Virus record (IMG/VR): IMGVR_UViG_2693429768_000001
Span: 12,099-76,098 of that record
Source: a virus
Lineage: Duplodnaviria; Heunggongvirae; Uroviricota; Caudoviricetes
Direction: 5' to 3' (one strand)
Length of the DNA stretch: 64,000 nt
Shown here: positions 1-64,000 of the stretch, one piece after another
Layout of the letters: every line of letters begins with the position of its first letter
How positions within the stretch are numbered: position 1 is the first letter of the stretch
Made by a program: the position numbers and the translations under genes
The notes under the pieces: generated by a model
What the model saw: the letters and a program-made list of their open reading frames with translations, nothing else
Databases searched by the model: none
What the model was told of the DNA's origin: nothing

Positions 1-19
1 TGTTAGTGAGGCCGTAACT

Positions 20-241
20 ATGGTTAATGCCAATCCTTGCGCACGCCAAGAATTCATCTGGCGTTTCTATTCCTGTAAAAAACACCACTATCACTTCGTT
101 ATCGCAGCAACAGAAGACGAAGCACGCTCTCAATTGCCTGATGGCCCCTGCATTTTTACTGCCCGTTTTTCAACTAACTCGCGCAATTCACTTAGTTACT
201 GGAGCCTCCCCTTCTCTGCCGACGTTCAGGGGGGTTTATGA
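20..241 (+). CDS. icd: Icd-like small protein (73 aa); stop overlaps the antirepressor ATG (ATGA)
   Basis: ORF position and translational coupling match the P1 immI arrangement c4-icd-ant; the protein itself is not independently recognised. Confidence 0.45.
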   Translation: MVNANPCARQEFIWRFYSCKKHHYHFVIAATEDEARSQLPDGPCIFTARFSTNSRNSLSYWSLPFSADVQGGL

Positions 242-1272
242 AAACACCTCTCGTCACCCGTAATGAAATAGCCGAAGCGATCGCCTTGCATACAATCTGT
301 ATGCCGACACGGGAGATCCCCGGCGCAATTGCCAACTATTTCATGATAACCAGGCGTTTTTATACCCGAACAGATAAGGCTGTGATCAACAGGCTACTGA
401 TAGCCGAGATCAGGGATTATTTGATTGAACAAGGACGTCTACGTTACGCAACAGTGGCAGCAGAAATGAGAAAGGAGGCACATAGAATGACCGGTAATAA
501 TTTAAATGTTGAAAAACCAGCACCTGTTGCTTCAGCTACGCCAGCACCAGCCCTGAATGTCATCCCCAACACCGGAGACACAATCGACAGCCAAACATTG
601 TTGAAGATGGTCAATGAGGCACGGAAATTATGTAGCGAAAAACCAGTTCGCAACAATGATTTCATTGCCAGAGTTAAGGATGAGCTTGAAGGAGAAACCT
701 ACGAAATTTTCGTAGGTCAAAAAAACGGCGCAGAAATAGATATTATAACCATGACCTACAAACAAGCCCTGCGAGTTGCCGCGCGCGAGTCAAAAGCGGT
801 CCGCCGTTCGCTGATCGACAAACTGGAAGAATTACAGCAGGCAAACTCCCCTACCCCATCGATCCCCCAAACATTACCAGAAGCCCTACGCCTGGCTGCC
901 GAGTTGGCAGAACAGAAAATGCATCTGGAACAACAGCTGGTGGCCGCAGCACCTAAAGTCGATTTTGCCGACCGGGTATCAGTGGCTAATGGAATCCTGA
1001 TCGGTAACTTTGCAAAGGTCGTTGGACTTAAGCAAAACGCCCTTTTCTCATGGTTGCGCCAGAACGGCATTCTCATGGCTTTTGGTGCGCGCAAAAACGT
1101 ACCGCGCCAGCAGTACATTAACGCCGGGTATTTCACGGTGAAAGAAGTGGTGCTGGATGATGAAAATGGCTATCAGATACGGCTGACGCCACAATTAACG
1201 GGTAAAGGCCAGCAGTGGTTAACTCGCAAGCTACTTGATGCTGGTTTGTTAAAACCAGTAGCAATAGGTTAA
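238..1272 (+). CDS. ant1: Antirepressor Ant1 (Ant2 expected from an internal in-frame start)
   Basis: 344-aa ORF; its C-terminal ~125 aa (LPEALRLAAELAEQK...TGKGQQWL) is near-duplicated in the downstream KilA ORF; synteny icd-ant-kilA-repL. Confidence 0.8.
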   Translation: MKTPLVTRNEIAEAIALHTICMPTREIPGAIANYFMITRRFYTRTDKAVINRLLIAEIRDYLIEQGRLRYATVAAEMRKEAHRMTGNNLNVEKPAPVASATPAPALNVIPNTGDTIDSQTLLKMVNEARKLCSEKPVRNNDFIARVKDELEGETYEIFVGQKNGAEIDIITMTYKQALRVAARESKAVRRSLIDKLEELQQANSPTPSIPQTLPEALRLAAELAEQKMHLEQQLVAAAPKVDFADRVSVANGILIGNFAKVVGLKQNALFSWLRQNGILMAFGARKNVPRQQYINAGYFTVKEVVLDDENGYQIRLTPQLTGKGQQWLTRKLLDAGLLKPVAIG

Positions 1273-1350
1273 CAAAAGAAAAAAACCTGCCAGCAAACTG
1301 GCAGGTTTCTGAGCAGATCGTCCAACCCGATCTGGATCGAGTCAGAAAAA

Positions 1351-1367
1351 TTTGCTCTAATAAATTT
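1351..1367 (+). promoter_or_regulatory. C1 operator-like 17-mer (tttgctctaataaattt) upstream of kilA
   Basis: 16/17 match to recalled P1 C1 operator consensus ATTGCTCTAATAAATTT; sits about 70 bp upstream of kilA start. Confidence 0.6.
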
Positions 1368-1436
1368 CGTTTTCTAAGTGCAAAGAATCACCATTTCGAG
1401 CTGGTGATTGAAGGTTGATGCAAATTTGGAGAAAAA

Positions 1437-2237
1437 ATGCAACAAACATTCAATGCGGATATGAATATATCAAACCTTCATCAAAATGTCGATCCTTCAA
1501 CCACTCTGCCCGTTATTTGTGGTGTTGAAATTACGACCGACCGCGCTGGCCGTTACAACCTTAATGCTCTACACAGAGCGAGCGGACTCGGTGCCCATAA
1601 AGCGCCAGCTCAATGGCTAAGAACGCTGTCAGCCAAACAGCTCATCGAAGAGCTTGAAAAAGAAACTATGCAGAATTGCATAGTTTCGTTCGAAGGCCGT
1701 GGCGGCGGCACTTTTGCCCATGAATTGCTCGCAGTGGAGTACGCAGGCTGGATTTCTCCCGCGTTTCGGCTGAAGGTAAACCAGACATTTATCGACTATC
1801 GAGCCGGAAGATTACAACCTGCTATTCCGAAGAGCCTCCCAGAAGCTCTCCGTTTGGCTGCTGACCTGGCAGAGCAAAAGCAACGGCTGGAGCAAAAAAT
1901 GCTGATGGATGCACCTAAAGTCGAATTCGCCGAACGCGTTGCTACCGCCAGCGGGGTTCTAATCGGCAACTATGCCAAAGTGCTCGGCCTGGGCCAAAAC
2001 TATCTCTTCACCTGGTTGCGTGATAACGGAATTCTGATCGCAACCGGTGAACGCAGGAACGTCCCCAAACAAGAATACATATCCCGTGGGTATTTCACCC
2101 TTAAAGAAACCGTGATCGATACAAGCAATGGAAGCAGGATTTCTTTCACGACTCGTATAACCGGCAAAGGTCAGCAGTGGCTGATGAAGCGATTGCTTGA
2201 TGCTGGTGTGCTGGTACCTGTCGCGGCAACGCGCTAA
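1437..2237 (+). CDS. kilA: KilA (KilA-N domain plus antirepressor-type C-terminal domain), 266 aa
   Basis: Length, N-terminal KilA-N-like region, C-terminal domain paralogous to Ant, immediately upstream of repL. Confidence 0.85.
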   Translation: MQQTFNADMNISNLHQNVDPSTTLPVICGVEITTDRAGRYNLNALHRASGLGAHKAPAQWLRTLSAKQLIEELEKETMQNCIVSFEGRGGGTFAHELLAVEYAGWISPAFRLKVNQTFIDYRAGRLQPAIPKSLPEALRLAADLAEQKQRLEQKMLMDAPKVEFAERVATASGVLIGNYAKVLGLGQNYLFTWLRDNGILIATGERRNVPKQEYISRGYFTLKETVIDTSNGSRISFTTRITGKGQQWLMKRLLDAGVLVPVAATR

Positions 2238-2266
2238 CAGACGTAGTAAGAACCACCAGCATTGTA

Positions 2267-3112
2267 ATGCTGGCTAAAGTCACTTTCCTGAGCTGTATAA
2301 CGATGAGCGATTTTACTTTTTCTGGCTATGAATTGGCCTTCTTTGTAACACACTCCGGTCTATCCCGTAGCGCCGGGCATATCCTGTCGCAATGTGCAAA
2401 TCTCGCGGCAACAACCAGTGAATACTTCATTCACAAGCCCCACCGCCTGATCGCGGCAGAAACTGGTTATAGCCAATCAACCGTCGTTCGTGCATTCCGT
2501 GAAGCTGTAAACAAAGGAATTCTATCTGTAGAGATTGTTATCGGCGATCACCGTGAACGTCGCGCTAACCTGTACCGGTTTACACCATCCTTTTTGGCCT
2601 TCGCACAACAAGCCAAAAATGCGCTGATTGAAAGCAAATTAAAGATCTCTTCAGCGGCAACCAAGGTTAAAGCTGTTCTCGCTAAGACATTGGCTTTATT
2701 TAATTTTTTATCCACACCCCCATGTCAAAATGATACCCCCTCCCCCTGTCAGGATGACGTGGCAATAAAGAATAAGAAGTCACAAGTTAAAAAAACAAAA
2801 AGATCAGTTTCCGGCGGTGCCGGAACGACCAGACTCAAAAAATTGACTTCATGGATCGCTGAGGCAAAAGCAAAGGCTGACAATCTGCGGTTATCCAAAA
2901 AACGCGCTCAAAAACATGAGTTCAAGCAGAAAGTAGAGGCGGCAGCGCGGAAATATGCTTACCTGAAGGACAAGCGTTCTCCTGATATTGGCGGGATATC
3001 AAACTTCGATAATCTGCCGCATTGCATGACGGTAAACGAAGCTCTTAATGCGGTTTTAGCCAAAAATAAAGATAACGAAAAATGGGGTATACCGGCAGGA
3101 TTCAGGGGATGA
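2267..3112 (+). CDS. repL: RepL lytic replication initiator (oriL expected inside the gene)
   Basis: 281-aa ORF recognised as P1 RepL by sequence and position after kilA. Confidence 0.9.
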   Translation: MLAKVTFLSCITMSDFTFSGYELAFFVTHSGLSRSAGHILSQCANLAATTSEYFIHKPHRLIAAETGYSQSTVVRAFREAVNKGILSVEIVIGDHRERRANLYRFTPSFLAFAQQAKNALIESKLKISSAATKVKAVLAKTLALFNFLSTPPCQNDTPSPCQDDVAIKNKKSQVKKTKRSVSGGAGTTRLKKLTSWIAEAKAKADNLRLSKKRAQKHEFKQKVEAAARKYAYLKDKRSPDIGGISNFDNLPHCMTVNEALNAVLAKNKDNEKWGIPAGFRG

Positions 3113-3429
3113 TAGATTGCTCTAATCTGGAGTCACCTGGCGTTTTCAGTTTGAGGTCGGAGATGCAATCTGATTTTTTACAGTTAGCGATCGCTTTTGC
3201 AGGATATGTTTGTATTGGCTTCTGTGTATACATGATCAGCCGAAAAATGCTTGTCGATATCGACCGCAAAGAACGAGCAGAGGAGATCTTAGTATGGATT
3301 TTCTTTGGCGCGGTCTGGCCATTAGGGATCATGTTTGCTGCAACATTTCTTCGATGTGGATATTCACCCTTCCAGGTGATTTCTATAGAAAAAAAGCCAG
3401 ACATTGATACAATCGTTGCGGGTGCTTGA
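3082..3429 (+). CDS. Hypothetical small membrane protein downstream of repL; start uncertain
   Basis: ORF with two hydrophobic segments overlapping the repL end; followed by a 10-bp stem hairpin at 3432-3466. Confidence 0.3.
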   Translation: MGYTGRIQGMIDCSNLESPGVFSLRSEMQSDFLQLAIAFAGYVCIGFCVYMISRKMLVDIDRKERAEEILVWIFFGAVWPLGIMFAATFLRCGYSPFQVISIEKKPDIDTIVAGA

Positions 3430-3439
3430 GGCTATCTGC

Positions 3440-3535
3440 TTCAGGCATGACCCGAAAAGCAGATAGAAGAAAGCCCCAGATAACATTACGCGTCCTGCAA
3501 GACGCTTAACATTAATCTGAGGCCATATCTATGCT
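3440..3535 (-). ncRNA. Region where a Sok-like antisense RNA would be expected (not resolved)
   Basis: Inference only, from hok/sok locus architecture; no promoter or terminator mapped. Confidence 0.2.
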
Positions 3536-3737
3536 TAGCATACGTAGATTAGCCTCTTACCGACCAAAAGGTCAAGGAGAAGCAGGCTATGAAGCAGCAA
3601 AAAGCGATGTTAATCGCTCTGATCGTCATCTGTTTAACCGTCATTGTGACGGCACTGGTAACGAGGAAAGACCTCTGCGAGGTACGAATCCGAACCGGCC
3701 AGACGGAGGTCACTGTCTTCACAGCCTACGAATCTGA
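3531..3737 (+). CDS. Mok-like overlapping reading frame of the hok-like locus
   Basis: 68-codon ORF starting 58 nt upstream of the hok-like ATG and overlapping it in another frame, as for mok/hok. Confidence 0.4.
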   Translation: MLSIRRLASYRPKGQGEAGYEAAKSDVNRSDRHLFNRHCDGTGNEERPLRGTNPNRPDGGHCLHSLRI

Positions 3738-3744
3738 AAGGTAA
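3589..3744 (+). CDS. Hok/Gef-family type I toxin, 51 aa
   Basis: MKQQKAMLIALIVICLTVIVTALVTRKDLCEVRIRTGQTEVTVFTAYESER: single TM helix and conserved C-terminal block (TRK.LCE.R...EV..F.AYES) as in R1 Hok; SD AGGAGA upstream. Confidence 0.8.
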   Translation: MKQQKAMLIALIVICLTVIVTALVTRKDLCEVRIRTGQTEVTVFTAYESER

Positions 3745-4039
3745 GAGACCTGGCGGGGAGTGATCCCCGTCACTCTTCGTGTGTCTGGTAACCTCAATGC
3801 ACCCTTTTCTCCCCAATAGTGTAAAACACAATGAAGTAGAAGGAGTTATTTCACATCATGCAAAGATTCAGACCATATCTCCCAATAGCCTTCGCGACAT
3901 GATGACTTTCAGAAATATCTAGCTGTTAACAAAATTCCATACTTGCTTTGCTAATACCACCTAGATTATATATGGAAAAATACACCTAAAACTTAAACAA
4001 ATTATATCCACAACAAACATCCATCTATTAGGATTAAAA

Positions 4040-4092
4040 TTAATTTAATAATAAATAATACAACACCGGTTCATTTTCTAACAAACCGGTGG
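4040..4092 (-). terminator. Hairpin (accggtt/aaccggt) plus A/T-rich tract downstream of the MazG-like gene
   Basis: 7-bp inverted repeat with 12-nt loop directly after the stop codon, followed on the minus strand by a U-rich run. Confidence 0.4.
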
Positions 4093-4098
4093 GCACCA

Positions 4099-5091
4099 TT
4101 ATTGGAATAACTTACTGATTACATTAAAAACATTAAGGGCGTTACTTGCCACACTAGACATCTTGGCTGAATTTTTTTCGATTGAGTCAAGAACACTTTC
4201 GACTTCCGATAAAGTTCTTCTGCTATCTGCATCTTTTCCTGAGTCTATCGCATCTTTAATTGCAGATATAGCAGACTCTAAATTCTCCTTAAACTCACCT
4301 GTCGTCTCATCCTTCAAGAGAAGTTCTAACTCTTGTTTAAGTTTTTCCAATGATGCTCTTTTCTCATCAGTTTTACTAATCTTCCCTGAATAACTGACAC
4401 AAACACATTCTCTTTTATTGCAGACAGGACAACCATTTAGATAATAACTTTCAAACGCCTCGCCAAGATCATCATCTTTAAAAATAATCCCCCATAAAGA
4501 AAACAACCAAGCATATATATCAGCACACTCTTCATGAAGATTTTCTTTGTTGTAATTTTTATCTTCAATTGATTTAGCATAAGCCTCTTGCAACTCACCC
4601 AACTCTTCGAATAACCTGGATGAATGATAAAACCCACCAAAAGTAGACCAAATGGTTCTATTCGACGGATAGATGTCATTAATCATTCGTGGCGCATAAG
4701 GCGGAAATTGCATAGGTTTAATAGCGTTATATTTATTGAAAAGCTCATCTTTAATTCCTTTTGCGCTTCTTATTTTCTCTGGCTTTCTGTGTGTTTGAGA
4801 ACAGGAACAAGGCGCCCCTAAGCAATAAGGACAGCAACTAGGAAATTTTTTATAAAATGCTTCCTGTGGTTGTATTTCAAGTTTATCACAGATTGCAAAA
4901 AGCCAAGACAATGCTTCTATATAGGTATTTTTTAATAATTCTTTATCCTGATTACCATCACGAATAAACTCACGTGTTAAATAAGCTGTTTTCCTTGTCA
5001 GATAAGAGTACATATACTCAAATGATTTTTCTTCATTTTTTTTGCTGTAAATACCTACAATAATATTGCTCATATCATTGATACGTAACAT
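4099..5091 (-). CDS. MazG/HisE-like NTP pyrophosphohydrolase-type protein with two Cys-rich zinc-ribbon-like clusters and a C-terminal coiled-coil tail (about 330 aa from the SD-supported ATG)
   Basis: Motifs RLFEELGELQEAY and HEECADIYAWLFSL (EExxE...E..D pattern); Cys clusters CCPYCLGAPCSCS and CPVCNKRECVC; gene and flanks are visibly AT-rich; SD AAGAGGA before the ATG at 5091. Confidence 0.6.
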   Translation of the reverse strand: MLRINDMSNIIVGIYSKKNEEKSFEYMYSYLTRKTAYLTREFIRDGNQDKELLKNTYIEALSWLFAICDKLEIQPQEAFYKKFPSCCPYCLGAPCSCSQTHRKPEKIRSAKGIKDELFNKYNAIKPMQFPPYAPRMINDIYPSNRTIWSTFGGFYHSSRLFEELGELQEAYAKSIEDKNYNKENLHEECADIYAWLFSLWGIIFKDDDLGEAFESYYLNGCPVCNKRECVCVSYSGKISKTDEKRASLEKLKQELELLLKDETTGEFKENLESAISAIKDAIDSGKDADSRRTLSEVESVLDSIEKNSAKMSSVASNALNVFNVISKLFQ

Positions 5092-5388
5092 GACATTCCT
5101 CTTAAATAAGCCAATACTTCCTAGAACCATATATGCTTCGACAAAGATTAACGGACATCTTGCCTTCACAAACTTTGACGCTACATAAATTTAACCATGT
5201 GCATACTAAATATTTAAGGTAGAAAAGTATAGGAGTATTTATTAATAGGTAACTGTTAGTTTACACTCACTTCATACCAGAGTATTTACAAGATGTTATT
5301 TTACTCTATTCGCTAGGCGGTGGAATGCGGTTGTATCAAGGGGAGGTAAACCTCCCCCGAAGAAGATTAAAAGTACAAGGGATAACAC

Positions 5389-5898
5389 TTAATCCCACTC
5401 AATCCAGTTGTAGACGATACGAAGTGACGGGCGCACAGCGGCAGTCACATCTTCGGTACTAAAGTCGATTGCATCACTGTAGATTTTGCAGTCCAACATT
5501 TCAATTGTTGTAGCAGCTTTTGTCACAGCGTTAACCCCGGAAGATTTGGATTCAGGGGTAGCAGCCATCGTGATATCAACATAGTCCTTCGCCGCAATGC
5601 GATCTTTAATGAACTGAAGAATATCGCCTTCGATAGTCTCCACGCACTGGACCTGGATTTCCCCAGAGTTTCGAATTGGACCGTGCTGGTTGAACTTCAC
5701 ACCATTCGGACCATAGTCCTCCACATCCTCGCGGGTCATTTCAGGAATTTGCGACGTGCGAACCAGTACGCTGATATCTTCATGGCCTGCAAAAGTGAGC
5801 TGGAATTCAGAAGATACCAGTCGTTCGCCTTTGGCCGCGTTGGCAGTATAGCGGCCCTTAATAAATTTACGGTTTCCCTTAGTGTTATTGTGCCCCAT
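5389..5898 (-). CDS. Putative tail tube-like protein (169 aa)
   Basis: Size and weak resemblance to myovirus tube proteins (C-terminal ...NWIEWD); lies in the block with the sheath-like gene. Confidence 0.4.
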   Translation of the reverse strand: MGHNNTKGNRKFIKGRYTANAAKGERLVSSEFQLTFAGHEDISVLVRTSQIPEMTREDVEDYGPNGVKFNQHGPIRNSGEIQVQCVETIEGDILQFIKDRIAAKDYVDITMAATPESKSSGVNAVTKAATTIEMLDCKIYSDAIDFSTEDVTAAVRPSLRIVYNWIEWD

Positions 5899-5909
5899 AT
5901 AAAATCCTT

Positions 5910-6491
5910 TTACTGGAACGCCCGAACAATATCGGAGCTGTTATATATCGAAGAACCGGTCAACTGGAGGTTGACGGTGTTTTTCAGGAAATGCCCATTG
6001 CTGTCCCTGGGTGCATCGAGATCGAAACTTATGTCCTGGATAGCGACATCAATGATGTTGATCCGGCGACCAATGTTTAGCGTCACACGCTCCGGGATTC
6101 GACCGCCAATACTGGCATCTTTAAGTTCCGGGCTAATCATCGCTGACAATGCGGCGATAGCTCCTGAAACCTCCGTGAATGGGTCAAACAAAGCGATGAA
6201 AGTTACTGGCAGCGTGAAAGTCGGCGGTGTTCCCCCCTCCCAAACCATTAAGCTGTTCCAACGGGCCACCGACGTTGTTTCAGTACCAACCTGCGCAAAA
6301 CCACTGAAAGCACCAGCAACAGACCCCATGGACATACCGGTAAACGGCGCTTCCCAATTCTGGGCCATGTTCATTGCTGCCCCCTGGCTGATATATCCGG
6401 TAACCTGGTACTGAGAGTTCGTTAAAGTAACTTTCAGAAATGGCGATACACCATCAGCCTGGCTGTAAACCCCATAAGGTATAGGTGCCAT
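5910..6491 (-). CDS. Hypothetical virion/tail protein (193 aa)
   Basis: Tightly packed in the same minus-strand operon as sheath and tube candidates. Confidence 0.35.
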   Translation of the reverse strand: MAPIPYGVYSQADGVSPFLKVTLTNSQYQVTGYISQGAAMNMAQNWEAPFTGMSMGSVAGAFSGFAQVGTETTSVARWNSLMVWEGGTPPTFTLPVTFIALFDPFTEVSGAIAALSAMISPELKDASIGGRIPERVTLNIGRRINIIDVAIQDISFDLDAPRDSNGHFLKNTVNLQLTGSSIYNSSDIVRAFQ

Positions 6492-6526
6492 TCAAGTTAA
6501 AGGCCGGAGTTCTCCGGCCTCCTCCT

Positions 6527-7342
6527 TTAGCCAAGGCGCTTACGGCGCAGTTTCATTGACTTTTTGCGGGCAAGTTTTGCCGCGCCGGTCTGGGCTTTTC
6601 GACGCGCTTTTTTCAGCGCCGATTTTTGAGCCGCAGTCAGACGTTTTTTCCGCAGGCGTTTACGGATGAGTTTGATCTCACCGTTACGAACAACCTTCTT
6701 AAATGCTTCAGTCAGCATTTCATCAGAAGTGCCAGCAACAACAAACGCCGCTTCCAGTTCGTCGCGGTCGTCGCTATCTAAACCAGCGATAGAGGCACCA
6801 ACATCAGCAGCAGCGTCGTCGTCTTCATCGTCAGCCAGTGCTTCGATCATGTCATCATCTACACCGCATGCTGCGAGGAAGTCAGCAACATTTGCCCATG
6901 CTTCGTTATAGGCATCGTCCTGTTCTTCTGTAACTTCGGAGTCGTCGTCATCAGAGATACCAGCGATAGCCTGAACGAAACCATCAAGGGAGTCGAAAGT
7001 CAGATCACCGCTATCAGCCCAGGCGAAAACGGCGTCGGCCGCATCACTCAACGCATTCTGCATCGCACTTCGATTTGCAGCTTCCAGAATCATCTGGTGC
7101 GCCTGTTCAACGGTCCATTCTTTACCGTCTTTCTCTTCCAGGATTTGCTCAGGAGCCGGATCAGATGGAACGTTATCGTTAGTCTGTGCCGCCGGTTCCG
7201 GATTATTATTAATAACCGGATCTGTTGGCGGTTCGGCGCTTGCTCGGGCAGACTCCATCAGCTGCACAGGATCAGAGTTCAAAGCGAAACGGGACAGTCC
7301 ATTCCCCAAAAATGCCCCGGATTGAAAAAAGTTTTTGCTCAT
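6527..7342 (-). CDS. Hypothetical highly acidic protein with lysine/arginine-rich C-terminus (271 aa)
   Basis: Long ORF with extreme acidic composition and basic tail; operon position between structural genes. Confidence 0.4.
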   Translation of the reverse strand: MSKNFFQSGAFLGNGLSRFALNSDPVQLMESARASAEPPTDPVINNNPEPAAQTNDNVPSDPAPEQILEEKDGKEWTVEQAHQMILEAANRSAMQNALSDAADAVFAWADSGDLTFDSLDGFVQAIAGISDDDDSEVTEEQDDAYNEAWANVADFLAACGVDDDMIEALADDEDDDAAADVGASIAGLDSDDRDELEAAFVVAGTSDEMLTEAFKKVVRNGEIKLIRKRLRKKRLTAAQKSALKKARRKAQTGAAKLARKKSMKLRRKRLG

Positions 7343-7351
7343 TGTATTCCC

Positions 7352-8941
7352 TTACTTAATAAGCAGCGGTACGCCCTGGATACGACGGGCTACGCCAGTC
7401 GGGCAGCAGGCCCAGACTGCTTCCCATTTATCGAATTCCGCCTGCGTAACTTTCAGCACATACGGTTCTGTACCGTCAGCATCAGGATCACGAGGAGCCA
7501 CCAGAGCGCCGGAGGCGACAAAGCGATCTAAAAGTTTGGTCATCCCTTTAGTCAGACCAGCCGCAGTAATACCGTCCGGGCTATGCTTCATCTGTCGGGC
7601 TAACTGGACAAAGAAACGGCTGATTGCATTCATCAGGGATGGGACGTGCTGGAAGTGCAGATAGTTATCCTGCGTGCAGCAAGTTAAAGCATCGTCGATG
7701 ATCATCTGGCCAGAGGTGCCAACAGATACTTTATTGAGACGGCCCTTGACCATTGCTTCTTCGTCCGGGGTATCTTCCGGATACAGCGGTTGAATTGACG
7801 CACGAGCAATGACGGCACGTTCTTCACCAGCCGGTGAGTAATGCCAACCGCCGACATCAGAGTTTTTCTTGACGCCACGAGCTTTCGCCGCATACGCCGA
7901 GCCAGACAGACCGAAGACCACACGGGATTGGGTCCATTTGTCTTTGCAGGAGAACGGGAAGTGATAGACAGCACAGCTTACATAATCGGTACCAAGTAAA
8001 CCGGTATCTTCAACAGCAGAGATCGCTTCCGTGTACGTCAATGTCGGTTTGACATCAAAGAAGCCATCAATCAGGCGATCTGCACAGATTTTACCTAATG
8101 CGGTGATAGCCGCATTGTCATAGCAGCCCAAGCCAAGAACAGCGGTGTACATGTACGGCGCATTGTTCAGCACTTTCACCGCACGCAGGTACGCAGCGGT
8201 TGAGATTTTCGACTGATCACCGTTGGTACCACCAGTGAACGCCAACGATTTTTTGTTTGTTACTTTCGCTGTAGAAATCAGCTCTTCATTAACAACCGCG
8301 CGCAGATATTTAGAACGGGCTTCCAGAGCCGTAGGCAGATAACACAAGCGGCCCATGTCATCTTTCGCTTCTTCCGCCAAAGACACAGTGTGTGTCTCCA
8401 GGGTCGTTACCACACCGAGCGAAGTCGTCTGGGTCAGTTTTAAGAGGAAGCGTTCATTACCCGCGCTGTCCGCTGTTGCCGTTTCGATGGTTAACTCACG
8501 GGTAGGTGAAATACACGGATCACCATCATCAACGTAGATAGCAAAGGCTTCGCCGCTATCAAGTTCAATTTCAGAACCATATGGCAACGCACTGTAAGCC
8601 GGTTCGCCTGATTCATCGAACATAATAATCGGGAACTTCGCATCATCCGGAACAGCACGGACAACATAACCAGACGTTTGCTGAATAGCTTCGTACACAT
8701 GGCGAATTGGTTCGAACTGTGAGCCGGAGGACGGCTTCAGCGGTTCGCCGAGAACATCTTCGTAATTGGACTCAGTAACTGCAAGAACAGTAAACGGCTT
8801 GCCACGCGCAAATACGCCAATACCAGCCCACAAGCTGCTATTTAATGCAACACCGGTAGATAACGTCGCATCGGCATTGATCGGGCTAACAGCGACGCCG
8901 GATGCATTACCTAATGACTGTTGAATTGAATATTGAGACAT
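7352..8941 (-). CDS. Putative contractile tail sheath protein (529 aa)
   Basis: Size and position upstream of tube-like genes; corresponds by synteny to P1 gene 22. Confidence 0.5.
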   Translation of the reverse strand: MSQYSIQQSLGNASGVAVSPINADATLSTGVALNSSLWAGIGVFARGKPFTVLAVTESNYEDVLGEPLKPSSGSQFEPIRHVYEAIQQTSGYVVRAVPDDAKFPIIMFDESGEPAYSALPYGSEIELDSGEAFAIYVDDGDPCISPTRELTIETATADSAGNERFLLKLTQTTSLGVVTTLETHTVSLAEEAKDDMGRLCYLPTALEARSKYLRAVVNEELISTAKVTNKKSLAFTGGTNGDQSKISTAAYLRAVKVLNNAPYMYTAVLGLGCYDNAAITALGKICADRLIDGFFDVKPTLTYTEAISAVEDTGLLGTDYVSCAVYHFPFSCKDKWTQSRVVFGLSGSAYAAKARGVKKNSDVGGWHYSPAGEERAVIARASIQPLYPEDTPDEEAMVKGRLNKVSVGTSGQMIIDDALTCCTQDNYLHFQHVPSLMNAISRFFVQLARQMKHSPDGITAAGLTKGMTKLLDRFVASGALVAPRDPDADGTEPYVLKVTQAEFDKWEAVWACCPTGVARRIQGVPLLIK

Positions 8942-9001
8942 AACTTTCCCTGTTATGCGCCCCGCACGGGGGCGCTATGTTAAACGGAGAACTTCCCCTG
9001 A

Positions 9002-10729
9002 TTACTCAGAGTCACCGGCATCAATCGTGTCGCCGCTTATAAAGTTAAGCCCGCCTTTTTTGGCCATTGTCAGCGTTACACGAGTGAAGTAATCAGCGCC
9101 GTTGCGTGGGTGCATATCGTTGATAGCCGAACCCCACAGCGTGGTACGGTTGACCAGCGCCGGAGTGGTCGGATGCTGGAACGGGATGGCCGGGACAGCA
9201 TCACCAGTCACGAAGCCTGCTTTACCCGGATTTTCATCACGGACGTAGCACAGCACATCCATCGAGCTGAACTGAATGTTCTCTGTCGTTAAGTTCTTAC
9301 AAATACCAGCAGGTACTTCGTACACTTTCACGTTACCGAACAGGGTACCGATGTAGTGAACATACGGAGTCTGGATATAGTCTTCGGCTGGCTGGAAGAA
9401 ATCCTTCGGCAACTGTTTGAAGAAAGATGCTGCATCAGCACCAGCAAACATCCCCATCGCACCAGAAGATTTAACGCGCTCAATAATGTCGCGATATACA
9501 GTCTGGAATTTGCCACGAATGATGGTTGCCCATACATCAAAGGACTGGTTAACCGGCAGAGCGATGTCAAAGGTGTCGGTCGCAAGAGTACGCCAGATCA
9601 TGATGCGGAGACGCAACATATCCTGTTCATGGGACAGGTATTCTTTCAGGGTGCGGAACTGTAGGGAACCCAGGTCCAGACCAAATTCACGCTGTGCTTC
9701 ATACGCTGCCTGTACCGTGTGCTCAGCCGCGATAACGAACTGGCTTGGGAACAGGGTGTATTTCTTCATTTCGTGGTTGATCAGCGGGATCAGCTCAGGA
9801 GCGGCTTCAATATTGATTTCCGTCTCAATTGCGATCTCAGTGCCTTTATCCGGCGCTTTGGAGAACGACAGGGCAATCTGACCAATGTTGTAGTTCAGAG
9901 AGCAGGTAACAGTGATTTGCTCACCAGCAGCATTAGTAAACGAGTGAAGTAGGCTGCCGGAACCGTTATCAACAACAGACTTAATACGGTTAACGTAGAT
10001 GTTAGTGCGACCTTTTCGGATTGGTACATTCTGGCCTTCGAAGTCTTCCATCTTGAAGGTTGCGGTTTTGCTGGTGCCATCGGAGCTTGCCACCAGCACA
10101 TAGCGGCGGCGTAACTGGCTGTACACACCGACGGATTGCATGTCCAGAACATCACCAGCAGCATAAGAACCAAAAGAGGAACCTGCCACGTTAAAGACTT
10201 CATAGATGTCGGACTGGTCACGCGTAACCGGAATGAAGGTACACGCATCAGCGGTAGCTGCCCCCAACTGAACAGGCAGGATCATCGCGAGGAATAAAGG
10301 CAGACGCATAACACCGTCAGAAACGCTCATCATCTCTGCTGCGACGGATTCCAGCATCGCTTTATTAGTGGCATCCATGCTATTGCGGGTGGACTCAATC
10401 AGGCAGTTTTCCAGCGTCTGGTGGCAGGAGGCCAGAATTTCCGGACGCGGCATAGATTTATGTGCTGCGGCGTAGTCAGCCAGTGCACTTGCCCACGCTG
10501 TAGCGATTTGAGCGGTGGCATTATCAGAGATACCCGCAAAAACCGGGTCTTTACGTGCAGCTTCAAGGATAGATGCGGCACGCGCGGCATCATCTTTAAT
10601 GAATTGGTTATCAGTACCGAACTGCGCAGTGCTTGCCCAGCCAAGCACAGCTTTAGAGCGTTTTGCGATATCTGCAATACGATTCTGGTATTCGCGTAAG
10701 TTACTCAATTTACTCTTCCTTAAACACAA
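9002..10729 (-). CDS. Large virion structural protein, possibly major head protein (P1 gene 23 position); start uncertain (non-ATG)
   Basis: 575-codon ORF adjacent to parS/parB as gene 23 is in P1. Confidence 0.35.
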   Translation of the reverse strand: MCLRKSKLSNLREYQNRIADIAKRSKAVLGWASTAQFGTDNQFIKDDAARAASILEAARKDPVFAGISDNATAQIATAWASALADYAAAHKSMPRPEILASCHQTLENCLIESTRNSMDATNKAMLESVAAEMMSVSDGVMRLPLFLAMILPVQLGAATADACTFIPVTRDQSDIYEVFNVAGSSFGSYAAGDVLDMQSVGVYSQLRRRYVLVASSDGTSKTATFKMEDFEGQNVPIRKGRTNIYVNRIKSVVDNGSGSLLHSFTNAAGEQITVTCSLNYNIGQIALSFSKAPDKGTEIAIETEINIEAAPELIPLINHEMKKYTLFPSQFVIAAEHTVQAAYEAQREFGLDLGSLQFRTLKEYLSHEQDMLRLRIMIWRTLATDTFDIALPVNQSFDVWATIIRGKFQTVYRDIIERVKSSGAMGMFAGADAASFFKQLPKDFFQPAEDYIQTPYVHYIGTLFGNVKVYEVPAGICKNLTTENIQFSSMDVLCYVRDENPGKAGFVTGDAVPAIPFQHPTTPALVNRTTLWGSAINDMHPRNGADYFTRVTLTMAKKGGLNFISGDTIDAGDSE

Positions 10730-10759
10730 GGCACTTGTGTGAATCCCTTTTCGGAAGAG

Positions 10760-10960
10760 ATTTTATTGAAAGTCACTTGTTGACTTTCTCGCTAAAAGTA
10801 ATTTTTTAAATTTTTTGTGCGGGGGAGGGGGGCAAGTAAAACAGGCGTGAAACCGTGGGAATTTCAGTCTGAAATTTTTCATGAATATCTATATATATCA
10901 TATATTTATACATGAAATAGACGCGGGACATTTTAGACAGGGGAGGGGGCTAAAGCCGCC
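10760..10960. promoter_or_regulatory. parS-like partition site region downstream of parB
   Basis: AT-rich region with atttcag/atttcat heptamer-like boxes and inverted repeats; sequence differs from recalled P1 parS. Confidence 0.4.
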
Positions 10961-10974
10961 TCCCACCAGCGGGA

Positions 10975-11940
10975 TTATTCCCCAGCAGACATTTTCCCAA
11001 TGATTTTTTTTATTGCTTCGTCAATTTCAGTTTGCACTTCAGACGGGAGTCTGGAGAACTCGTAGGCGACAACCCGTTTTTTCGGATCGGACTTCTTTCG
11101 GGCATATTGGCGACGGTCAGAGAAGTCTCGCAGCTTCTCAACCACCACAGATTTAACCGGCGCGGGCTTCAGGCTTTTGCTTTCCGCTTTGAAGATAGCC
11201 AGTATCTTCGCTTTATCCTCTTTCGCGCCCTCAGTCTCTGCAATTCGTTCGCGCACCGTATCAACCAGCTCTTCAATCGGCACGCTTTTAGCGTTAGCAT
11301 CCTCGGCGATCTGGAGCAGTAACTGGTAATCTGGAAGGGCGAGATCGCTGGCTACGGGGAAGACAGCAATCATCTCATCCGGCACCGCGGCAGCCTGGAA
11401 AGCTCGCGTCACTTTAGCCTTTGAAATGTTCTCAGCGCGGGCGATCTCTTCTTTGGTCATGCTCTTACCATACATAACCTCGAAGCGTTTACCCAGTTCG
11501 CGCAGGGTGTGTTCGCGGGCTGTCTGGATATCAATGGCCAGCTGGCGTGCATCCGCCAGGCTGATCTCATCTTTCGTCACCAGAATCTCAAATTTCGTTT
11601 CATTGAAGATACACGCAGCGCGGCGACGTGATCCGTCCAATACCTCAATGCGCTCCCCAACCATACGACCGATAGCCGGGAAGAACTGTTGCAATTTAAT
11701 GGTGCGGGAAATATCGCTTACCGACTCAGGTGTGAGCAGAGACTGATCGCGGCCGTTAACTGCCGGGTCAACGAACGTGCGCGACTCAATCTCACCACTC
11801 AGCACAACGGTAAGCAAAAATTTAGCCTGGCGGCCAGATTTTAGGGTAAAGGTTTTGGTGCCTTCACTGCCTTCAAGCATGCGAGCAAACTCGGAGCTAT
11901 TCTTGCCCAGCACTCGTCCACGGGAAACTATTTTTTTCAT
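10975..11940 (-). CDS. parB: ParB partition protein, P1 family but diverged (321 aa)
   Basis: Conserved blocks shared with P1 ParB (GRDQ..LTP, LDGSRRRA, AKVTRA, YEFSRL) but overall clearly diverged. Confidence 0.85.
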   Translation of the reverse strand: MKKIVSRGRVLGKNSSEFARMLEGSEGTKTFTLKSGRQAKFLLTVVLSGEIESRTFVDPAVNGRDQSLLTPESVSDISRTIKLQQFFPAIGRMVGERIEVLDGSRRRAACIFNETKFEILVTKDEISLADARQLAIDIQTAREHTLRELGKRFEVMYGKSMTKEEIARAENISKAKVTRAFQAAAVPDEMIAVFPVASDLALPDYQLLLQIAEDANAKSVPIEELVDTVRERIAETEGAKEDKAKILAIFKAESKSLKPAPVKSVVVEKLRDFSDRRQYARKKSDPKKRVVAYEFSRLPSEVQTEIDEAIKKIIGKMSAGE

Positions 11941-13148
11941 GCCGCCTCACCCCTAACAAACTCAATTCGATCAAACACAGCCTTAGTGAAACGCTCGGCC
12001 TCGGTTCGTGCCTTCTTCAGCGCCTCTGCACTGCCTGGATACGATTGCGGGTTGGCACTGATTACGGTGTCGAAAGACTCGCCGCATCGCTCAAATCCAT
12101 CCAGACGAGGCAGAGAAGAGTCCAGAATGTTGCTGGCGTAAACCTCACGCGCAAGGCTGTGTGATGTCTCGTGATCGCGCTTGCCGGTCATCTTCGACAT
12201 AAAACCAATGCTGGCGCTTAAACGCGGTTCTACGCCTTCCTCCTCCAGTTGCTCCAGCATTTCTGGCAGACGGGTGAGATATTTCAGTGTTGAGTGGAAG
12301 TCAACCTGGGCTGGTGGGGTAGGGGTAAGCAGCAAATCGCTGGCCGCCAGACCGTTGAGCAGGAACGGATCCAGGTGTGGACCGGTATCAATAAAGATAA
12401 AGTCATAATCATCCGCAACACGATCAATGATATTGCGTCGAAGGATTTCGTACTGATTTTGTCCGGGAAGATGCTCTTCAACCAGCTCTTTCCATTGGCT
12501 GGCAACAAAGCCATCGTCGATAGAGGCTGGAATCACGTCTACGCCAGGAACGATGGTCGGACGAATCACCTCTTTGCGTAGCGTCTCCGCGTCCAGGTCG
12601 TTCAGCATCGCCTGCGCGGCGGTTTCCAGGATGGAACCAATACTGTGAGTATGGTCGAGGAACATTGTGCTGGATGCCTGAGGGTCAAGGTCAATTACCA
12701 GAATGCGCAGATCGTGACGCAGTAAATCCTGATGCACACGCAGAGCGTGCGCCAACGTGACTGTGGAAACCGTTTTGGATACGCCACCCTTCAGGTTTAC
12801 GACAAAAATAACGTAAGGCGATTTGTGAATGTCGCGATATTTTGGGATCTTACGGTGGGCATAGATATCAATGACGTTCTGGATGGTCAGCGCGTACTGT
12901 TCAACGTTACCGACCTGTTTCTTGTTGAACTGGTACCCATCATCTTCCATCTCTTTGATGGCCTGCTCCACAATGCGGCGGCTCAGCTTCGGCAACTTTG
13001 CCACAGCGTTACGAGTGAACGTCTGATAATACTCGGTCTGATTGAACTCTTTGCGCTGATCTTCAATATCCTGACTCATGGCCTTAAGTAATGCGCTTGC
13101 ACGAAGAGCTATGGTGCCGACACCGCCGTAATCGCGTTTCATCATCAT
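11937..13148 (-). CDS. parA: ParA partition ATPase (403 aa)
   Basis: Deviant Walker A KGGVSKT; overlaps parB start; P1 synteny. Confidence 0.9.
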   Translation of the reverse strand: MMMKRDYGGVGTIALRASALLKAMSQDIEDQRKEFNQTEYYQTFTRNAVAKLPKLSRRIVEQAIKEMEDDGYQFNKKQVGNVEQYALTIQNVIDIYAHRKIPKYRDIHKSPYVIFVVNLKGGVSKTVSTVTLAHALRVHQDLLRHDLRILVIDLDPQASSTMFLDHTHSIGSILETAAQAMLNDLDAETLRKEVIRPTIVPGVDVIPASIDDGFVASQWKELVEEHLPGQNQYEILRRNIIDRVADDYDFIFIDTGPHLDPFLLNGLAASDLLLTPTPPAQVDFHSTLKYLTRLPEMLEQLEEEGVEPRLSASIGFMSKMTGKRDHETSHSLAREVYASNILDSSLPRLDGFERCGESFDTVISANPQSYPGSAEALKKARTEAERFTKAVFDRIEFVRGEAA

Positions 13149-13254
13149 CTCCTTATCATTACGTATGAGTGAATTGTACGTTTGATTCTGCTACGTGCAA
13201 CTTATTTTGATTCGTGCGTAAATTATTGCACGTAAAGAAATGGCGATGAGGCTA

Positions 13255-13542
13255 TTAGATGTGTGCTGGAGGGATGATGCAGGACCAGAATGTGCGATAG
13301 AGGGAAGTCGCATTGAATTATGTGTTGTGGAGGGATCGCTGGTATCAAATATGTGCGCTGAAGGGAAAGATAGAAGATTAGATGTGCGCTGGAGGGAAAC
13401 TTGGATGGTTAGATGTGTGCTGGAGGGAATGTCTGGGCAAACTGCGTGGCGCAACCCTCCAGCGCACACCAAAAACAGGAAAATGGGCAGGCATTCCCGG
13501 CAGCGCACATTTTTCAAATGCAGCTGCCCTCCAGCACACACT
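13255..13542. repeat. incA-type iteron array: nine 19-bp RepA-binding repeats (gatgtgtgctggaggga-like), six direct and three inverted
   Basis: Copies read directly at about 13257, 13294, 13320, 13352, 13381, 13412 (+) and 13455, 13496, 13525 (inverted). Confidence 0.8.
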
Positions 13543-14402
13543 TATTCGGGAAGTTTCAGCTTTGGATTGCGAGAATGGACGATTACAAAACTTTCCCGGC
13601 CTTTCTTCTCAATTGAACAGTCGAGATAGCCGATTGTTTTAAGCTGTTCTATCGCTTTCTTAATGATACGGTTTTGCTCGCCAACAGCTGACTGCAAAGC
13701 CAGGCGCTCACGGATTCGCGCGAACGATAGCGGCAACGGGTTCTGCGGAAGGCTTTCGATGAAAGTGTAAATGGCTTGTGCAGCTTCTTTCTTCGGAAGG
13801 GCACGCAAGGCGTGGTGTTGCAACAGAACGCGATAATCAAGCTGGAACAGCTCCCAGAGCTTCGAATCGGCCTCCAGCTCTATCAGATCAAGATCAGCAT
13901 CAAAACGCCCGACCTTCAGAAGACCAGTCTGATAGCCGCCTTTAGCATCTTTTCCGCGCTTAAAAGCGATACCCTTGTTACGCAAGCGTCCAAGTGATTC
14001 ATGAATGGTTAAACGCAGTTTCGCATCCAGACGTTTTGAGGGGAAACCACAGGCTTTAGCGAATTCCTGAAACGATAACTGGATGGTGTTTGAGGACAAG
14101 CCGTATTTGCTGAACGCGTAGATGACACCGATCCACGTTTTGAAATCAGTATCCATATCGAGTCGAGGACCGGTGATTTTAATATCATCGTAACCCTCGG
14201 CTTTAGCTATCTCCAGCTGGGAAAACGCTTTGGTGGCATCAATCTCTTTACTTTCTCCTTTGCTCTTTGATGGCTTCGGAACGAATACCCCCAAGCGCAT
14301 CAATGCTACAGGCTGGACAGTGTTGTTTGAATTAACTGTTAGTTCTTTTGCCTTACTTTCAATGTCTGCGTAAAGAATATCGGAGATAAATGATTGATTC
14401 AT
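13542..14402 (-). CDS. repA: RepA plasmid replication initiator (286 aa)
   Basis: Sequence recognised as P1 RepA (MNQSFISDILYADIESKAKELTV...); flanked by iteron arrays. Confidence 0.9.
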   Translation of the reverse strand: MNQSFISDILYADIESKAKELTVNSNNTVQPVALMRLGVFVPKPSKSKGESKEIDATKAFSQLEIAKAEGYDDIKITGPRLDMDTDFKTWIGVIYAFSKYGLSSNTIQLSFQEFAKACGFPSKRLDAKLRLTIHESLGRLRNKGIAFKRGKDAKGGYQTGLLKVGRFDADLDLIELEADSKLWELFQLDYRVLLQHHALRALPKKEAAQAIYTFIESLPQNPLPLSFARIRERLALQSAVGEQNRIIKKAIEQLKTIGYLDCSIEKKGRESFVIVHSRNPKLKLPE

Positions 14403-14690
14403 ATTACTTTTTCCGAATTGTGTGGATAGTTTTTATAAGTGGTGATAACTACCCAGGCTTTCCCGTCAGCACACATCCTATATCCCGCCAGCACACATTA
14501 GCAACCCGTCAGCACACATTTTTATCCCTCCAGCACACATCGTTTTCCCTCCAGCACACATCGCGATACACTTCTAAGCCAGACGTGGCGCGGCCTGCAA
14601 CGATCAGGGATCTATATGGATCTAATTGGGATCTGTATGGACCTAATTATTGGATCTACCCAGTGGATAATGTGGATAAGTGAAAAACCG
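14403..14690. other. oriR plasmid origin: five incC iterons, GATC heptamer cluster, DnaA boxes
   Basis: Five ccagcacacat(c/t) iterons at about 14458-14562; five GATC sites 14601-14656; tgtggataa-type boxes at 14419-14427 and 14661-14677. Confidence 0.75.
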
Positions 14691-14719
14691 GCCAACATAG
14701 CCGGTTGGAAGGAAGGGTA

Positions 14720-15112
14720 TTATTCTACGCTTTCGATAAGAAGACCATGTTCATAGCATTTAAGCTCATCGCCTTCATACAGGAACTGGTATCCAATACC
14801 ACCATATTCAGGCACATTAGGGAATAACTCATCACTTACCGAAGAACAAATCACACCAATGCAGCGATCAACGCCTTCTCGTTCTTCAGTGCTGAAAAAA
14901 TCCTCTTCGGTAAGAACATGAGTGCATTGCTCATCAGCATAGGTCGGAAATACATGCTCGATGCAATCCGGGTGTTTTAAACCAAGCTGATCGGCAAGCT
15001 CGAAAGCATGACGGTATTGTTCAGATCCTGGCTTGCCAACAGTGATTTGCTCAATTTTGTAGATTGAAGTCGCTTTGTTGATAGTTTGCTTTACTGTTAC
15101 TTTATCAGACAT
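14720..15112 (-). CDS. Hypothetical protein (130 aa)
   Basis: ORF downstream of the spanin-like pair; no motif recognised. Confidence 0.35.
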   Translation of the reverse strand: MSDKVTVKQTINKATSIYKIEQITVGKPGSEQYRHAFELADQLGLKHPDCIEHVFPTYADEQCTHVLTEEDFFSTEEREGVDRCIGVICSSVSDELFPNVPEYGGIGYQFLYEGDELKCYEHGLLIESVE

Positions 15113-15123
15113 AAAAATCCCTT

Positions 15124-15456
15124 TTAGTTACCGCTGATAGCGCGGTTGTAATCATTAACGTTGCGATTCTTCCTGTTAATCCCCATCAGCATCGTTTCTG
15201 TATCAAGGATATAGGCTGGCAGATCATCAAAATATTCACTGCTAAACTCTGGCATCCTGCACATAAATGCACTTTTGGGGGCAGGGTGATTAACCTTTGT
15301 CGGCGTCGGCGTTAAATTCGCTGATCGACTCCCGGAGCAACCGCTGAGTGTCAACAGGAATGCGCTGGCGAACACTACCCGACGCAACCAGTTGTTTCTG
15401 AACTTCAGCTTTTCGTTCCATTTGTCTGTCTGCATACTTCGCTTGTTCTGATTCAT
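15124..15456 (-). CDS. Outer-membrane lipoprotein, o-spanin-like (Rz1-like), partly overlapping the upstream gene in another frame
   Basis: Lipobox LTLSGC, proline-rich mature part (PTPTKVNHPAPKS), one further Cys; SD AGGAAG. Confidence 0.4.
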   Translation of the reverse strand: MNQNKRSMQTDKWNEKLKFRNNWLRRVVFASAFLLTLSGCSGSRSANLTPTPTKVNHPAPKSAFMCRMPEFSSEYFDDLPAYILDTETMLMGINRKNRNVNDYNRAISGN

Positions 15457-15712
15457 TTTTCACTTCCTGGCTGTGAAAATGTTGATCCGCTTTATTCATC
15501 GTCTCAATGGTCTGGTTAAGATCAATGATTGACTTATCGCGCTCCTTAACAGCCTGATCAAGGCTGCCAATTTTTTCCAAGGCTTGCTTTAACTGATAAC
15601 GTTCCCATGCAAACCCAGCACCAACAAGTACGCAAATCAGGACAAGAACACCAGTAACAGCAAGTTTCTCCTTCAAAGACAAAGCTGTTTTTAACGTTGA
15701 AAAAAACGACAT
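15290..15712 (-). CDS. i-spanin-like (Rz-like) protein: N-terminal TM helix plus periplasmic coiled coil (140 aa)
   Basis: TM segment LAVTGVLVLICVLVGAGFAW then charged helical region; strong SD AGGAGG; overlapped by lipoprotein ORF. Confidence 0.45.
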   Translation of the reverse strand: MSFFSTLKTALSLKEKLAVTGVLVLICVLVGAGFAWERYQLKQALEKIGSLDQAVKERDKSIIDLNQTIETMNKADQHFHSQEVKNESEQAKYADRQMERKAEVQKQLVASGSVRQRIPVDTQRLLRESISEFNADADKG

Positions 15713-15751
15713 TTCTTCCTCCTGAAGAAAAATTATCTGTGAAGTCCTTTG

Positions 15752-16597
15752 TTAAAGTGTCGCCTTGTTTAATTCATCAAGAACAGAATCAGGAACCAAA
15801 GCTGCGACTGCGCTGGCGGTGCTGGCCTTATTTGCTGATGCTTCCGCCAGCGCGGTTCCGATAGCATGGTTATAAGCAGTTATGGCTACGCTGGCGCTTT
15901 CCTTCGCTCGTTCATACTGCTGTTGCAATGCTGCTACCGGTACTGTTGTCTGGTCGAAAAAAGCACCAAATTGTTCAGTAGCTTCCTTCAGTGCTTCAAC
16001 TTGTTGTTCTGTCAGTGCTGGTGGGGGAGTCACTGCGCCGCCACCTGAATCAGAGCCTAACGAGCTTCCTGAGCCTGTGTTAAGGGTCTGGTTAATGTCC
16101 CCCATAGCAGCGACTAAACTCGACGCATTAAGCGCATTTACAGCGTCCTCAAGCGATTTCGTTGTAGTCGCGTCACCAATGGCAATAGAGATCGGCAGTT
16201 CTGAAACTTCTCGCTCATTAGCACGACAGTAAACATCCCAACCAATATCGAGTTGAAGGAGCATTGACAGATCAGCATAACCAGCCAACAGGTCCGCGTG
16301 CTGAGTTGCCAGTTCTCCAATGTTCGTTAAGCCGGTTGTGGTTGTTCTGATCGTTGAAACATAGCTGGTAATAGTGTCGGGATAGACAATTGTATCCAGA
16401 ATTAATCCGGTCAATTCTTCTGCAAGCAGTTTTGCTGTGTTAGCACTGTTTCGTGCCGATGTTATGGCACCAGGTGTTTTCATCCCACCGGCGGCGGCCA
16501 ATTTTTTATATGCGGATAACTGGTAGTCTTTTTCCAGCATGATATCTCCTAACTTACCTGAACCAGGCCGTCTCCGGACGCTACGGTAGATCCGCAT
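15752..16597 (-). CDS. Hypothetical protein with Gly/Ser-rich linker; start uncertain
   Basis: ORF only. Confidence 0.3.
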   Translation of the reverse strand: MRIYRSVRRRPGSGKLGDIMLEKDYQLSAYKKLAAAGGMKTPGAITSARNSANTAKLLAEELTGLILDTIVYPDTITSYVSTIRTTTTGLTNIGELATQHADLLAGYADLSMLLQLDIGWDVYCRANEREVSELPISIAIGDATTTKSLEDAVNALNASSLVAAMGDINQTLNTGSGSSLGSDSGGGAVTPPPALTEQQVEALKEATEQFGAFFDQTTVPVAALQQQYERAKESASVAITAYNHAIGTALAEASANKASTASAVAALVPDSVLDELNKATL

Positions 16598-16833
16598 GAA
16601 ACAGGGTCACCAACGCATACGATCCCTTTACCATTGACGGTAAACCATGCCCTGGTTGATATAGCTTGCCCACCGTGCGTACTGTTTCCATCGGTATGCT
16701 GTGCATATTGCTTACCATCAACTAACACTTCGACTCCGTTGACTTTAAGTAGTGGTTCACTCTCTACAGGAGGCCTGGATGGGAATCCTCCGTGCCCCGA
16801 ACAAATGCTGTCTTTTGTTGCAATACTTGCCAC
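16549..16833 (-). CDS. PAAR-like small protein (94 aa)
   Basis: Repeated G-rich motifs with conserved His/Cys (CSGHGG, STHGG, VGDPVSCG) resembling PAAR repeats. Confidence 0.35.
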   Translation of the reverse strand: MASIATKDSICSGHGGFPSRPPVESEPLLKVNGVEVLVDGKQYAQHTDGNSTHGGQAISTRAWFTVNGKGIVCVGDPVSCGSTVASGDGLVQVS

Positions 16834-16914
16834 GCCATCACCAATTATTTGCTCTGATTTTCGTTATTTTAACTTAAGTTATTTGTGGGCTGTATGGCGT
16901 TTACTTATTACAAA

Positions 16915-16931
16915 ATTGCTCTAATAAATAT
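16915..16931 (+). promoter_or_regulatory. C1 operator-like 17-mer (attgctctaataaatat)
   Basis: 16/17 match to operator consensus, immediately upstream of the + strand gene at 16931. Confidence 0.5.
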
Positions 16932-17287
16932 TGTTTTTTGTGTCGTATTTTCGGTACCATTCAGCCATCGCCCTTCAATGGGCATTTGTTTGGAGTCGTC
17001 AGATGCAGATGGAGCTAATAAGCCGCAAAGAGTTCGATAGCCGTGTAACCAGCGGTGAACTCGACAACTTGCAGGCTATCAAGGTGAAAGAAGGCTTTTG
17101 CCTCATTGGGAATCAGAGCGGAACAAATCGCGTTTTTATGCTTCGCCGTACGGATTTGAAGCCATTTGTCTGGAAGAACGAAATTGGTCCCAGCTCATAC
17201 GCTCAAACGAGGGGGTGCCACAACCTGGCCTTTTTCTACAAAGACGAGCTTTCTGTGGTTGATATTCAAGGGTTACAACATGTTTAA
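16931..17287 (+). CDS. Hypothetical protein upstream of hrdC (P1 uhr position)
   Basis: ORF and position only. Confidence 0.3.
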
Positions 17288-18185
17288 GCACTGGAAAAAC
17301 ATTACTATTTATAAACTTTCTCGTGAGGCGGATCTGACCGACTTAGAAGATAAAAAGAAAATGATCCTTTTCACGCCATGCGGTAGTCAGGATATGGCCA
17401 AGTTCGGTTTTGTATCTCCATTTGGTGATAATTCCGAAGTTATCGCTATGCATGGAAATGGTTTTATCCTTGTTGAAGCAAAGCGCGAAACAAAAATTCT
17501 TCCCCCGCCGGTTATCCAGCGAGCTATTCAAGAAAAAATTGAAAAACTTGAGCAAGAACAAGCGCGTAAACTGAAGAAAACAGAGAAGGACTCCCTGAAA
17601 GACGAAGTTCTGCATTCTCTTCTGCCACGGGCTTTTTCAAAGTTTTCTGTTATCCAGGCGATCTACGACGGTTCAACTAAACGTATCTATATCAATGCCA
17701 GCTCGCGGCAGGCAGAGGATATGCTCGCGCTTATGCGTAAATCTCTGGGTTCTCTTCCTGTTGTTCCCCTAAGTGTTGAAAATCCCATTGAATTAACGCT
17801 GACCGACTGGGTACGTGATGGTAGTGCTCCACAGGGATTTCAAATGGGGGATGCGGCAGAACTTAAGGCAGTGCTTGAGGATGGCGGTATTGCCCGAGTG
17901 AAAAAGCAGGATTTGGGAAGCGATGAAATTTCCACACACCTGGAAGCTGGCAAGCTCGTTACTAAGTTGGCACTCGACTGGCAGAACCGCATTAAATTTA
18001 CACTGGACCATAACTTCAGCCTTACCAGCGTCAAATTTGCGGATGAATTGCTTGAGCAGAACTCTGATATTGATAGTGAAGATGTTGCGCAGCGACTGGA
18101 CGCAGATTTCTTCCTGTTGACCAGTGAAATTTCGTGCCTGGTTGATGCTCTGGTAAATGCCCTTGGTGGAGAGGCTAAGCAGTGA
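17280..18185 (+). CDS. hrdC: RdgC-like recombination-associated protein (P1 HrdC), 301 aa
   Basis: Strong similarity to recalled E. coli RdgC ([43 protein letters not shown]). Confidence 0.85.
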
Positions 18186-31649: not shown

Positions 31650-31845
31650 AATAATAAATTAATTAGTGCATGTACGCTCTTTGTGGTAGTGCACTTTAAC
31701 ATCGGGAGAATAATCGTGTCATCCAAGGTTAATTATGAGTCGCTGGCATCGGTCATGCCGCGTAATGAACAGGAAACAGATGCTGTAGTGGACCCTGTAA
31801 TCGCTGAAATGAATGCTCGCCTGGAGGCTGAATTTGCAGCTGAGA

Positions 31846-32475
31846 ATGAACATACCACCCAGGGCGACTAGGACTGTTTTTTGTGTCGGTAGCGGTCCGT
31901 CACTCACTCGTGAGGACTGTGCTGCTATAGAAAAAACTGGCTGTTCAATCATCGCGGTTAACAATTCCTGGCAGATGTTCGATGACATTTATGCCTTATA
32001 CGCCGGTGATTTGTCATGGTGGAAGCAATACGGATCCACCATACCGGGAGGGAGATTCCGCAAAGTGACAGCCAACCTGGCGGCGGCGAAATCATTTTCG
32101 TTGGAGTACAGGCGATATTGTGGACCGGCGGAAGGGGTAAATAGCGGCGCGCAGGCTATCAGTCTGGCTGCTGAATCAGGGGCTGAAGTAGTGGTATTAG
32201 TCGGCTATGACTGTTCTCTGCAAAACGGCCTTCATTGGCATGGCGCGCACCCTCAAGCACTACGGAATCCAACGCAGGTGTCTATTTCAAAATGGCAACA
32301 GCAGTTCCTGGATACCCGCAAAAAACACGCAGATTTACATATTTTGAATGCAAGTAGGAGCAGTGCAATTCAATGTTTCCCAAGAATAAATTTAGAGGCA
32401 GTGATCGCGTTATTATCGTCGGCAGTGGCCCAAGCGCCGCAAACTTTGTTGCGCCGCGCGGAGTGCCGATTATAG
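31846..32475 (+). CDS. Uncharacterised protein, paralogue A of a tandem pair (GSGPS motif)
   Basis: N-terminal VFCVGSGPS and central NSGAQAISLAAESGAEVVVLVGYD align to the downstream paralogue; start chosen by alignment. Confidence 0.4.
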   Translation: MNIPPRATRTVFCVGSGPSLTREDCAAIEKTGCSIIAVNNSWQMFDDIYALYAGDLSWWKQYGSTIPGGRFRKVTANLAAAKSFSLEYRRYCGPAEGVNSGAQAISLAAESGAEVVVLVGYDCSLQNGLHWHGAHPQALRNPTQVSISKWQQQFLDTRKKHADLHILNASRSSAIQCFPRINLEAVIALLSSAVAQAPQTLLRRAECRL

Positions 32476-32999
32476 CGGTCAATGGGGCCATCGACTGGCT
32501 TAACCGCGCTTCTTATTTTTTCACCCTTGATCCATCCCCAGACAATATGCGGCGCGTTGGTCGTGGCCGCCGTCGCCGTGGTGTTTGTTATTGCATGGCA
32601 CTACCCGATGTTAAAGAACGTGAAGTCAGAGATGGCGTTCTGTGCTTCCGTCGTGTGGCTGAACGCGGCATGGAGCCAAAAAATACGAATTCTCCCGAGT
32701 GGTGGGCGTGGCGCTGGTCCGCACATTTCGGCCTTTGCGAAGATGAGAATGAAATTGCCAGCGGCAATAGTGCATATGGTGCTCTGAACCTGGCTTTCCA
32801 TATCGGATTCAAACATGTAGCTCTGGTGGGCGTTGACGCTACGCAAGAACTACGCGTTCACTCCGGCGGCACGCCAAAAAATCTAAGTCACCTGCCTTTG
32901 TTATTCCAGTCTGCGCGTGAACAGATTGACGTTGTTTCATGCGGGAAAATGGGAGGTATTCCGCAGATGACTCTTAAAGAATGGCTGAAGAATACATGA
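32373..32999 (+). CDS. Uncharacterised protein, paralogue B of a tandem pair (GSGPS motif)
   Basis: VIIVGSGPS and [24 protein letters not shown] align to the upstream paralogue. Confidence 0.4.
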
Positions 33000-33673
33000 T
33001 GGCACCCACAATTTATCACCGTATCGACGGTACCAAATACAGGAATGTCTGGGTTGTTGGTGATCTGCATGGTTGCTACACCAGACTGATGTCCGAACTC
33101 CATCGTGTGGATTTTGACCCGGCGCAGGATTTACTGATATCGGTCGGCGACCTTATCGATCGCGGTACTGAAAATGTCGAATGTCTGGAACTATTGCAGA
33201 TGCCCTGGTTCAGGGCAGTGATGGGGAACCATGAGCGGTTGATGCTCGATGCGTTAAGTCCTGATGGCAACGTGAATAACTGGCTAATGAATGGCGGACA
33301 ATGGTTCTTCATGCTGGACACTGATCAGGAAATATTAGCCAGGGCGCTGGTGGAGCTGGTAAAGCGTCTGCCCTATATCATTGAGTTGAACACCGGGCAA
33401 GAAACTATCGTTATAGCCCATGCCGACTATCCGGATAATGAATACCAATTCGGTAAGGAGGTGCCGCTTTTCAACGTTGTCTGGGCGCGCGAGCGTATCA
33501 GTGATTCGATGGATGATATTGGTGGCGAAATTTCGGGCGCAGATCGTTTTATCTTTGGTCACACTCCGGTGAAAAGCCCGAAGACATTCTGGAATCAGCA
33601 GTATATCGACACTGGTGCCGTATTTTGCGGAAACCTGACATTGATGAAAGTGAAAGGTGATGGTGCAGCATGA
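32981..33673 (+). CDS. ppp: Ser/Thr protein phosphatase (lambda PPase family)
   Basis: Metallophosphoesterase motifs GDLHG, GDLIDRG, GNHE. Confidence 0.85.
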
Positions 33674-34371
33674 AGATTGCTTTAGTTTTTCGCTCTGGTG
33701 GTGACTATAACGCTTCCGATGTGCAGTGGCTGGTTAATCAACTGCCAAAAGGCTATGAAATTATTTGCCTGACAGACCTGAAGCGTTTACATGTACCTGG
33801 CGTCAAAGTTGTCCCATTGATCAACCAGTGGCAAAAGTGCCGTGGCTGGTGGGCGAAAATCGAGTTGTTCCGACCGGATATAACCGATGATCTGTTCTAT
33901 CTGGATTTGGACACGGTTATTGCCGGTGATATACGCCCAATCCTAGAGCATCCACCAACCAGCTTCACCATGCTTAGGGATTTTTACCATCCACAATATC
34001 GTGGCAGCGGTGCCCTGTGGATACCAAATAGTGTTAAAGCGCATATCTGGAGTGCATTCTGGCAAGATCCGGAAGGTTGGATTTCTCGTTGTGTCACTAC
34101 TGAGTGTTGGGGTGACCAGGGGTTCTTACGAAAGGTTATGGGCGATGATACACCAGCATTTCAGGATCTGTATCCAGGATGGTTTGTAAGTTACAAGGCC
34201 GATGTTGTGGAACCTGGTTCAAAATATGCGAGCGCGCGTTACTCCAGGGGGAATGGGGCATTACCAAAAGACTGCCGAATAATCTTTTTCCACGGCAAAC
34301 CGCGACCTCGCGAAGTGTCAGAGGATTGGCTTCCCCTTATCAGCTCATTTTTTGAGCGAGAATCAGAATAA
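33670..34371 (+). CDS. Hypothetical protein with DxD-type motif (possible glycosyltransferase-like), 233 aa
   Basis: YLDLDTV motif; no firm family assignment. Confidence 0.35.
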
Positions 34372-34372
34372 T

Positions 34373-34389
34373 ATTGCTCTAATAATTCC
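34373..34389 (+). promoter_or_regulatory. C1 operator-like 17-mer, first of an inverted pair
   Basis: attgctctaataattcc, 14/17; partner in opposite orientation at 34422-34438. Confidence 0.4.
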
Positions 34390-34397
34390 ATATTTTT

Positions 34398-34427
34398 AAA
34401 ACGTGATGTACACTCATCACGTTTTTT
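34398..34427 (+). terminator. Rho-independent terminator (aaaacgtgatg / catcacgtttt + T run)
   Basis: 11-bp stem including acgtgatg/catcacgt, followed by tttttt. Confidence 0.6.
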
Positions 34428-34672
34428 ATTAGAGCAATCTACAAGGTGCACTATGTGGCCATTCCGACGGAAATATCACTACTGGCTGATCGCCTTTGTT
34501 ACGCCGACCGGCGGTATCAGGCATGTCATCACCAGGTATCGCAACAAGAGACTCACCTTAGCCAGAATTTTACAGGCTGCCATAGGTGAGGGACTGGATA
34601 CAAATTGCGTAGTCCTTCCTCCTTCATACTTAGGAAAAATGACCGAAGCACAAGCTAATACGGAACTTTGAA

Positions 34673-35935
34673 ATGAGCACTTCAGCACAAAACCAATCAA
34701 TCGAAAATGTATGTATCCCTGATGTCCTGAATGCCGGTATCCCGGCCATTATCCAGAACATCCGGGCCGCGCAACGCCGCGTTAGTTGTGATGACCTCAC
34801 AGCACGTTTTTTTGATAATGCGGTTCAGTCAGCGGAGATGCTTCACGCACAGCTTATTGATGTTTATAACGCAGAAGCTGATAGCCATAACTCCCTGGTA
34901 GATGCAGCTGAAAATATGCAGTTGGATCTCGGTCTGAAGGGTAAAGAAATTGAAGAGCTTCAGCTGGAAATTGAACATTTGAAACGCCAGCAACAGGACG
35001 CGATCGACGATGCGACGCATGACGCCAACCAGCGTGCTGATAATGCCGAACGTATAAGCATTGAGCTGGAAACAAAACTCAATGAAATGACCGCGATGGT
35101 TGAACTGCGGAACTCACAGATTTCAACGCTAAAATCTCAATATAAAGAGATCATGAAACTTGATCCTTTTAACCTTGAGAAACGCTATAACAAAGCTAAA
35201 AGCGAGCGACAGGAACTGCGTAAGCAGGTCGCCGACCTTAACCAACAGCTCAAAAAAACTATTAAAGATGCAAGCGAGGCGCGCGTGGCATTTGCTAATA
35301 AAAAAGCAGAGGTTACCGCGCTGGTTAATGAGAATGCCAAATTTGCGACGCTCAAGAAGGAAATGTATGGCATTACTGAGCGCCGTTTCCCTGCAAGCAA
35401 ACTTCATCCGACGTTAGGGCAAATCTCCTTCTTCCCGCGCCTCCTGGCTTATGGGATCTCATCGCCTAAAGAGTTCAATAACGAGCGTCCTTATATCGTT
35501 TCTAAGCTGGACTTTGCTTATCAGTTCTGCTGCGACATGGGCTATGCCATTGATATCCGAATCAACGAATGGTTGATGCCAAACTTCCAGCCGTTGGCAA
35601 TTTTCCGCGAGTTCCAGCCGGAAGGTTGGGTAGAGTTCTTCCATGAATTGATCTGTAAAGAGATGGAAAGCCGTCGCCCGGAATTGGTCCGTCGAGTTGA
35701 GTGGGCGCAAGAGGTTATGTTGGCAGATGCAGAGCTGCCGTTCGAACCGGAATTCATTGATGATCTGGCAACTAAAGGGCTGCATACCCTGTTTGATGTG
35801 GTTACCCGCCGTCATGAGCAGTTGGTTGTCGAATTGGGTTTAGAGGAAACTGCGGCAAGAAGACTTCTCGATGTTTGCTATGCACGTAGCGATGCATGGG
35901 AAAAAGAGAACGGCGGCACTATTTACGTTCGCTGA
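34673..35935 (+). CDS. Hypothetical protein with long central coiled coil (420 aa)
   Basis: ORF; heptad-rich region about residues 80-220. Confidence 0.4.
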   Translation: MSTSAQNQSIENVCIPDVLNAGIPAIIQNIRAAQRRVSCDDLTARFFDNAVQSAEMLHAQLIDVYNAEADSHNSLVDAAENMQLDLGLKGKEIEELQLEIEHLKRQQQDAIDDATHDANQRADNAERISIELETKLNEMTAMVELRNSQISTLKSQYKEIMKLDPFNLEKRYNKAKSERQELRKQVADLNQQLKKTIKDASEARVAFANKKAEVTALVNENAKFATLKKEMYGITERRFPASKLHPTLGQISFFPRLLAYGISSPKEFNNERPYIVSKLDFAYQFCCDMGYAIDIRINEWLMPNFQPLAIFREFQPEGWVEFFHELICKEMESRRPELVRRVEWAQEVMLADAELPFEPEFIDDLATKGLHTLFDVVTRRHEQLVVELGLEETAARRLLDVCYARSDAWEKENGGTIYVR

Positions 35936-36007
35936 TAGTTACAGTGTCACTTTTAATGCTGGTGGAGTGCTCCCACCAGCATTTTTTTCGTCCAATGAGG
36001 AGGGCAT

Positions 36008-36514
36008 TTGAGTATTTTCAATAAACACGCACACCAGGAACGTCCGTATATCGTCATAGTTGATATTGATGGAACAATATCAGAGGCAACTGAAGACAGA
36101 CTGCATTTGCTTCCGCCACCAGGTAAAGGTGCATTAACAAAGGACTGGAACGAGTTTAATCTCGCCTGTGACACTGATACTCCCATAACTCCAGTTATTG
36201 ATATTGTGCGCCAGTTATTTAACGTTTACACGGTCTGGTTTGTAACCGGGCGCTGTGAGATCGCAAGGGATAAAACACGCGCCTGGCTGCGGAAGCACGT
36301 AACAAACGGGGCTGAGCCTTTGCTATCTATGCGTCCTGCCACCGATGACAGAAATGATGGTCCAGCAAAGATTGATCTCCTTAAGAAAATTGGTCTAAGT
36401 AAAATCGCGTTCGCGCTGGAAGATAAGATTGAAGTGGCGCGTGTTTTCAGGAGGCACGGCGTACTCACATTAATGGTCAGGGAGTATGAAAATGCGCTTC
36501 TTCATCAACAATAA
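36008..36514 (+). CDS. HAD-superfamily phosphatase-like protein (P1 pap position), 168 aa
   Basis: HAD motif I VIVDIDGTI. Confidence 0.5.
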   Translation: MSIFNKHAHQERPYIVIVDIDGTISEATEDRLHLLPPPGKGALTKDWNEFNLACDTDTPITPVIDIVRQLFNVYTVWFVTGRCEIARDKTRAWLRKHVTNGAEPLLSMRPATDDRNDGPAKIDLLKKIGLSKIAFALEDKIEVARVFRRHGVLTLMVREYENALLHQQ

Positions 36515-36530
36515 TTGCTCTAATAAATCT
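36514..36530 (+). promoter_or_regulatory. C1 operator-like 17-mer (attgctctaataaatct)
   Basis: 16/17 to consensus, overlapping the preceding gene's stop. Confidence 0.5.
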
Positions 36531-36612
36531 TGATTTTTAAAACAGAGAAAGTGAAAATAAAAACATGCCGCAAGGCGCGGCATGTATCCAATCAATCACA
36601 GGAGCTGAAAAT

Positions 36613-36699
36613 ATGAACACGGCATTCAAAATCATTATGGCCGCGATCTATTTCTGGCTGTTCTCTATCACTTTTGGCGGCATCGTCGCGCATGGGTAA
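36613..36699 (+). CDS. Small hydrophobic peptide (28 aa)
   Basis: MNTAFKIIMAAIYFWLFSITFGGIVAHG; SD GGAG 8 nt upstream. Confidence 0.3.
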   Translation: MNTAFKIIMAAIYFWLFSITFGGIVAHG

Positions 36700-36709
36700 A
36701 GGGGGATGC

Positions 36710-37291
36710 ATGAAAGGCGAAGTGAAAGAGCGCGGCATGATTTTCAACGATGAGATGGTCCGGGCAATTCTTGGTGGGCATAAAACACAGACTCGCAGGA
36801 TTGTTGAAGAAAAATTCTATGGACGGGCAGTGGCCGTAGAGTTGCTTGCTAAGCATTGTCCATATGGTCAACCGGGCGATCGTATTTGGGTTCGCGAAAC
36901 CTACCGGGTACATGGCAAAGCGACGGACGTCGCAACGCTGGTTTATCGCGCAAGCGTGCGTAACTCCTGGACAGAACAAACGCACCGGGTTCCGGTCGAG
37001 GTTTGTAATAAACCAGTATCAGAAAAGTGGACGCCATCAATTCACATGCCGCGCTGGGCATCGCGCATTCTTCTGGAAATTACCAACGTGCGCGTTGAGC
37101 GGTTGAACGATATCAGCGAATGCGATGCAAGGGCTGAGGGCGCACCAACAGAATCGACCCTCATTGGCGATAAGCATTACCCAGGTTTCCGTAGCCTATG
37201 GAAATCAATTTATGGCGAAGATAGTTGGAACGCTAATCCTTGGGTGTGGGTAATAGAGTTTGAGCGTATTCAGGGGGCAACCAGTGAGTGA
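36710..37291 (+). CDS. Hypothetical protein (193 aa from SD-supported ATG)
   Basis: ORF with SD AAAGGGGG. Confidence 0.4.
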   Translation: MKGEVKERGMIFNDEMVRAILGGHKTQTRRIVEEKFYGRAVAVELLAKHCPYGQPGDRIWVRETYRVHGKATDVATLVYRASVRNSWTEQTHRVPVEVCNKPVSEKWTPSIHMPRWASRILLEITNVRVERLNDISECDARAEGAPTESTLIGDKHYPGFRSLWKSIYGEDSWNANPWVWVIEFERIQGATSE

Positions 37292-37544
37292 GTCAAAATG
37301 CCAAATTAATGGCAACAAGATAGAACCGTGCGCGGCGTTGGCACAATCCCTGGAGCATGACGCTGAATACACGACGCGAAAAGGTCTGCTGAAATACAAA
37401 ATCTATAACCATGAATTAATTCATTCACAAGACCTGATCATGCTGCGGTCTGGTGAATTTTCTAAATCGCCTATTCGAGTTTCATTTTGCCCGTTCTGTG
37501 GTGAAAGTCTGAAAACGTGGGAAGCGGAGGCAACCAGTGAATAA
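37284..37544 (+). CDS. Small protein with C-terminal CxxC (start uncertain)
   Basis: ORF ending ...SFCPFCGESLK. Confidence 0.25.
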   Translation: MSESKCQINGNKIEPCAALAQSLEHDAEYTTRKGLLKYKIYNHELIHSQDLIMLRSGEFSKSPIRVSFCPFCGESLKTWEAEATSE

Positions 37545-38181
37545 CCGCTTTTACATGATGTGCTTGCGTGAAACTGTGGGTAATAACGCCTCATTCCATT
37601 GCCATAACGGCAATGGTTACAGTTCTGATATCGATCGCGCACATGTTTACACGCTGGAAGAAGCCCAAAAAGCCTGGAATTGTGGGCGAGATATCGATCA
37701 GCCTGTTTGTGCCGATAGTGTGGATGCAATGGCTGTGTGGCACGTTGATTGCCAGTACATCCCTACAGAAAGCCTGATTGAGTCAGATTGCACTGCGTAT
37801 GTGGCCTACAAAAAAGGTAGCTGGAACGGCAACGATGTTTACTGGCTTCAACACGGTGGATTGCCAACAGATGACTTCAGTAAAGCGACCATCTTTAGCG
37901 TCGCCAACAAAAACGAACCAGGAATAGTTTGGTTGCCATTTTCCATTGCTGATGCAGCAATGCGTCGGACGTTCAATATCAATAACTTTAACCGCAGAAC
38001 AATGGTTCAGGGCGCAGGTTTGGTCATGCCTGACTGGTTGGAAGAGCAGAACAGAAGAAAGAAGTCGCGAAGCGGGAAGGTGCGTTGGAATTGTCCGCAT
38101 TGCGGAAAAATAACCTGGCAGTACAGCCCATATGATTTTGAAGGCTGTAGTGATTACAACTGTGAAGGATGGCGAGAATGA
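37537..38181 (+). CDS. Hypothetical protein (214 aa), GTG start
   Basis: ORF with SD GGAGG; C-terminal CPHCG...C cluster. Confidence 0.35.
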   Translation: MNNRFYMMCLRETVGNNASFHCHNGNGYSSDIDRAHVYTLEEAQKAWNCGRDIDQPVCADSVDAMAVWHVDCQYIPTESLIESDCTAYVAYKKGSWNGNDVYWLQHGGLPTDDFSKATIFSVANKNEPGIVWLPFSIADAAMRRTFNINNFNRRTMVQGAGLVMPDWLEEQNRRKKSRSGKVRWNCPHCGKITWQYSPYDFEGCSDYNCEGWRE

Positions 38182-38870
38182 CAATTGACTATCAGGTACT
38201 GCGTGAGGCGGCAGAAAAGGCAACACCAGACGAATGGGTCGCATTTATTTCGACGGAGACTGGTACTTATGCGGTGCACACGCCCGGTGATGAACGATGT
38301 GAAGACGTTATCAAATGGACCGGCTTTGATGGACAGAAAAATGCAGAGAACAACGCTCGTCATGTTGCCGCGTTCAACCCAAAGGTTGCACTGGAGCTGC
38401 TTGGTGAAATTAAGTGCCTGGAGGACACAAATATTGATGCTATGTGTCGAATTGCAGAGCTTGAGACTAATCTCGCGGCGCTGGTGGCAGAGAACGCCGG
38501 GCTGAAACACGCAATGGCCGTAACTCTTGAGCATGTGTCGGTCACGGATGCAGGGCAGGCCGGAGTTGCTGCAATGATTATCAACGATGCCCTGCACCAC
38601 AGCGAAACTCCAGCTACCGATGCTTTTCTAGCTGAAGTGAAGACTGAAGCACGCAAGGAAGGCGCTTATTTTGTGGCGAACAGAATGTTGGCAGCCTGGA
38701 AAGCTGGTTTTATTGATGATACTGCGAAGAACGCTGCGGATATTGCCCGGATGATTCTTACCTCTACTGAGTTTATGGCCAATGCGCCGGAAGGCGATTT
38801 TGACCGTTCATTCTCTGATGGCGTTCTCGAAGATATCGCCGAACAGCTTCGTAAAGGAGTCATCCAATGA
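38169..38870 (+). CDS. Hypothetical protein, paralogue of the next gene
   Basis: N-terminus MARMTIDYQVLREAAEKA parallels MSKIDYQKLREIAEKT of the next ORF. Confidence 0.4.
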   Translation: MARMTIDYQVLREAAEKATPDEWVAFISTETGTYAVHTPGDERCEDVIKWTGFDGQKNAENNARHVAAFNPKVALELLGEIKCLEDTNIDAMCRIAELETNLAALVAENAGLKHAMAVTLEHVSVTDAGQAGVAAMIINDALHHSETPATDAFLAEVKTEARKEGAYFVANRMLAAWKAGFIDDTAKNAADIARMILTSTEFMANAPEGDFDRSFSDGVLEDIAEQLRKGVIQ

Positions 38871-39574
38871 GCAAGATTGATTATCAAAAGCTTCGTGAAA
38901 TCGCTGAAAAAACAAAAATTGCTGGTGAAGCACCTGTAATGCCTTTCGATCAGCGAATTAATGCGCTTAACGATTTTATGAAGCACTTTTCGCCAGATAT
39001 CGCGCTGGCATTGTTGGATGAACGGGAAAGAAACCTGCAATACATCAAAAGCCGCGATCAGGAGAACGAGGATATTGCGCTAACGGTAGGGAAGCTGCGT
39101 GTTGAGCTTGAGGAAGTAAAACAACACGCTGAAGAATTATCAGAAACCAACGCTGTTCGTAACCAATGGCGGCCAGATATTTGCCCAATAACCGGACGTG
39201 CATTTTTTATGTGGATTGAGCATCCGACATTAGGAAATGTGCCGACGTACGGTGGCCCATTAGACAGTTACACCATTCCAACAAAGGACGGTGACGGTGA
39301 GTTTTCATGTGAGCGTTACGATCATGATTTTGGCGGTTGGGTAGAAAGCGAATGTCTTGGGTTATATCTGATTGATGATAGAGAACAATGCAGGGTCTAC
39401 GAACTGGAGGAACGCGTTAAGGAACTGGATGCTCGGGAAATAACGCTCCCGGAACGTAGCAGCATGCTTCATCGAACAGATTTTCACGATGATTACCAAA
39501 CGGTAATGGCATACAAAGTTTCTGAAGTCATCGATGCAATCCGCGCTACTGGCATTCGCATCAAAGGAGAGTGA
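38867..39574 (+). CDS. Hypothetical protein, paralogue of the previous gene
   Basis: Shared N-terminal module with the 38169-38870 ORF. Confidence 0.4.
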   Translation: MSKIDYQKLREIAEKTKIAGEAPVMPFDQRINALNDFMKHFSPDIALALLDERERNLQYIKSRDQENEDIALTVGKLRVELEEVKQHAEELSETNAVRNQWRPDICPITGRAFFMWIEHPTLGNVPTYGGPLDSYTIPTKDGDGEFSCERYDHDFGGWVESECLGLYLIDDREQCRVYELEERVKELDAREITLPERSSMLHRTDFHDDYQTVMAYKVSEVIDAIRATGIRIKGE

Positions 39575-39575
39575 T

Positions 39576-40091
39576 ATGGCGCTAACACACCGCGAACTCT
39601 GTCAGATTGCGTACAAGTTCCTTAAGCGCAACGGGTTCAAGGTTTGTTTTCATGACCGCTTTATAGCTGTAACCAGTACCGGAGAACAGCCAGATGCTAT
39701 GGGATTCAGAAATTCAGCATCATGCCTGATAGAGGCGAAGTGTTCTCGTGCTGACTTGTTGGCAGATAGAAAAAAGCGTTTTCGTAAAAATCCGTCTCTT
39801 GGAATGGGCGACTGGCGATTCTTTATTAGTGAGCCGGGAATTATTTCAATTGAGGATTTACCACCTGGCTGGGGATTACTTCACGTTGTTAACGGAAGAG
39901 TACGGAAAGTACATGGGTGGCCCAAGGGTAATTGCTGTTGGGGTAATCCTGACGATAAGCCATTTACTGGAAATAAGCAGGTTGAATGCGATTACATGTT
40001 ATCTGCATTAAGGCGCATGGAGTTGAGAGGGCACCTTAATGAAATATATGACGGTGTAATTGTTAATAAGAAAGAAGGAAACGCGGCATGA
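39576..40091 (+). CDS. PD-(D/E)xK nuclease-like protein (MmcB-like)
   Basis: Motif QPDAMGF...LIEAKCS; SD AGGAGA. Confidence 0.4.
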   Translation: MALTHRELCQIAYKFLKRNGFKVCFHDRFIAVTSTGEQPDAMGFRNSASCLIEAKCSRADLLADRKKRFRKNPSLGMGDWRFFISEPGIISIEDLPPGWGLLHVVNGRVRKVHGWPKGNCCWGNPDDKPFTGNKQVECDYMLSALRRMELRGHLNEIYDGVIVNKKEGNAA

Positions 40092-40474
40092 TCACTATTA
40101 CCAAAGAGCGACTACTGACAATCAAGCAGTGGCGCGAAACATACGGACCTGATAGCAACGTTGTACTGCCAGCAGAAGAAGCGGAAGAACTGGCGCGGAT
40201 TGCGCTGGCATCACTGGAAGCAAAACCAATAGGTGCATTCCACATTGCAGAACAGCAAGTTGACGGCACAAGTGACTACCTCAAGGATGGAGAATGGCCT
40301 ATTGATAATGGAATTATTGAGGTCTACGCCGCTCCACCCGTTCCAGTAGTACCGGAAGAAAAACCAATGCCTAATCCTCTTAGCATGTACGCGGTTGATG
40401 CTGTTGCCGCTATTGCAGAGGTGAGAGGCTGGAATGCCTGCCGCGCGGCTATGCTTCATGGGAAAGGAAAGTGA
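40088..40474 (+). CDS. Hypothetical protein (128 aa)
   Basis: ORF; shares the motif ELARIALASLEA with the 40907-41812 ORF. Confidence 0.35.
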   Translation: MITITKERLLTIKQWRETYGPDSNVVLPAEEAEELARIALASLEAKPIGAFHIAEQQVDGTSDYLKDGEWPIDNGIIEVYAAPPVPVVPEEKPMPNPLSMYAVDAVAAIAEVRGWNACRAAMLHGKGK

Positions 40475-40906
40475 TATGGCTAACTCATTACTTGAAACCT
40501 GCAACAACTGGCAGATTCAGAGGGCGGAGATTTTATCTCGCAATCCAGATATGGCAATGACAATCGATAATCTGGATACGCTAATTGAACGTACCGTGCG
40601 TTCTGCAATTGATATAGCACGTCGAGTTGACTGGGATTTCAGAGAAGCGGAGCGGCTTGCTAAAGAGCAGGAGAAAGCAGCGGGTAAAGGAGACTGATAT
40701 GGATAAAAACACCACTGCTTACTGGAATCTGTCACTTGATACCGAATGCCCAAAATGCGGTCACAATTTCGATCTGCTTTGTGATGCTGATTTCTGGGAG
40801 TTTTCTGGAGCTAAACAGGCATGTGAAGAAATAAAAGGTTACGAAACATGCTGTCCAGAATGTAACCATGAATTTAAAACAGATTTCGTGTATTGAGGCA
40901 TAACAA

Positions 40907-41812
40907 ATGACCACTATTACCAGAGAACAGGCACAGAAAATTATTGAAGCAGCCGATGAGGTTATTAGTGCGCTGGCCGGAACTAACGAGGATGTTCACC
41001 CTGGTAGCGATAACATGCTACGCCTGTGGGATGACCTGAATGACCGTTACGCGCCGCCGGAAGTTGTGCGTGAGCTGGCGCGTATCGTGCTGGCATCGCT
41101 GGAAGCAGAACCAGTTGCTTATATTTTCAAACATCCGGCCGGGAAATTATTCTGGGCTTTAACGGATGAAAGCAATAAAGAGCAAGCGGACGTTATTCCT
41201 GTTTATGCTGCCGCGCCTGCGTCGGTTGTGCCGGATGATGCATCAGGGGCGCTTGCTTATGCTTACAAAGAGCTTACGCCTGAGATTATGCGCGGTCATA
41301 TCGCTGTATTCGAGCGATATGGAATAGCCCCAAACGATAGCATTACCACAATTCAGGCACTGCGAATCGCGCTGGATGGCATAGAGCGGAGCGACGCCAT
41401 GCTTCATGGTGCCGAAACTGTAAGCCAAACTTACAAGTTGCCTCCCCTGTCATCCAGCGAAGTAAACGACGCGGCATGGAAATTACACAACATGCTGACT
41501 GAACACGGCCTGCTAAATGGGCGTCAGTTCAACAATCTGAAAGGTTGCTTCTATGAGGCATTAAAGGTCGCAATGCGCAACTATCCGGCAACTCCGGATA
41601 GTTGGATAAGCTGTAGTGAGCGAATGCCGGATACCAAAACAGCCGTTCTTGTTGCCGTGGAGTTTGACAGGAAAGGTGACTGGCGAATGAAATGGGCGAC
41701 TTACATCCCGGGGCATCCTGACGCTAATGATGGGTGGATAATTCCTGGTGCGTCGTGGAAACCGTCACACTGGATGCCGCTACCAGAACCGCCGCAGGAG
41801 GTGAATCAATGA
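40907..41812 (+). CDS. Hypothetical protein (301 aa)
   Basis: ORF; repeated VVRELARIVLASLEAEP module. Confidence 0.4.
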   Translation: MTTITREQAQKIIEAADEVISALAGTNEDVHPGSDNMLRLWDDLNDRYAPPEVVRELARIVLASLEAEPVAYIFKHPAGKLFWALTDESNKEQADVIPVYAAAPASVVPDDASGALAYAYKELTPEIMRGHIAVFERYGIAPNDSITTIQALRIALDGIERSDAMLHGAETVSQTYKLPPLSSSEVNDAAWKLHNMLTEHGLLNGRQFNNLKGCFYEALKVAMRNYPATPDSWISCSERMPDTKTAVLVAVEFDRKGDWRMKWATYIPGHPDANDGWIIPGASWKPSHWMPLPEPPQEVNQ

Positions 41813-41892
41813 GCTGGCCTGAAGCATTCACCACGGTAGGAATTGTGATGGCGGCAGCACTGGGTTTGTATTCAATTTGTCGCTGGTGGTAA
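41809..41892 (+). CDS. Small hydrophobic peptide (27 aa), ATGA-coupled to the upstream gene
   Basis: MSWPEAFTTVGIVMAAALGLYSICRWW. Confidence 0.25.
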   Translation: MSWPEAFTTVGIVMAAALGLYSICRWW

Positions 41893-42177
41893 CGATGGGA
41901 AAAATAACTTTTGTAGTCGAATTTGAGGATGGCAAAGAGCCACCTGTTAGCGCCAATCTTGATGTTGCTGGTGGCAGGCTTGTTTCGGTTCTATTTGGTG
42001 ACTACCGAGATGATTTCTTCCAACCAGAAGAAGTTGATGTAGTGCGAGAAGCATTAAATGAGCTAAGTGTTGATAACGATGATGCTCATGCGGAAATCAT
42101 CAAAAAAATGGAATTGCTAACTTACTAAATTATTAATTTGTAGTGCCATCATCTATAACACCGATAGGAATTGAACG

Positions 42178-42309
42178 ATGTCAAAAATGCCCAAAATAGA
42201 TGTTTTTATTTTCTCAGCAATTGTTGGCTTTGGTTTTACTGCTGGAGTGCAGTTTTGTATTGCGTGGGGAAAAATTATCAACTACCTATGGAGTTGTTTT
42301 ATTCAGTGA
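42178..42309 (+). CDS. Small hydrophobic peptide (43 aa)
   Basis: MSKMPKIDVFIFSAIVGFGFTAGVQFCIAWGKIINYLWSCFIQ; weak SD. Confidence 0.2.
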   Translation: MSKMPKIDVFIFSAIVGFGFTAGVQFCIAWGKIINYLWSCFIQ

Positions 42310-42316
42310 GGTAAGT

Positions 42317-42610
42317 ATGTGGAGAGGTAATAGTCATGGCAGAAGCCAGATGATACTTACCGAATATAAGCTAGACCACAAAACCAATAAATCACGTTCA
42401 GTATATTTGCTCCGGCACAATAGCCGCGTAAGGAATACCGTGCTGGAGCAAAACCTGACCGTTGAAATGGATAATTTTGGGAACTTCAAGCCAACAATTG
42501 CGCTTGATGATTTCCCGCGTGGTTTAAGCGAAAGAGAAGCAATGCTGAAATTAGCAGAATGGCTACAAAGATTAAGCATTGCTATTGAAGATAACTGGTC
42601 TGAACCTTAA
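42317..42610 (+). CDS. Hypothetical protein (97 aa)
   Basis: ORF with SD TGAGGTAAG. Confidence 0.35.
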   Translation: MWRGNSHGRSQMILTEYKLDHKTNKSRSVYLLRHNSRVRNTVLEQNLTVEMDNFGNFKPTIALDDFPRGLSEREAMLKLAEWLQRLSIAIEDNWSEP

Positions 42611-42616
42611 ATTTAT

Positions 42617-42991
42617 ATGATGACACTAAAACATTTTCTTGACCGCCCATTATGGGCGGCAGCCGCAGGCTATGACTTTAATTATATGGATTGCATGTCT
42701 TATACCGCCAATGCATACGACTATTCCTTCAGTCTGCTGCTTAATTCTTTAAGAATATTGCCGCAAACAGAAGTTGGAGAGCTTCATTTATGGCTATTGG
42801 GCTTTATCGCGGCTGGAGTTGGTATTGCTGTATGGCCTTTTATTTTCTGGCTGGTGGCTGTTGTAGTGTGGTTTAAGTGCAAGACGTACCGGAGAAAGTA
42901 TTTCTTAGGTGATGGAATGACTGATATTGCCAAAATGAACATTGAAAAATGGACTAAGGAATGTGAAAAGAAATGGCGCAAAAAGAAATGA
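42617..42991 (+). CDS. Hypothetical membrane protein (124 aa)
   Basis: Two predicted TM helices (LWLLGFIAAGVGIAVWPFIFWLVAVVVWF). Confidence 0.35.
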   Translation: MMTLKHFLDRPLWAAAAGYDFNYMDCMSYTANAYDYSFSLLLNSLRILPQTEVGELHLWLLGFIAAGVGIAVWPFIFWLVAVVVWFKCKTYRRKYFLGDGMTDIAKMNIEKWTKECEKKWRKKK

Positions 42992-43905
42992 CCAGAATCA
43001 CTGAAGAGCGTATATCAGAGATTATTTCCCGTATCGAAATGTATGGTCACGGTGCTGGATATACGGCAGATGAAGTATTGGCACTTGCCCAAATGGCTTT
43101 GGCGGCTTGCAAAGATGATAAAAAAATGAAGTTTATCGACTTGTTAGTGAAGGAACTGCCTAAGTGCGGCGGGTGGCCTGATGGAATGAGTTATTGTTAC
43201 CTACCCAGTGTCAATTTAATGGCACCATGCGCGACTTTTGCTTTTGGCTCAGACCACAAAAAAGACACTTTCTTTGGGCGCAATTTTTGTTGTGAGATTG
43301 AGCTTCCAATTGGTGACCTTGATAGCGATGAATACCAGTCAGTTGTCACTCGCGAACAATACGAATCAGCTCTCATAGCGTCGCAGAAAGTCGAGTTCAA
43401 TGGTGATGAACTTGAAAGTAAGACTTACAGGTTGGATTTTGGGCAATGGCTGGAACAGCAACGCGGGAAAATCGATGTGGACTGTGGTTGTGTGTCCACT
43501 GAAACATTCATGCACTGGCTGCGGGTAGCTTACGAGGCTGGCAACTATCCGGATATTCCGGATAGTTCGGTGCCAGCACCAGGAAAGGGCGTCACCGGTG
43601 AACGTATCCGAATTAAGCCGCATGTTTATCGCGAACTGGTTAACCGTCTCCACGATACAGCGATCAAGTGTGCTGGCACCCAGCAATTACGAGAAAGAAT
43701 TAGCCGTGTTTTGGGCGACGTTATTACACCAGATCATCATACACAAGCCGAGAAAAGTGGCCTGGAAAGGTGTCACCTTGAGGCGGCATTAAACATTAAG
43801 CCGGGGCATACGCTTGGCATTATTGATGCACTATTGGTTCATAAGATGGCCAGGGCTTTATTGCCGCTGGTGGATGCTGGCGATACAAGCGAGGGTGAAG
43901 TATGA
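42973..43905 (+). CDS. Hypothetical protein (310 aa)
   Basis: ORF only. Confidence 0.35.
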   Translation: MAQKEMTRITEERISEIISRIEMYGHGAGYTADEVLALAQMALAACKDDKKMKFIDLLVKELPKCGGWPDGMSYCYLPSVNLMAPCATFAFGSDHKKDTFFGRNFCCEIELPIGDLDSDEYQSVVTREQYESALIASQKVEFNGDELESKTYRLDFGQWLEQQRGKIDVDCGCVSTETFMHWLRVAYEAGNYPDIPDSSVPAPGKGVTGERIRIKPHVYRELVNRLHDTAIKCAGTQQLRERISRVLGDVITPDHHTQAEKSGLERCHLEAALNIKPGHTLGIIDALLVHKMARALLPLVDAGDTSEGEV

Positions 43906-44264
43906 GAGTTGCAGATCACATCAAACACCTTGAAAGAATTATCGAAAACGGTGAACTCTTAAGAGATCAGATGAGACGCACGGCAGAAGTCAGAGAGGCG
44001 ATAATCCGCAGTCAGGCTGGTAAATTAAAGCAATTATCAGAGATTAACGCGCTATACAAGAACAGACGTAACCGGGCGGCGCTGCGGCTTCAGAAAGCAC
44101 GTAATGAAATTAAATTGGTGGAGGCAAAACTGAAAAAACAGATTCAGCGTTACGATCAGCAAGATGCTTTTTATGCCGCCATCAAGGCGGCTGCTAATGA
44201 AATAGGCATCTGGAAGTTGCTGGTGGAGAAAGCAAAGACGAAGTTAAATGCCAACGAAAGCTGA
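43902..44264 (+). CDS. Hypothetical coiled-coil protein (120 aa)
   Basis: ORF only. Confidence 0.3.
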   Translation: MRVADHIKHLERIIENGELLRDQMRRTAEVREAIIRSQAGKLKQLSEINALYKNRRNRAALRLQKARNEIKLVEAKLKKQIQRYDQQDAFYAAIKAAANEIGIWKLLVEKAKTKLNANES

Positions 44265-44338
44265 ACTACAGGTACCCACCAGCACATACAGAAAATGATT
44301 GTTTCCACATCAAGGAGATTTTAATGTTTCACTGAACA

Positions 44339-44476
44339 TTAAGTAAGCCAGTGCATAATTCCATTTTTTACTGACCTTAAAAGCAAAATCAAAACGATGA
44401 TGAGGATGATCGCCAGAATCTGGCTAATAACAGGCGCATCTAAAAATGCACTCAGGAACTGAAAAAAAGCAGTCAT
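44339..44476 (-). CDS. Small hydrophobic protein (45 aa) in an otherwise ORF-poor stretch
   Basis: MTAFFQFLSAFLDAPVISQILAIILIIVLILLLRSVKNGIMHWLT; SD AAGGA. Confidence 0.25.
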   Translation of the reverse strand: MTAFFQFLSAFLDAPVISQILAIILIIVLILLLRSVKNGIMHWLT

Positions 44477-44913
44477 TAAGGTGGTTCCTTGTCAAATGTA
44501 AAGGAGCACTTGCTCACGTTGACGTAGAAACCCAACCCCTATATAGTTGGATTCGGTGAAAGAAAGTCGTTAACGTGAGCTTACGGCACATGTTTTCGGA
44601 ACAACATCAGGGAACGGCTAATTCCTTGATGCGGATGGGGTCTGTAATGCAGACCCTATCTATTAACGTCATGATTGCATCTCAAATTTTCTCCTTATCT
44701 TCATTAATCAAAATTCATTTCATTTGTGAAACATCACAATATTTAGAAAATGGCCCTCTTGCAAGTGCATAACTTTGTGGATAAATCAGGAAGAAAAAAG
44801 TTGATTCTGCGCACGGCAAGGCAGATAAGCTGTGCACAAAAATCAATGGGAAAAGAAAAAAAATTAAAAGTTACTTTGCTGGTTAAATAATAGTCGTTAC
44901 GCAATTGTTCTGG

Positions 44914-45177
44914 ATGGGATTTGATATGCACGATTGGAATATTGCAGCTAAAAGTCAGGAAGAACGGGATAAGGTTAACGTTGATCTGGCTGCCAGCGGT
45001 GTGGCGTACAAAGAGCGATTGAACATACCTGTCATAGCTGAACAGGTAGCCCGCGAGCAACCAGAGAATCTGCGCACCTATTTCATGGAACGGTTACGGC
45101 ACTATCGGCAGTTAAGCCTCCAGTTGCCAAAAGGGAGCGATCCGGTGTATCAGAACGAGGATGCACCAAAAAAATAA
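44914..45177 (+). CDS. hot: Hot, homolog of DNA polymerase III theta subunit (HolE)
   Basis: [43 protein letters not shown] closely parallels recalled E. coli theta; start codon uncertain. Confidence 0.75.
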
Positions 45178-45262
45178 CGGCAAGATGGGGGAGAAATGTG
45201 ATTAGCCCCCAGCGTGGCGCGCCTACAAACCCCGCTTTCACAAACTATGCCTTTTCAATGTA

Positions 45263-45282
45263 TACTGTATGAATAAACAGTA
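45263..45282 (+). promoter_or_regulatory. LexA (SOS) box upstream of humD
   Basis: tactgtatgaataaacagta = CTGT-N8-ACAG, 19 bp upstream of humD start. Confidence 0.6.
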
Positions 45283-45300
45283 TCATTGAGGTAAAACGCT

Positions 45301-45690
45301 ATGGGCTTCCCTTCTCCTGCGGCGGATTATGTTGAAAGCCGAATTTCTCTTGATCAGCAGATAATTAGACATCCTTCAGCGACCTACTTCATGCGGGCAG
45401 CTGATAGCCATCACCGTGAGGGAATATTGCAGGGTGCTTTGCTGGTGGTTGATTCCTCGCTTACTCCGGTTGATGGTTCTCTGCTTGTGTGCGCTATGGA
45501 GGGTGAATATCGCATAAAGAGATACAGGAAGTATCCGCGCCAGCACCTGGAGGATTTAAGCACCGGGAAGAAAGAGGCGTTACCAGTAGATGACGATGGA
45601 TACACGGGCAGTAATGCTGTTTTTGGTGTGATCACTCATGTCATCAATGATGCCCGAAGTGGGGAATTTGATGATTGTCCGGTTATTTAA
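45301..45690 (+). CDS. humD: HumD, UmuD' homolog (129 aa)
   Basis: UmuD-like C-terminal peptidase fold region; LexA box upstream; P1 synteny before phd-doc. Confidence 0.85.
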   Translation: MGFPSPAADYVESRISLDQQIIRHPSATYFMRAADSHHREGILQGALLVVDSSLTPVDGSLLVCAMEGEYRIKRYRKYPRQHLEDLSTGKKEALPVDDDGYTGSNAVFGVITHVINDARSGEFDDCPVI

Positions 45691-45762
45691 GCTGCAAAGT
45701 GCTGGTGCTTTATGCCTGTGAAGTTTATAATTGTGTACACATAACGAGTACACGAGGTGTTT

Positions 45763-45984
45763 ATGCAATCCATTAACTTCCGTACCGCGCGTGGCAACCT
45801 TTCTGAAGTGCTCAACAATGTTGAAGCCGGGGAAGAGGTTGAAATCACCCGCAGAGGCCGTGAGCCAGCAGTAATTGTCAGCAAGGCTACTTTCGAAGCC
45901 TACAAAAAAGCGGCGCTGGATGCTGAATTTGCATCCCTGTTTGACACCCTGGACTCCACCAACAAGGAACTGGTTAACCGATAA
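45763..45984 (+). CDS. phd: Phd antitoxin (73 aa)
   Basis: Sequence recognised ([39 protein letters not shown]...); GTGTACAC-type palindromes upstream. Confidence 0.9.
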
Positions 45985-46364
45985 TGAGGCATATATCACC
46001 GGAAGAACTTATTGCGCTTCATGATGCGAATATAAGCCGCTACGGCGGCCTGCCGGGAATGTCTGATCCGGGTAGGGCAGAGGCCATTATCGGGAGAGTT
46101 CAGGCCAGAGTTGCCTACGAAGAGATCACCGACCTTTTCGAAGTCTCCGCCACCTACCTGGTGGCTACAGCGAGAGGGCATATATTCAATGATGCCAATA
46201 AGCGTACCGCGCTAAACAGTGCGCTGCTATTTCTACGCCGTAACGGGGTGCAGGTATTTGATTCACCTGAACTGGCAGACCTTACCGTAGGCGCTGCGAC
46301 TGGCGAGATATCTGTATCTTCTGTCGCCGACACGTTACGTAGATTGTATGGTTCTGCGGAGTAG
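45984..46364 (+). CDS. doc: Doc toxin (Fic-fold kinase), 126 aa
   Basis: Sequence recognised; Fic motif [11 protein letters not shown]; ATGA overlap with phd stop. Confidence 0.95.
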
Positions 46365-46368
46365 ATTA

Positions 46369-46548
46369 ATGGCACGCAAATACAACAAATTGTCCCGTGA
46401 AGCGTTAAAGATGCTTCTTGATGGCGTGAGTCGCCGCAAGGTAAAGCAATACCTGGTTGGTAAGCAAATTGGAGTCAGGACCGCTATTGCTGTGTTATGC
46501 CGTCAGGAAATGGTTGTGCTTAAACAGAGAATGCCGGGCAGCAGATAA
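46369..46548 (+). CDS. Small basic protein downstream of doc (P1 pdcB position)
   Basis: ORF with SD GGAG. Confidence 0.3.
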   Translation: MARKYNKLSREALKMLLDGVSRRKVKQYLVGKQIGVRTAIAVLCRQEMVVLKQRMPGSR

Positions 46549-46575
46549 AGCCCAATCAGTGATTAAAGGTGTGAT

Positions 46576-47619
46576 GTGAAAGCCGTAATTACTCCATTTG
46601 TACAGAAAGAGCTTGGCCTCGCCACGTTCAAAGTGGATCAGGAGGTCAGAAAGCTGGTGGAGGCTGGCCGTAAATTTATTATGGAGCCGGTGCCGCGTGA
46701 GTTAATCGAGCACATGGAAGACGGCCTCGTTGTTACCGAGCAAACCATGGCAACAAATGAGGCGTTGCAGCCGTTTTTTAACAGCGATGAACTGTTTCGC
46801 CGTATTGGTGGAATTGACGCGCTGGTGGCGTGGTTGCGTAGGAAAGAGGGTCAATGCCAGGCCGCAGATCGTAGTTGGTGTGACAACCATATTGTCCACG
46901 CTGAACGAGACAATAGCGCGGTGTTGTTGTGCTGGCATCACGATAACCATTACCGGATGCGTGGTTTTAATGAGCTGAAAGAAACGCTGCACAATAATCG
47001 CGTTAACTGGATACTGGATGTCGCCCGTCAGGAAATGGGCCTTTCAAATAGCCATGATTTAAGTATTCAGGAGCTGTGCTGGTGGGCTTTCATGCGCAAC
47101 ATGATGCACCTGATGCCGGAAGAAGTCTGCCGCATATCAATAAATAAGATGAAGGCTACTCCGCAGGATAGCGGACCTCTGAAAGAGGCGGATATTCGCC
47201 CGTATGACGATCGCGCTACAGCATATGTTCAGATGATGGAAGAACGCGCCGCGCCGATGCGTGCAAAAGTATGCCCTGTGGATGTTGACTCCGACCCTGG
47301 CATGGCGCATTTCAAAATACCAAAACTGCAATCGCTAAAATTACCTGAGTACATGGACTTTGTTGCTTCCCGTCCATGCTGTGGGTGTGGAGCTGCGGGA
47401 GCTGGCGCTCACATTACGCCTTATATCGTTCGTCATAGTCGATTATGCGCACATGACATTTACGCAATTCCTCTGTGCCAGTCATGCCAGCGTGATATTG
47501 AGCGTGACCGCGATAATTGGGAGAAGACGCACGGTAGGTTGGCGATGCATCAACGATTGTTCTTTGATTACGCGCTTGGAGTGGGCGTTATCACAAGTCA
47601 TTCGTCGAGTGTTAGATAA
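46576..47619 (+). CDS. Hypothetical protein downstream of doc (P1 pdcA position), 347 aa, GTG start
   Basis: ORF; C-terminal Cys cluster CCGCG...CQSCQ. Confidence 0.45.
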
Positions 47620-47707
47620 AATTGCTCTAATGTATTGCTATTTCTTTAATCGAGGGTATTATATTCCACGTTGATTAGTTGACATGGGCTAATCAGTAGG
47701 TGACAGG

Positions 47708-48160
47708 ATGTTACTTAACTGGCAGGGACGCCACTTCATGGAAATAAATCACTCACGAATAACATCGTACGAGATTGCGGATTACATGATCCGCACTAAA
47801 TCTCTTCTATCAGCGAAAGAACTCGCAGCAATTCTTGAAAAGGAATACCCGCATCTGGATGTCGATAAGCGCGATGTTTATCTGCGCTTAAAGGCTATCG
47901 CTGTGTCTAAGTATTCGTCTGTTTTGATAGATGACAGTACACGCCCACGTAGATTTCAGATCCACTCTCTGAATCCTGAATTCTTTCGCCGTAGCCGCGC
48001 TCCGCGCCGGTTTGATGAAAAACTCCAGAACGAACTCTATATGACGCAGGACGAAAAGGAACGCCGGGAGCACCAGCCTTGGGTAATGGCGCGTCAACTT
48101 TTCAATAAGGTGGCCCGTCAGCACCGTCATTACGGTAATGCCACATCCGCACGTATCTGA
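47708..48160 (+). CDS. lpa: Lpa late promoter activator (gp10), 150 aa
   Basis: Size and position immediately upstream of pacA as in P1. Confidence 0.6.
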   Translation: MLLNWQGRHFMEINHSRITSYEIADYMIRTKSLLSAKELAAILEKEYPHLDVDKRDVYLRLKAIAVSKYSSVLIDDSTRPRRFQIHSLNPEFFRRSRAPRRFDEKLQNELYMTQDEKERREHQPWVMARQLFNKVARQHRHYGNATSARI

Positions 48161-48245
48161 TTGATTGCTTGCCCGTTCCGGGCCTTTTGACATGTGACTT
48201 TCGTTACCCTCGCGTCAAAAAGAGTTTTTACGAAAGGAAGCATAA

Positions 48246-49439
48246 GTGACCTGGGACGATCACAAGAAGAATTTTGCTCGCCTGGCGCGAGATGGTGGTT
48301 ACACCATCGCACAGTATGCCGCCGAGTTTAATCTTAACCCTAATACCGCACGTCGTTATCTCCGTGCCTTCAAAGAAGACACCAGGACTACGGACAGCCG
48401 CAAGCCAAATAAGCCAGTCAGGAAGCCACTAAAAAGCATGATCATTGATCACTCTAATGATCAACATGCAGGTGATCACGTTTCGGCTGAAATAGCGGAA
48501 AAACAAAGAGTTAATGCCGTTGTCAGTGCCGCAGTCGAGAATGCGAAGCGCCAAAATAAGCGCATAAATGATCGTTCAGATGATCATGACGTGATCACCC
48601 GCGCCCACCGGACCTTACGTGATCGCCTGGAACGCGACACCCTGGATGATGATGGTGAACGCTTTGAATTCGAAGCTGGCGATTACCTGATAGATAACGT
48701 TGAAGCGCGGAAGGCCGCGCGCGCTATGTTGCGTCGGTCCGGGGCCGATGTTCTGGAAACCACTCTTCTGGAAAAGTCTCTTTCTCATCTCCTTATGCTG
48801 GAGAACGCCAGGGATACGTGTATTCGCCTGGTGCAGGAAATGCGCGATCAGCAAAAAGACGATGATGAAGGTACTCCGCCTGAATACCGTATCGCGAGCA
48901 TGCTAAACAGCTGTTCCGCGCAGATAAGCAGCCTGATCAACACCATTTACAGCATCCGGAATAACTATCGAAAAGAAAGCCGGGAGGCGGAAAAGCACGC
49001 TTTATCTATGGGGCAAGCTGGCATTGTTAAGCTGGCATACGAACGAAAGCGTGAAAATAACTGGTCAGTGCTGGAAGCGGCTGAATTCATCGAGGCGCAT
49101 GGAGGAAAAGTGCCTCCCCTGATGCTGGAGCAAATCAAAGCCGATCTGCGTGCTCCTAAGACCAATACCGATGATGAGGAAAACCAAACAGCATCTGGCG
49201 CTCCATCACTTGAAGATCTGGATAAAATCGCGCGAGAACGGGCCGCCAGCCGCCGCGCTGATGCGGCATTGTGGATTGAGCATCGTAGAGAAGAAATTGC
49301 CGATATCGTCGATACAGGTGGTTATGGTGATGTCGATGCGGAAGGCATATCAAACGAAGCATGGCTTGAACAGGATCTGGACGAAGACGAGGAGGAAGAC
49401 GAAGAAGTTACCCGCAAACTGTACGGGGATGATGATTAA
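48246..49439 (+). CDS. pacA: PacA terminase small subunit (397 aa, GTG start); contains the pac site
   Basis: Length, acidic C-terminus, pac hexamer repeats inside the gene, P1 synteny. Confidence 0.85.
48439..48597 (+). other. pac packaging site: four TGATCA/TGATCAC hexamers (48439-48478) and three TGATCG/TGATCA hexamers (48569-48597)
   Basis: Hexamer clusters read directly; 4+3 organisation over about 160 bp matches P1 pac. Confidence 0.75.
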
Positions 49440-50923
49440 TGGCCAGAAGTTGCGTAACGGACCCACGTTGGCGCGAGCTGGTGGCGCTATATCGTTATGA
49501 CTGGATTGCGGCCGCTGATGTGTTGTTTGGGAAGACACCAACCTGGCAGCAGGATGAGATCATTGAGTCCACGCAGCAGGACGGCAGTTGGACAAGTGTG
49601 ACCTCCGGCCATGGTACTGGTAAATCGGATATGACGAGTATCATTGCAATACTCTTCATCATGTTTTTCCCCGGCGCTCGCGTCATTCTGGTCGCTAACA
49701 AAAGACAGCAAGTCCTTGATGGTATTTTCAAATACATAAAGAGCAATTGGGCTACTGCTGTTAGCAGATTCCCGTGGTTGTCGAAGTATTTCATTCTTAC
49801 AGAAACGTCTTTTTTTGAGGTGACTGGCAAGGGTGTTTGGACAATATTGATAAAGTCCTGTCGCCCCGGAAATGAGGAGGCGTTGGCTGGTGAACACGCC
49901 GATCATCTCTTGTATATCATCGACGAAGCGTCGGGTGTGAGTGATAAAGCATTCAGTGTGATAACAGGTGCGCTGACCGGTAAGGATAACCGTATTCTGC
50001 TTCTTTCCCAGCCTACGCGACCTTCAGGCTATTTCTACGATTCACACCACAGACTAGCTATTCGCCCGGGAAATCCTGATGGATTGTTTACTGCGATAAT
50101 ACTGAATAGTGAAGAATCTCCGCTTGTAGATGCAAAATTTATACGAGCAAAACTTGCGGAGTATGGCGGTCGTGATAACCCCATGTACATGATCAAAGTA
50201 CGTGGTGAATTTCCCAAATCTCAAGATGGCTTTCTTCTTGGTCGTGATGAGGTTGAGCGGGCGACGCGGCGAAAGGTCAAGATTGCCAAAGGATGGGGCT
50301 GGGTTGCATGTGTTGACGTTGCTGGTGGCACAGGACGAGATAAGTCCGTTATTAATATCATGATGGTGTCCGGCCAGCGAAATAAACGCCGTGTAATCAA
50401 CTATCGTATGCTGGAATACACAGACGTTACAGAAACGCAGTTAGCCGCCAAGATTTTCGCAGAATGTAACCCAGAACGGTTCCCGAACATAACCATAGCT
50501 ATTGATGGCGATGGCTTGGGGAAATCGACGGCTGATCTAATGTACGAACGCTATGGCATTACCGTCCAGCGTATCCGCTGGGGTAAAAAGATGCACAGCC
50601 GTGAAGATAAAAGCCTTTATTTCGATATGCGCGCTTTCGCGAATATTCAGGCGGCAGAAGCTGTAAAATCAGGGCGTATGAGGCTTGATAAGGGGGCTGC
50701 GACTATAGAGGAAGCATCAAAGATACCGGTAGGGATAAATTCCGCAGGTCAATGGAAGGTGATGTCAAAGGAAGATATGAAGAAAAAACTCAACCTGCAC
50801 TCACCGGACCATTGGGATACATATTGTTTCGCTATGTTGGCGAACTATGTTCCCCAAGATGAAGTGCTTAGCGTCGAAGACGAAGCGCAGGTTGATGAAG
50901 CTCTGGCATGGCTTAATGAATAA
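49439..50923 (+). CDS. pacB: PacB terminase large subunit (494 aa)
   Basis: Walker A-like GHGTGKS; length and synteny. Confidence 0.9.
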
Positions 50924-50948
50924 CAATTTGACCATGCCGGATGGAAAA

Positions 50949-51800
50949 CTATTGCGCGCTTTCGGGGTTGCTGTTTACTGGCTGCCCCTTCTTAGTTTTA
51001 CGGCTGCGCGTAACTGATGCGGCTGATTTGACCTTTTTCTCTTCGCGAGTGATGGCAATTTGTTTTTTTACATTTTCAATATCTGCCAGGCGATATATTT
51101 TTGCCTGCGGCCAGCGGTCGCAGATGATCGGTTCTATAGAGTCATAAAGGCTAAATTTTGCTTTCTCGAATTCACCGTTGATGATGATTCCATCACGGAG
51201 AGTTTCATCGCAGATAAACACACCACACAGCGGCACATGGTAACTAACTGATTTACCATCATTGTAGTTAGGGCTACTGGAAATGTAATGGACGCGCAGC
51301 ATTGTTTCGCTAAAGCCGTGTACACGCATACGGAATTTTTCATCCTCCGGGTACTGCTTCATTAGCTCTTTTGTTGCTTCCAGGTTCTCTATGTATTTCG
51401 CACTGTGCTCATTGATCCCCGCGCTTTTCTGGATGCGAATGTCCTTATCAATCAGATGAATAATGCGGCCAGCGGTCATGTTGACGCTGTTCACAGCTTC
51501 TGTCTGATAAGTAGTAACCTTACGCACACCGCGAAGGATGTTAGGCACTGGATATAAAATAGTCTTTGGGATATTGAGGTCTGGGTACTGTTCCAGTTCC
51601 CGCGCCATTAAAGTCCATTTATCAATTTCAGCCTGAATGCTGTCCGTTTCTTTGAACGGCAGAACGACAACCGGGCGAACAGGACGACCGTCGCTGGCGG
51701 CATCAACGTGTTGGGCGCGTGCAACAGCTTTTTTTAGAAAGAGATCCCTGAAGCTGACGAACTCCTGGTACAGTTGTTCGCCGTAGACATAATTTATCAT
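50949..51800 (-). CDS. c1: C1 repressor of lysis (283 aa)
   Basis: Sequence recognised (MINYVYGEQLYQEF...); many C1 operator 17-mers across the window. Confidence 0.9.
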   Translation of the reverse strand: MINYVYGEQLYQEFVSFRDLFLKKAVARAQHVDAASDGRPVRPVVVLPFKETDSIQAEIDKWTLMARELEQYPDLNIPKTILYPVPNILRGVRKVTTYQTEAVNSVNMTAGRIIHLIDKDIRIQKSAGINEHSAKYIENLEATKELMKQYPEDEKFRMRVHGFSETMLRVHYISSSPNYNDGKSVSYHVPLCGVFICDETLRDGIIINGEFEKAKFSLYDSIEPIICDRWPQAKIYRLADIENVKKQIAITREEKKVKSAASVTRSRKTKKGQPVNSNPESAQ

Positions 51801-51894
51801 TGATCCTCCTCCAGAATTGACATGGCCAACAACTCACAGCGGATTACACTGGGAGTTGTTGGCCACCATTATAGAAGGATCCAACGAAAATAAT

Positions 51895-51911
51895 AGATTT
51901 ATTAGTGCATT
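51895..51911 (-). promoter_or_regulatory. C1 operator-like 17-mer between coi and c1
   Basis: agatttattagtgcatt, 14/17 to reverse complement of consensus. Confidence 0.4.
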
Positions 51912-52120
51912 TATTGTGAGTCTGGCTGGTTAGTGGCCATGAGATATTCGATTGTGTCAGTGAGATCATCCAGGTCGTCTTGGGTGATGCGGTACTCCTG
52001 ATTGGATATCTTTGAGTAGTGTTCAGCAATGGCGCGGGCAGCGTCGGTTTCGGCGGGGTCTACAGATAAAGCGTTAGAGCAATGTCTAACGTCGTCGATG
52101 GTTGGTGGAATGAAAGCCAT
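51911..52120 (-). CDS. coi: Coi, C1 inactivator (69 aa)
   Basis: Size and position directly upstream of c1 on the same strand. Confidence 0.7.
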   Translation of the reverse strand: MAFIPPTIDDVRHCSNALSVDPAETDAARAIAEHYSKISNQEYRITQDDLDDLTDTIEYLMATNQPDSQ

Positions 52121-52359
52121 AATTATGCCTCACTGTATTGACAACACAGAGCCTGAAGCTCTGACCTACTGTTTCACCCATGATCCATGCTGGGGTAATC
52201 TAACAACATTGCGCTGTGTGTAAGATGAGCAATGCATAGCTGTAATGCCGTTGTATAAGGTTTCCCTGTTTGCTCATTTCCTTCTGAGCCGCTCTACAAC
52301 GCTGAAGACACATTAAATAGTGAATCCAAAGTCGTATTACGAAACGGCGGCAAAACTAT

Positions 52360-52376
52360 AATTTATTAGAGCAATT
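52360..52376 (-). promoter_or_regulatory. C1 operator-like 17-mer
   Basis: taatttattagagcaat, 16/17 to reverse complement of consensus. Confidence 0.5.
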
Positions 52377-52442
52377 GTCAAACAACTATGAAAAACAATC
52401 CAGTTTTTGGCTGGTGGAGTGGGATTTTTCTCTCAAAATTTA

Positions 52443-52459
52443 TTGCTCTAATAATTCTT
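52443..52459 (+). promoter_or_regulatory. C1 operator-like 17-mer adjacent to loxP
   Basis: attgctctaataattct, 15/17. Confidence 0.5.
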
Positions 52460-52500
52460 GATTTTTATGCGCAGCTGGACGTAAACTCCTCTTCAGACCT

Positions 52501-52534
52501 AATAACTTCGTATAGCATACATTATACGAAGTTA
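52501..52534 (+). other. loxP site (13-bp inverted repeats flanking 8-bp spacer)
   Basis: Exact ataacttcgtatagcatacattatacgaagttat. Confidence 0.98.
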
Positions 52535-52953
52535 TCTTAAGGGTTATTGAACATGATCAATTTACCTGTAAATCCATACAGTTCAATACCTTATCAGGTC
52601 AAATAGTGATCACTTGATCATTTGATCAAGGTTGCGCTACGTAAAATCTGTGAAATGTTGGCAGTGTTAGTGCTCCAGATTTCGCGTAGCGCACTTAGCA
52701 CCACCAATCAATCAGAGGTGAAAAATGGGATATTCAGCTGCTAAAGTGTCCACTCATATTGAGCTTGAGAAAAACCGTGGTTACTGGCGGGCAAAAGGGT
52801 TTGATCGTGATAGTTGTCAACTGTCATTATCGCGCGGTGAAGAGAAAATAGAACGCACGCGCGGTCGCTGGCGTTTCTATGACGAGAACCATAAACAGGT
52901 AAAGGCAGAGCCGATCCTGTACACTTTACTTAAAACCATTATCTGAGTGTTAA

Positions 52954-53985
52954 ATGTCCAATTTACTGACCGTACACCAAAATTTGCCTGCATTACCGGT
53001 CGATGCAACGAGTGATGAGGTTCGCAAGAACCTGATGGACATGTTCAGGGATCGCCAGGCGTTTTCTGAGCATACCTGGAAAATGCTTCTGTCCGTTTGC
53101 CGATCGTGGGCGGCATGGTGCAAGTTGAATAACCGGAAATGGTTTCCCGCAGAACCTGAAGATGTTCGCGATTATCTTCTATATCTTCAGGCGCGCGGTC
53201 TGGCAGTAAAAACTATCCAGCAACATTTGGGCCAGCTAAACATGCTTCATCGTCGGTCCGGGCTGCCACGACCAAGTGACAGTAATGCTGTTTCACTGGT
53301 CATGCGACGGATCCGAAAAGAAAACGTTGATGCCGGTGAACGTGCAAAACAGGCACTGGCGTTCGAACGCACTGATTTCGACCAGGTTCGTTCACTCATG
53401 GAAAATAGCGATCGCTGCCAGGATATACGTAATCTGGCATTTCTGGGGATTGCTTATAACACCCTATTACGTATAGCCGAAATTGCCAGGATCAGGGTTA
53501 AAGATATCTCACGTACTGACGGTGGGAGAATGTTAATCCATATTGGCAGAACGAAAACGCTGGTTAGCACCGCAGGTGTAGAGAAGGCACTTAGCCTGGG
53601 GGTAACTAAACTGGTCGAGCGATGGATTTCTGTCTCTGGTGTGGCTGATGATCCGAATAACTACTTGTTTTGCCGTGTCAGAAAAAATGGTGTTGCCGCG
53701 CCATCTGCCACCAGCCAGCTATCAACTCGCGCCCTGGAAGGGATTTTTGAAGCAACTCATCGATTGATTTACGGCGCTAAGGATGACTCTGGTCAGAGAT
53801 ACCTGGCCTGGTCTGGACACAGTGCCCGTGTCGGAGCCGCGCGAGATATGGCCCGCGCCGGAGTTTCAATACCGGAGATCATGCAAGCTGGTGGCTGGAC
53901 CAACGTAAATATTGTCATGAACTATATCCGTAACCTGGATAGTGAAACGGGGGCAATGGTGCGCCTGCTGGAAGATGGCGATTAG
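52954..53985 (+). CDS. cre: Cre tyrosine recombinase (343 aa)
   Basis: Protein recognised in full; about 420 bp downstream of loxP. Confidence 0.98.
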   Translation: MSNLLTVHQNLPALPVDATSDEVRKNLMDMFRDRQAFSEHTWKMLLSVCRSWAAWCKLNNRKWFPAEPEDVRDYLLYLQARGLAVKTIQQHLGQLNMLHRRSGLPRPSDSNAVSLVMRRIRKENVDAGERAKQALAFERTDFDQVRSLMENSDRCQDIRNLAFLGIAYNTLLRIAEIARIRVKDISRTDGGRMLIHIGRTKTLVSTAGVEKALSLGVTKLVERWISVSGVADDPNNYLFCRVRKNGVAAPSATSQLSTRALEGIFEATHRLIYGAKDDSGQRYLAWSGHSARVGAARDMARAGVSIPEIMQAGGWTNVNIVMNYIRNLDSETGAMVRLLEDGD

Positions 53986-54002
53986 CCGTTCATTTGCACT
54001 TG

Positions 54003-54019
54003 ATTGCTCTAATTATTTG
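54003..54019 (+). promoter_or_regulatory. C1 operator-like 17-mer
   Basis: attgctctaattatttg, 14/17. Confidence 0.35.
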
Positions 54020-54035
54020 ATATTTATGGTGACGC

Positions 54036-54347
54036 ATGCGGAAGGATTTCAAAATAGACGGAAAATATGTGGTGCTGTCTGTAAGCTCTCAAATTCAGTC
54101 ACCATCTGTCATTGTCACCGTAAAGTTGAGCGATAGGATGCCTGATATCGACTCGATATCTGTTGCGTTCCCCGTTAAAAGCATGCGGAGTGCTGAACAT
54201 TTTGTGATGAATGCAACGGAGGAGGAAGCGCGGCGCGGGCTTACTAGAGTGATGGTGGAATTTGGCGAACTCCTGGGTAAGGTAAACAATGCCCTTTCAA
54301 TCAGTTCAGCAAGATCCAAAGCGTTAACAGCTTCCATGATGAAATAA
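54036..54347 (+). CDS. Hypothetical protein downstream of cre (P1 cra position), 103 aa
   Basis: ORF and position only. Confidence 0.35.
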   Translation: MRKDFKIDGKYVVLSVSSQIQSPSVIVTVKLSDRMPDIDSISVAFPVKSMRSAEHFVMNATEEEARRGLTRVMVEFGELLGKVNNALSISSARSKALTASMMK

Positions 54348-54478
54348 AAAAAGCCTGGCAAGGAGCCAGGCTGCACAAAAGAGCGGTTTTGTATTCCGCA
54401 TCCAATCAATCAAGAAGGAGTATAGCACACAGGTACTGAAGTGAAAAAATGTGATTCGCGATTAACAAAATATCTACC

Positions 54479-54495
54479 ATTGCTCTAATTGATTG
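54479..54495 (+). promoter_or_regulatory. C1 operator-like 17-mer upstream of ref
   Basis: attgctctaattgattg, 14/17. Confidence 0.35.
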
Positions 54496-54562
54496 CTATA
54501 ATTAAGCCGCAGTTTTTGTCAACTACGAAGACGTTGCCATTACTTAACTCCTTGACATCATT

Positions 54563-54588
54563 GGCGGCCATTAGGCCGCCTTTTTTTT
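54563..54588 (+). terminator. Hairpin ggcggcc-atta-ggccgcc followed by T8
   Basis: Perfect 7-bp GC stem plus eight T residues, just upstream of ref ATG. Confidence 0.55.
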
Positions 54589-54593
54589 GCCAT

Positions 54594-55154
54594 ATGAAAA
54601 CAATCGAACAAAAACTTGAACAGCGCCGCGAGTGGCAGAAGGCAGCCAGAGAACGAGCGATCGCTCGGCAACGGGAAAAGTTGGCTGACCCCGCCTGGCG
54701 AGAATCGCAATATCAGAAAATGCGGGATTCTATCGACCGCCGTATCGCTAAACAGAAAGAGCGCCCACCAGCCAGCAAAACGCGGAAAAGTGCGGTAAAG
54801 ATAAAATCTCGTGGCTTGAAGGGGCGAACATCGACAGCGGAGGAACGGAGCATCGCCAATGCTCTTGGCGCTCTCCCCTGCATTGCCTGCTACATGCATG
54901 GAGTAATATCTGAAGAGGTATCTCTGCACCATATCTCCGGTCGTACCGCGCCGGGTTGTCACAAAAAGCAATTGCCCCTTTGTAGATGGCACCACCAGCA
55001 TGCAGCACCGGCTGAAGTAAGAGAAAAATACCCCTGGCTGGTCCCTGTTCATGCCGATGGTGTGGTTGGAGGCAAGAAAGAATTCACCTTGCTGAACAAG
55101 TCAGAGATGGAGTTGCTGGCTGACGCCTATGAGATGGCAAACATCATGCACTAA
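54594..55154 (+). CDS. ref: Ref, HNH endonuclease (recombination enhancement function), 186 aa
   Basis: HNH-type Cys/His motifs CIACYMHG...HHISG...CRWHHQ; size and position after cre. Confidence 0.8.
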   Translation: MKTIEQKLEQRREWQKAARERAIARQREKLADPAWRESQYQKMRDSIDRRIAKQKERPPASKTRKSAVKIKSRGLKGRTSTAEERSIANALGALPCIACYMHGVISEEVSLHHISGRTAPGCHKKQLPLCRWHHQHAAPAEVREKYPWLVPVHADGVVGGKKEFTLLNKSEMELLADAYEMANIMH

Positions 55155-55343
55155 TAAATATATTATTTTTAATCTGAAATAATTGACAACTGACAAGTGA
55201 CTTCAGTCAGAATCATCACATGCCCGGTACGGATGGATCCCTTTTCAAATATTCCATGGACGGCACAGTCTGAGTACCGGGCGCTACCTTCAGTTGTATT
55301 GCTAAGCCGCCGCTGGTGGCTTTTCTTTTTTGTAGGGGGCGCT

Positions 55344-55985
55344 ATGGATAAGAAAATATGCGTTGTTTCGATGAGCGTCGGCAAACCGGCGTCAATGACT
55401 GCTGCATGGATCAACAATGAGCTAATAATGGCTGAGCGGACCAGCTACCCTGAACGCCGCCGCGATATGGAACTCCAGCTGCTGCGCGAATTGCGAGAAA
55501 AAGAGGAAAAGGGTTTTATCGTGCTGGTGGAAGAGGAAAACAGCTTTATTACTGGTCGAGTTGGCCAGCGTGTAAGGTTGCGCGATCCCTTCATGAACGG
55601 CAGGCCGGTACTAATTGAGGCAATGCAGATTTATAAGGAGCTGGAACGCCAGAAAGCAATCAAGTTACCGCGCAAGGAATCCGGCAAATACATCCTCCAC
55701 CAAAGCATCTTCGATTCCGAACACGATAAAAAAGGCGATGAATTTTTCAACATCAACTGGAGCGAAATAACGACAGAGCATGTTCTGACGTTACTATGTT
55801 GCTTTGCGACGGAATACAACAACGTTGCCAGCGCCGACTACATCAGGGCAATGGCTGGAGAAGTTGAGGCACGCCAGGAACCATCGTTACTAAGCCCTCT
55901 GATTAACATAATTCGCGGCACCCAAACGCTGGCACAAAAACAGGTGCCTAAGGGAGTATTAACAGGAAAAGGAAATTATCTATAA
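55344..55985 (+). CDS. Hypothetical protein (P1 mat position), 213 aa from SD-supported ATG
   Basis: ORF with SD GGGGG; backbone-like composition. Confidence 0.4.
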   Translation: MDKKICVVSMSVGKPASMTAAWINNELIMAERTSYPERRRDMELQLLRELREKEEKGFIVLVEEENSFITGRVGQRVRLRDPFMNGRPVLIEAMQIYKELERQKAIKLPRKESGKYILHQSIFDSEHDKKGDEFFNINWSEITTEHVLTLLCCFATEYNNVASADYIRAMAGEVEARQEPSLLSPLINIIRGTQTLAQKQVPKGVLTGKGNYL

Positions 55986-56041
55986 ACGTCAATGCATTAG
56001 GGTATACTTCTCCGTAGAACTATAAGTAAATGGAGTAAGTA

Positions 56042-57346
56042 ATGAGCGAGTATATAGAAATTGCCTATGCAGCGGCTACACATAGGCTGTGCTTTCTTAC
56101 AGGCACTGGATTTTCAAAGGCTGTTTCTGATGATAAAGCCCCAAGTTGGCAATCTTTATTGGAGCAACTGTGCGGTTTATTGAAGGATGGTGACTCACTC
56201 AAAGAGGAATTATTTCCTGATGGAAAAGCAAAAGACCTTAGCCTTGAAGAAGCTGCTCAGGTTATTGCACTAAAATTTATACTTTCGGGGAAAAATATTT
56301 ACCAAGAGATTGAGAAAATCATAGCCTCAATCGAACTTGATCCATCAATTGAATATATTCAAGACTTTTTCAAAGAAAACACATTTAAAGTAATTACGAC
56401 AAATTATGACAAGTTAGCAGAAAAGCTGGCTGGAGAGAATCGAACGTGTACAATCACCCCCGGCCTGCCAATTCCAAAATATAATTGTGAGGTTAAAGTC
56501 TACCATGTTCACGGTTCTATAGACTCCCCATCAGACATGGTTGTTACTAGCGAGGATTATTTCAGATTTATAAATGGTAATTCTTACTTTTCTAATAAAC
56601 TAAGCACAGTTCTACATGAAAACACTATTGTTATCCTTGGCTATTCTCTAAGTGACGCGAACCTAAAGGCTATTATAAATGAATATAAGGTATTTTCACG
56701 GGACAACGTAATGTCCTCCAATATTTTCCTTGTTTCCCGAGGGGAACTATTGCAACCTATTAAAGATTACTATTTTTCCTGCTATGGGGTTAGGGTTATA
56801 GATAAAACAGAGGTATCTGATTTCTTTAGAAAACTTAACGATAAAATTCCAGAAGCAAAAAAAATAAAAGACAAATTGAGGCACTCAATCAAATCGGTAA
56901 TAAAAAACGGAAGAGAGTATAAAATAGAGTTCTTGAAGCTAGAGGATTCTTTTTATCATATCATTTCCTCCATTTCATCATCTGGATATAGCTGGAATAA
57001 TGAAAATGTATTAAATGTTTTTTGTAATATAATAGATAAAAAAATAGAACTTACTAAAAAGCCTGGCGCATGGGAGCAGTATGAACACCTGGCAAAATGG
57101 CTTATTTATTTCGGTAGTTTATTTGAAGTAAAAGGAACCAATTTTGAGAAAAAATACATACATGCGGTTGAACACTCAATGACTTATATGAATAAACCTT
57201 ACGAAACAGGCTACTCATGGCTAGCATATCTAGCCTGGAAAACAAAATGGCCTTCACTGACAGCATCTAACCGCTCTCTTATTAAGAATGAGATGGAAGA
57301 TATCCCGCTACAACAGATTCACGATATTGTATCTAAGTTTATATAG
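56042..57346 (+). CDS. SIR2-like (SIR2_2-type) protein with uncharacterised C-terminal domain, 434 aa; candidate NAD-depleting defence effector
   Basis: Motifs FLTGTGFS, ITTNYD and VYHVHGS in N-terminal half; AT-rich gene with own SD; lies where P1 carries res-mod. Confidence 0.75.
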   Translation: MSEYIEIAYAAATHRLCFLTGTGFSKAVSDDKAPSWQSLLEQLCGLLKDGDSLKEELFPDGKAKDLSLEEAAQVIALKFILSGKNIYQEIEKIIASIELDPSIEYIQDFFKENTFKVITTNYDKLAEKLAGENRTCTITPGLPIPKYNCEVKVYHVHGSIDSPSDMVVTSEDYFRFINGNSYFSNKLSTVLHENTIVILGYSLSDANLKAIINEYKVFSRDNVMSSNIFLVSRGELLQPIKDYYFSCYGVRVIDKTEVSDFFRKLNDKIPEAKKIKDKLRHSIKSVIKNGREYKIEFLKLEDSFYHIISSISSSGYSWNNENVLNVFCNIIDKKIELTKKPGAWEQYEHLAKWLIYFGSLFEVKGTNFEKKYIHAVEHSMTYMNKPYETGYSWLAYLAWKTKWPSLTASNRSLIKNEMEDIPLQQIHDIVSKFI

Positions 57347-57355
57347 TATATTTAT

Positions 57356-57382
57356 CTCCGGCCTAATCTCCCTAGGCCGGAG
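57356..57382. terminator. 10-bp perfect GC-rich inverted repeat (ctccggccta / taggccggag) between convergent genes
   Basis: Hairpin read directly; no clean U-tract on either strand, so function as bidirectional terminator is inferred. Confidence 0.45.
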
Positions 57383-57387
57383 AGTTC

Positions 57388-57636
57388 TTAATCAGCATTC
57401 AGAAGCAATGCGTTATCTATGATGATCTGCTCCCATTCTTCGAATGCCCGGTCGCGGACGCCCTGGGGAACACTGTTTGTTTTGAAATCGACGACCGTCC
57501 GCCATTTCCCGTCCGGACGGTACATGCGCAGAGCTTTACTTCCCCCTTCCCTGCGCACCTCAACGTTATGCTTGTCAGCAAACTCTTGTAATGCTCGTAG
57601 CGTCCCATGCTTTACTGTGTAGTATCGCTTTTTCAA
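57388..57636 (-). CDS. Small protein, 82 aa (size and position of P1 Lxc/Bof)
   Basis: Size matches recalled Bof; located downstream of ulx-sized gene and darB on the same strand. Confidence 0.45.
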   Translation of the reverse strand: MKKRYYTVKHGTLRALQEFADKHNVEVRREGGSKALRMYRPDGKWRTVVDFKTNSVPQGVRDRAFEEWEQIIIDNALLLNAD

Positions 57637-58073
57637 GTTTTCTCTCCAGCCTGTGCCAAGGCTTCAACTTCCAAATCGTAAGACTCAAACTCATAGTCCT
57701 GGTCGTCAACTTCTTCAGGCACTGGCAGTAAATGCCAGGCTGAGTATATCTGACCATTATCAAAACGCTCCTGGCTGTAGAGCGTCGCGGCTATGAGTGT
57801 TAGCGCCGGGCGGTCATAACGGTAAATTTTGCGAACGTCACGGTCAACGAGACGACCGAAATTACCATAACCGCGCTCCAGTAATAATTTTTTAATTTCC
57901 GGCCAGTATGGACCATAGCTGCGGTACAGGCGGGGATTTTTCAGTAATCGCCCGCGTAGCCCTGACAGGAAGAAATCAACGTATTCGTCTTCTGTCTTTC
58001 CTAACAACGCTGTACGGAGTACCGCCTCAAGATATGTTTTATTCGGTTTTATTGTATCAGATAGTGTGGCCAT
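57633..58073 (-). CDS. Hypothetical protein, 146 aa (P1 ulx position)
   Basis: ORF overlapping the downstream 82-aa gene start. Confidence 0.35.
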   Translation of the reverse strand: MATLSDTIKPNKTYLEAVLRTALLGKTEDEYVDFFLSGLRGRLLKNPRLYRSYGPYWPEIKKLLLERGYGNFGRLVDRDVRKIYRYDRPALTLIAATLYSQERFDNGQIYSAWHLLPVPEEVDDQDYEFESYDLEVEALAQAGEKT

Positions 58074-58106
58074 ATTATGCGACGCCCGGCGAACCGGGCG
58101 CTCCTG

Positions 58107-61100
58107 TTATGCGTATTGTTGGATGACGGCCAGAACGTCCGCCACGTTGTGTTTTGTCTCGATAATCCACCAGTTACCCGGGAAATCGCTGTTCTTCGCC
58201 TTCGCTGGCAGCCAGCGAGCGCCGAATTTCGCCTTGATTGCGTCTTTCGCACGGAAAAGAACGCCTTTCATGCCTGAGGCTTCCTGAAGCCCAAATACCT
58301 CGCCAGCGGCGAATTTTGGTGCGTACATCATCTTCAGGTCGGCGGTGGATACGCGATAATTCAGACCAAGAGACTGAGCTATGCTGGTGGCATCACCCTG
58401 TATTGATGATAACTCTTCTTGTTTCTCGTTTCTGGCGGCAATCTCTTCCTCCGTGATGTTGCCAAGGGCTAGGTTTATCCGATCAGCGTCGGCCTGTTTC
58501 TCTTCATCGGTGCGCCCGGCAAGAACCGTGTTAATTCTCTGCAATATCTCCACATGATTCTTGCGCATGCTGAGCAATTCCGGCGTAACCTCGTTAAGAT
58601 CCACCAGCCCAAGGATGGCAAGGTCGGAAAACATTGATACCAGGTTGTAGGTCATGCGATAGCTGAGTTGACCATAGGCTGATGGCAACTTCACCGCATC
58701 CATTTGATAGGCATCCATAAATTTAGAGCCGTCGTTTACGACATCCGCTATTGCAGGTGTGATTTTCCCTGTGGTGGCGGCCTCCCTGATTGCTGTTACC
58801 CACGATTGAGTCAGCGCGGCGACTGCATGATTCAGATTGGCTTCCCGTTCTGCTTCGATGCGCGCGCTTGCTGCGTCCATTGCCTGCTTGATCTCGGCTT
58901 TATTGCTGTAAATGCCAATGGTGCCAAACTGTGCTGTGGTGATCTCATAATCTGACGCCCGGAACTCATTGGTACCGAAAATGGCATTGGTGACTTCAAG
59001 TTCAGAATCCCCGTTACGAGTAGCCCCCTGGCTTGTTTTTTCCGGCATTCTGGCGATCGCATCCGCTATTTTCTCCTGAATTGCTTCAGGGGATAGCGTA
59101 TCTCCGTATGACGCGATTACATCGCCATAATTGGAGCCAAACAATTCAACCAGGAATGTTTCTGCCGAACGGATCTGGCGGTTATTCCCTTCCGACATCA
59201 TACCAAGCACCCATTTTGCAATTGACGACTTCAGCGCGCCGTCACGGCGATCCGGGTAAACCGCATGCTTCAGTGGGTCCGTATAGGTACCAACAAAATC
59301 AATGCTATAGCCTGACTCTGTAGTCTGAACGCCGTACGAGTCAGTTATTTTGATCATGCCGCGCTGCTGGAAACGGTAGAAATCGTCACAGGAAATGATG
59401 TCGTTAATCCCGGCGATGGAGACGCCACCACTGATTTTCTGCATAACAGCATCTTCATCGGGAGTTACATCCACCTGTTTATCCAGCGTCTTCACATCCC
59501 AGTTACCCGATTTGGTGCCTTTGAAGGTAAAGATGATCTCCACGTCTGCGCGCTGGCTGTCGAAGTCCAGCGACTTAATGCGAACGATATCACCGGCACA
59601 ATCGTAGTATTGGCCTACACGCCATGAGCGATCGCCGATAACAAGGAACTCACTCGCATGGTTAACCAGGTCAGGATCAACATCCAGAATGCCTTTATTT
59701 ATTGCATCCTCCACCAGCGGGCGCAGGCGTTTGATATCCGTCGCGGCCTTCTGAGTACGGTTCAATAATTTCTCATAGCGGGAGATGGCTTGAGAGATAT
59801 TAGCCTTGCGCTGAATGGCGCTTTTCAACGACGCGCGATACTGTGCTAACAACGTACGGTCTGTGTGATGGACGCTACCCCAGCGGGCTTTCCAGTCTGC
59901 GTTATCAGCTGCTTTGGCCATTACCGCCTGTTTGAATTTAGCTACCTCGGCGGTGGTCTTTTCAAGTTCCGCTTTGCTTCGCTCTAATTCAGCGGTAAGT
60001 ACCTCCACATCCTCGCCAGCTGCGTGCTGCGCCTTGATGTAGTTCTGAAGGTCGATAGTAGCCTGTTCTTTCTGGCGAGCGCGTTGCGCGGCTTTCGCCT
60101 TATCCATTTGAACCTGCATCATTGCCAGACGTTCGCCATCATCCTTAGCGGTATACATCTGCATTTCGATCATATCGTTGGCGTCGGCGTTCTCCATTTC
60201 TGACTTATCTGAACGGAGGATATCGGAGATCCAGCCTGCTTTACGCTTCAGCGTCTTCAGTCGGTATTCATCGAAAGAACCCTTGCCGCAGTAGTAGTGA
60301 ACGCGAACGCTTGCACGGTTGGAGCCAACTCGGGCACCGCGACCGTTACGCTGTGCGATACTGGCTGGTGTCCATGGCAACGTCAGATGATGGATGTCAG
60401 TCGTTCCTCGATGCAGGTTGATACCCACCTCTGCCTTTTTGTTGCAGATGATGATCGGAGTCCGGCCCTCCTGGAAGTCGGCTGCAATCTTTTCCAGACC
60501 GCCCAACGACATTTCATTCTGCTGCGCGATATAGGCGTCATACAGAGCCATTTGCTCGTTGTATTTCGCTATCTGTGCATCTGTTGGTTCATCCGGTAAC
60601 TCTTTCGGCGGTTTAACCGCTTTCAGTTTCTTACCGGTTTTACCTGCCTCGGCAACCGTCTGAGCATTCAGGATCCCCACCTTTGAAGGTTCAAGGTTAA
60701 GAGCATTGCAGATAATGCGCTTGAGCTTCTGGTGCTGCGTTTTTTCGTCCGTGAAGATGATTTGCTTACCTTCCGGGAAAAACTCCTTCAGCGTGGCGAT
60801 CAGCTTCACGTATTTGGGCGTAACGGGGTGAGTTACGGTCTGTTCGTCAATGCCAAACTTGGCCAAGCGCTTATTCACTTCCTGCTCGAACGCTTCCGGA
60901 ACCTGCAACTGAATAAACTCGCCCTTATCTATCAGGGAGTATTGCGATTGCTGCGTGATTGAATCATCACTGTCGTCGTCTTCGCTGGTGGCTTGTTTGG
61001 GCAAACTGTCCGCCAGCTGCTGCACCGCATCGGCGTACTCCGGCAGGAAACGATAGGTGATCCGGCGATAGTACAGGTCCATGTCAGTACATACGCGGTC

Positions 61101-63809
61101 CATATCCCTGATTATTGAGAAGATCGGACGGGCTTTCTCGTGCTCAATCACTCCGTCTTCATCGACCGAGGTCGTTACGCCATTGTTGGCTTTGGCCGCC
61201 GCTTCCGCCTGCTGACGCAATTCTTCATACGCCGCCAGTTGTTCTTCAGTAAGTGGTGCATCCTGCTGGTGTTCGTCCAGCTCCGGGATCTCCACGGTAT
61301 CCTTAACGTCTTCCGCCGTTTTAAGCGTTGTCCAGCGATGGAATATGCCGCGCAGCGCATCAAGGTTTTCAAAGCCCACCAGCGCCATTTTTTCTTCAAC
61401 TTCACCGCTGATTTTCTGTACCGTTTCCAGCCTGGTCTTGCCGAAGAATTTAACGAAGTCATCAGGACCGTAGATCCCCATCTTCTGCCAGTATTCCTTC
61501 GGCAGAACATGAGAAAGCATGTTGTATGCATCGATCGGGGTGTTAACGACTGGCGTTGCAGTCAGGAGAACCGGTCCACGCCCACCATTCTTTTTCATCA
61601 GGTACGCGTTTTTGATTGCCATATCTCGCGCCGATTGCGCCACCGCGCTGGTGGGCAGATAGGCCAGCTGTGACGCTTCGCGACCATTTTTATAGCTATT
61701 GCGGTAGTTGTGGCCTTCGTCAGCAATCACGCTGTCGAAGCCCATATCCTCAAAGTACGGATACTTCTCTGCTTTTTCGGTACCGGTATCTGAATACTCC
61801 GACAATACCCGGCGACGCGCCGCCTCTTTGCGATGGGAATCGGAGTCCATTGCGCTGGCCACACGCCCGGCAGCAACGAAGTCATAAAGCATGTCTTGTG
61901 CATGCTCATCTACGGTGTCATCACGTAGCGGAATGCGGGCGTATTGTTCTTTGGTAAACACGACTGCACGGTAGTTTGAGTGCGGGATCGCGTTCATCCG
62001 CGCCGTGATAGTGGCTTCATCTGCCAGCTTAAGGGCATCGCGCATAACGGGAGTGCCATCTGCACCAACGACAGGTTTACCGTTCTCATCGAGCACCGGC
62101 ACCTGGCGAATCTGATCGCCATCCATCAGCACATCAAGACCGACGAACAGGTAGTTACTGAATGCCTCTTCACTCAGAAACTCTTTTGCTTCGTAATACC
62201 AGTTTTCCAGCACTGATTTAGGCACTACATACGCAGTACGGGTGGAACGACCGTTCTCATAGTTGAACGCCTCAAGCGCCAGCGCGGTCGTGGTTTTACC
62301 CAGCCCGGTGCCGAAGCCCAGGATGCCGCGCCCATCTTCGGACAGTCGGCGCACCTCGCTATTCTGGTAATCAAATGGCTGACGCTTACCGCTTAATCCC
62401 TTCAACCCAAGCGGATCACCAGAGTGTTCATACGGAATATTGCTATTGAAAACATCGTTGTATTTGGCAACCAGCTCATCGTAGCGATCGTGCGTCTTGA
62501 TCCACTTATTGAACTGGTCCTCAAGCAGTGCCATCTGCTCGCGGTAGCCGTTCGCCGTCGCGCTATCTTTGCCACCGATACGCGCACCATTGAGATACTT
62601 TTCCAGCTGTGCCGGGAACCCGGTCGCGTTTTCACCTGATTTACGGTCCCACTCGTAGTGGATCTCGCCTGTTTCTTTATCCTTGCGCTGGACGACACCG
62701 TATCGGTGCCCGACGAACAGACCATCACCACCGTGATAGGTGTCAGAAACCATTTCGTCGCCTTCCAGCTGCACTGACTGCACATAGCGCAGATCCGGAT
62801 AGCCGTTTTCCTGCAAAAACTCCAGAATGACGGAGCGGTCGAACCAACGGCTATTGAGCTTAAAGCGGATATTCTCTGCTGGCGTCTTGATGCGCTTCTC
62901 TTCGATCGCTGCCAGCTGATTAAGGACGTTGTTCTTTACTGGACCGTCGGGGAGTGTGGCAAGGAATTCCTGTTTTGGAGCCACTATCTCGTTAATGTCG
63001 CCGCTGGTGGCGCGGGCGAACGGAACAATCCCGCCATACGGTGAAACCGCAATGCCAGGGGTGCTGGCCAATAAATTAAGCAACTCGTCATCACTGGCTG
63101 GCAGTTCGCCGGTAAACGCAAGGCGGAAATCATCGAGCTGGATTGGATCGCGAGTGAGATCACTGTAGAGATAACGCAGGGTGTCCTGATAGCTGGTGGA
63201 GTCATAACTTGCGCTGGAATCATGCGTAACCAGCTTTCCTGTCAGCTCGTCAGAAATAGTGCCATCCAGCTTAATTGCACCACGGAAAGCAAACCAGGCG
63301 CGCGCACCGCTCCCCGATAATTTCGCTATCGGACCGCGACCGGGGTTACCAAAACGGTCAATCTCTGCCTGCAAACGGGATACCAGAGAAAGGCGCTGCT
63401 GTTCGATTTGTTCAGCACTATGCCCGGCGGCCTTCATGTCCTGATATTCAATTAACATCCGGCCAATCATCGCCCCGCGATACAAGCGTTCACGGTATTT
63501 TTCAGGCTGGCTGTTAATCCAGTCCACCAGCTGCACCATATCGTCGCTGATTGATGTGGTGTACTTATCGCGGACATTTGCCATCTGGGTAAATGTCATG
63601 CCGAGACGGCCTTCTGTTGTAGTCAGGTTACGCTGAAGAGCCTCCCAGCTATCCGCGCCATAACTGGCAGCATCGATCTTAAGTTCCTTCCCGGCATCAG
63701 CTTCAATCCAGCGACCACCAGCATATTTTTGCCATACGCCATTAATCAGGCGCATTTCCCCTTCATCAACAACATCTGCGGTCGGTAACGGTTCAGCCAT
63801 ATCGAGCAA
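58107..63809 (-). CDS. darB: DarB-like giant SF2 helicase protein; reading frame is closed about 30 codons upstream of the first start codon, so the N-terminal part expected for DarB is missing
   Basis: Helicase motifs GFGTGLGKTT, VIADEGHNY, LLTATPV, QRNGRGARVGS; 1900-codon ORF; in-frame stop near 63899-63901; no DPPY/NPPY MTase motif in the ORF. Confidence 0.65.
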   Translation of the reverse strand: MLDMAEPLPTADVVDEGEMRLINGVWQKYAGGRWIEADAGKELKIDAASYGADSWEALQRNLTTTEGRLGMTFTQMANVRDKYTTSISDDMVQLVDWINSQPEKYRERLYRGAMIGRMLIEYQDMKAAGHSAEQIEQQRLSLVSRLQAEIDRFGNPGRGPIAKLSGSGARAWFAFRGAIKLDGTISDELTGKLVTHDSSASYDSTSYQDTLRYLYSDLTRDPIQLDDFRLAFTGELPASDDELLNLLASTPGIAVSPYGGIVPFARATSGDINEIVAPKQEFLATLPDGPVKNNVLNQLAAIEEKRIKTPAENIRFKLNSRWFDRSVILEFLQENGYPDLRYVQSVQLEGDEMVSDTYHGGDGLFVGHRYGVVQRKDKETGEIHYEWDRKSGENATGFPAQLEKYLNGARIGGKDSATANGYREQMALLEDQFNKWIKTHDRYDELVAKYNDVFNSNIPYEHSGDPLGLKGLSGKRQPFDYQNSEVRRLSEDGRGILGFGTGLGKTTTALALEAFNYENGRSTRTAYVVPKSVLENWYYEAKEFLSEEAFSNYLFVGLDVLMDGDQIRQVPVLDENGKPVVGADGTPVMRDALKLADEATITARMNAIPHSNYRAVVFTKEQYARIPLRDDTVDEHAQDMLYDFVAAGRVASAMDSDSHRKEAARRRVLSEYSDTGTEKAEKYPYFEDMGFDSVIADEGHNYRNSYKNGREASQLAYLPTSAVAQSARDMAIKNAYLMKKNGGRGPVLLTATPVVNTPIDAYNMLSHVLPKEYWQKMGIYGPDDFVKFFGKTRLETVQKISGEVEEKMALVGFENLDALRGIFHRWTTLKTAEDVKDTVEIPELDEHQQDAPLTEEQLAAYEELRQQAEAAAKANNGVTTSVDEDGVIEHEKARPIFSIIRDMDRVCTDMDLYYRRITYRFLPEYADAVQQLADSLPKQATSEDDDSDDSITQQSQYSLIDKGEFIQLQVPEAFEQEVNKRLAKFGIDEQTVTHPVTPKYVKLIATLKEFFPEGKQIIFTDEKTQHQKLKRIICNALNLEPSKVGILNAQTVAEAGKTGKKLKAVKPPKELPDEPTDAQIAKYNEQMALYDAYIAQQNEMSLGGLEKIAADFQEGRTPIIICNKKAEVGINLHRGTTDIHHLTLPWTPASIAQRNGRGARVGSNRASVRVHYYCGKGSFDEYRLKTLKRKAGWISDILRSDKSEMENADANDMIEMQMYTAKDDGERLAMMQVQMDKAKAAQRARQKEQATIDLQNYIKAQHAAGEDVEVLTAELERSKAELEKTTAEVAKFKQAVMAKAADNADWKARWGSVHHTDRTLLAQYRASLKSAIQRKANISQAISRYEKLLNRTQKAATDIKRLRPLVEDAINKGILDVDPDLVNHASEFLVIGDRSWRVGQYYDCAGDIVRIKSLDFDSQRADVEIIFTFKGTKSGNWDVKTLDKQVDVTPDEDAVMQKISGGVSIAGINDIISCDDFYRFQQRGMIKITDSYGVQTTESGYSIDFVGTYTDPLKHAVYPDRRDGALKSSIAKWVLGMMSEGNNRQIRSAETFLVELFGSNYGDVIASYGDTLSPEAIQEKIADAIARMPEKTSQGATRNGDSELEVTNAIFGTNEFRASDYEITTAQFGTIGIYSNKAEIKQAMDAASARIEAEREANLNHAVAALTQSWVTAIREAATTGKITPAIADVVNDGSKFMDAYQMDAVKLPSAYGQLSYRMTYNLVSMFSDLAILGLVDLNEVTPELLSMRKNHVEILQRINTVLAGRTDEEKQADADRINLALGNITEEEIAARNEKQEELSSIQGDATSIAQSLGLNYRVSTADLKMMYAPKFAAGEVFGLQEASGMKGVLFRAKDAIKAKFGARWLPAKAKNSDFPGNWWIIETKHNVADVLAVIQQYA

Positions 63810-64000
63810 AGACCAGTCGATACGACTTTCGAAACGATGAATCAGCTTCGCTTTAAGAGCCTGGTTATCAATCTGCCCGTCGGCACGAACCTCAATAGGG
63901 GTTTAGGGAGCAATGGAACCAAAAACCAACGTAAGAAAAATATCCGCACATTTCATCGAATAGCTCTGAAGTCCAGCGGTACGGAAACGTACGCTAGCAA

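Follow-up and report, generated by a model that had tools for sequence, protein, structure and literature searches.

A hok/mok/sok-type toxin-antitoxin cassette between repL and bplB of a P1-like phage-plasmid: regulatory elements, distribution and candidate roles

Introduction

Why would a P1-like phage-plasmid that carries the phd-doc toxin-antitoxin module also hold a second, unrelated toxin gene beside its lytic replicon? The question is raised by a stretch of 64,000 nucleotides from a Caudoviricetes genome (IMG/VR record IMGVR_UViG_2693429768_000001, positions 12,099 to 76,098), hereafter the window, to which all coordinates refer unless another genome is named. An initial annotation, made from the sequence alone, recognized a hok/mok-like type I toxin locus at 3430-3830 immediately downstream of repL, took reference P1 not to be known for such a module, and concluded that the element would carry two unrelated addiction modules. 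It proposed a covariance-model search for the Sok antisense RNA and for the tac and fbi elements, and a BLAST comparison with P1 and with hok-family loci; lack of an antisense promoter or of complementarity, and presence and annotation of the locus in all P1 genomes, were named as findings that would speak against it.

The sequence hallmarks of the family, among them a predicted ucb-dcb helix, are found at this position, directly downstream of repL. Judged on these hallmarks, a whole and apparently undamaged type I toxin-antitoxin unit of the hok/mok/sok kind, belonging to the hokW/hokD subgroup, extends from approximately 3386 to 3812. We regard it as an intact cargo cassette of the repL-bplB region that probably stabilizes the plasmid prophage by post-segregational killing, and we weigh this reading below against a role in lysis, a role in defense against other phages and no role at all.

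The toxin gene and the mok frame

Peptides of the Hok/Gef family are hydrophobic, approximately 50 amino acids long, and have an N-terminal transmembrane helix and a conserved periplasmic cysteine. The hok gene of the window (3589-3744, plus strand; Shine-Dalgarno sequence GGAG at 3576-3579) encodes a peptide of 51 amino acids, MKQQKAMLIALIVICLTVIVTALVTRKDLCEVRIRTGQTEVTVFTAYESER, and its assignment to this family in the initial annotation is borne out by Pfam PF01848 (HOK_GEF; E=2.4e-22, 78.7 bits against a cut-off of 22), of which 42 of 42 profile positions are covered, by the PHROG family phrog_251 (‘MokW-like host killing’; E=4.9e-32), and by its identity to HokW of the Stx2 phage 933W. The Hok-family models of NCBIfam also match the peptide, with scores under their curated cut-offs.

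The list of open reading frames likewise agrees with the earlier description of a mok-like frame that overlaps hok in another frame. This mok region (3519-3737, plus strand) consists of a Shine-Dalgarno sequence, GAGG at 3519-3522, and 68 codons at 3531-3737, beginning 58 nt upstream of hok and stopping 7 nt before the hok stop codon. Its ATG is kept in 27 of 29 homologues and opens a frame that continues past the hok start; whether this frame is that of hok itself differs from homologue to homologue. HokW and most relatives have the ATG in the hok frame, which yields an extended Hok of 70 amino acids; in the window, a 1-nt insertion (AAAGGTCAAGG) shifts mok out of the hok frame. From this pattern of start-codon conservation, the conserved property of mok is translation across the hok start, rather than a Mok protein. 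Translational coupling of mok and hok has been described for plasmid R1, and the arrangement in the window fits it. The open reading frames of the cassette are uninterrupted.

Promoter, leader and fold of the hok mRNA

A consensus scan places a putative hok promoter at 3386-3413 on the plus strand, with a -35 hexamer TAGAAA (3386-3391), a 16-nt spacer containing TG, and a -10 hexamer TACAAT (3408-3413). The TG-extended -10 sits 6 nt upstream of the tac element, and homologues of diverse origin have a -10 hexamer equally far upstream of tac, with the sequence TAGAAT in 933W and TATAAT in loci of Escherichia, a spacing that suggests an active promoter here. The 5' end of the hok mRNA, near 3420, was deduced from this promoter together with position 1 of the Rfam model described below, and start, fold and homology combine to predict a full-length transcript of 393 nt (3420-3812, plus strand) whose 3' end is approximate; homology to hokW and other hok loci spans from about 3408/3417 to 3804. 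With a promoter at 3386-3413 and a transcript start near 3420, the unit would begin slightly upstream of the boundary at 3430 that was first drawn for it. The minimum free energy (MFE) of the predicted transcript is -153.3 kcal/mol (z=-6.6 relative to dinucleotide shuffles).

The covariance-model search gave a strong match of Rfam RF01794 (‘sok’) to the hok leader at 3420-3594, covering the full model (1-157) with 113.9 bits against a gathering threshold of 59 (E=1e-26). Despite its name, the model aligns in the sense direction of hok, its last positions falling on the hok AUG. What the match establishes is a conserved leader, the region complementary to Sok; it carries no information on transcript orientation, and we rejected it as proof of an antisense RNA. 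Two further Rfam matches, one on the minus strand at 3330-3477 that was sub-threshold (20.4 bits, E=0.07) and one to the snoRNA ceN48, were treated as noise.

End-to-end pairing of the mRNA is predicted between tac (GGGTGCTTGAGG, 3420-3431) and fbi (CCTCAATGCACCC, 3792-3804, with one bulged base), both on the plus strand. The two elements pair in the MFE fold and covary across 35 loci, where GGGTGC/GCACCC alternates with GGGCGC/GCGCCC, and GAGG/CCTC with GAGA/TCTC and GAAG/CTTC. Compensatory changes occur at three positions, and at alignment columns 4/406 the pair is U-A in 17 sequences and C-G in 10. Directly after tac lies a stem-loop (3432-3466, plus strand) formed by the perfect 10-bp inverted repeat ctatctgctt (3432-3441) / aagcagatag (3457-3466), which corresponds to consensus helix 2 with 99.6% of cells paired and compensatory change at 2 pairs. 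The repeat is thus as perfect as originally reported; it does not precede the locus, as was supposed, but forms the 5' stem-loop of the hok mRNA itself. Farther downstream, a ucb-like box (CTCTTAC, 3554-3560) pairs with a dcb-like box (GTAAGAG, 3741-3747) that overlaps the hok stop codon, both on the plus strand. This is helix 4, which is present in the MFE and consensus folds and 100% paired. Six of its seven pairs never vary, and because these bases are nearly invariant, covariation is silent on the ucb-dcb pairing, speaking neither for nor against it. The 3' UTR contains a further stem-loop in the MFE fold (GGCGGGGA/TCCCCGTC, 3751-3772, plus strand), which is helix 14 of the consensus and has 2 compensatory pairs.

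The consensus was computed with RNAalifold from an alignment of 29 sequences, including hokW/mokW/sokW of 933W and 27 further loci from Escherichia, Shigella, Kluyvera, Citrobacter, Pantoea and Photorhabdus. It comprises 80 pairs, with 98% of cells in standard pairs and compensatory change at 17 pairs. When the 3' partners were slid by 1-3 columns, 1-5 compensatory pairs resulted, a comparison in which the consensus is favored, since it was derived from the same alignment that was used to count its pairs; among column shuffles, 0 of 500 reached the observed value. Deleting the 3' 38 nt alters the predicted fold of the 5' domain. In the modeled fold of the 3'-truncated mRNA, a clean tac-ucb pairing was not reproduced, and the predicted refolding of the 5' domain is consistent with activation by 3' processing, short of proving it.

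A putative Sok antisense gene

Opposite the leader, alignment with annotated sokW, folding and covariation together delimit a putative Sok-like antisense RNA gene of approximately 71 nt on the minus strand (3539->3469). The predicted RNA aligns position for position with the annotated 71-nt sokW of 933W and has the layout expected of a Sok, with a 5' single-stranded tail (3539-3525), a long hairpin and a U-rich 3' tail, UUUCUUC (-29.9 kcal/mol, z=-5.4). The hairpin is helix 3 of the consensus, with 4 compensatory pairs among the homologues.

The putative Sok promoter (3546-3575, minus strand) has a -35 hexamer TTGACC at 3575-3570, an 18-nt spacer and a -10 hexamer TAATCT at 3551-3546, from which transcription would start at 3539 and run to 3469. 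This promoter was placed by homology to the tested sokW promoter because a simple consensus scan missed it, the -10 hexamer matching only 3 of 6 consensus bases. TAATCT aligns with the TAACCT hexamer of sokW, which is the -10 element that was mutated to silence sokW with primers YO-421/422 (Takada et al., PMC8621323). The predicted Sok is complementary to the mok Shine-Dalgarno sequence (GAGG, 3519-3522) and ATG (3531-3533). Both sequence features expected on the antisense side, a candidate promoter and complementarity to the mok start, are accordingly found at this locus.

Nowhere is the locus less conserved than in the segment encoding the 5' tail of Sok, where pairwise identities are 0.56-0.63 versus 0.81-0.87 for the hok coding sequence, and 6 of 16 positions of this recognition tail differ from sokW. 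Such divergence is as expected if paralogues avoid cross-talk in recognition.

A proposed mechanism of post-segregational killing

The mechanism that we propose follows the plasmid R1 model for the hok family. A weak constitutive promoter (3386-3413) would produce a stable mRNA of approximately 390 nt, which pairing of tac with fbi and of ucb with dcb would hold in a closed form that is neither translated nor bound by the antisense RNA. Slow trimming from the 3' end would remove fbi, whereupon the 5' domain would refold and the mok ribosome-binding site (3519-3533) would become exposed. Short-lived Sok (approximately 71 nt, promoter 3575-3546) would then pair with the mok region and block translation of mok and of the coupled hok, and the duplex of Sok with the mRNA would be marked for RNase III. 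Once the plasmid prophage is lost, Sok synthesis would end and the stored hok mRNA would be translated; the 51-aa Hok would insert in the inner membrane and cause cell death. Through this mechanism the cassette would stabilize a low-copy plasmid prophage alongside par and phd-doc. The elements of sequence and structure used by the scheme, and their conservation, are those described above, and we infer transcription, the difference in RNA stability, the toxicity of the peptide and the stabilization of the plasmid.

The insertion site and a possible part in lysis

By sequence similarity the window is a P1-like phage-plasmid, that is, a plasmid prophage: in BLAST comparisons, positions 1-12000 have 97-98% identity to P1, P7 and many ‘P1’ records, with the exception of one block. 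With P1 as the blastn query, homology extends 14 nt beyond the repL stop (3112), stops at 3126, and restarts at 5356 just past the end of bplB. Between these breakpoints P1 has 1,835 bp with rlfA, rlfB and pmgF, and the window has instead a segment of 2,229 bp (3127-5355). Searches of reference P1 (NC_005856 / AF234172) for the peptide by tblastn and for the DNA of the locus by blastn yielded only noise, across all of that genome but positions 50001-50499, inside kilA; P1 and P7 each have a single place that matches a query of the first 12 kb of the window, and both are without the hok cassette there. The initial annotation was therefore correct about the lack of hok in P1, where rlfA-rlfB-pmgF occupy the site. 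The phd-doc module is also in the element as stated (45763-46364, plus strand; 602 nt that align with P1 phd-doc at 99.5% identity), and with hok/sok it makes two unrelated toxin-antitoxin modules on one element. That much of the claim of two addiction modules holds; for hok, the word addiction is a functional interpretation, the closest characterized relative, hokW-sokW, being reported to aid phage release, not maintenance (PMC8621323).

The context of a plasmid prophage and the co-residence of phd-doc are circumstantial evidence for plasmid addiction. Against a killing role, P1-like plasmids already have active partition and phd-doc, and P1 and P7 are without hok; also against it, the sole close relative studied in its native phage, hokW-sokW, is reported to aid phage release on induction and not maintenance. 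When prophage Sp5 of strain Sakai is induced, sokW vanishes and HokW appears before endolysin, and deletion of the locus halves the released phage (PMC8621323). The cassette in the window could similarly be selected for the lytic cycle: Sok would be lost on induction, and early Hok would damage the inner membrane, advance lysis and increase phage release. The Sp5 effect on which this analogy draws is twofold, modest and from a single study. The position of the cassette is nevertheless suggestive, as hok is co-oriented with the C1-repressed kilA-repL and lies 308 nt downstream of the repL stop, separated from it by only a weak terminator-like hairpin with a 5-bp stem at 3364-3379, and the left breakpoint interrupts the C1 operator Orlf, of which ATTGCTCTAAT is retained (11 of 17 bases; the other 6 differ). 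On derepression, read-through from kilA-repL would meet the Sok promoter head-on, with silencing of that promoter as a possible consequence, although such read-through with transcriptional interference is speculation. Loci of the hok family are, moreover, common in lambdoid prophages, which need no plasmid maintenance, but P1 has holins and an endolysin of its own (lydA, lydD, lyz), and both P1 and P7 lyse without hok. We consider selection for lysis unlikely, noting that it is compatible with post-segregational killing and does not exclude it. A cassette with two roles, causing addiction during lysogeny and, on induction, when derepressed kilA-repL transcription could extinguish Sok, helping early lysis independently of holins, we consider quite unlikely.

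Eight variable regions have been published for P1-like phage-plasmids, and the rlfA-rlfB-pmgF site is among them (PMC9603915). It corresponds to variable region 5, repL-bplB, for which at least four alternative contents exist. In the window, the cargo consists of a small ORF with two predicted transmembrane helices (3163-3429, phrog_3772), hok, and a MazG-like gene (4099-5169, minus strand), and the same gene order is annotated in NZ_CP074369.1. Cargo hotspots often house defense or counter-defense genes. The presence of the cassette in such a hotspot, adjoining a MazG-like gene, raises the possibility of abortive-infection defense, whereby a virulent phage would stop host transcription, labile Sok would decay, and Hok would kill the cell early and protect sister lysogens. 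PADLOC models give no match for Hok or the neighboring genes, and NCBIfam returned nothing informative for those neighbors. As summarized in PMC8621323, hok/sok of R1 lowered the plating of T4 by 42% and made its plaques approximately 85% smaller, but this weak effect needed a high-copy plasmid, and a P1-like prophage is low-copy. Taking these points together, we view defense as a very unlikely reason for the retention of the cassette.

Distribution and dispensability of the cassette

Approximately 480 plasmids in PLSDB match 3430-3830 at 95% identity or more. Most are non-mobilizable replicons of approximately 90-100 kb, and the locus is annotated in them by PGAP as ‘hokD: type I toxin-antitoxin system toxin HokD’; plasmids with the same arrangement are typed as IncY. 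Six GenBank phage records of P1-like viruses carry the locus as well, one of which (‘Punavirus P1’) annotates ‘MokW’. From 674 plasmid matches to repL plus hok, 60 evenly spaced records were sampled, and repL was present in 46. Among these 46, the order repL-orf-hok was found in 27 (59%), a truncated leader only in 5, and neither in 14. The repL-hok arrangement occurs in 256 of 5,426 complete E. coli genomes, and hundreds of plasmids preserve it at 98-99% identity.

These figures do not sustain the novelty that the initial annotation implied, as approximately 59% of sampled repL-bearing PLSDB plasmids and 256 of 5,426 E. coli genomes carry the locus, annotated as hokD or MokW. Presence and annotation in all P1 genomes is largely what the records give, but reference P1 is without the locus. 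With hundreds of P1-like plasmids in which it is already annotated, this is an ordinary and already known kind of locus; our literature search found no study of a hok cassette in P1-like elements. Reference P1 is in this respect unrepresentative, since most sequenced P1-like plasmids have a type I cassette besides phd-doc. This is relevant to the persistence of these carriers of resistance genes and to attempts at curing or displacing them, while beyond correct annotation its importance is small.

Matches starting at 3293 in plasmids of 110-166 kb raised the idea that hok moves on its own and is shared with non-P1 plasmids. The example inspected, pYLMB10a, does not bear this out: it has P1 bplB and tail genes downstream and IS1 upstream, a gene context that identifies it as an IS1-truncated P1 hybrid.

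Hok-like loci that are 80-90% identical to the cassette are present in 4,731 of 5,426 complete E. coli genomes (median number per genome, 2), and Sok RNAs of such resident loci might neutralize the Hok of the window after plasmid loss. There are also variants of the same plasmids in which the hok coding sequence is lost and the sok region is kept, and the existence of these sister plasmids indicates that the toxin is dispensable. The near-universal hok-like loci, the hok-less sister plasmids and the lack of the cassette in P1 and P7 argue against strong addiction. A further reading takes the cassette to be functionally silenced, or to travel as a selfish or neutral passenger of no benefit to the element, being hard to lose or simply acquired by recombination at a hotspot. 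In favor of this, its site is variable, with at least four alternative contents (PMC9603915), variants without the hok coding sequence exist, almost every E. coli has sok homologues of its own, and a chromosomal hokD copy (L013) is entirely leaderless. An inactive copy is expected to decay, as the leaderless chromosomal one has, and the intactness of the cassette therefore counts against a passenger: no regulatory element is damaged, tac can still pair with fbi, neither ORF is interrupted, and hundreds of plasmids share the cassette at 98-99% identity. We accordingly hold it to be highly improbable that the cassette does nothing for its carrier. Among the phenotypes that may be selected in a P1-like element, we favor, with moderate confidence, post-segregational killing as the most natural role for a cassette on a low-copy plasmid prophage.

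Comparison with known systems

The closest characterized relative is hokW-mokW-sokW of Stx2 phage 933W and Sakai prophage Sp5 (AF125520). The BLAST comparison of the locus, which found no match in P1, gave 87% DNA identity to hokW-sokW over 3430-3804, and the Hok peptides are 92% identical. Both loci are phage-borne and have tac, the 5' hairpin, the Sok region with its antisense span of 71 nt, the ucb/dcb boxes and fbi in common; they differ in their host elements, as hokW-sokW resides in an integrated lambdoid prophage and the cassette of the window in a plasmid prophage. For this relative, the toxicity of HokW, its neutralization by sokW expressed from its own promoter, and the 71-nt complementary region have been demonstrated (Takada et al. 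2021, PMC8621323).

The hok/mok/sok locus of R1 (parB) shares with the window the Hok peptide, an out-of-frame overlapping mok, a Sok that covers the mok ribosome-binding site, the tac-fbi pair and the plasmid context. It is the paradigm of type I post-segregational killing, its sequence and mechanism having been established by work of the Gerdes laboratory. In sequence, however, the R1 locus is distant from that of the window, and megablast finds no connection between the two. R1 Hok has only 44% identity to HokW (PMC8621323).

E. coli K-12 hokD (relF) and other chromosomal hok genes offer a third comparison, as PGAP calls the protein of the window HokD, and approximately 4 positions separate it from the chromosomal HokD-type sequences that were recovered. 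The chromosomal hokD-type copy mentioned above, whose peptide we take to be the K-12 HokD sequence, has neither tac nor leader upstream, whereas the copy in the window has the complete regulatory apparatus.

Within the element itself, phd-doc has the same proposed outcome as hok/sok, in that cells without the plasmid prophage are killed or arrested, but the two modules are unrelated in sequence and mechanism. In phd-doc, the antitoxin is a protein subject to proteolysis by a protease and the toxin is a Fic-fold kinase, whereas in hok/sok an antisense RNA is the antitoxin and a membrane peptide the toxin.

Cargo of the repL-bplB hotspot

Relative to P1, the left recombination breakpoint of this variable region falls within a 17-bp C1 operator, Orlf (window 3116-3132), in which ATTGCTCTAAT is kept and the other six bases are replaced. 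Between repL and hok lies a small plus-strand ORF with two hydrophobic segments (3163-3429, with a longer frame from 3082), which overlaps the hok promoter and whose residues 1-63 match phrog_3772, a family of unknown function. Because its C-terminus is frameshifted in one plasmid of 99% identity, the 3' part of this ORF is probably not constrained. An AT-rich spacer (3830-4098) separates the hok locus from a minus-strand ORF of 356 aa (4099-5169), which is accompanied by a terminator-like hairpin (4091-4064) and is named "MazG-like family protein" in the annotation of sister plasmids. This ORF is absent from P1 and is a second cargo gene in the hok-bearing hotspot. It weakly matches a PHROG nucleoside-triphosphate pyrophosphohydrolase family (E = 4e-6); Pfam and PADLOC searches with it returned no match. 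The junction of hok with the MazG-like ORF is common to only ~10 plasmids among the matches listed in the plasmid search with the hok locus.

Hok-like loci and potential for Sok cross-talk

The Rfam model RF01794, named "sok antitoxin", matches window 3420-3594 on the plus strand, which is the hok-sense strand, and its match ends at the hok start codon. As built, RF01794 is therefore a model of the hok mRNA leader rather than of the antisense RNA, and strand calls taken from it would mislead.

At least one hok-like match of 80-90% identity (query window 2900-3810) was found in 4,731 of the 5,426 complete E. coli genomes, mostly on the chromosome, with a median of two and up to nine places per genome. 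Given this prevalence, there is abundant potential for Sok cross-talk between these loci and plasmid-borne copies. In approximately 5 of the 60 P1-like plasmids sampled, the hok promoter, tac and the 5' hairpin are still present, as is the complete sok region including its -10. The sequence of these plasmids diverges from window ~3554 on; they have no hok CDS, and they carry a different minus-strand gene (e.g. NZ_CP023961.1, 4136-4436, equivalent to window 3400-3557). Such an orphan sok could act as an anti-addiction element, neutralizing the Hok of a rival P1-like plasmid. Some large plasmids have only window 3293-3767 in common with the window, and these are P1-derived hybrids; in the 134-kb pYLMB10a (NZ_CP073989.1, typed IncHI1B), repL has been removed by an IS1-associated rearrangement while P1 bplB and tail genes still lie downstream of hok.

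Comparison of the mok frame with hokW

The "mok" ATG shares its reading frame with hok in hokW, the closest characterized relative (Stx2 phage 933W/Sp5), and in most relatives, so that the product is a Hok of 68-70 aa with an N-terminal extension (columns 118-177 of the alignment of hok homologues, A2). In contrast to hokW, the P1-like copies carry one extra T (AAAGGTCAAGG, window 3565-3575), which places mok out of frame.

Follow-up and report, generated by a model that had tools for sequence, protein, structure and literature searches.

What does a single gene in an AT-rich insertion between repL and bplB contribute to the P1-like phage-plasmid that carries it? Here, we addressed this question in a 64-kb stretch of DNA (the window), in which an earlier note, made from the sequence letters, had described an AT-rich island of about 1.5 kb at 3850-5385. 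The GC content was 0.325-0.352 in 400-bp windows over 3801-5400, compared with 0.42-0.53 in the flanks, and the interval 3850-5385 as a whole had a GC content of 0.341, where the window averages 0.478 (SD 0.033, 1,536-bp windows); this is about 4 SD under the mean and the lowest value of the whole 64 kb. The island thus differs in composition from the backbone, as had been claimed. Its location also stood, but its exact edges did not: measured against MH422554 (L004), an island-free and otherwise collinear P1 relative, the insertion runs from 3817 to 5355. In this blastn comparison, window positions 3300-3816 and 5356-5900 aligned to L004 and were separated there by a gap of only about 11 bp. 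The insertion and its two neighbours are as follows.

3420..3744, plus strand: left flank, hok/sok type I toxin-antitoxin (Hok CDS 3589-3744; Rfam sok 113.9 bits; Pfam HOK_GEF E 2.4e-22)
3817..5355, no strand: AT-rich insertion in the repL-bplB slot of the P1-like phage-plasmid, 1,539 bp, GC ~0.34
5389..5898, minus strand: right flank, bplB (tblastn with P1 BplB, 99.4% identity)

The hok/sok module is backbone outside the insertion and is common to MH422554, while the conserved genes of the P1 tail/baseplate operon end with bplB, and the gene of the island lies directly downstream of it in the same orientation. Transposon-type mobility was rejected, as neither a target-site duplication nor terminal inverted repeats were found at 3817/5355. 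The 282-bp non-coding stretch 3' of the gene contained no ORF of at least 20 aa wholly inside it; the ORFs that overlap its left edge all begin in the hok backbone, and an Rfam search returned no family inside the island. The window also contains a second AT-rich moron, a SIR2-family defence candidate.

The only gene of the island is a 993-bp reading frame on the minus strand, and the sequence and a terminator scan bore out both the Shine-Dalgarno sequence of its own and the downstream hairpin that had been ascribed to it.

4099..5091, minus strand: CDS of the MazG-like / zinc-knuckle protein, 330 aa plus stop (PGAP 'MazG-like family protein', WP_000944483.1)
5097..5103, minus strand: Shine-Dalgarno AAGAGGA, 5 nt upstream of ATG 5091, read from the sequence
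4054..4091, minus strand: intrinsic-terminator-like hairpin with a T-rich tail, 12-bp stem and 4-nt loop, from the terminator scan

The hairpin proper spans 4091-4064 and begins 8 nt past the stop codon. A longer form starting at GTG 5169 (356 aa) was rejected because its extension occurs in no homolog, and PGAP also calls the 330-aa form. A promoter scan upstream of ATG 5091 gave no convincing sigma-70 site, and the gene may be transcribed by read-through from the late tail operon.

The earlier note had left undecided whether reference P1 has a homolog at this position. Comparison of the locus gave a clear answer: neither P1 nor P7 has a homolog of the MazG-like gene, and their slot is occupied by rlfA, rlfB and pmgF, whose P1 products found no tblastn match in the 64-kb window. 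The island is missing from P1, P7, JL22 and MH422554, and the gene is also missing from RCS47 and SJ46, the slot of the latter holding other genes. Across P1 relatives, the repL-bplB slot is hypervariable, with at least six alternative contents, and several relatives carry different uncharacterised genes there. P1-like elements were present in 708 of 5,426 complete E. coli genomes (~13%), and 19 of these ~708 elements (~2.7%) carry the MazG-like gene. The identical annotated gene is found on 17-19 E. coli plasmids, and in PLSDB on no plasmid type other than P1-like. The patchy presence among P1 relatives and the occurrence in unrelated phage backbones agree with the horizontal acquisition proposed earlier; the island is an accessory cargo (moron) of the P1-like phage-plasmid.

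For the protein, we identified 28 full-length homologs and a wider family of 992 cluster representatives from many phyla, comprising bacteria and at least one archaeon. When the protein was compared by tblastn with all phage records, only one Vibrio inovirus matched. A homolog with 79% identity sits as solo cargo between gpS and gpV of a P2-like phage, and the DNA homology that this insertion shares with the island is restricted to the coding sequence. Other solo-cargo homologs lie at the end of a P2-like prophage, in a lambdoid prophage and in a Vibrio filamentous phage, while many homologs are chromosomal and lie outside any phage context. One homolog adjoins a complete DRT type 1 system, and among the genes adjacent to 32 genomic homologs are those for Type I, IIG and III R-M, DRT RT-helicase, PD-T4-6, PDC-S13 and MADS proteins. 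Housekeeping neighbours (nrdAB, ribosomal protein S2, DNA pol III alpha) were also frequent. The family is thus found in variable hotspots and defence islands, as anti-phage defence genes are, but the association with defence islands is only partial because many neighbours are housekeeping genes. ORF clustering within 6 kb on either side of 41 homolog loci revealed no family-wide partner gene; only in one subclade, ~53% identical to the query, is a 2-TM coiled-coil protein encoded next to the homolog, and the window holds no trace of it.

The protein adopts, by prediction, the all-alpha four-helix-bundle fold of the all-alpha NTP pyrophosphohydrolase superfamily, with a pLDDT of 81.9 and a pTM of 0.70 for the AF2 model of the whole chain. 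The family profile matched MazG SSO3215 (1vmg) in the PDB at E 9.7e-5 over aa 156-218, and the PHROG search returned phrog_2245, NTP pyrophosphohydrolase, at E 3.5e-6, which supports the fold assignment of the earlier note. Against Pfam MazG (PF03819), the protein itself scored 14.5 bits, below the cut-off of 22, while some relatives scored above it (P0158, 29.1 bits; P0142, 27.1 bits). NCBIfam gave no match to the protein, the Pfam dimeric-dUTPase model gave none even at E<=10, and Foldseek searches of the PDB and BFVD gave nothing at E<=0.001, with consistent themes only. No defence model of PADLOC (PADLOC-DB v2) was matched, the best being LmuB at E 0.015 on the coiled-coil tail, and we found no description of WP_000944483.1 or of its architecture in the published literature or in defence libraries.

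All of the motifs quoted earlier (RLFEELGELQEAY, HEECADIYAWLFSL, CCPYCLGAPCSCS and CPVCNKRECVC) were found in the protein, which divides into five parts.

4846..5091, minus strand: module 1, aa 1-82, degenerate MazG-like helical module
4792..4845, minus strand: zinc knuckle 1, aa 83-100, FP-x2-C87-P-Y-C90-x4-C95-x-C97
4444..4689, minus strand: module 2, aa 135-216, intact MazG catalytic module, E162-E163-x-x-E166 ... E188-x-x-D191
4393..4443, minus strand: zinc knuckle 2, aa 217-233, C221-P-x-C224-x4-C229-x-C231
4102..4383, minus strand: C-terminal helical tail, aa 237-330, four predicted helices

Aligned with hhalign, module 1 and module 2 proved to be homologs (probability 94.3%, E 9.6e-8). 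In module 1, which AF2 folds into helices at 4-19, 24-44, 50-70 and 75-82, the EExxE motif is lost, with L31-T-R-K-T35 aligned to its position, and the ExxD-type acidic motif is absent; Y15, N19 and W63 are conserved. Module 2 carries E162-E163-L-G-E166 followed after 21 residues by E188-C-A-D191, and these acidic residues are invariant in the 28-member family and 93-96% conserved across 175 representatives. The cysteines are retained in both knuckles: among aligned representatives, C87 and C90 of knuckle 1 are each present in 157/157, C95 in 157/158 and C97 in 155/157, and those of knuckle 2 are invariant (168-169 of 168-169). Thus, hhalign, conservation and AF2 agree on a degenerate and an intact all-alpha module, each followed by a Cys4 cluster, as the note had read from the letters. 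The long tail that it had placed after the modules is predicted as four helices (237-259, 262-284, 287-307 and 312-329; pLDDT 58-79), and is the most variable part of the protein, with a mean pairwise identity of 0.31 versus 0.61 for module 2.

In relatives, this core is fused to TIR, CAP12/Pycsar-type TIR, CHAT protease, PNP-like phosphorylase and dCMP/cytidine deaminase domains, the last of these placed N-terminally in some relatives, and the catalytic residues are kept in these fusions. Further fusions are with Ser/Thr kinase domains and with GGDEF; in the latter (3 representatives, 6 of 21 genomic loci) the core lies N-terminal to GGDEF. The TIR, CHAT, deaminase and PNP fusions, together with the one DRT1 neighbour, tilt our reading towards defence.

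We consider it most likely, with moderate confidence, that the gene would provide a single-gene, nucleotide-directed anti-phage defence or superinfection exclusion that protects the P1 lysogen. Its product may be a self-contained, pseudo-heterodimeric all-alpha NTP pyrophosphohydrolase that arose by duplication of an ancestral MazG-like four-helix module together with its Cys4 zinc knuckle. The N-terminal copy would have lost its catalytic acids and probably provides substrate-recognition residues, while the C-terminal copy, with a Mg2+-binding EExxE...ExxD site, would cut a nucleotide at its alpha-beta phosphoanhydride bond. Bracing of the helical bundle is the probable role of the two zinc knuckles, and the fast-diverging four-helix tail probably serves in oligomerisation, regulation or trigger recognition. 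On infection, the enzyme may drain the (d)NTP pool or break down a nucleotide specific to the phage; alternatively, nucleotide binding may be the input of an immune switch. More tentatively, the tandem MazG and double zinc-knuckle core may define an undescribed, widespread family of single-protein immune switches, in which it would bind and hydrolyse nucleotides and be coupled to interchangeable outputs, namely the helical tail, TIR, CAP12-type TIR, CHAT, PNP-like nucleosidase, deaminase, GGDEF and kinase; the gene on P1 would represent this family in its minimal form, borne by a phage. In a sharper version of this idea, the core would recognise or destroy a phage-specific nucleotide, for example a modified dNTP such as hydroxymethyl-dCTP or dUTP, and with such a target a constitutive defence free of host toxicity would be possible.

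The alternative that survives best, though we regard it as unlikely, is counter-defence, in which hydrolysis of (p)ppGpp or of CBASS/Pycsar/Thoeris-type second messengers, cyclic or linear, would protect the P1-like element, or the phage in its lytic cycle. It has a precedent in Atd1, a MazG-like pyrophosphatase of a Pectobacterium phage that lowers (p)ppGpp and thereby lessens the toxicity of TIR-STING and retron-TIR systems (bioRxiv 10.1101/2022.06.09.495361). No other phage MazG has been characterised by experiment in an immune setting, and Atd1 acts there in anti-defence. The gene lies directly 3' of the late tail operon and points the same way, which would suit lytic expression, and four different types of phage carry it. 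However, Atd1 has no tandem module, zinc knuckles or tail, the carriers here are temperate or chromosomal elements, and many homologs stand outside a phage context. Moreover, we judge the TIR, CHAT, PNP and deaminase fusions to be typical of host immune proteins and not of inhibitors, and homologs adjoin R-M systems as well as, in one case, DRT1.

The enzyme could instead serve nucleotide-pool housekeeping of the dUTPase, dCTPase or 'house-cleaning' type, clearing dUTP or damaged dNTPs for clean replication of the element itself and with no role in conflict. We consider this improbable: the gene is present in only ~2.7% of P1-like elements and reference P1 manages without it, the dimeric-dUTPase model of Pfam is not matched, and the TIR, CHAT and CAP12-TIR fusions, the hypervariable tail and the moron positions in unrelated phages would be left unexplained. 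We give still less credence to a generic nucleotide-sensing regulator, whose core would be an input domain reading a nucleotide pool of the cell, and which would modulate lysogeny or host physiology and not attack other phages. The GGDEF and Ser/Thr kinase fusions do resemble ordinary signal-transduction layouts, and many chromosomal homologs have housekeeping neighbours; but the protein of the P1-like element has no recognisable output domain beyond its helical tail, its catalytic residues are strongly conserved, and the pattern of mobile-element cargo with immune-type fusions argues for conflict. A conserved P1 morphogenetic gene needed for particle assembly, an outcome that the earlier note had named as one that would overturn its view, is practically untenable: although position and orientation match pmgF, directly 3' of bplB, the protein is not homologous to PmgF, its fold is that of an enzyme and not of a structural protein, and the gene is absent from P1, P7 and the other Punavirus genome records examined (JL22, RCS47, SJ46 and MH422554).

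How, then, does the putative defence protein compare with known systems? With the MazG superfamily (E. coli MazG, SSO3215 1vmg, YpjD 2gta and the integron-type MazG), it shares the four-helix bundle and the EExxE...ExxD motif. A tandem pair of modules that differ in activity is likewise found in E. coli MazG. The protein here differs from the superfamily in the invariant CPxC-x4-CxC knuckle of each module, in a helical tail of ~95 aa, in an N-terminal module devoid of any catalytic acids, and in being sporadic mobile-element cargo and not a core gene. The dimeric dUTPases (phage 5myd/5myf, C. jejuni 1w2y, trypanosomatid 1ogk/2cje) have only 7% sequence identity to it and lack zinc knuckles and tail, and by sequence the protein does not belong among them.

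The logic proposed here, a single enzyme acting on the (d)NTP pool to halt replication of the phage, is like that of the nucleotide-depletion defences (dCTP deaminase/dGTPase, AvcD), but in sequence the protein is not homologous to defence proteins of the dGTPase or dCTP-deaminase kind. MazG has been predicted as a defence effector domain, without validation (PMC13092281; bioRxiv 10.64898/2026.01.15.699771), and in rare PUA-HAD systems it is predicted to stand in place of the Calcineurin-CE dNTP-targeting effector (bioRxiv 10.64898/2026.01.15.699771). In contrast to these predicted MazG variants of PUA-Cal-HAD, the gene here has no PUA or HAD partner. CapRel(SJ46) is a one-gene defence on a P1-like prophage, in which a variable C-terminal domain has two tasks, autoinhibition of the enzyme and sensing of a phage protein. 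Its arrangement of an N-terminal nucleotide-acting enzyme and a variable C-terminal domain offers a possible model for the tail, as a conceptual analogy, but its enzyme is a RelA/SpoT-like pyrophosphokinase unrelated to the MazG-like pyrophosphohydrolase fold.

Atd1 resembles the protein in being a phage-borne MazG-type pyrophosphatase in phage-host conflict, and it illustrates that a MazG fold is able to decide the outcome of an infection via the nucleotide pool, in that case (p)ppGpp. Atd1, however, consists of the MazG catalytic domain alone, while the protein here has 330 aa with a tandem module, two zinc knuckles and a tail; and where an Atd1-like protein would be a lone MazG domain near phage anti-defence genes, this family is found on temperate elements and chromosomal islands. 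If the gene does act in defence, the repL-bplB slot of P1-like phage-plasmids would be a cargo hotspot worth mining, and the core would be a new input/effector module that recombines with TIR, CHAT, PNP and deaminase effectors. With one 993-bp gene, an E. coli host and clear catalytic residues, the system is small and easily tested. In conflict, MazG has so far been predicted as a defence domain and experimentally shown in counter-defence only, by Atd1; a defence role here would make this protein the first experimentally tractable MazG-fold enzyme that serves as a host or prophage immune protein.

From its sequence, the window is a P1-like phage-plasmid, with KilA, RepL and BplB proteins 98-99% identical to their phage P1 counterparts and with island flanks that match many Punavirus records. 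The interval 3850-5385, proposed as an AT-rich island in an earlier note, proved to be the lowest-GC stretch of the entire 64 kb (GC 0.341 against a window mean of 0.478, SD 0.033, in 1,536-bp windows), and a sliding GC profile gave 0.325-0.352 over 3801-5400 compared with 0.42-0.53 on either flank. The AT-rich stretch is real, but its proposed limits were not exact, and comparison with the collinear island-free relative MH422554 placed the true limits at 3817-5355. Features to the left of the island were as follows.

856-1263, plus strand: a diverged second KilA-like segment, 65% identical to P1 KilA over 136 aa
3082-3429, plus strand: a 115-aa ORF with a hydrophobic stretch, just after repL
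3420-3744, plus strand: a hok/sok type I toxin-antitoxin (sok, Rfam 113.9 bits; Hok CDS 3589-3744, Pfam E 2.4e-22)

The single minus-strand gene expected in the island was recovered, running from an ATG at 5091 to a stop codon ending at 4099 and encoding 330 aa, the form annotated by PGAP and common to all homologs. It has its own SD sequence (AAGAGGA, spacing 5 nt) and, 3′ of the stop codon, a hairpin at 4091-4064 with a 12-bp stem and a T-rich tail. Neither target-site duplication nor terminal inverted repeats were found at the island ends, and DNA similarity to the insertion of a related P2-like phage is confined to the coding sequence, suggesting that the cargo was probably swapped in by recombination and not by transposition. 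A GC-rich hairpin (GGGGAGG-TAAA-CCTCCCC, 5340-5357) spans the right island boundary just past bplB, and in the island-free relative this position is taken by another hairpin (GCTCC-CGAA-GGAGC), indicating that this possible terminator was partly exchanged along with the cargo.

The earlier note had left open whether reference P1 has a homolog at this position. Locus comparison showed that the repL-bplB space of reference P1, P7 and JL22 holds rlfA, rlfB and pmgF, while no homolog of these three genes was found anywhere in the window, where the order is a small membrane ORF, hok/sok and then the island. The slot contains only hok/sok in MH422554, an IS605-family transposase and an unknown 198-aa gene in RCS47, and other unknown genes in SJ46 and in vB_EcoM-673R5. 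The slot is therefore hypervariable, and a morphogenetic role of the MazG-like gene as a conserved P1 gene is excluded. The RCS47 gene (locus L066, 3766-4362) is unannotated and lies directly after bplB on the minus strand, in the position of the MazG-like gene; different unannotated genes of 210 aa in SJ46 (L068, 4266-4898, minus) and 171 aa in vB_EcoM-673R5 (L069, 3591-4106, minus) lie directly downstream of bplB. In P1-like elements the slot appears to be a cargo hotspot, as yet unexplored.

On the left of the island, hok/sok is directly adjacent, in the place of rlfA/rlfB of reference P1, and in plasmid pUTAK-22-3 an IS421 is inserted between hok and the island. The 115-aa ORF, possibly a membrane protein, matched no family in Pfam or PADLOC, and related plasmids have a shorter version, annotated there as hypothetical. 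The KilA-like segment, upstream of the canonical kilA (1437-2234), is probably the KilAC domain of an Ant antirepressor.

The island was matched at 99.7-100% identity in 17 plasmids of PLSDB and in 19 complete genomes of E. coli, plasmid-borne in every case, and no homologs were found on other plasmid types in PLSDB. With 708 of 5,426 complete E. coli genomes containing P1-type bplB-pmgG DNA, the frequency of the island among P1-like elements is about 2.7%.

Among 5.8 billion proteins searched, 28 were full-length homologs of about 330 aa; by exhaustive profile search, the family comprised 992 cluster representatives at E<=0.001, of which 100 passed E<=1e-30. The reading of one degenerate and one intact MazG-like module, each followed by a Cys cluster, was borne out, and all motifs quoted for it were found in the protein. 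The homolog alignment showed two tandem modules with a CPxC-x4-CxC cluster at the end of each, and profile-profile comparison of the halves showed that the modules are homologous (hhalign local probability 94.3%, E 9.6e-8). The MazG metal-binding signature (E162-E163-x-x-E166 and E188-x-x-D191) is kept in module 2, and module 1 has L-T-R-K-T in place of the first acidic motif. Among 175 representatives, both Cys4 clusters show virtually no variation (157/157 and 169/169) and the five acidic residues are 93-96% conserved. An AlphaFold2 model on the 28-sequence alignment reached a mean pLDDT of 81.9 and a pTM of 0.70, with the core mostly above 90; the tail was predicted as four helices (pLDDT 58-79) and is the least conserved region (mean pairwise identity 0.31 versus 0.61 for module 2). 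Taken together, these results support well that the protein belongs to the all-alpha NTP-pyrophosphohydrolase superfamily; membership of the dimeric-dUTPase family proper was not supported.

The most informative result on this family is its domain fusions. In other lineages the core (both modules and both zinc knuckles), with catalytic and Cys residues kept, is fused to the following extra domains.

TIR, at either end of the core
CAP12/Pycsar-effector-type TIR
CHAT caspase-like protease, at 6 of 21 genomic loci
PNP/UDP-type phosphorylase
dCMP/cytidine deaminase, N-terminal
GGDEF, C-terminal
Ser/Thr kinase, N-terminal

The plain core with a tail of about 100 aa, as in the window, accounts for 108 of the 175 sequences, 23 end at or soon after the second zinc knuckle (20 short core-only and three with an N-terminal extension), and the remaining sequences having both zinc clusters carry extra domains. 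As outputs, TIR, CHAT, PNP and deaminase domains are a hallmark of prokaryotic immune proteins; fusions to GGDEF and kinase domains are frequent in ordinary signal transduction as well. This range suggests that the core is a nucleotide-binding and hydrolysing module able to feed different outputs as input.

As solo cargo, the family is found in mobile elements of four types (P1-like, P2-like, lambdoid and filamentous). One homolog (79% identity) lies between gpS and gpV of a P2-like phage, others lie at P2-like prophage ends beside tail-fibre genes or integrase, and another, in a lambdoid prophage, is flanked by replication/methylase genes and ant/Q. The terminal cargo gene of an 8-kb Vibrio cyclitrophicus filamentous phage (Tubulavirales; L001, PQ189347.1, 6649-7641) is a full-length, 29% identical homolog adjoining a transcription regulator, so filamentous phages carry the family too. 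On a metagenomic contig, a homolog (P0020) lies about 700 bp from a complete defence system, and members of one subclade (Pectobacterium, Pantoea and relatives; about 53% identity to the query) invariably have a conserved protein encoded downstream of the MazG-like gene.

L014 2109-6256, minus strand: DRT type 1 (Drt1a, 1,234 aa, 2,601 bits, and Drt1b)
L008 11080-11826, L012 11077-11823, L007 11038-11805 and L062 5157-5924: the subclade protein of about 248 aa

A scan of the closest two ORFs on either side of each of 32 genomic homologs included very strong hits to restriction-modification proteins of Types I, IIG and III, a DRT RT-helicase, PD-T4-6, PDC-S13 and MADS components; housekeeping genes were also many, and no partner gene conserved family-wide was found. 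The defence-island association is thus real but partial. At L013 3769-8341, one Vibrionaceae-type homolog (P0028) directly follows the ribonucleotide reductase genes nrdA and nrdB, a context of nucleotide metabolism and not a defence island. The subclade protein has N- and C-terminal transmembrane segments and a central coiled coil, had no match in Pfam or PADLOC and no trace in the window, and may be a membrane effector partner.

These data establish an acquired cargo gene whose product has the all-alpha NTP-PPase fold, one intact conserved catalytic site in two duplicated modules, two conserved Cys4 sites and a variable helical tail, and whose family has mobile-element and partly defence-island contexts and immune-type fusions. 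We propose that the protein would be a pseudo-heterodimer with a single active site, in which module 1 may supply substrate contacts (candidates Y15, N19 and W63), the zinc knuckles would act as structural braces and the tail may serve oligomerisation, autoinhibition or trigger sensing. Upon infection, the enzyme would hydrolyse (d)NTPs or a phage-specific nucleotide, halting replication of the incoming phage and protecting the P1 lysogen. As a whole, this mechanism has about an even claim to be right. Counter-defence, the main rival, has a precedent in Atd1, a phage-encoded MazG able to deplete (p)ppGpp and to dampen TIR toxicity (bioRxiv 10.1101/2022.06.09.495361), and a gene downstream of the late tail operon would suit it; however, the TIR and CHAT fusions of relatives, the DRT1 and restriction-modification neighbours and the temperate or chromosomal carriers make it unlikely. 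Nucleotide housekeeping would fit the dUTPase-like fold but leaves the rarity of the gene, the fusions and the variable tail unexplained, and we consider it improbable. A regulatory role outside conflict is less probable still.

Only one further stretch of the window is strongly AT-rich, at about 55650-57600 (GC about 0.36, the second most AT-rich), and it holds another candidate.

56042-57346, plus strand: a SIR2-family ORF of 434 aa (PADLOC models PDC-S25, E 1.9e-24; ThsA SIR2, E 7.7e-18; LmuA, 1.5e-13; Dsr2, 4e-8)

This ORF is probably another single-gene defence moron of the same element. Given its matches to defence models, both AT-rich single-gene islands look like defence cargo, which supports the defence reading of the MazG-like island.

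The MazG-like gene is a clean candidate, small and testable, whose fusion repertoire is unusual. Neither the protein nor its architecture was found in PADLOC v2, NCBIfam or the literature searched. MazG has been listed among predicted, unvalidated defence domains (DefensePredictor, PMC13092281), in a MazG and MazG-C kinase context that differs from that of the window protein, and a 2026 preprint predicts that MazG replaces a dNTP-targeting Calcineurin-CE effector in rare PUA-HAD systems (bioRxiv 10.64898/2026.01.15.699771). Both the superfamily of the enzyme and nucleotide-directed defence as a general idea are therefore already known, whereas the tandem, double zinc-knuckle, tailed architecture, its modular fusions and its occurrence in phages of P1, P2, lambdoid and filamentous type are not described in the databases and literature searched.

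Follow-up and report, generated by a model that had tools for sequence, protein, structure and literature searches.

A single-gene SIR2-type cassette, a candidate one-protein defence system, in the mat-lxc slot of a P1-like phage-plasmid

The DNA analysed here, a stretch of 64,000 nucleotides that we refer to as the window, is from a P1-like phage-plasmid and carries between mat and lxc a single gene of SIR2 type (56042..57346, + strand). We think it probable that the product is a one-protein abortive-infection NADase by which the phage-plasmid defends its lysogen, in the manner of a miniature DSR2. The catalytic core is intact, the gene is stand-alone and mobile, and it occupies a hotspot that also holds validated defence systems. 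It is the context and the fold that suggest a function in defence, and we infer NADase activity, triggering by phage, a role for the C-terminal domain and an abortive outcome. Support for defence of the lysogen comes from the invariant core, from EcoP1I and CapRel being cargoes of the same slot, from the stand-alone nature of the gene and its mobility, and from its defence neighbourhood and the turnover of its alleles. The main doubts about abortive infection are the high conservation of the putative sensor, the lack of a terminator between mat and the SIR2 gene, and the weakness of the promoter candidates.

In the mechanism that we propose, the SIRim-type SIR2 domain would be a NAD+ glycohydrolase that is inactive in uninfected cells. 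The C-terminal alpha-solenoid domain would restrain the SIR2 domain and/or sense infection, either as the binding site of a phage component or through control of oligomerisation. Activation would probably be as an oligomer or filament, as in the closest structural relatives, and the active enzyme would deplete NAD+ and bring the infected cell to a halt ahead of maturation of the superinfecting phage.

The ORF has an ATG start and encodes 434 aa followed by a stop codon. An earlier note on this DNA had read it as having an intact SIR2 core, and this is borne out, as the three motifs quoted there are present at residues 18-25 (FLTGTGFS), 118-123 (ITTNYD) and 153-159 (VYHVHGS), and residues 117-253 match Pfam SIR2_2 with E = 2.1e-23 (83.4 bits against a cut-off of 24.5). 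G21xG23, N121 and D123 (in TTNYD) and H157 (in HVHGS) are invariant across 32 family members. The catalytic residues align with N112 of ThsA and H171 of DSR2, and we take it that mutation of these counterparts of N121 and H157 abolishes both NADase activity and defence. In the AlphaFold2 model (pLDDT 82.9, pTM 0.78) residues 1-257, the predicted SIRim-type NADase domain (56042..56812, +), form a seven-stranded Rossmann SIR2 domain with a helical insert, followed by a long helix at 258-289 and an all-alpha region that extends to residue 434.

SIRim domains are recognised by at least seven beta-strands and by the lack of a Zn-binding Cys tetrad (Bonhomme et al., bioRxiv 10.1101/2024.09.18.613514). 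Our model has seven strands, and the Cys tetrad is absent, there being no CxxC pairs in the 434-aa sequence. The Rossmann fold, the GxG, the xxNxD motif and the catalytic His of the SIR2_2/SIRim superfamily are all present, and the protein belongs to that superfamily, with NAD+ glycohydrolase activity predicted from its sequence. RefSeq uses the name "NAD-dependent protein deacylase". However it is extremely improbable that this is a housekeeping-type protein deacylase, as there is neither the Zn Cys tetrad nor the small domain that binds acyl-lysine, and the fold is the seven-strand one of SIRim proteins.

The linker helix (258-289) and the alpha-solenoid C-terminal domain (about residues 295-434) are encoded by 56813..57343 (+) and are family-specific. 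The earlier note had recognised no motif in this helical region, and the databases agree: residues ~260-434 are covered by no model in Pfam, NCBIfam or PADLOC, and this part of about 175 aa, all-helical in the AlphaFold2 model, matches only generic HEAT/TOG repeats. When a profile of the domain was searched against 1.84 billion protein cluster representatives only 96 proteins matched, and the genuine full-length ones are 406-480 aa long with the domain placed likewise behind SIR2_2. The profile thus finds the domain solely in that position, and we conclude that no other architecture uses the module. We considered whether the domain had been shuffled onto other effectors and rejected this, as it is found only behind SIR2_2 and the two long matches are spurious glycosidase/lectin proteins.

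Mean column identity of the C-terminal domain across bacterial classes is 64%, with many invariant aromatics, and there is an invariant aromatic face comprising W344, Y347, W353, W393, Y396, W399 and W403, plus N410-R411. Such good conservation across classes is unlike that of rapidly evolving sensors of phage proteins, and counts against defence of the lysogen in the form that we prefer. We also considered an orphan effector, still in defence, in which the NADase would be signal-activated and the C-terminal domain would bind a small molecule, for example a nucleotide-derived alarm signal that another system makes in trans or a metabolite made by the phage, and not a phage protein, making it more like ThsA or KomBC than DSR2. 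The aromatic face and N410-R411 are conserved from alpha- to gamma-proteobacteria, which suits a ligand pocket better than an arms-race surface, and the SIR2 core is structurally nearest KomC and ThsA, which are both ligand-activated. However the invariant aromatics could be plain hydrophobic core or an interface with the SIR2 domain, and the fold of the domain is not that of SLOG, Macro, CARF, SAVED or any other known ligand sensor. Nor is any signal-producing partner conserved adjacent to the gene in 66 species, and we consider activation by a small molecule rather unlikely.

With regard to the named SIR2 systems, the protein had been said not to fit the known SIR2 defence architectures, and this stands, as it lacks features of each of DSR1/2, ThsA, Lamassu, SIR2-HerA, SPARSA, Avs5 and Kongming. 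DSR2 of Bacillus subtilis is alike in being a single gene with an N-terminal SIRim-type SIR2 NADase and then an alpha-solenoid (HEAT-like) region, and it is the best Foldseek match in the PDB (E = 4e-11), with the catalytic His and Asn aligned. However the two superpose over the SIR2 part only, with a TM-score of 0.47 that is equal to that of SIR2-only chains, and DSR2, of about 1,000 aa, binds the phage tail tube protein through a long C-terminal sensor, whereas the window protein has 434 aa and about 140 residues of repeats. Membership of DSR1 or DSR2 is not indicated, the NCBIfam models giving 30.3 bits (Dsr2) and 21.1 bits (Dsr1) against a cut-off of 1400, and the length being 434 aa as against about 1,000-1,300 aa. 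There is also no sign of a C-terminal sensor of DSR type, as sequence similarity ends at about residue 260 and the C-terminal profile gave no proteins of DSR length.

Thoeris ThsA has a C-terminal SLOG/STALD domain and a TIR partner, ThsB, in contrast to the all-helical HEAT-like C-terminus of the window protein. There is no TIR/ThsB partner in the window, and among 117 neighbours elsewhere a single TIR protein resembles ThsB; it is the one neighbour that would suit activation by a small molecule. KomC of Kongming has an unrelated C-terminal domain, and there is no KomA or KomB in the window nor are they conserved in 66 genomes. For Lamassu the PADLOC LmuA match (LmuA-SIR2) covers only profile positions 21-221 of 433, and no SMC-type LmuB partner is conserved in the 66 loci, the ABC-type neighbours being ordinary transporters at variable distance. 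The partners of SIR2-HerA (Nezha), of SPARSA (SIR2-APAZ/pAgo) and of Kongming are absent from the window and none is conserved near the 66 homologues, while for Avs5 (SIR2-STAND) Pfam finds no NTPase domain in the window protein. The best PADLOC match is PDC-S25 (E = 2e-24), which is also a single-gene SIR2 candidate, but only profile positions 127-278 are matched, that is the 152 positions of the SIR2 core in a profile of 517-528 positions, which is not enough to place the protein in PDC-S25. No curated defence model spans the protein, the PADLOC matches being confined to the SIR2 core.

The nearest published concept is sole-Sir2, a stand-alone SIR2 protein of about 440 aa that hydrolyses NAD+ in vitro and has a homologue that protects against T2 and T4 (bioRxiv 10.1101/2024.12.27.630466). 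As described there, the SIR2 domain of sole-Sir2 is at the C-terminus and the gene is within type I-C cas operons, mainly of Neisseria. Size and single-gene nature thus agree with those of the window protein while domain order and context differ, the two being compared by description only; among the 66 family loci there is no recurrent cas context. Our literature search found no paper that names or tests the window protein or another family member, and the iLund4u hotspot preprint does not mention it. What is new is the compact C-terminal module on a single-gene SIR2 protein; the SIR2 type of effector is already known, and the family is common but unnamed.

The cassette as a whole runs from the mat stop codon to the lxc stop codon (55986..57387, +), as in alignments homology to P1-like relatives breaks off at the mat stop and returns at the lxc stop. 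The conserved flanks are mat (maturation control; 55344..55985, +) on the left and lxc (modulator of C1; 57388..57636, -) on the right, both named from the annotation of a 100%-identical plasmid and of P1. G+C content in 400-nt windows inside the SIR2 gene is 0.30-0.375, against mostly about 0.46-0.53 in the flanks. The gene is thus AT-richer than its neighbours as had been noted, and it has its own SD (GGAG at 56032-56035, 6 nt 5' of the ATG) in a leader of 56 nt (55986..56041, +). The closing GC hairpin was also found, at 57355..57383 between the convergent SIR2 and lxc genes, with an 11-bp stem that includes 7 G-C pairs and a 7-nt loop, and it is listed as terminator-like by the scan.

A second SIR2 allele is present in the same slot of many plasmids, for example NZ_AP027178. 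Its protein is 57% identical to that of the window and is found in exact form on at least 1,000 contigs. The DNA of the window and of NZ_AP027178 has 97-100% identity through mat, the leader and the first 20 nt or so of the ORF, drops to about 55-65% past that point, and is again at 97-100% inside lxc. The leader is thus nearly identical ahead of two alleles that differ greatly in their proteins, and from this identity profile one family member has replaced another, with crossovers at the conserved 5' end and in lxc. Purifying selection acts on the SIR2 domain, with omega at 0.11-0.15 between close alleles. For the C-terminal domain the two nearest alleles differ by 13 non-synonymous and 3 synonymous changes, as against 4 and 10 in the SIR2 domain (Fisher p = 0.009), and among them charge changes are clustered at residues 320-341. 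The C-terminal excess in dN/dS was not found in comparison with the 92% allele, and we treat the non-synonymous excess as weak evidence only.

Transcription of the gene bears on whom it serves. There is a weak candidate sigma-70 promoter at 55959..55986 (+), overlapping the 3' end of mat, with TTAACA and TATAAA separated by 16 nt and 10/12 matches; the final T of the -10 hexamer is missing, and for this reason the promoter tool made no call. The scan of the leader region gave weak candidates only, and no strong promoter belonging to the SIR2 gene itself. The scan also found no hairpin or terminator between mat and the SIR2 ATG, which are 56 nt apart and in the same orientation, and therefore read-through from mat is equally possible. 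In the P1 annotation two promoters are given for mat, one under C1 control and one late. As the SIR2 gene lies directly 3' of mat with no terminator, transcription from the mat promoter is possible, and the gene may then be expressed from this C1-repressed/late promoter, that is in lytic growth and not in the lysogen.

It could be argued from this arrangement that the protein serves the phage, as a NAD+-consuming or ADP-ribosylating enzyme of P1 lytic growth, or in counter-defence by destroying NAD-derived immune signals or their precursor. On the 100%-identical plasmid NZ_CP054193 (identity over the cassette) the annotated order is terminase, c1, coi, cre, c8, ref, mat and "SIR2 family protein", followed on the opposite strand by lxc and ulx; in the window cre, c8, ref and mat likewise precede the SIR2 gene, and lxc, ulx and darB come after it. 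The P1 annotation gives ulx and darB anti-restriction functions, which would also fit with a role on the side of the phage. We think such a role very unlikely. The characterised cargoes of the slot, EcoP1I and CapRel, are lysogen defences, and SIRim-type SIR2 proteins with structural neighbours such as these are immune NADases in every solved case. Furthermore the members of the family are mostly in bacterial chromosomes outside recognisable phages, and megablast and tblastn found no homologue in the sequenced phages of 50,697 phage records, a result that we also count against defence of the lysogen. As the earlier note had stated, no SLOG, TIR, HerA or Argonaute gene is near the SIR2 gene in the window, and there is no SMC gene there either.

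The position of the cassette is that of the res and mod genes in P1, as the earlier note had said: the mat-lxc interval of reference P1 (NC_005856) holds EcoP1I res and mod. The insertion sequence in the sequenced isolate is however IS5, inserted in mod, and not the IS1 that had been named. RCS47 carries no cargo in the interval, which is 39 bp long there. The corresponding stretch of phage SJ46 encodes a RelA/SpoT protein of 373 aa that has Y155; this is CapRel(SJ46), shown by experiment to defend against T2, T4 and SECphi27 (PMC9712102).

We looked more widely at a sample taken from the 711 P1-like plasmid records in which the same flanks are present. Cargoes are bounded by the mat stop and the lxc stop, and the slot contains SIR2, RelA/SpoT, YaaC with a 169-aa protein, PIN/DUF4935, DUF2971, EAL, GNAT, an MBL-fold protein or nothing, a SIR2 gene being in about 17% of the 711 records, as one or other of the two alleles. 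Several of these cargoes match the PADLOC candidates PDC-S31, PDC-S33 and PDC-S34, and the other cargoes have their own, different terminal hairpins. The many alternative cargoes, each with its own hairpin, indicate an exchange hotspot, and mat-lxc is a multi-cargo hotspot exchanged by recombination, with at least nine alternative contents including the empty state. At least two of the contents, EcoP1I and CapRel(SJ46), are validated defence systems. The suggestion that the element had exchanged an R-M system for other cargo is thus right in that SIR2 is at the res-mod position, but it was not a one-off swap. The arrangement resembles that of the P2/P4 hotspots and of the CapRel(SJ46) locus, which likewise have mutually exclusive, self-contained defence cassettes in a short interval between conserved phage genes, with recombination in the flanks. 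None of the papers in our literature search treats the mat-lxc interval of P1 as a hotspot.

These data also bear on plasmid addiction, or selfish toxic cargo of another sort, which shares with the deacylase its extremely low probability. The host element is a plasmid prophage of low copy number and is already dependent on addiction modules. However the gene is in only that minority of P1-like plasmids and can be replaced by unrelated cargo or by nothing, and no antitoxin-like partner is conserved in the 66 loci.

The exact window protein is on 177 contigs, annotated as "SIR2 family protein", and in PHROGs its exact full-length family is phrog_7567, labelled as of unknown function. The window allele is in 70 of 5,426 complete E. 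coli genomes (about 1.3%), with 71 of 72 E. coli copies on plasmids and one in an integrated P1-like element. Full-length homologues of about 431-437 aa with 55-61% identity are found in Vibrio, Halomonas, Xenorhabdus, Marinobacter, Pseudoalteromonas, Klebsiella, Pantoea, Pseudomonas and Delftia, and one homologue is on an E. coli prophage, adjoining its integrase. A survey of 185,579 species (one genome each) gave 181 relatives, in gamma-, beta-, alpha- and zeta-proteobacteria. Length varies little in the family, at about 430-450 aa. The term undescribed used in the earlier note therefore applies in that we found no name for the protein in defence libraries or the literature, but not in the sense of rarity, as it is common in E. 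coli, has a PHROG and extends across the Proteobacteria. The sporadic spread over the Proteobacteria points to horizontal transfer, and the SIR2 gene is a horizontally acquired, foreign single-gene cassette.

For the neighbourhood analysis 1,085 ORFs from 66 loci in 66 species were clustered. No family is present in more than 7 of the 66 loci and none is at a fixed position, and the clusters that do recur are generic (ABC, LysR, GGDEF/EAL, histidine kinase, MCP and integrase). With no recurrent neighbour family the gene stands alone. A partner gene was considered and rejected, as the upstream genes of Marinobacter, Pseudoalteromonas and P1 are unrelated and none is conserved among the 66 loci. 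About 13-15 of 117 immediate neighbours match PADLOC defence models at E <= 1e-10, namely dGTPase, MADS, PDC-S31, type I REase, NERD-UvrD, PD-T7-1, PD-T7-5, AbiD, AbiU, ThsB and HamB, and the Marinobacter copy adjoins a type I R-M system (hsdR) and GmrSD. However control ORFs 5.5-8 kb away also match defence models, at about 7-9%, and local enrichment is therefore modest. We claim only that the neighbourhoods are defence-rich in a minority of genomes, with no sharp local peak.

SIR2 NADases are among the most widely reused immune effectors of bacteria, with a human relative in FAM118B, and to our knowledge the way in which a SIR2 NADase is kept off and turned on has been worked out only in systems that are large or have several proteins. 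If our preferred reading is true, a 434-aa protein that combines the switch with the effector would be the smallest system of this kind and convenient for structural study. It is possible, and we put this forward tentatively, that the protein founds an unnamed and widespread family of SIR2 immune sensors that are minimal and consist of one protein, that its tail of about 140 residues is a new module for trigger recognition or autoinhibition, and that mat-lxc is an unmined defence hotspot with further new systems (YaaC and its partner, EAL, GNAT, DUF2971 and PIN/DUF4935). E. coli and Salmonella of clinical and livestock origin often carry P1-like phage-plasmids, and as the window allele alone is in about 1.3% of complete E. 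coli genomes it may affect host range in phage therapy. The mat-lxc hotspot, the source of EcoP1I and CapRel, offers a short and defined list of further candidate systems. The result will not surprise specialists, but the system is clean, minimal and testable.

The slot between mat and lxc is also occupied by a SIR2-CTD gene in a second P1-like element, NZ_AP027178, where it lies at 1842-3149 (compared with positions 55986-57387 of the window) and where the protein has only 57% identity to that of the window. The near-identity of the two alleles covers the 56-nt leader and extends ~20 nt into the ORF. The exchange between them has its breakpoints within the gene's 5' end and within lxc. On the left side, the mat 3' end (window 55900-55985) varies over its final ~60-100 nt among P1-like elements that have different cargo, and the hotspot therefore has its left recombination boundary inside the mat coding sequence, the C-terminus of Mat changing along with the cargo.

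On the other side of the slot darB, with its reading frame at 58107-63809 of the window on the minus strand, seems to have lost its 5' end to a transposon that extends beyond the window edge, as there is an in-frame stop at ~63903-63905 (in the 63897-64000 segment) and beyond it GGGGTTTAGGGAGCAATGGAACCAAAAACCAACGTAAGA, which resembles the 38-bp terminal inverted repeat of the Tn3 family. The element is not IS26.

Outside the P1 group, family members in Marinobacter and two marine metagenome contigs (L006-L008, 5028-13296) have DUF932, YqaJ and Gp3-like genes upstream, and genes for a YgjP-like protein, type I HsdR and GmrSD downstream. This locus looks like a mobile defence island.

In phage SJ46 (NC_031129) exactly the same mat-lxc slot holds CapRel(SJ46) (2472-3593 in L105; 373 aa, with Y155), a fused toxin-antitoxin defence that has been validated experimentally (PMC9712102). 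The CapRel gene of phage vB_EcoM-673R5 (L014, 3479-4578) may be split, as its annotation gives two ORFs, one of 182 aa and one of 180 aa.

Further cargoes of the slot, which are mutually exclusive, are a YaaC-family protein with a 169-aa protein (L100, 1816-3326), DUF2971 (L101, 1784-2794), which matches PADLOC candidate system PDC-S31, PIN/DUF4935 (L102, 1729-2679), with a weak match to PDC-S34, an EAL-domain protein (L103, 1742-2431) and a GNAT acetyltransferase (L104, 1883-2491). None of the PADLOC models matched the YaaC pair, the EAL protein or the acetyltransferase, and these three cargoes would be candidates for more unnamed systems.

Follow-up and report, generated by a model that had tools for sequence, protein, structure and literature searches.

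Evidence that a Tn3-family transposon has split darB in a P1-like phage-plasmid of Escherichia coli

The darB gene of a P1-like phage-plasmid from E. coli has almost certainly been split at codon 326–327 by a Tn3-family transposon of a 4953-bp type, with duplication of the target CAATA. The stretch of DNA analyzed here (the window) is 64,000 nucleotides long and is collinear with P1 throughout, with ulx and lxc downstream of darB. The source contig, CXZQ01000023.1, ends where the window does, at position 64000. One junction between darB and the transposon lies 103 bases before that end, and the other lies at the end of a second contig of the same assembly.

What is left of darB in the window? 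In P1, darB lies on the minus strand at 10469..17236; its product has 2255 aa, with N6_Mtase at aa 90–290 in the Pfam analysis (N6_Mtase/Eco57I matches fall there). These are the approximate size and the N-terminal methyltransferase that the initial annotation had given for this protein. The window holds a 3′ remnant at 58107..63897 (minus strand), which consists of the third base of codon 326, codons 327–2255 and the stop codon (58107–58109), and corresponds to the SNF2/helicase part of the gene. In the protein alignment, 1906 of 1929 residues are identical (99%) to residues 327–2255 of P1 DarB, with zero gaps. DNA homology to P1 10469–16259 ends at window position 63897, and the last P1-matching base is CDS position 978, such that codon 326 is split and the part absent from the window is the first 326 codons. 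Likewise, a megablast search of 62000–64000 against the phage collection gives ~98% identity to darB of P1, P7 and other P1-like phages and stops at 63897.

The open reading frame within this remnant is 1900 aa long (58107..63809, minus strand). As first described, its earliest possible starts lie at 63800–63809; specifically, there is a TTG at 63809–63807 and a first ATG at 63800–63798. These two codons (63798..63809, minus strand) align to internal residues of P1 DarB (LLDM, about 355–358), and they are codons from within darB and not a real start. Direct reading showed no Shine-Dalgarno motif upstream of either the ATG or the TTG, and no promoter-like sites were found in 63500–64000. Upstream of the first start, the darB frame stays open for ~30 codons, up to a TAA at 63903–63905 (minus strand) that sits inside the transposon repeat. 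The closing stop reported by the initial annotation is therefore real, but it had been placed at 63899–63901. The ~30 codons before the start had been said to read as coding sequence, and they do: the match to P1 darB continues at ~98% up to 63897.

P1 DarB, an anti-restriction protein, combines a methyltransferase with a helicase and is packaged in the capsid. The sequence in the window resembles it closely over the retained residues, and differs in that the gene is cut at codon 326/327, with the packaging signal and the methyltransferase domain parted from the helicase by the transposon. Pfam finds SNF2-rel_dom, ResIII and Helicase_C, and no other domain, in the window ORF; the ORF has no N6_Mtase or Eco57I match, in agreement with the earlier observation that it has no methyltransferase motif. 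The first 30 residues of DarB target the protein to the capsid (PMC9024508). The window ORF starts at residue 327 and also lacks this signal.

The break between darB and foreign DNA can be placed exactly to the base. Across it, P1 reads ...CCTCAATA|CGCCCCTGG, with the flank after CAATA starting CGCCCC, whereas the window reads ...CCTCAATA|GGGGTTTAGGG or, in a longer reading, ...CCTCAATA|GGGGTTTAGGGAGC.... The CAATA at 63893..63897 is one copy of the target-site duplication. It is followed by a 38-bp terminal inverted repeat at 63898..63935 (plus strand), GGGGTTTAGGGAGCAATGGAACCAAAAACCAACGTAAG, which has GGGG at its start and TAAG at its end and is the same, base for base, as the tnpA-proximal end in the 4953-bp reference copies described below. 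Tn3-family repeats have GGGG... at the outer end and ...TAAG at the inner end, and we take these 38 bases to be a repeat of that shape. The 38-mer occurs once in the window, as compared with 0 expected occurrences in shuffled sequences, and no second terminal repeat was found within the window.

The final 103 bases (63898–64000) had been noted as not continuing the darB frame, and they are foreign transposon DNA. They are 100% identical to plasmid sequences of Citrobacter, Vibrio, Aeromonas and Klebsiella, including two reference loci (L002 4161–4263 and L003 6001–6103), and a search with these terminal bases identified the matching sequence as the end of a 4953-bp Tn3-family element carried by plasmids. 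Inside the repeat, the last 65 bases (63936..64000, plus strand) are non-coding transposon interior that lies between the repeat and the tnpA stop. In the reference copies the tnpA stop is 132 bases inside the element (tnpA ends at L002 4293), and its position is therefore beyond the contig end and beyond the window. In the window, the tnpA gene would be oriented like the remnant and read towards darB. Thus, the breakpoint that the initial annotation suspected inside darB, at the edge of a mobile element extending past the window, corresponds to a Tn3-family end that abuts codon 326.

The element itself can be described from its copies elsewhere. Two annotated reference records give its length as 4953 bp, and identical elements occur on publicly available plasmids and on chromosomes, for example in Citrobacter braakii (NZ_CP115733.1, 4161–9113) and Vibrio cholerae (NZ_CP080464.1, 5273–10225). 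Both 103-base ends of these copies are 100% identical to those of the darB copy, and the insertion site differs. At the opposite end of the reference copies, the 38-mer is inverted with 1 mismatch, and this arm is also found on the partner contig. The direct repeats on either side of the reference copies are 5 bp long and read TATGT in one plasmid but TAGAT in the second; the insertions are therefore independent. Their TnpA is 997 aa long and has DDE_Tnp_Tn3 (E = 7e-151) and DUF4158 domains in Pfam. A 306-aa serine recombinase has Resolvase and HTH_7 domains, and the element also encodes a PIN_3 toxin and an RHH_6 antitoxin, again by Pfam. The genes are arranged as <tnpR A> T> tnpA>, with the RHH_6 antitoxin and then the PIN_3 toxin between the divergent tnpR and tnpA (loci L002, L003 and L009–L014). 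Judged by its repeats, target duplication and transposase, the element belongs to the Tn3 family. Twelve records in the plasmid collection have at least 80% of the element in one place; it occurs in none of the records of the phage collection, and there is no complete copy among 5,426 complete E. coli genomes.

The same <tnpR A> T> tnpA> layout has been described by Lima-Mendez et al. (2020) for a Tn3 subgroup that includes Tn5563a, Tn1412, Tn5044, Tn5046 and TnXc4/TnXc5 (PMC7157771). Compared by layout and Pfam domains alone, the 4953-bp element shares with this PIN_3/RHH_6 subgroup (the Tn5563a/TnXc5 group) the module order Resolvase, RHH_6, PIN_3, DDE_Tnp_Tn3. It is also like the subgroup in its 38-bp GGGG...TAAG-type repeats and its 5-bp target duplications. 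Tn5563 itself is about 6.3–6.5 kb in length and has merP/merT/merR between tnpA and its end (PMC4785139), whereas the 4953-bp reference copies have no passenger genes, and their tnpA stops 132 bases short of the repeat. Published names include Tn5563 variants and Tn6376, none of which could be tied to the 4953-bp element, and no Tn number is given to it here.

Where is the rest of darB? An exact look-up of the ATG-start product of the remnant (1897 aa) found it on CXZQ01000023.1 (76,098 bp), a contig of E. coli assembly GCA_001286225.1; the TTG-start product (1900 aa) had no match in the same kind of look-up. The remnant gene begins 200 bases from the end of this contig, and the terminal sequence is identical to that of the window. 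Extending the sequence past 64000, which had been proposed, is not possible from this record because the source contig ends there. A simple insertion makes a specific prediction for the other junction: reading on from the 5′ part of darB, one should pass a second CAATA and enter the repeat on the tnpR side. With the N-terminus taken from U2501, the closest plasmid, which has an intact 2255-aa darB, the predicted product is 360 aa long and consists of DarB 1–327 plus the tail GGLGSNGTKNQRKSLPSPFSPFFPCICINIAIT. Exactly this protein exists in the protein collection (CTT10186.1 / WP_053891010.1), the match being obtained for one of the nine N-terminal variants tried. The fragment was not among the cluster representatives in a homologue search with the DarB N-terminus.

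The 360-aa ORF is encoded at the very end of CXZQ01000052.1 (20,005 bp), which also belongs to GCA_001286225.1, and its neighbors are genes for the portal protein, Pro, lysozyme and Ssb, as in P1. It carries DarB 1–327, with both the first 30 residues, which target DarB to the capsid in P1, and the N6 methyltransferase domain. By synteny with P1, the PdarB promoter is presumably located just upstream of this 5′ part of darB. The methyltransferase domain is on another contig and is therefore not lost. Hence, the N-terminal domain is missing from the window and from its contig, as initially claimed, but not from the genome. The end of CXZQ01000052.1 reads ...CAGGGGCG-TATTG-GGGGTTTGGGGAGC... (more fully, ...CAGGGGCG-TATTG-GGGGTTTGGGGAGCAATGG...), which on the strand of the window is the repeat followed by CAATA and then CGCCCCTGG (repeat|CAATA|CGCCCCTGG). 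CAATA is thus present at both ends of the element in GCA_001286225.1, as compared with a single copy in P1. Each of the two contigs has exactly 103 transposon bases, identical to the matching end of the 4953-bp reference, and darB becomes continuous when the element and one CAATA are taken out. The 103-base ends, the duplicated CAATA and the restorable darB together are the hallmark of simple insertion by a Tn3-family element with duplication of 5 bp.

There is a further copy of the element in the same assembly. CXZQ01000034.1 carries a complete 4953-bp copy, with a TnpA identical to that of the Vibrio copy, with non-P1 sequence on both sides and with no target duplication. The element is therefore a repeat in this genome, which most likely explains why assembly stopped at both darB junctions: a short-read assembler would have ended its contigs at the shared sequence. 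The proposed sequence of events is that a transposon with tnpR, the RHH_6 antitoxin, the PIN_3 toxin, tnpA and 38-bp repeats hopped into codon 326–327 of darB, that CAATA would have been duplicated on insertion, and that the darB copy probably arose by replicative transposition from a complete copy resident in the same cell. The second complete copy in the assembly is consistent with replicative transposition, although it is not proof of it. For the darB copy, length and gene content are deduced from the 103 bases known at each end together with the second copy in the genome, and it is likewise presumed that a single transposon copy physically links the two contigs. The element may have a history in this genome that exceeds one hop, given that the copy on CXZQ01000034.1 is without a target duplication.

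One alternative is that the two junctions belong to an unresolved cointegrate, in which the P1-like plasmid and a second replicon form one molecule with a transposon copy at each junction, so that a whole plasmid lies between the halves of darB in place of one 5-kb element. Cointegrates with two such junctions are an established product of Tn3-family transposition, and a cointegrate would yield both junctions and the CAATA duplication just as a simple insertion does. The further copy without target duplication, which is on a plasmid-like contig of the same assembly, would also fit. However, the element has an apparently intact serine resolvase gene, and a resolvase of this kind normally resolves cointegrates quickly. 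Moreover, a cointegrate with darB predicts an arrangement other than the non-P1 flanks seen on both sides of the CXZQ01000034.1 copy. A cointegrate is therefore improbable, at a small fraction of the likelihood given to simple insertion.

Even less probable is that a transposon-mediated deletion, or another rearrangement, removed the 5′ part of darB and left one transposon end adjoining the rest. In its favor, one junction alone is visible within the window, and the initial annotation allowed for a rearrangement as the cause of the breakpoint. However, the 5′ part of darB is joined to the other transposon end, with the CAATA duplicate, in the same assembly. This second junction, on CXZQ01000052.1, led us to reject deletion of the 5′ part, and it points to simple insertion in place of rearrangement.

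The position of the feature at a contig end might suggest an artefact, either a chimeric join or an uninterrupted darB with a frameshift error, or else a naturally shorter homologue that starts here, but these readings, too, have next to no likelihood: on either side, homology stops abruptly and exactly at the outermost base of the inverted repeat, 5 bp are duplicated, both contigs (CXZQ01000023.1 and CXZQ01000052.1) are recorded in two samples, and no indel correction restores the frame, the next 103 bases being 100% transposon. There is no frameshift to correct, and the relatives do not start at this point, since P1 and U2501 have the full 2255-aa gene. The frameshift, the chimeric join and the natural internal start were accordingly rejected on the second junction and the full-length darB of P1 and U2501.

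What are the functional implications of a simple insertion in darB? First, the gene is expected to be functionally knocked out. The helicase remnant would be cut off from PdarB and the start codon, as well as from the methyltransferase domain and the 30 N-terminal residues, and the 3′ remnant appears to lack its own promoter, ribosome-binding site and packaging signal. Transcription reading through from tnpA could reach the remnant, but functional packaged DarB presumably cannot be made. Second, with darB knocked out, virions should therefore lose DarB protection against type I restriction of the EcoK/EcoB type. Plasmid maintenance and lytic growth would probably be otherwise unaffected. Third, the insertion might be more than a simple loss of function: the promoter-proximal 360-aa fragment, which has both the capsid signal and the whole methyltransferase domain, might be carried in the capsid and injected to act as a methyltransferase by itself, amounting to a natural separation-of-function allele, and a toxin-antitoxin transposon on a transducing phage-plasmid could spread from cell to cell in P1 virions and also stabilize the prophage plasmid; we regard these ideas as speculative and rather unlikely.

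For annotation, the 1900-codon ORF should be labelled a fragment of a darB pseudogene, and the final 103 bases the end of a transposon. The apparent loss of the N-terminal domain is an effect of the contig boundary. Beyond annotation, the importance of the case is small. It is a minor example of a toxin-antitoxin Tn3-family transposon entering a P1-like phage-plasmid, and virions could in principle move such elements. The particular insertion in darB is absent from the annotated collections: no record in the phage, plasmid or complete E. coli genome collections spans the darB/transposon junction, and exact-match scans for the junction in viral, genome and metagenome contig collections returned nothing. 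The kind of event, a transposon in an accessory gene of a phage-plasmid, is already known and ordinary. P1 itself has IS1 and IS5; in the annotation of the P1 record, IS5 lies in the res-mod region and has a 4-bp duplication, and IS1 is placed between isaA and isaB. The darB insertion is like these two in that a mobile element has entered a non-essential accessory region of the P1 genome, and unlike them in that it involves a Tn3-family unit transposon bearing a toxin-antitoxin pair, with darB as the target.

Both contigs that flank the transposon insertion in darB, namely the one that ends with the window and its partner carrying the 5′ part of the gene (L008), stop after exactly 103 bases of transposon sequence. 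We take this shared stopping point to be an effect of the assembler, reflecting k-mer overlap, rather than biology. A complete copy of the 4953-bp element is present elsewhere in the source genome, at positions 2174–7126 of contig CXZQ01000034.1 (L014; assembly GCA_001286225.1). This copy has no target duplication, its flanks being TTGTG on one side and AACAC on the other. The tnpA-side flank, AACACGCGCC, is common to three assemblies (L014 and two other records with the element, L010 and L011), and in all three it adjoins Ter and UvrD-helicase genes; on the opposite side, the three assemblies have three different sequences. This pattern may be due to transposon-mediated rearrangement, to recombination between copies, or to assembler joins over the repeat.

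Other DarB fragments are numerous in public assemblies (proteins P0003, P0006, P0010, P0046, P0048 and P0049). Some truncated proteins are N-terminal pieces bearing foreign tails, and others are helicase-only pieces of 1278–1830 aa encoded on long contigs. The abundance of truncated forms suggests that darB is frequently disrupted among P1-like plasmids.

How else does the window differ from P1? First, in place of the EcoP1 type III res/mod genes and IS5 that P1 carries between mat and lxc/ulx, the window segment 55986–57387 encodes a 434-aa SIR2_2-domain protein (56042–57346, + strand); plasmid U2501, the closest plasmid relative, shares this protein at the corresponding position. This looks like a swap of defence cargo at a single locus. 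Second, a 6.7-kb segment absent from P1 (36802–43529) stands in place of P1 84579–85182; Ead/Ea22-like and DUF551 domains occur among its ORFs, several of which have no Pfam match. Third, three more segments diverge from P1 (3127–5355, 10879–13254 and 22057–23144). In the order of these segments, the window has a replaced rlfA/rlfB region, a partition region of a par type other than that of P1, with only ~65% identity to P1 parA, and a replaced tciA region.
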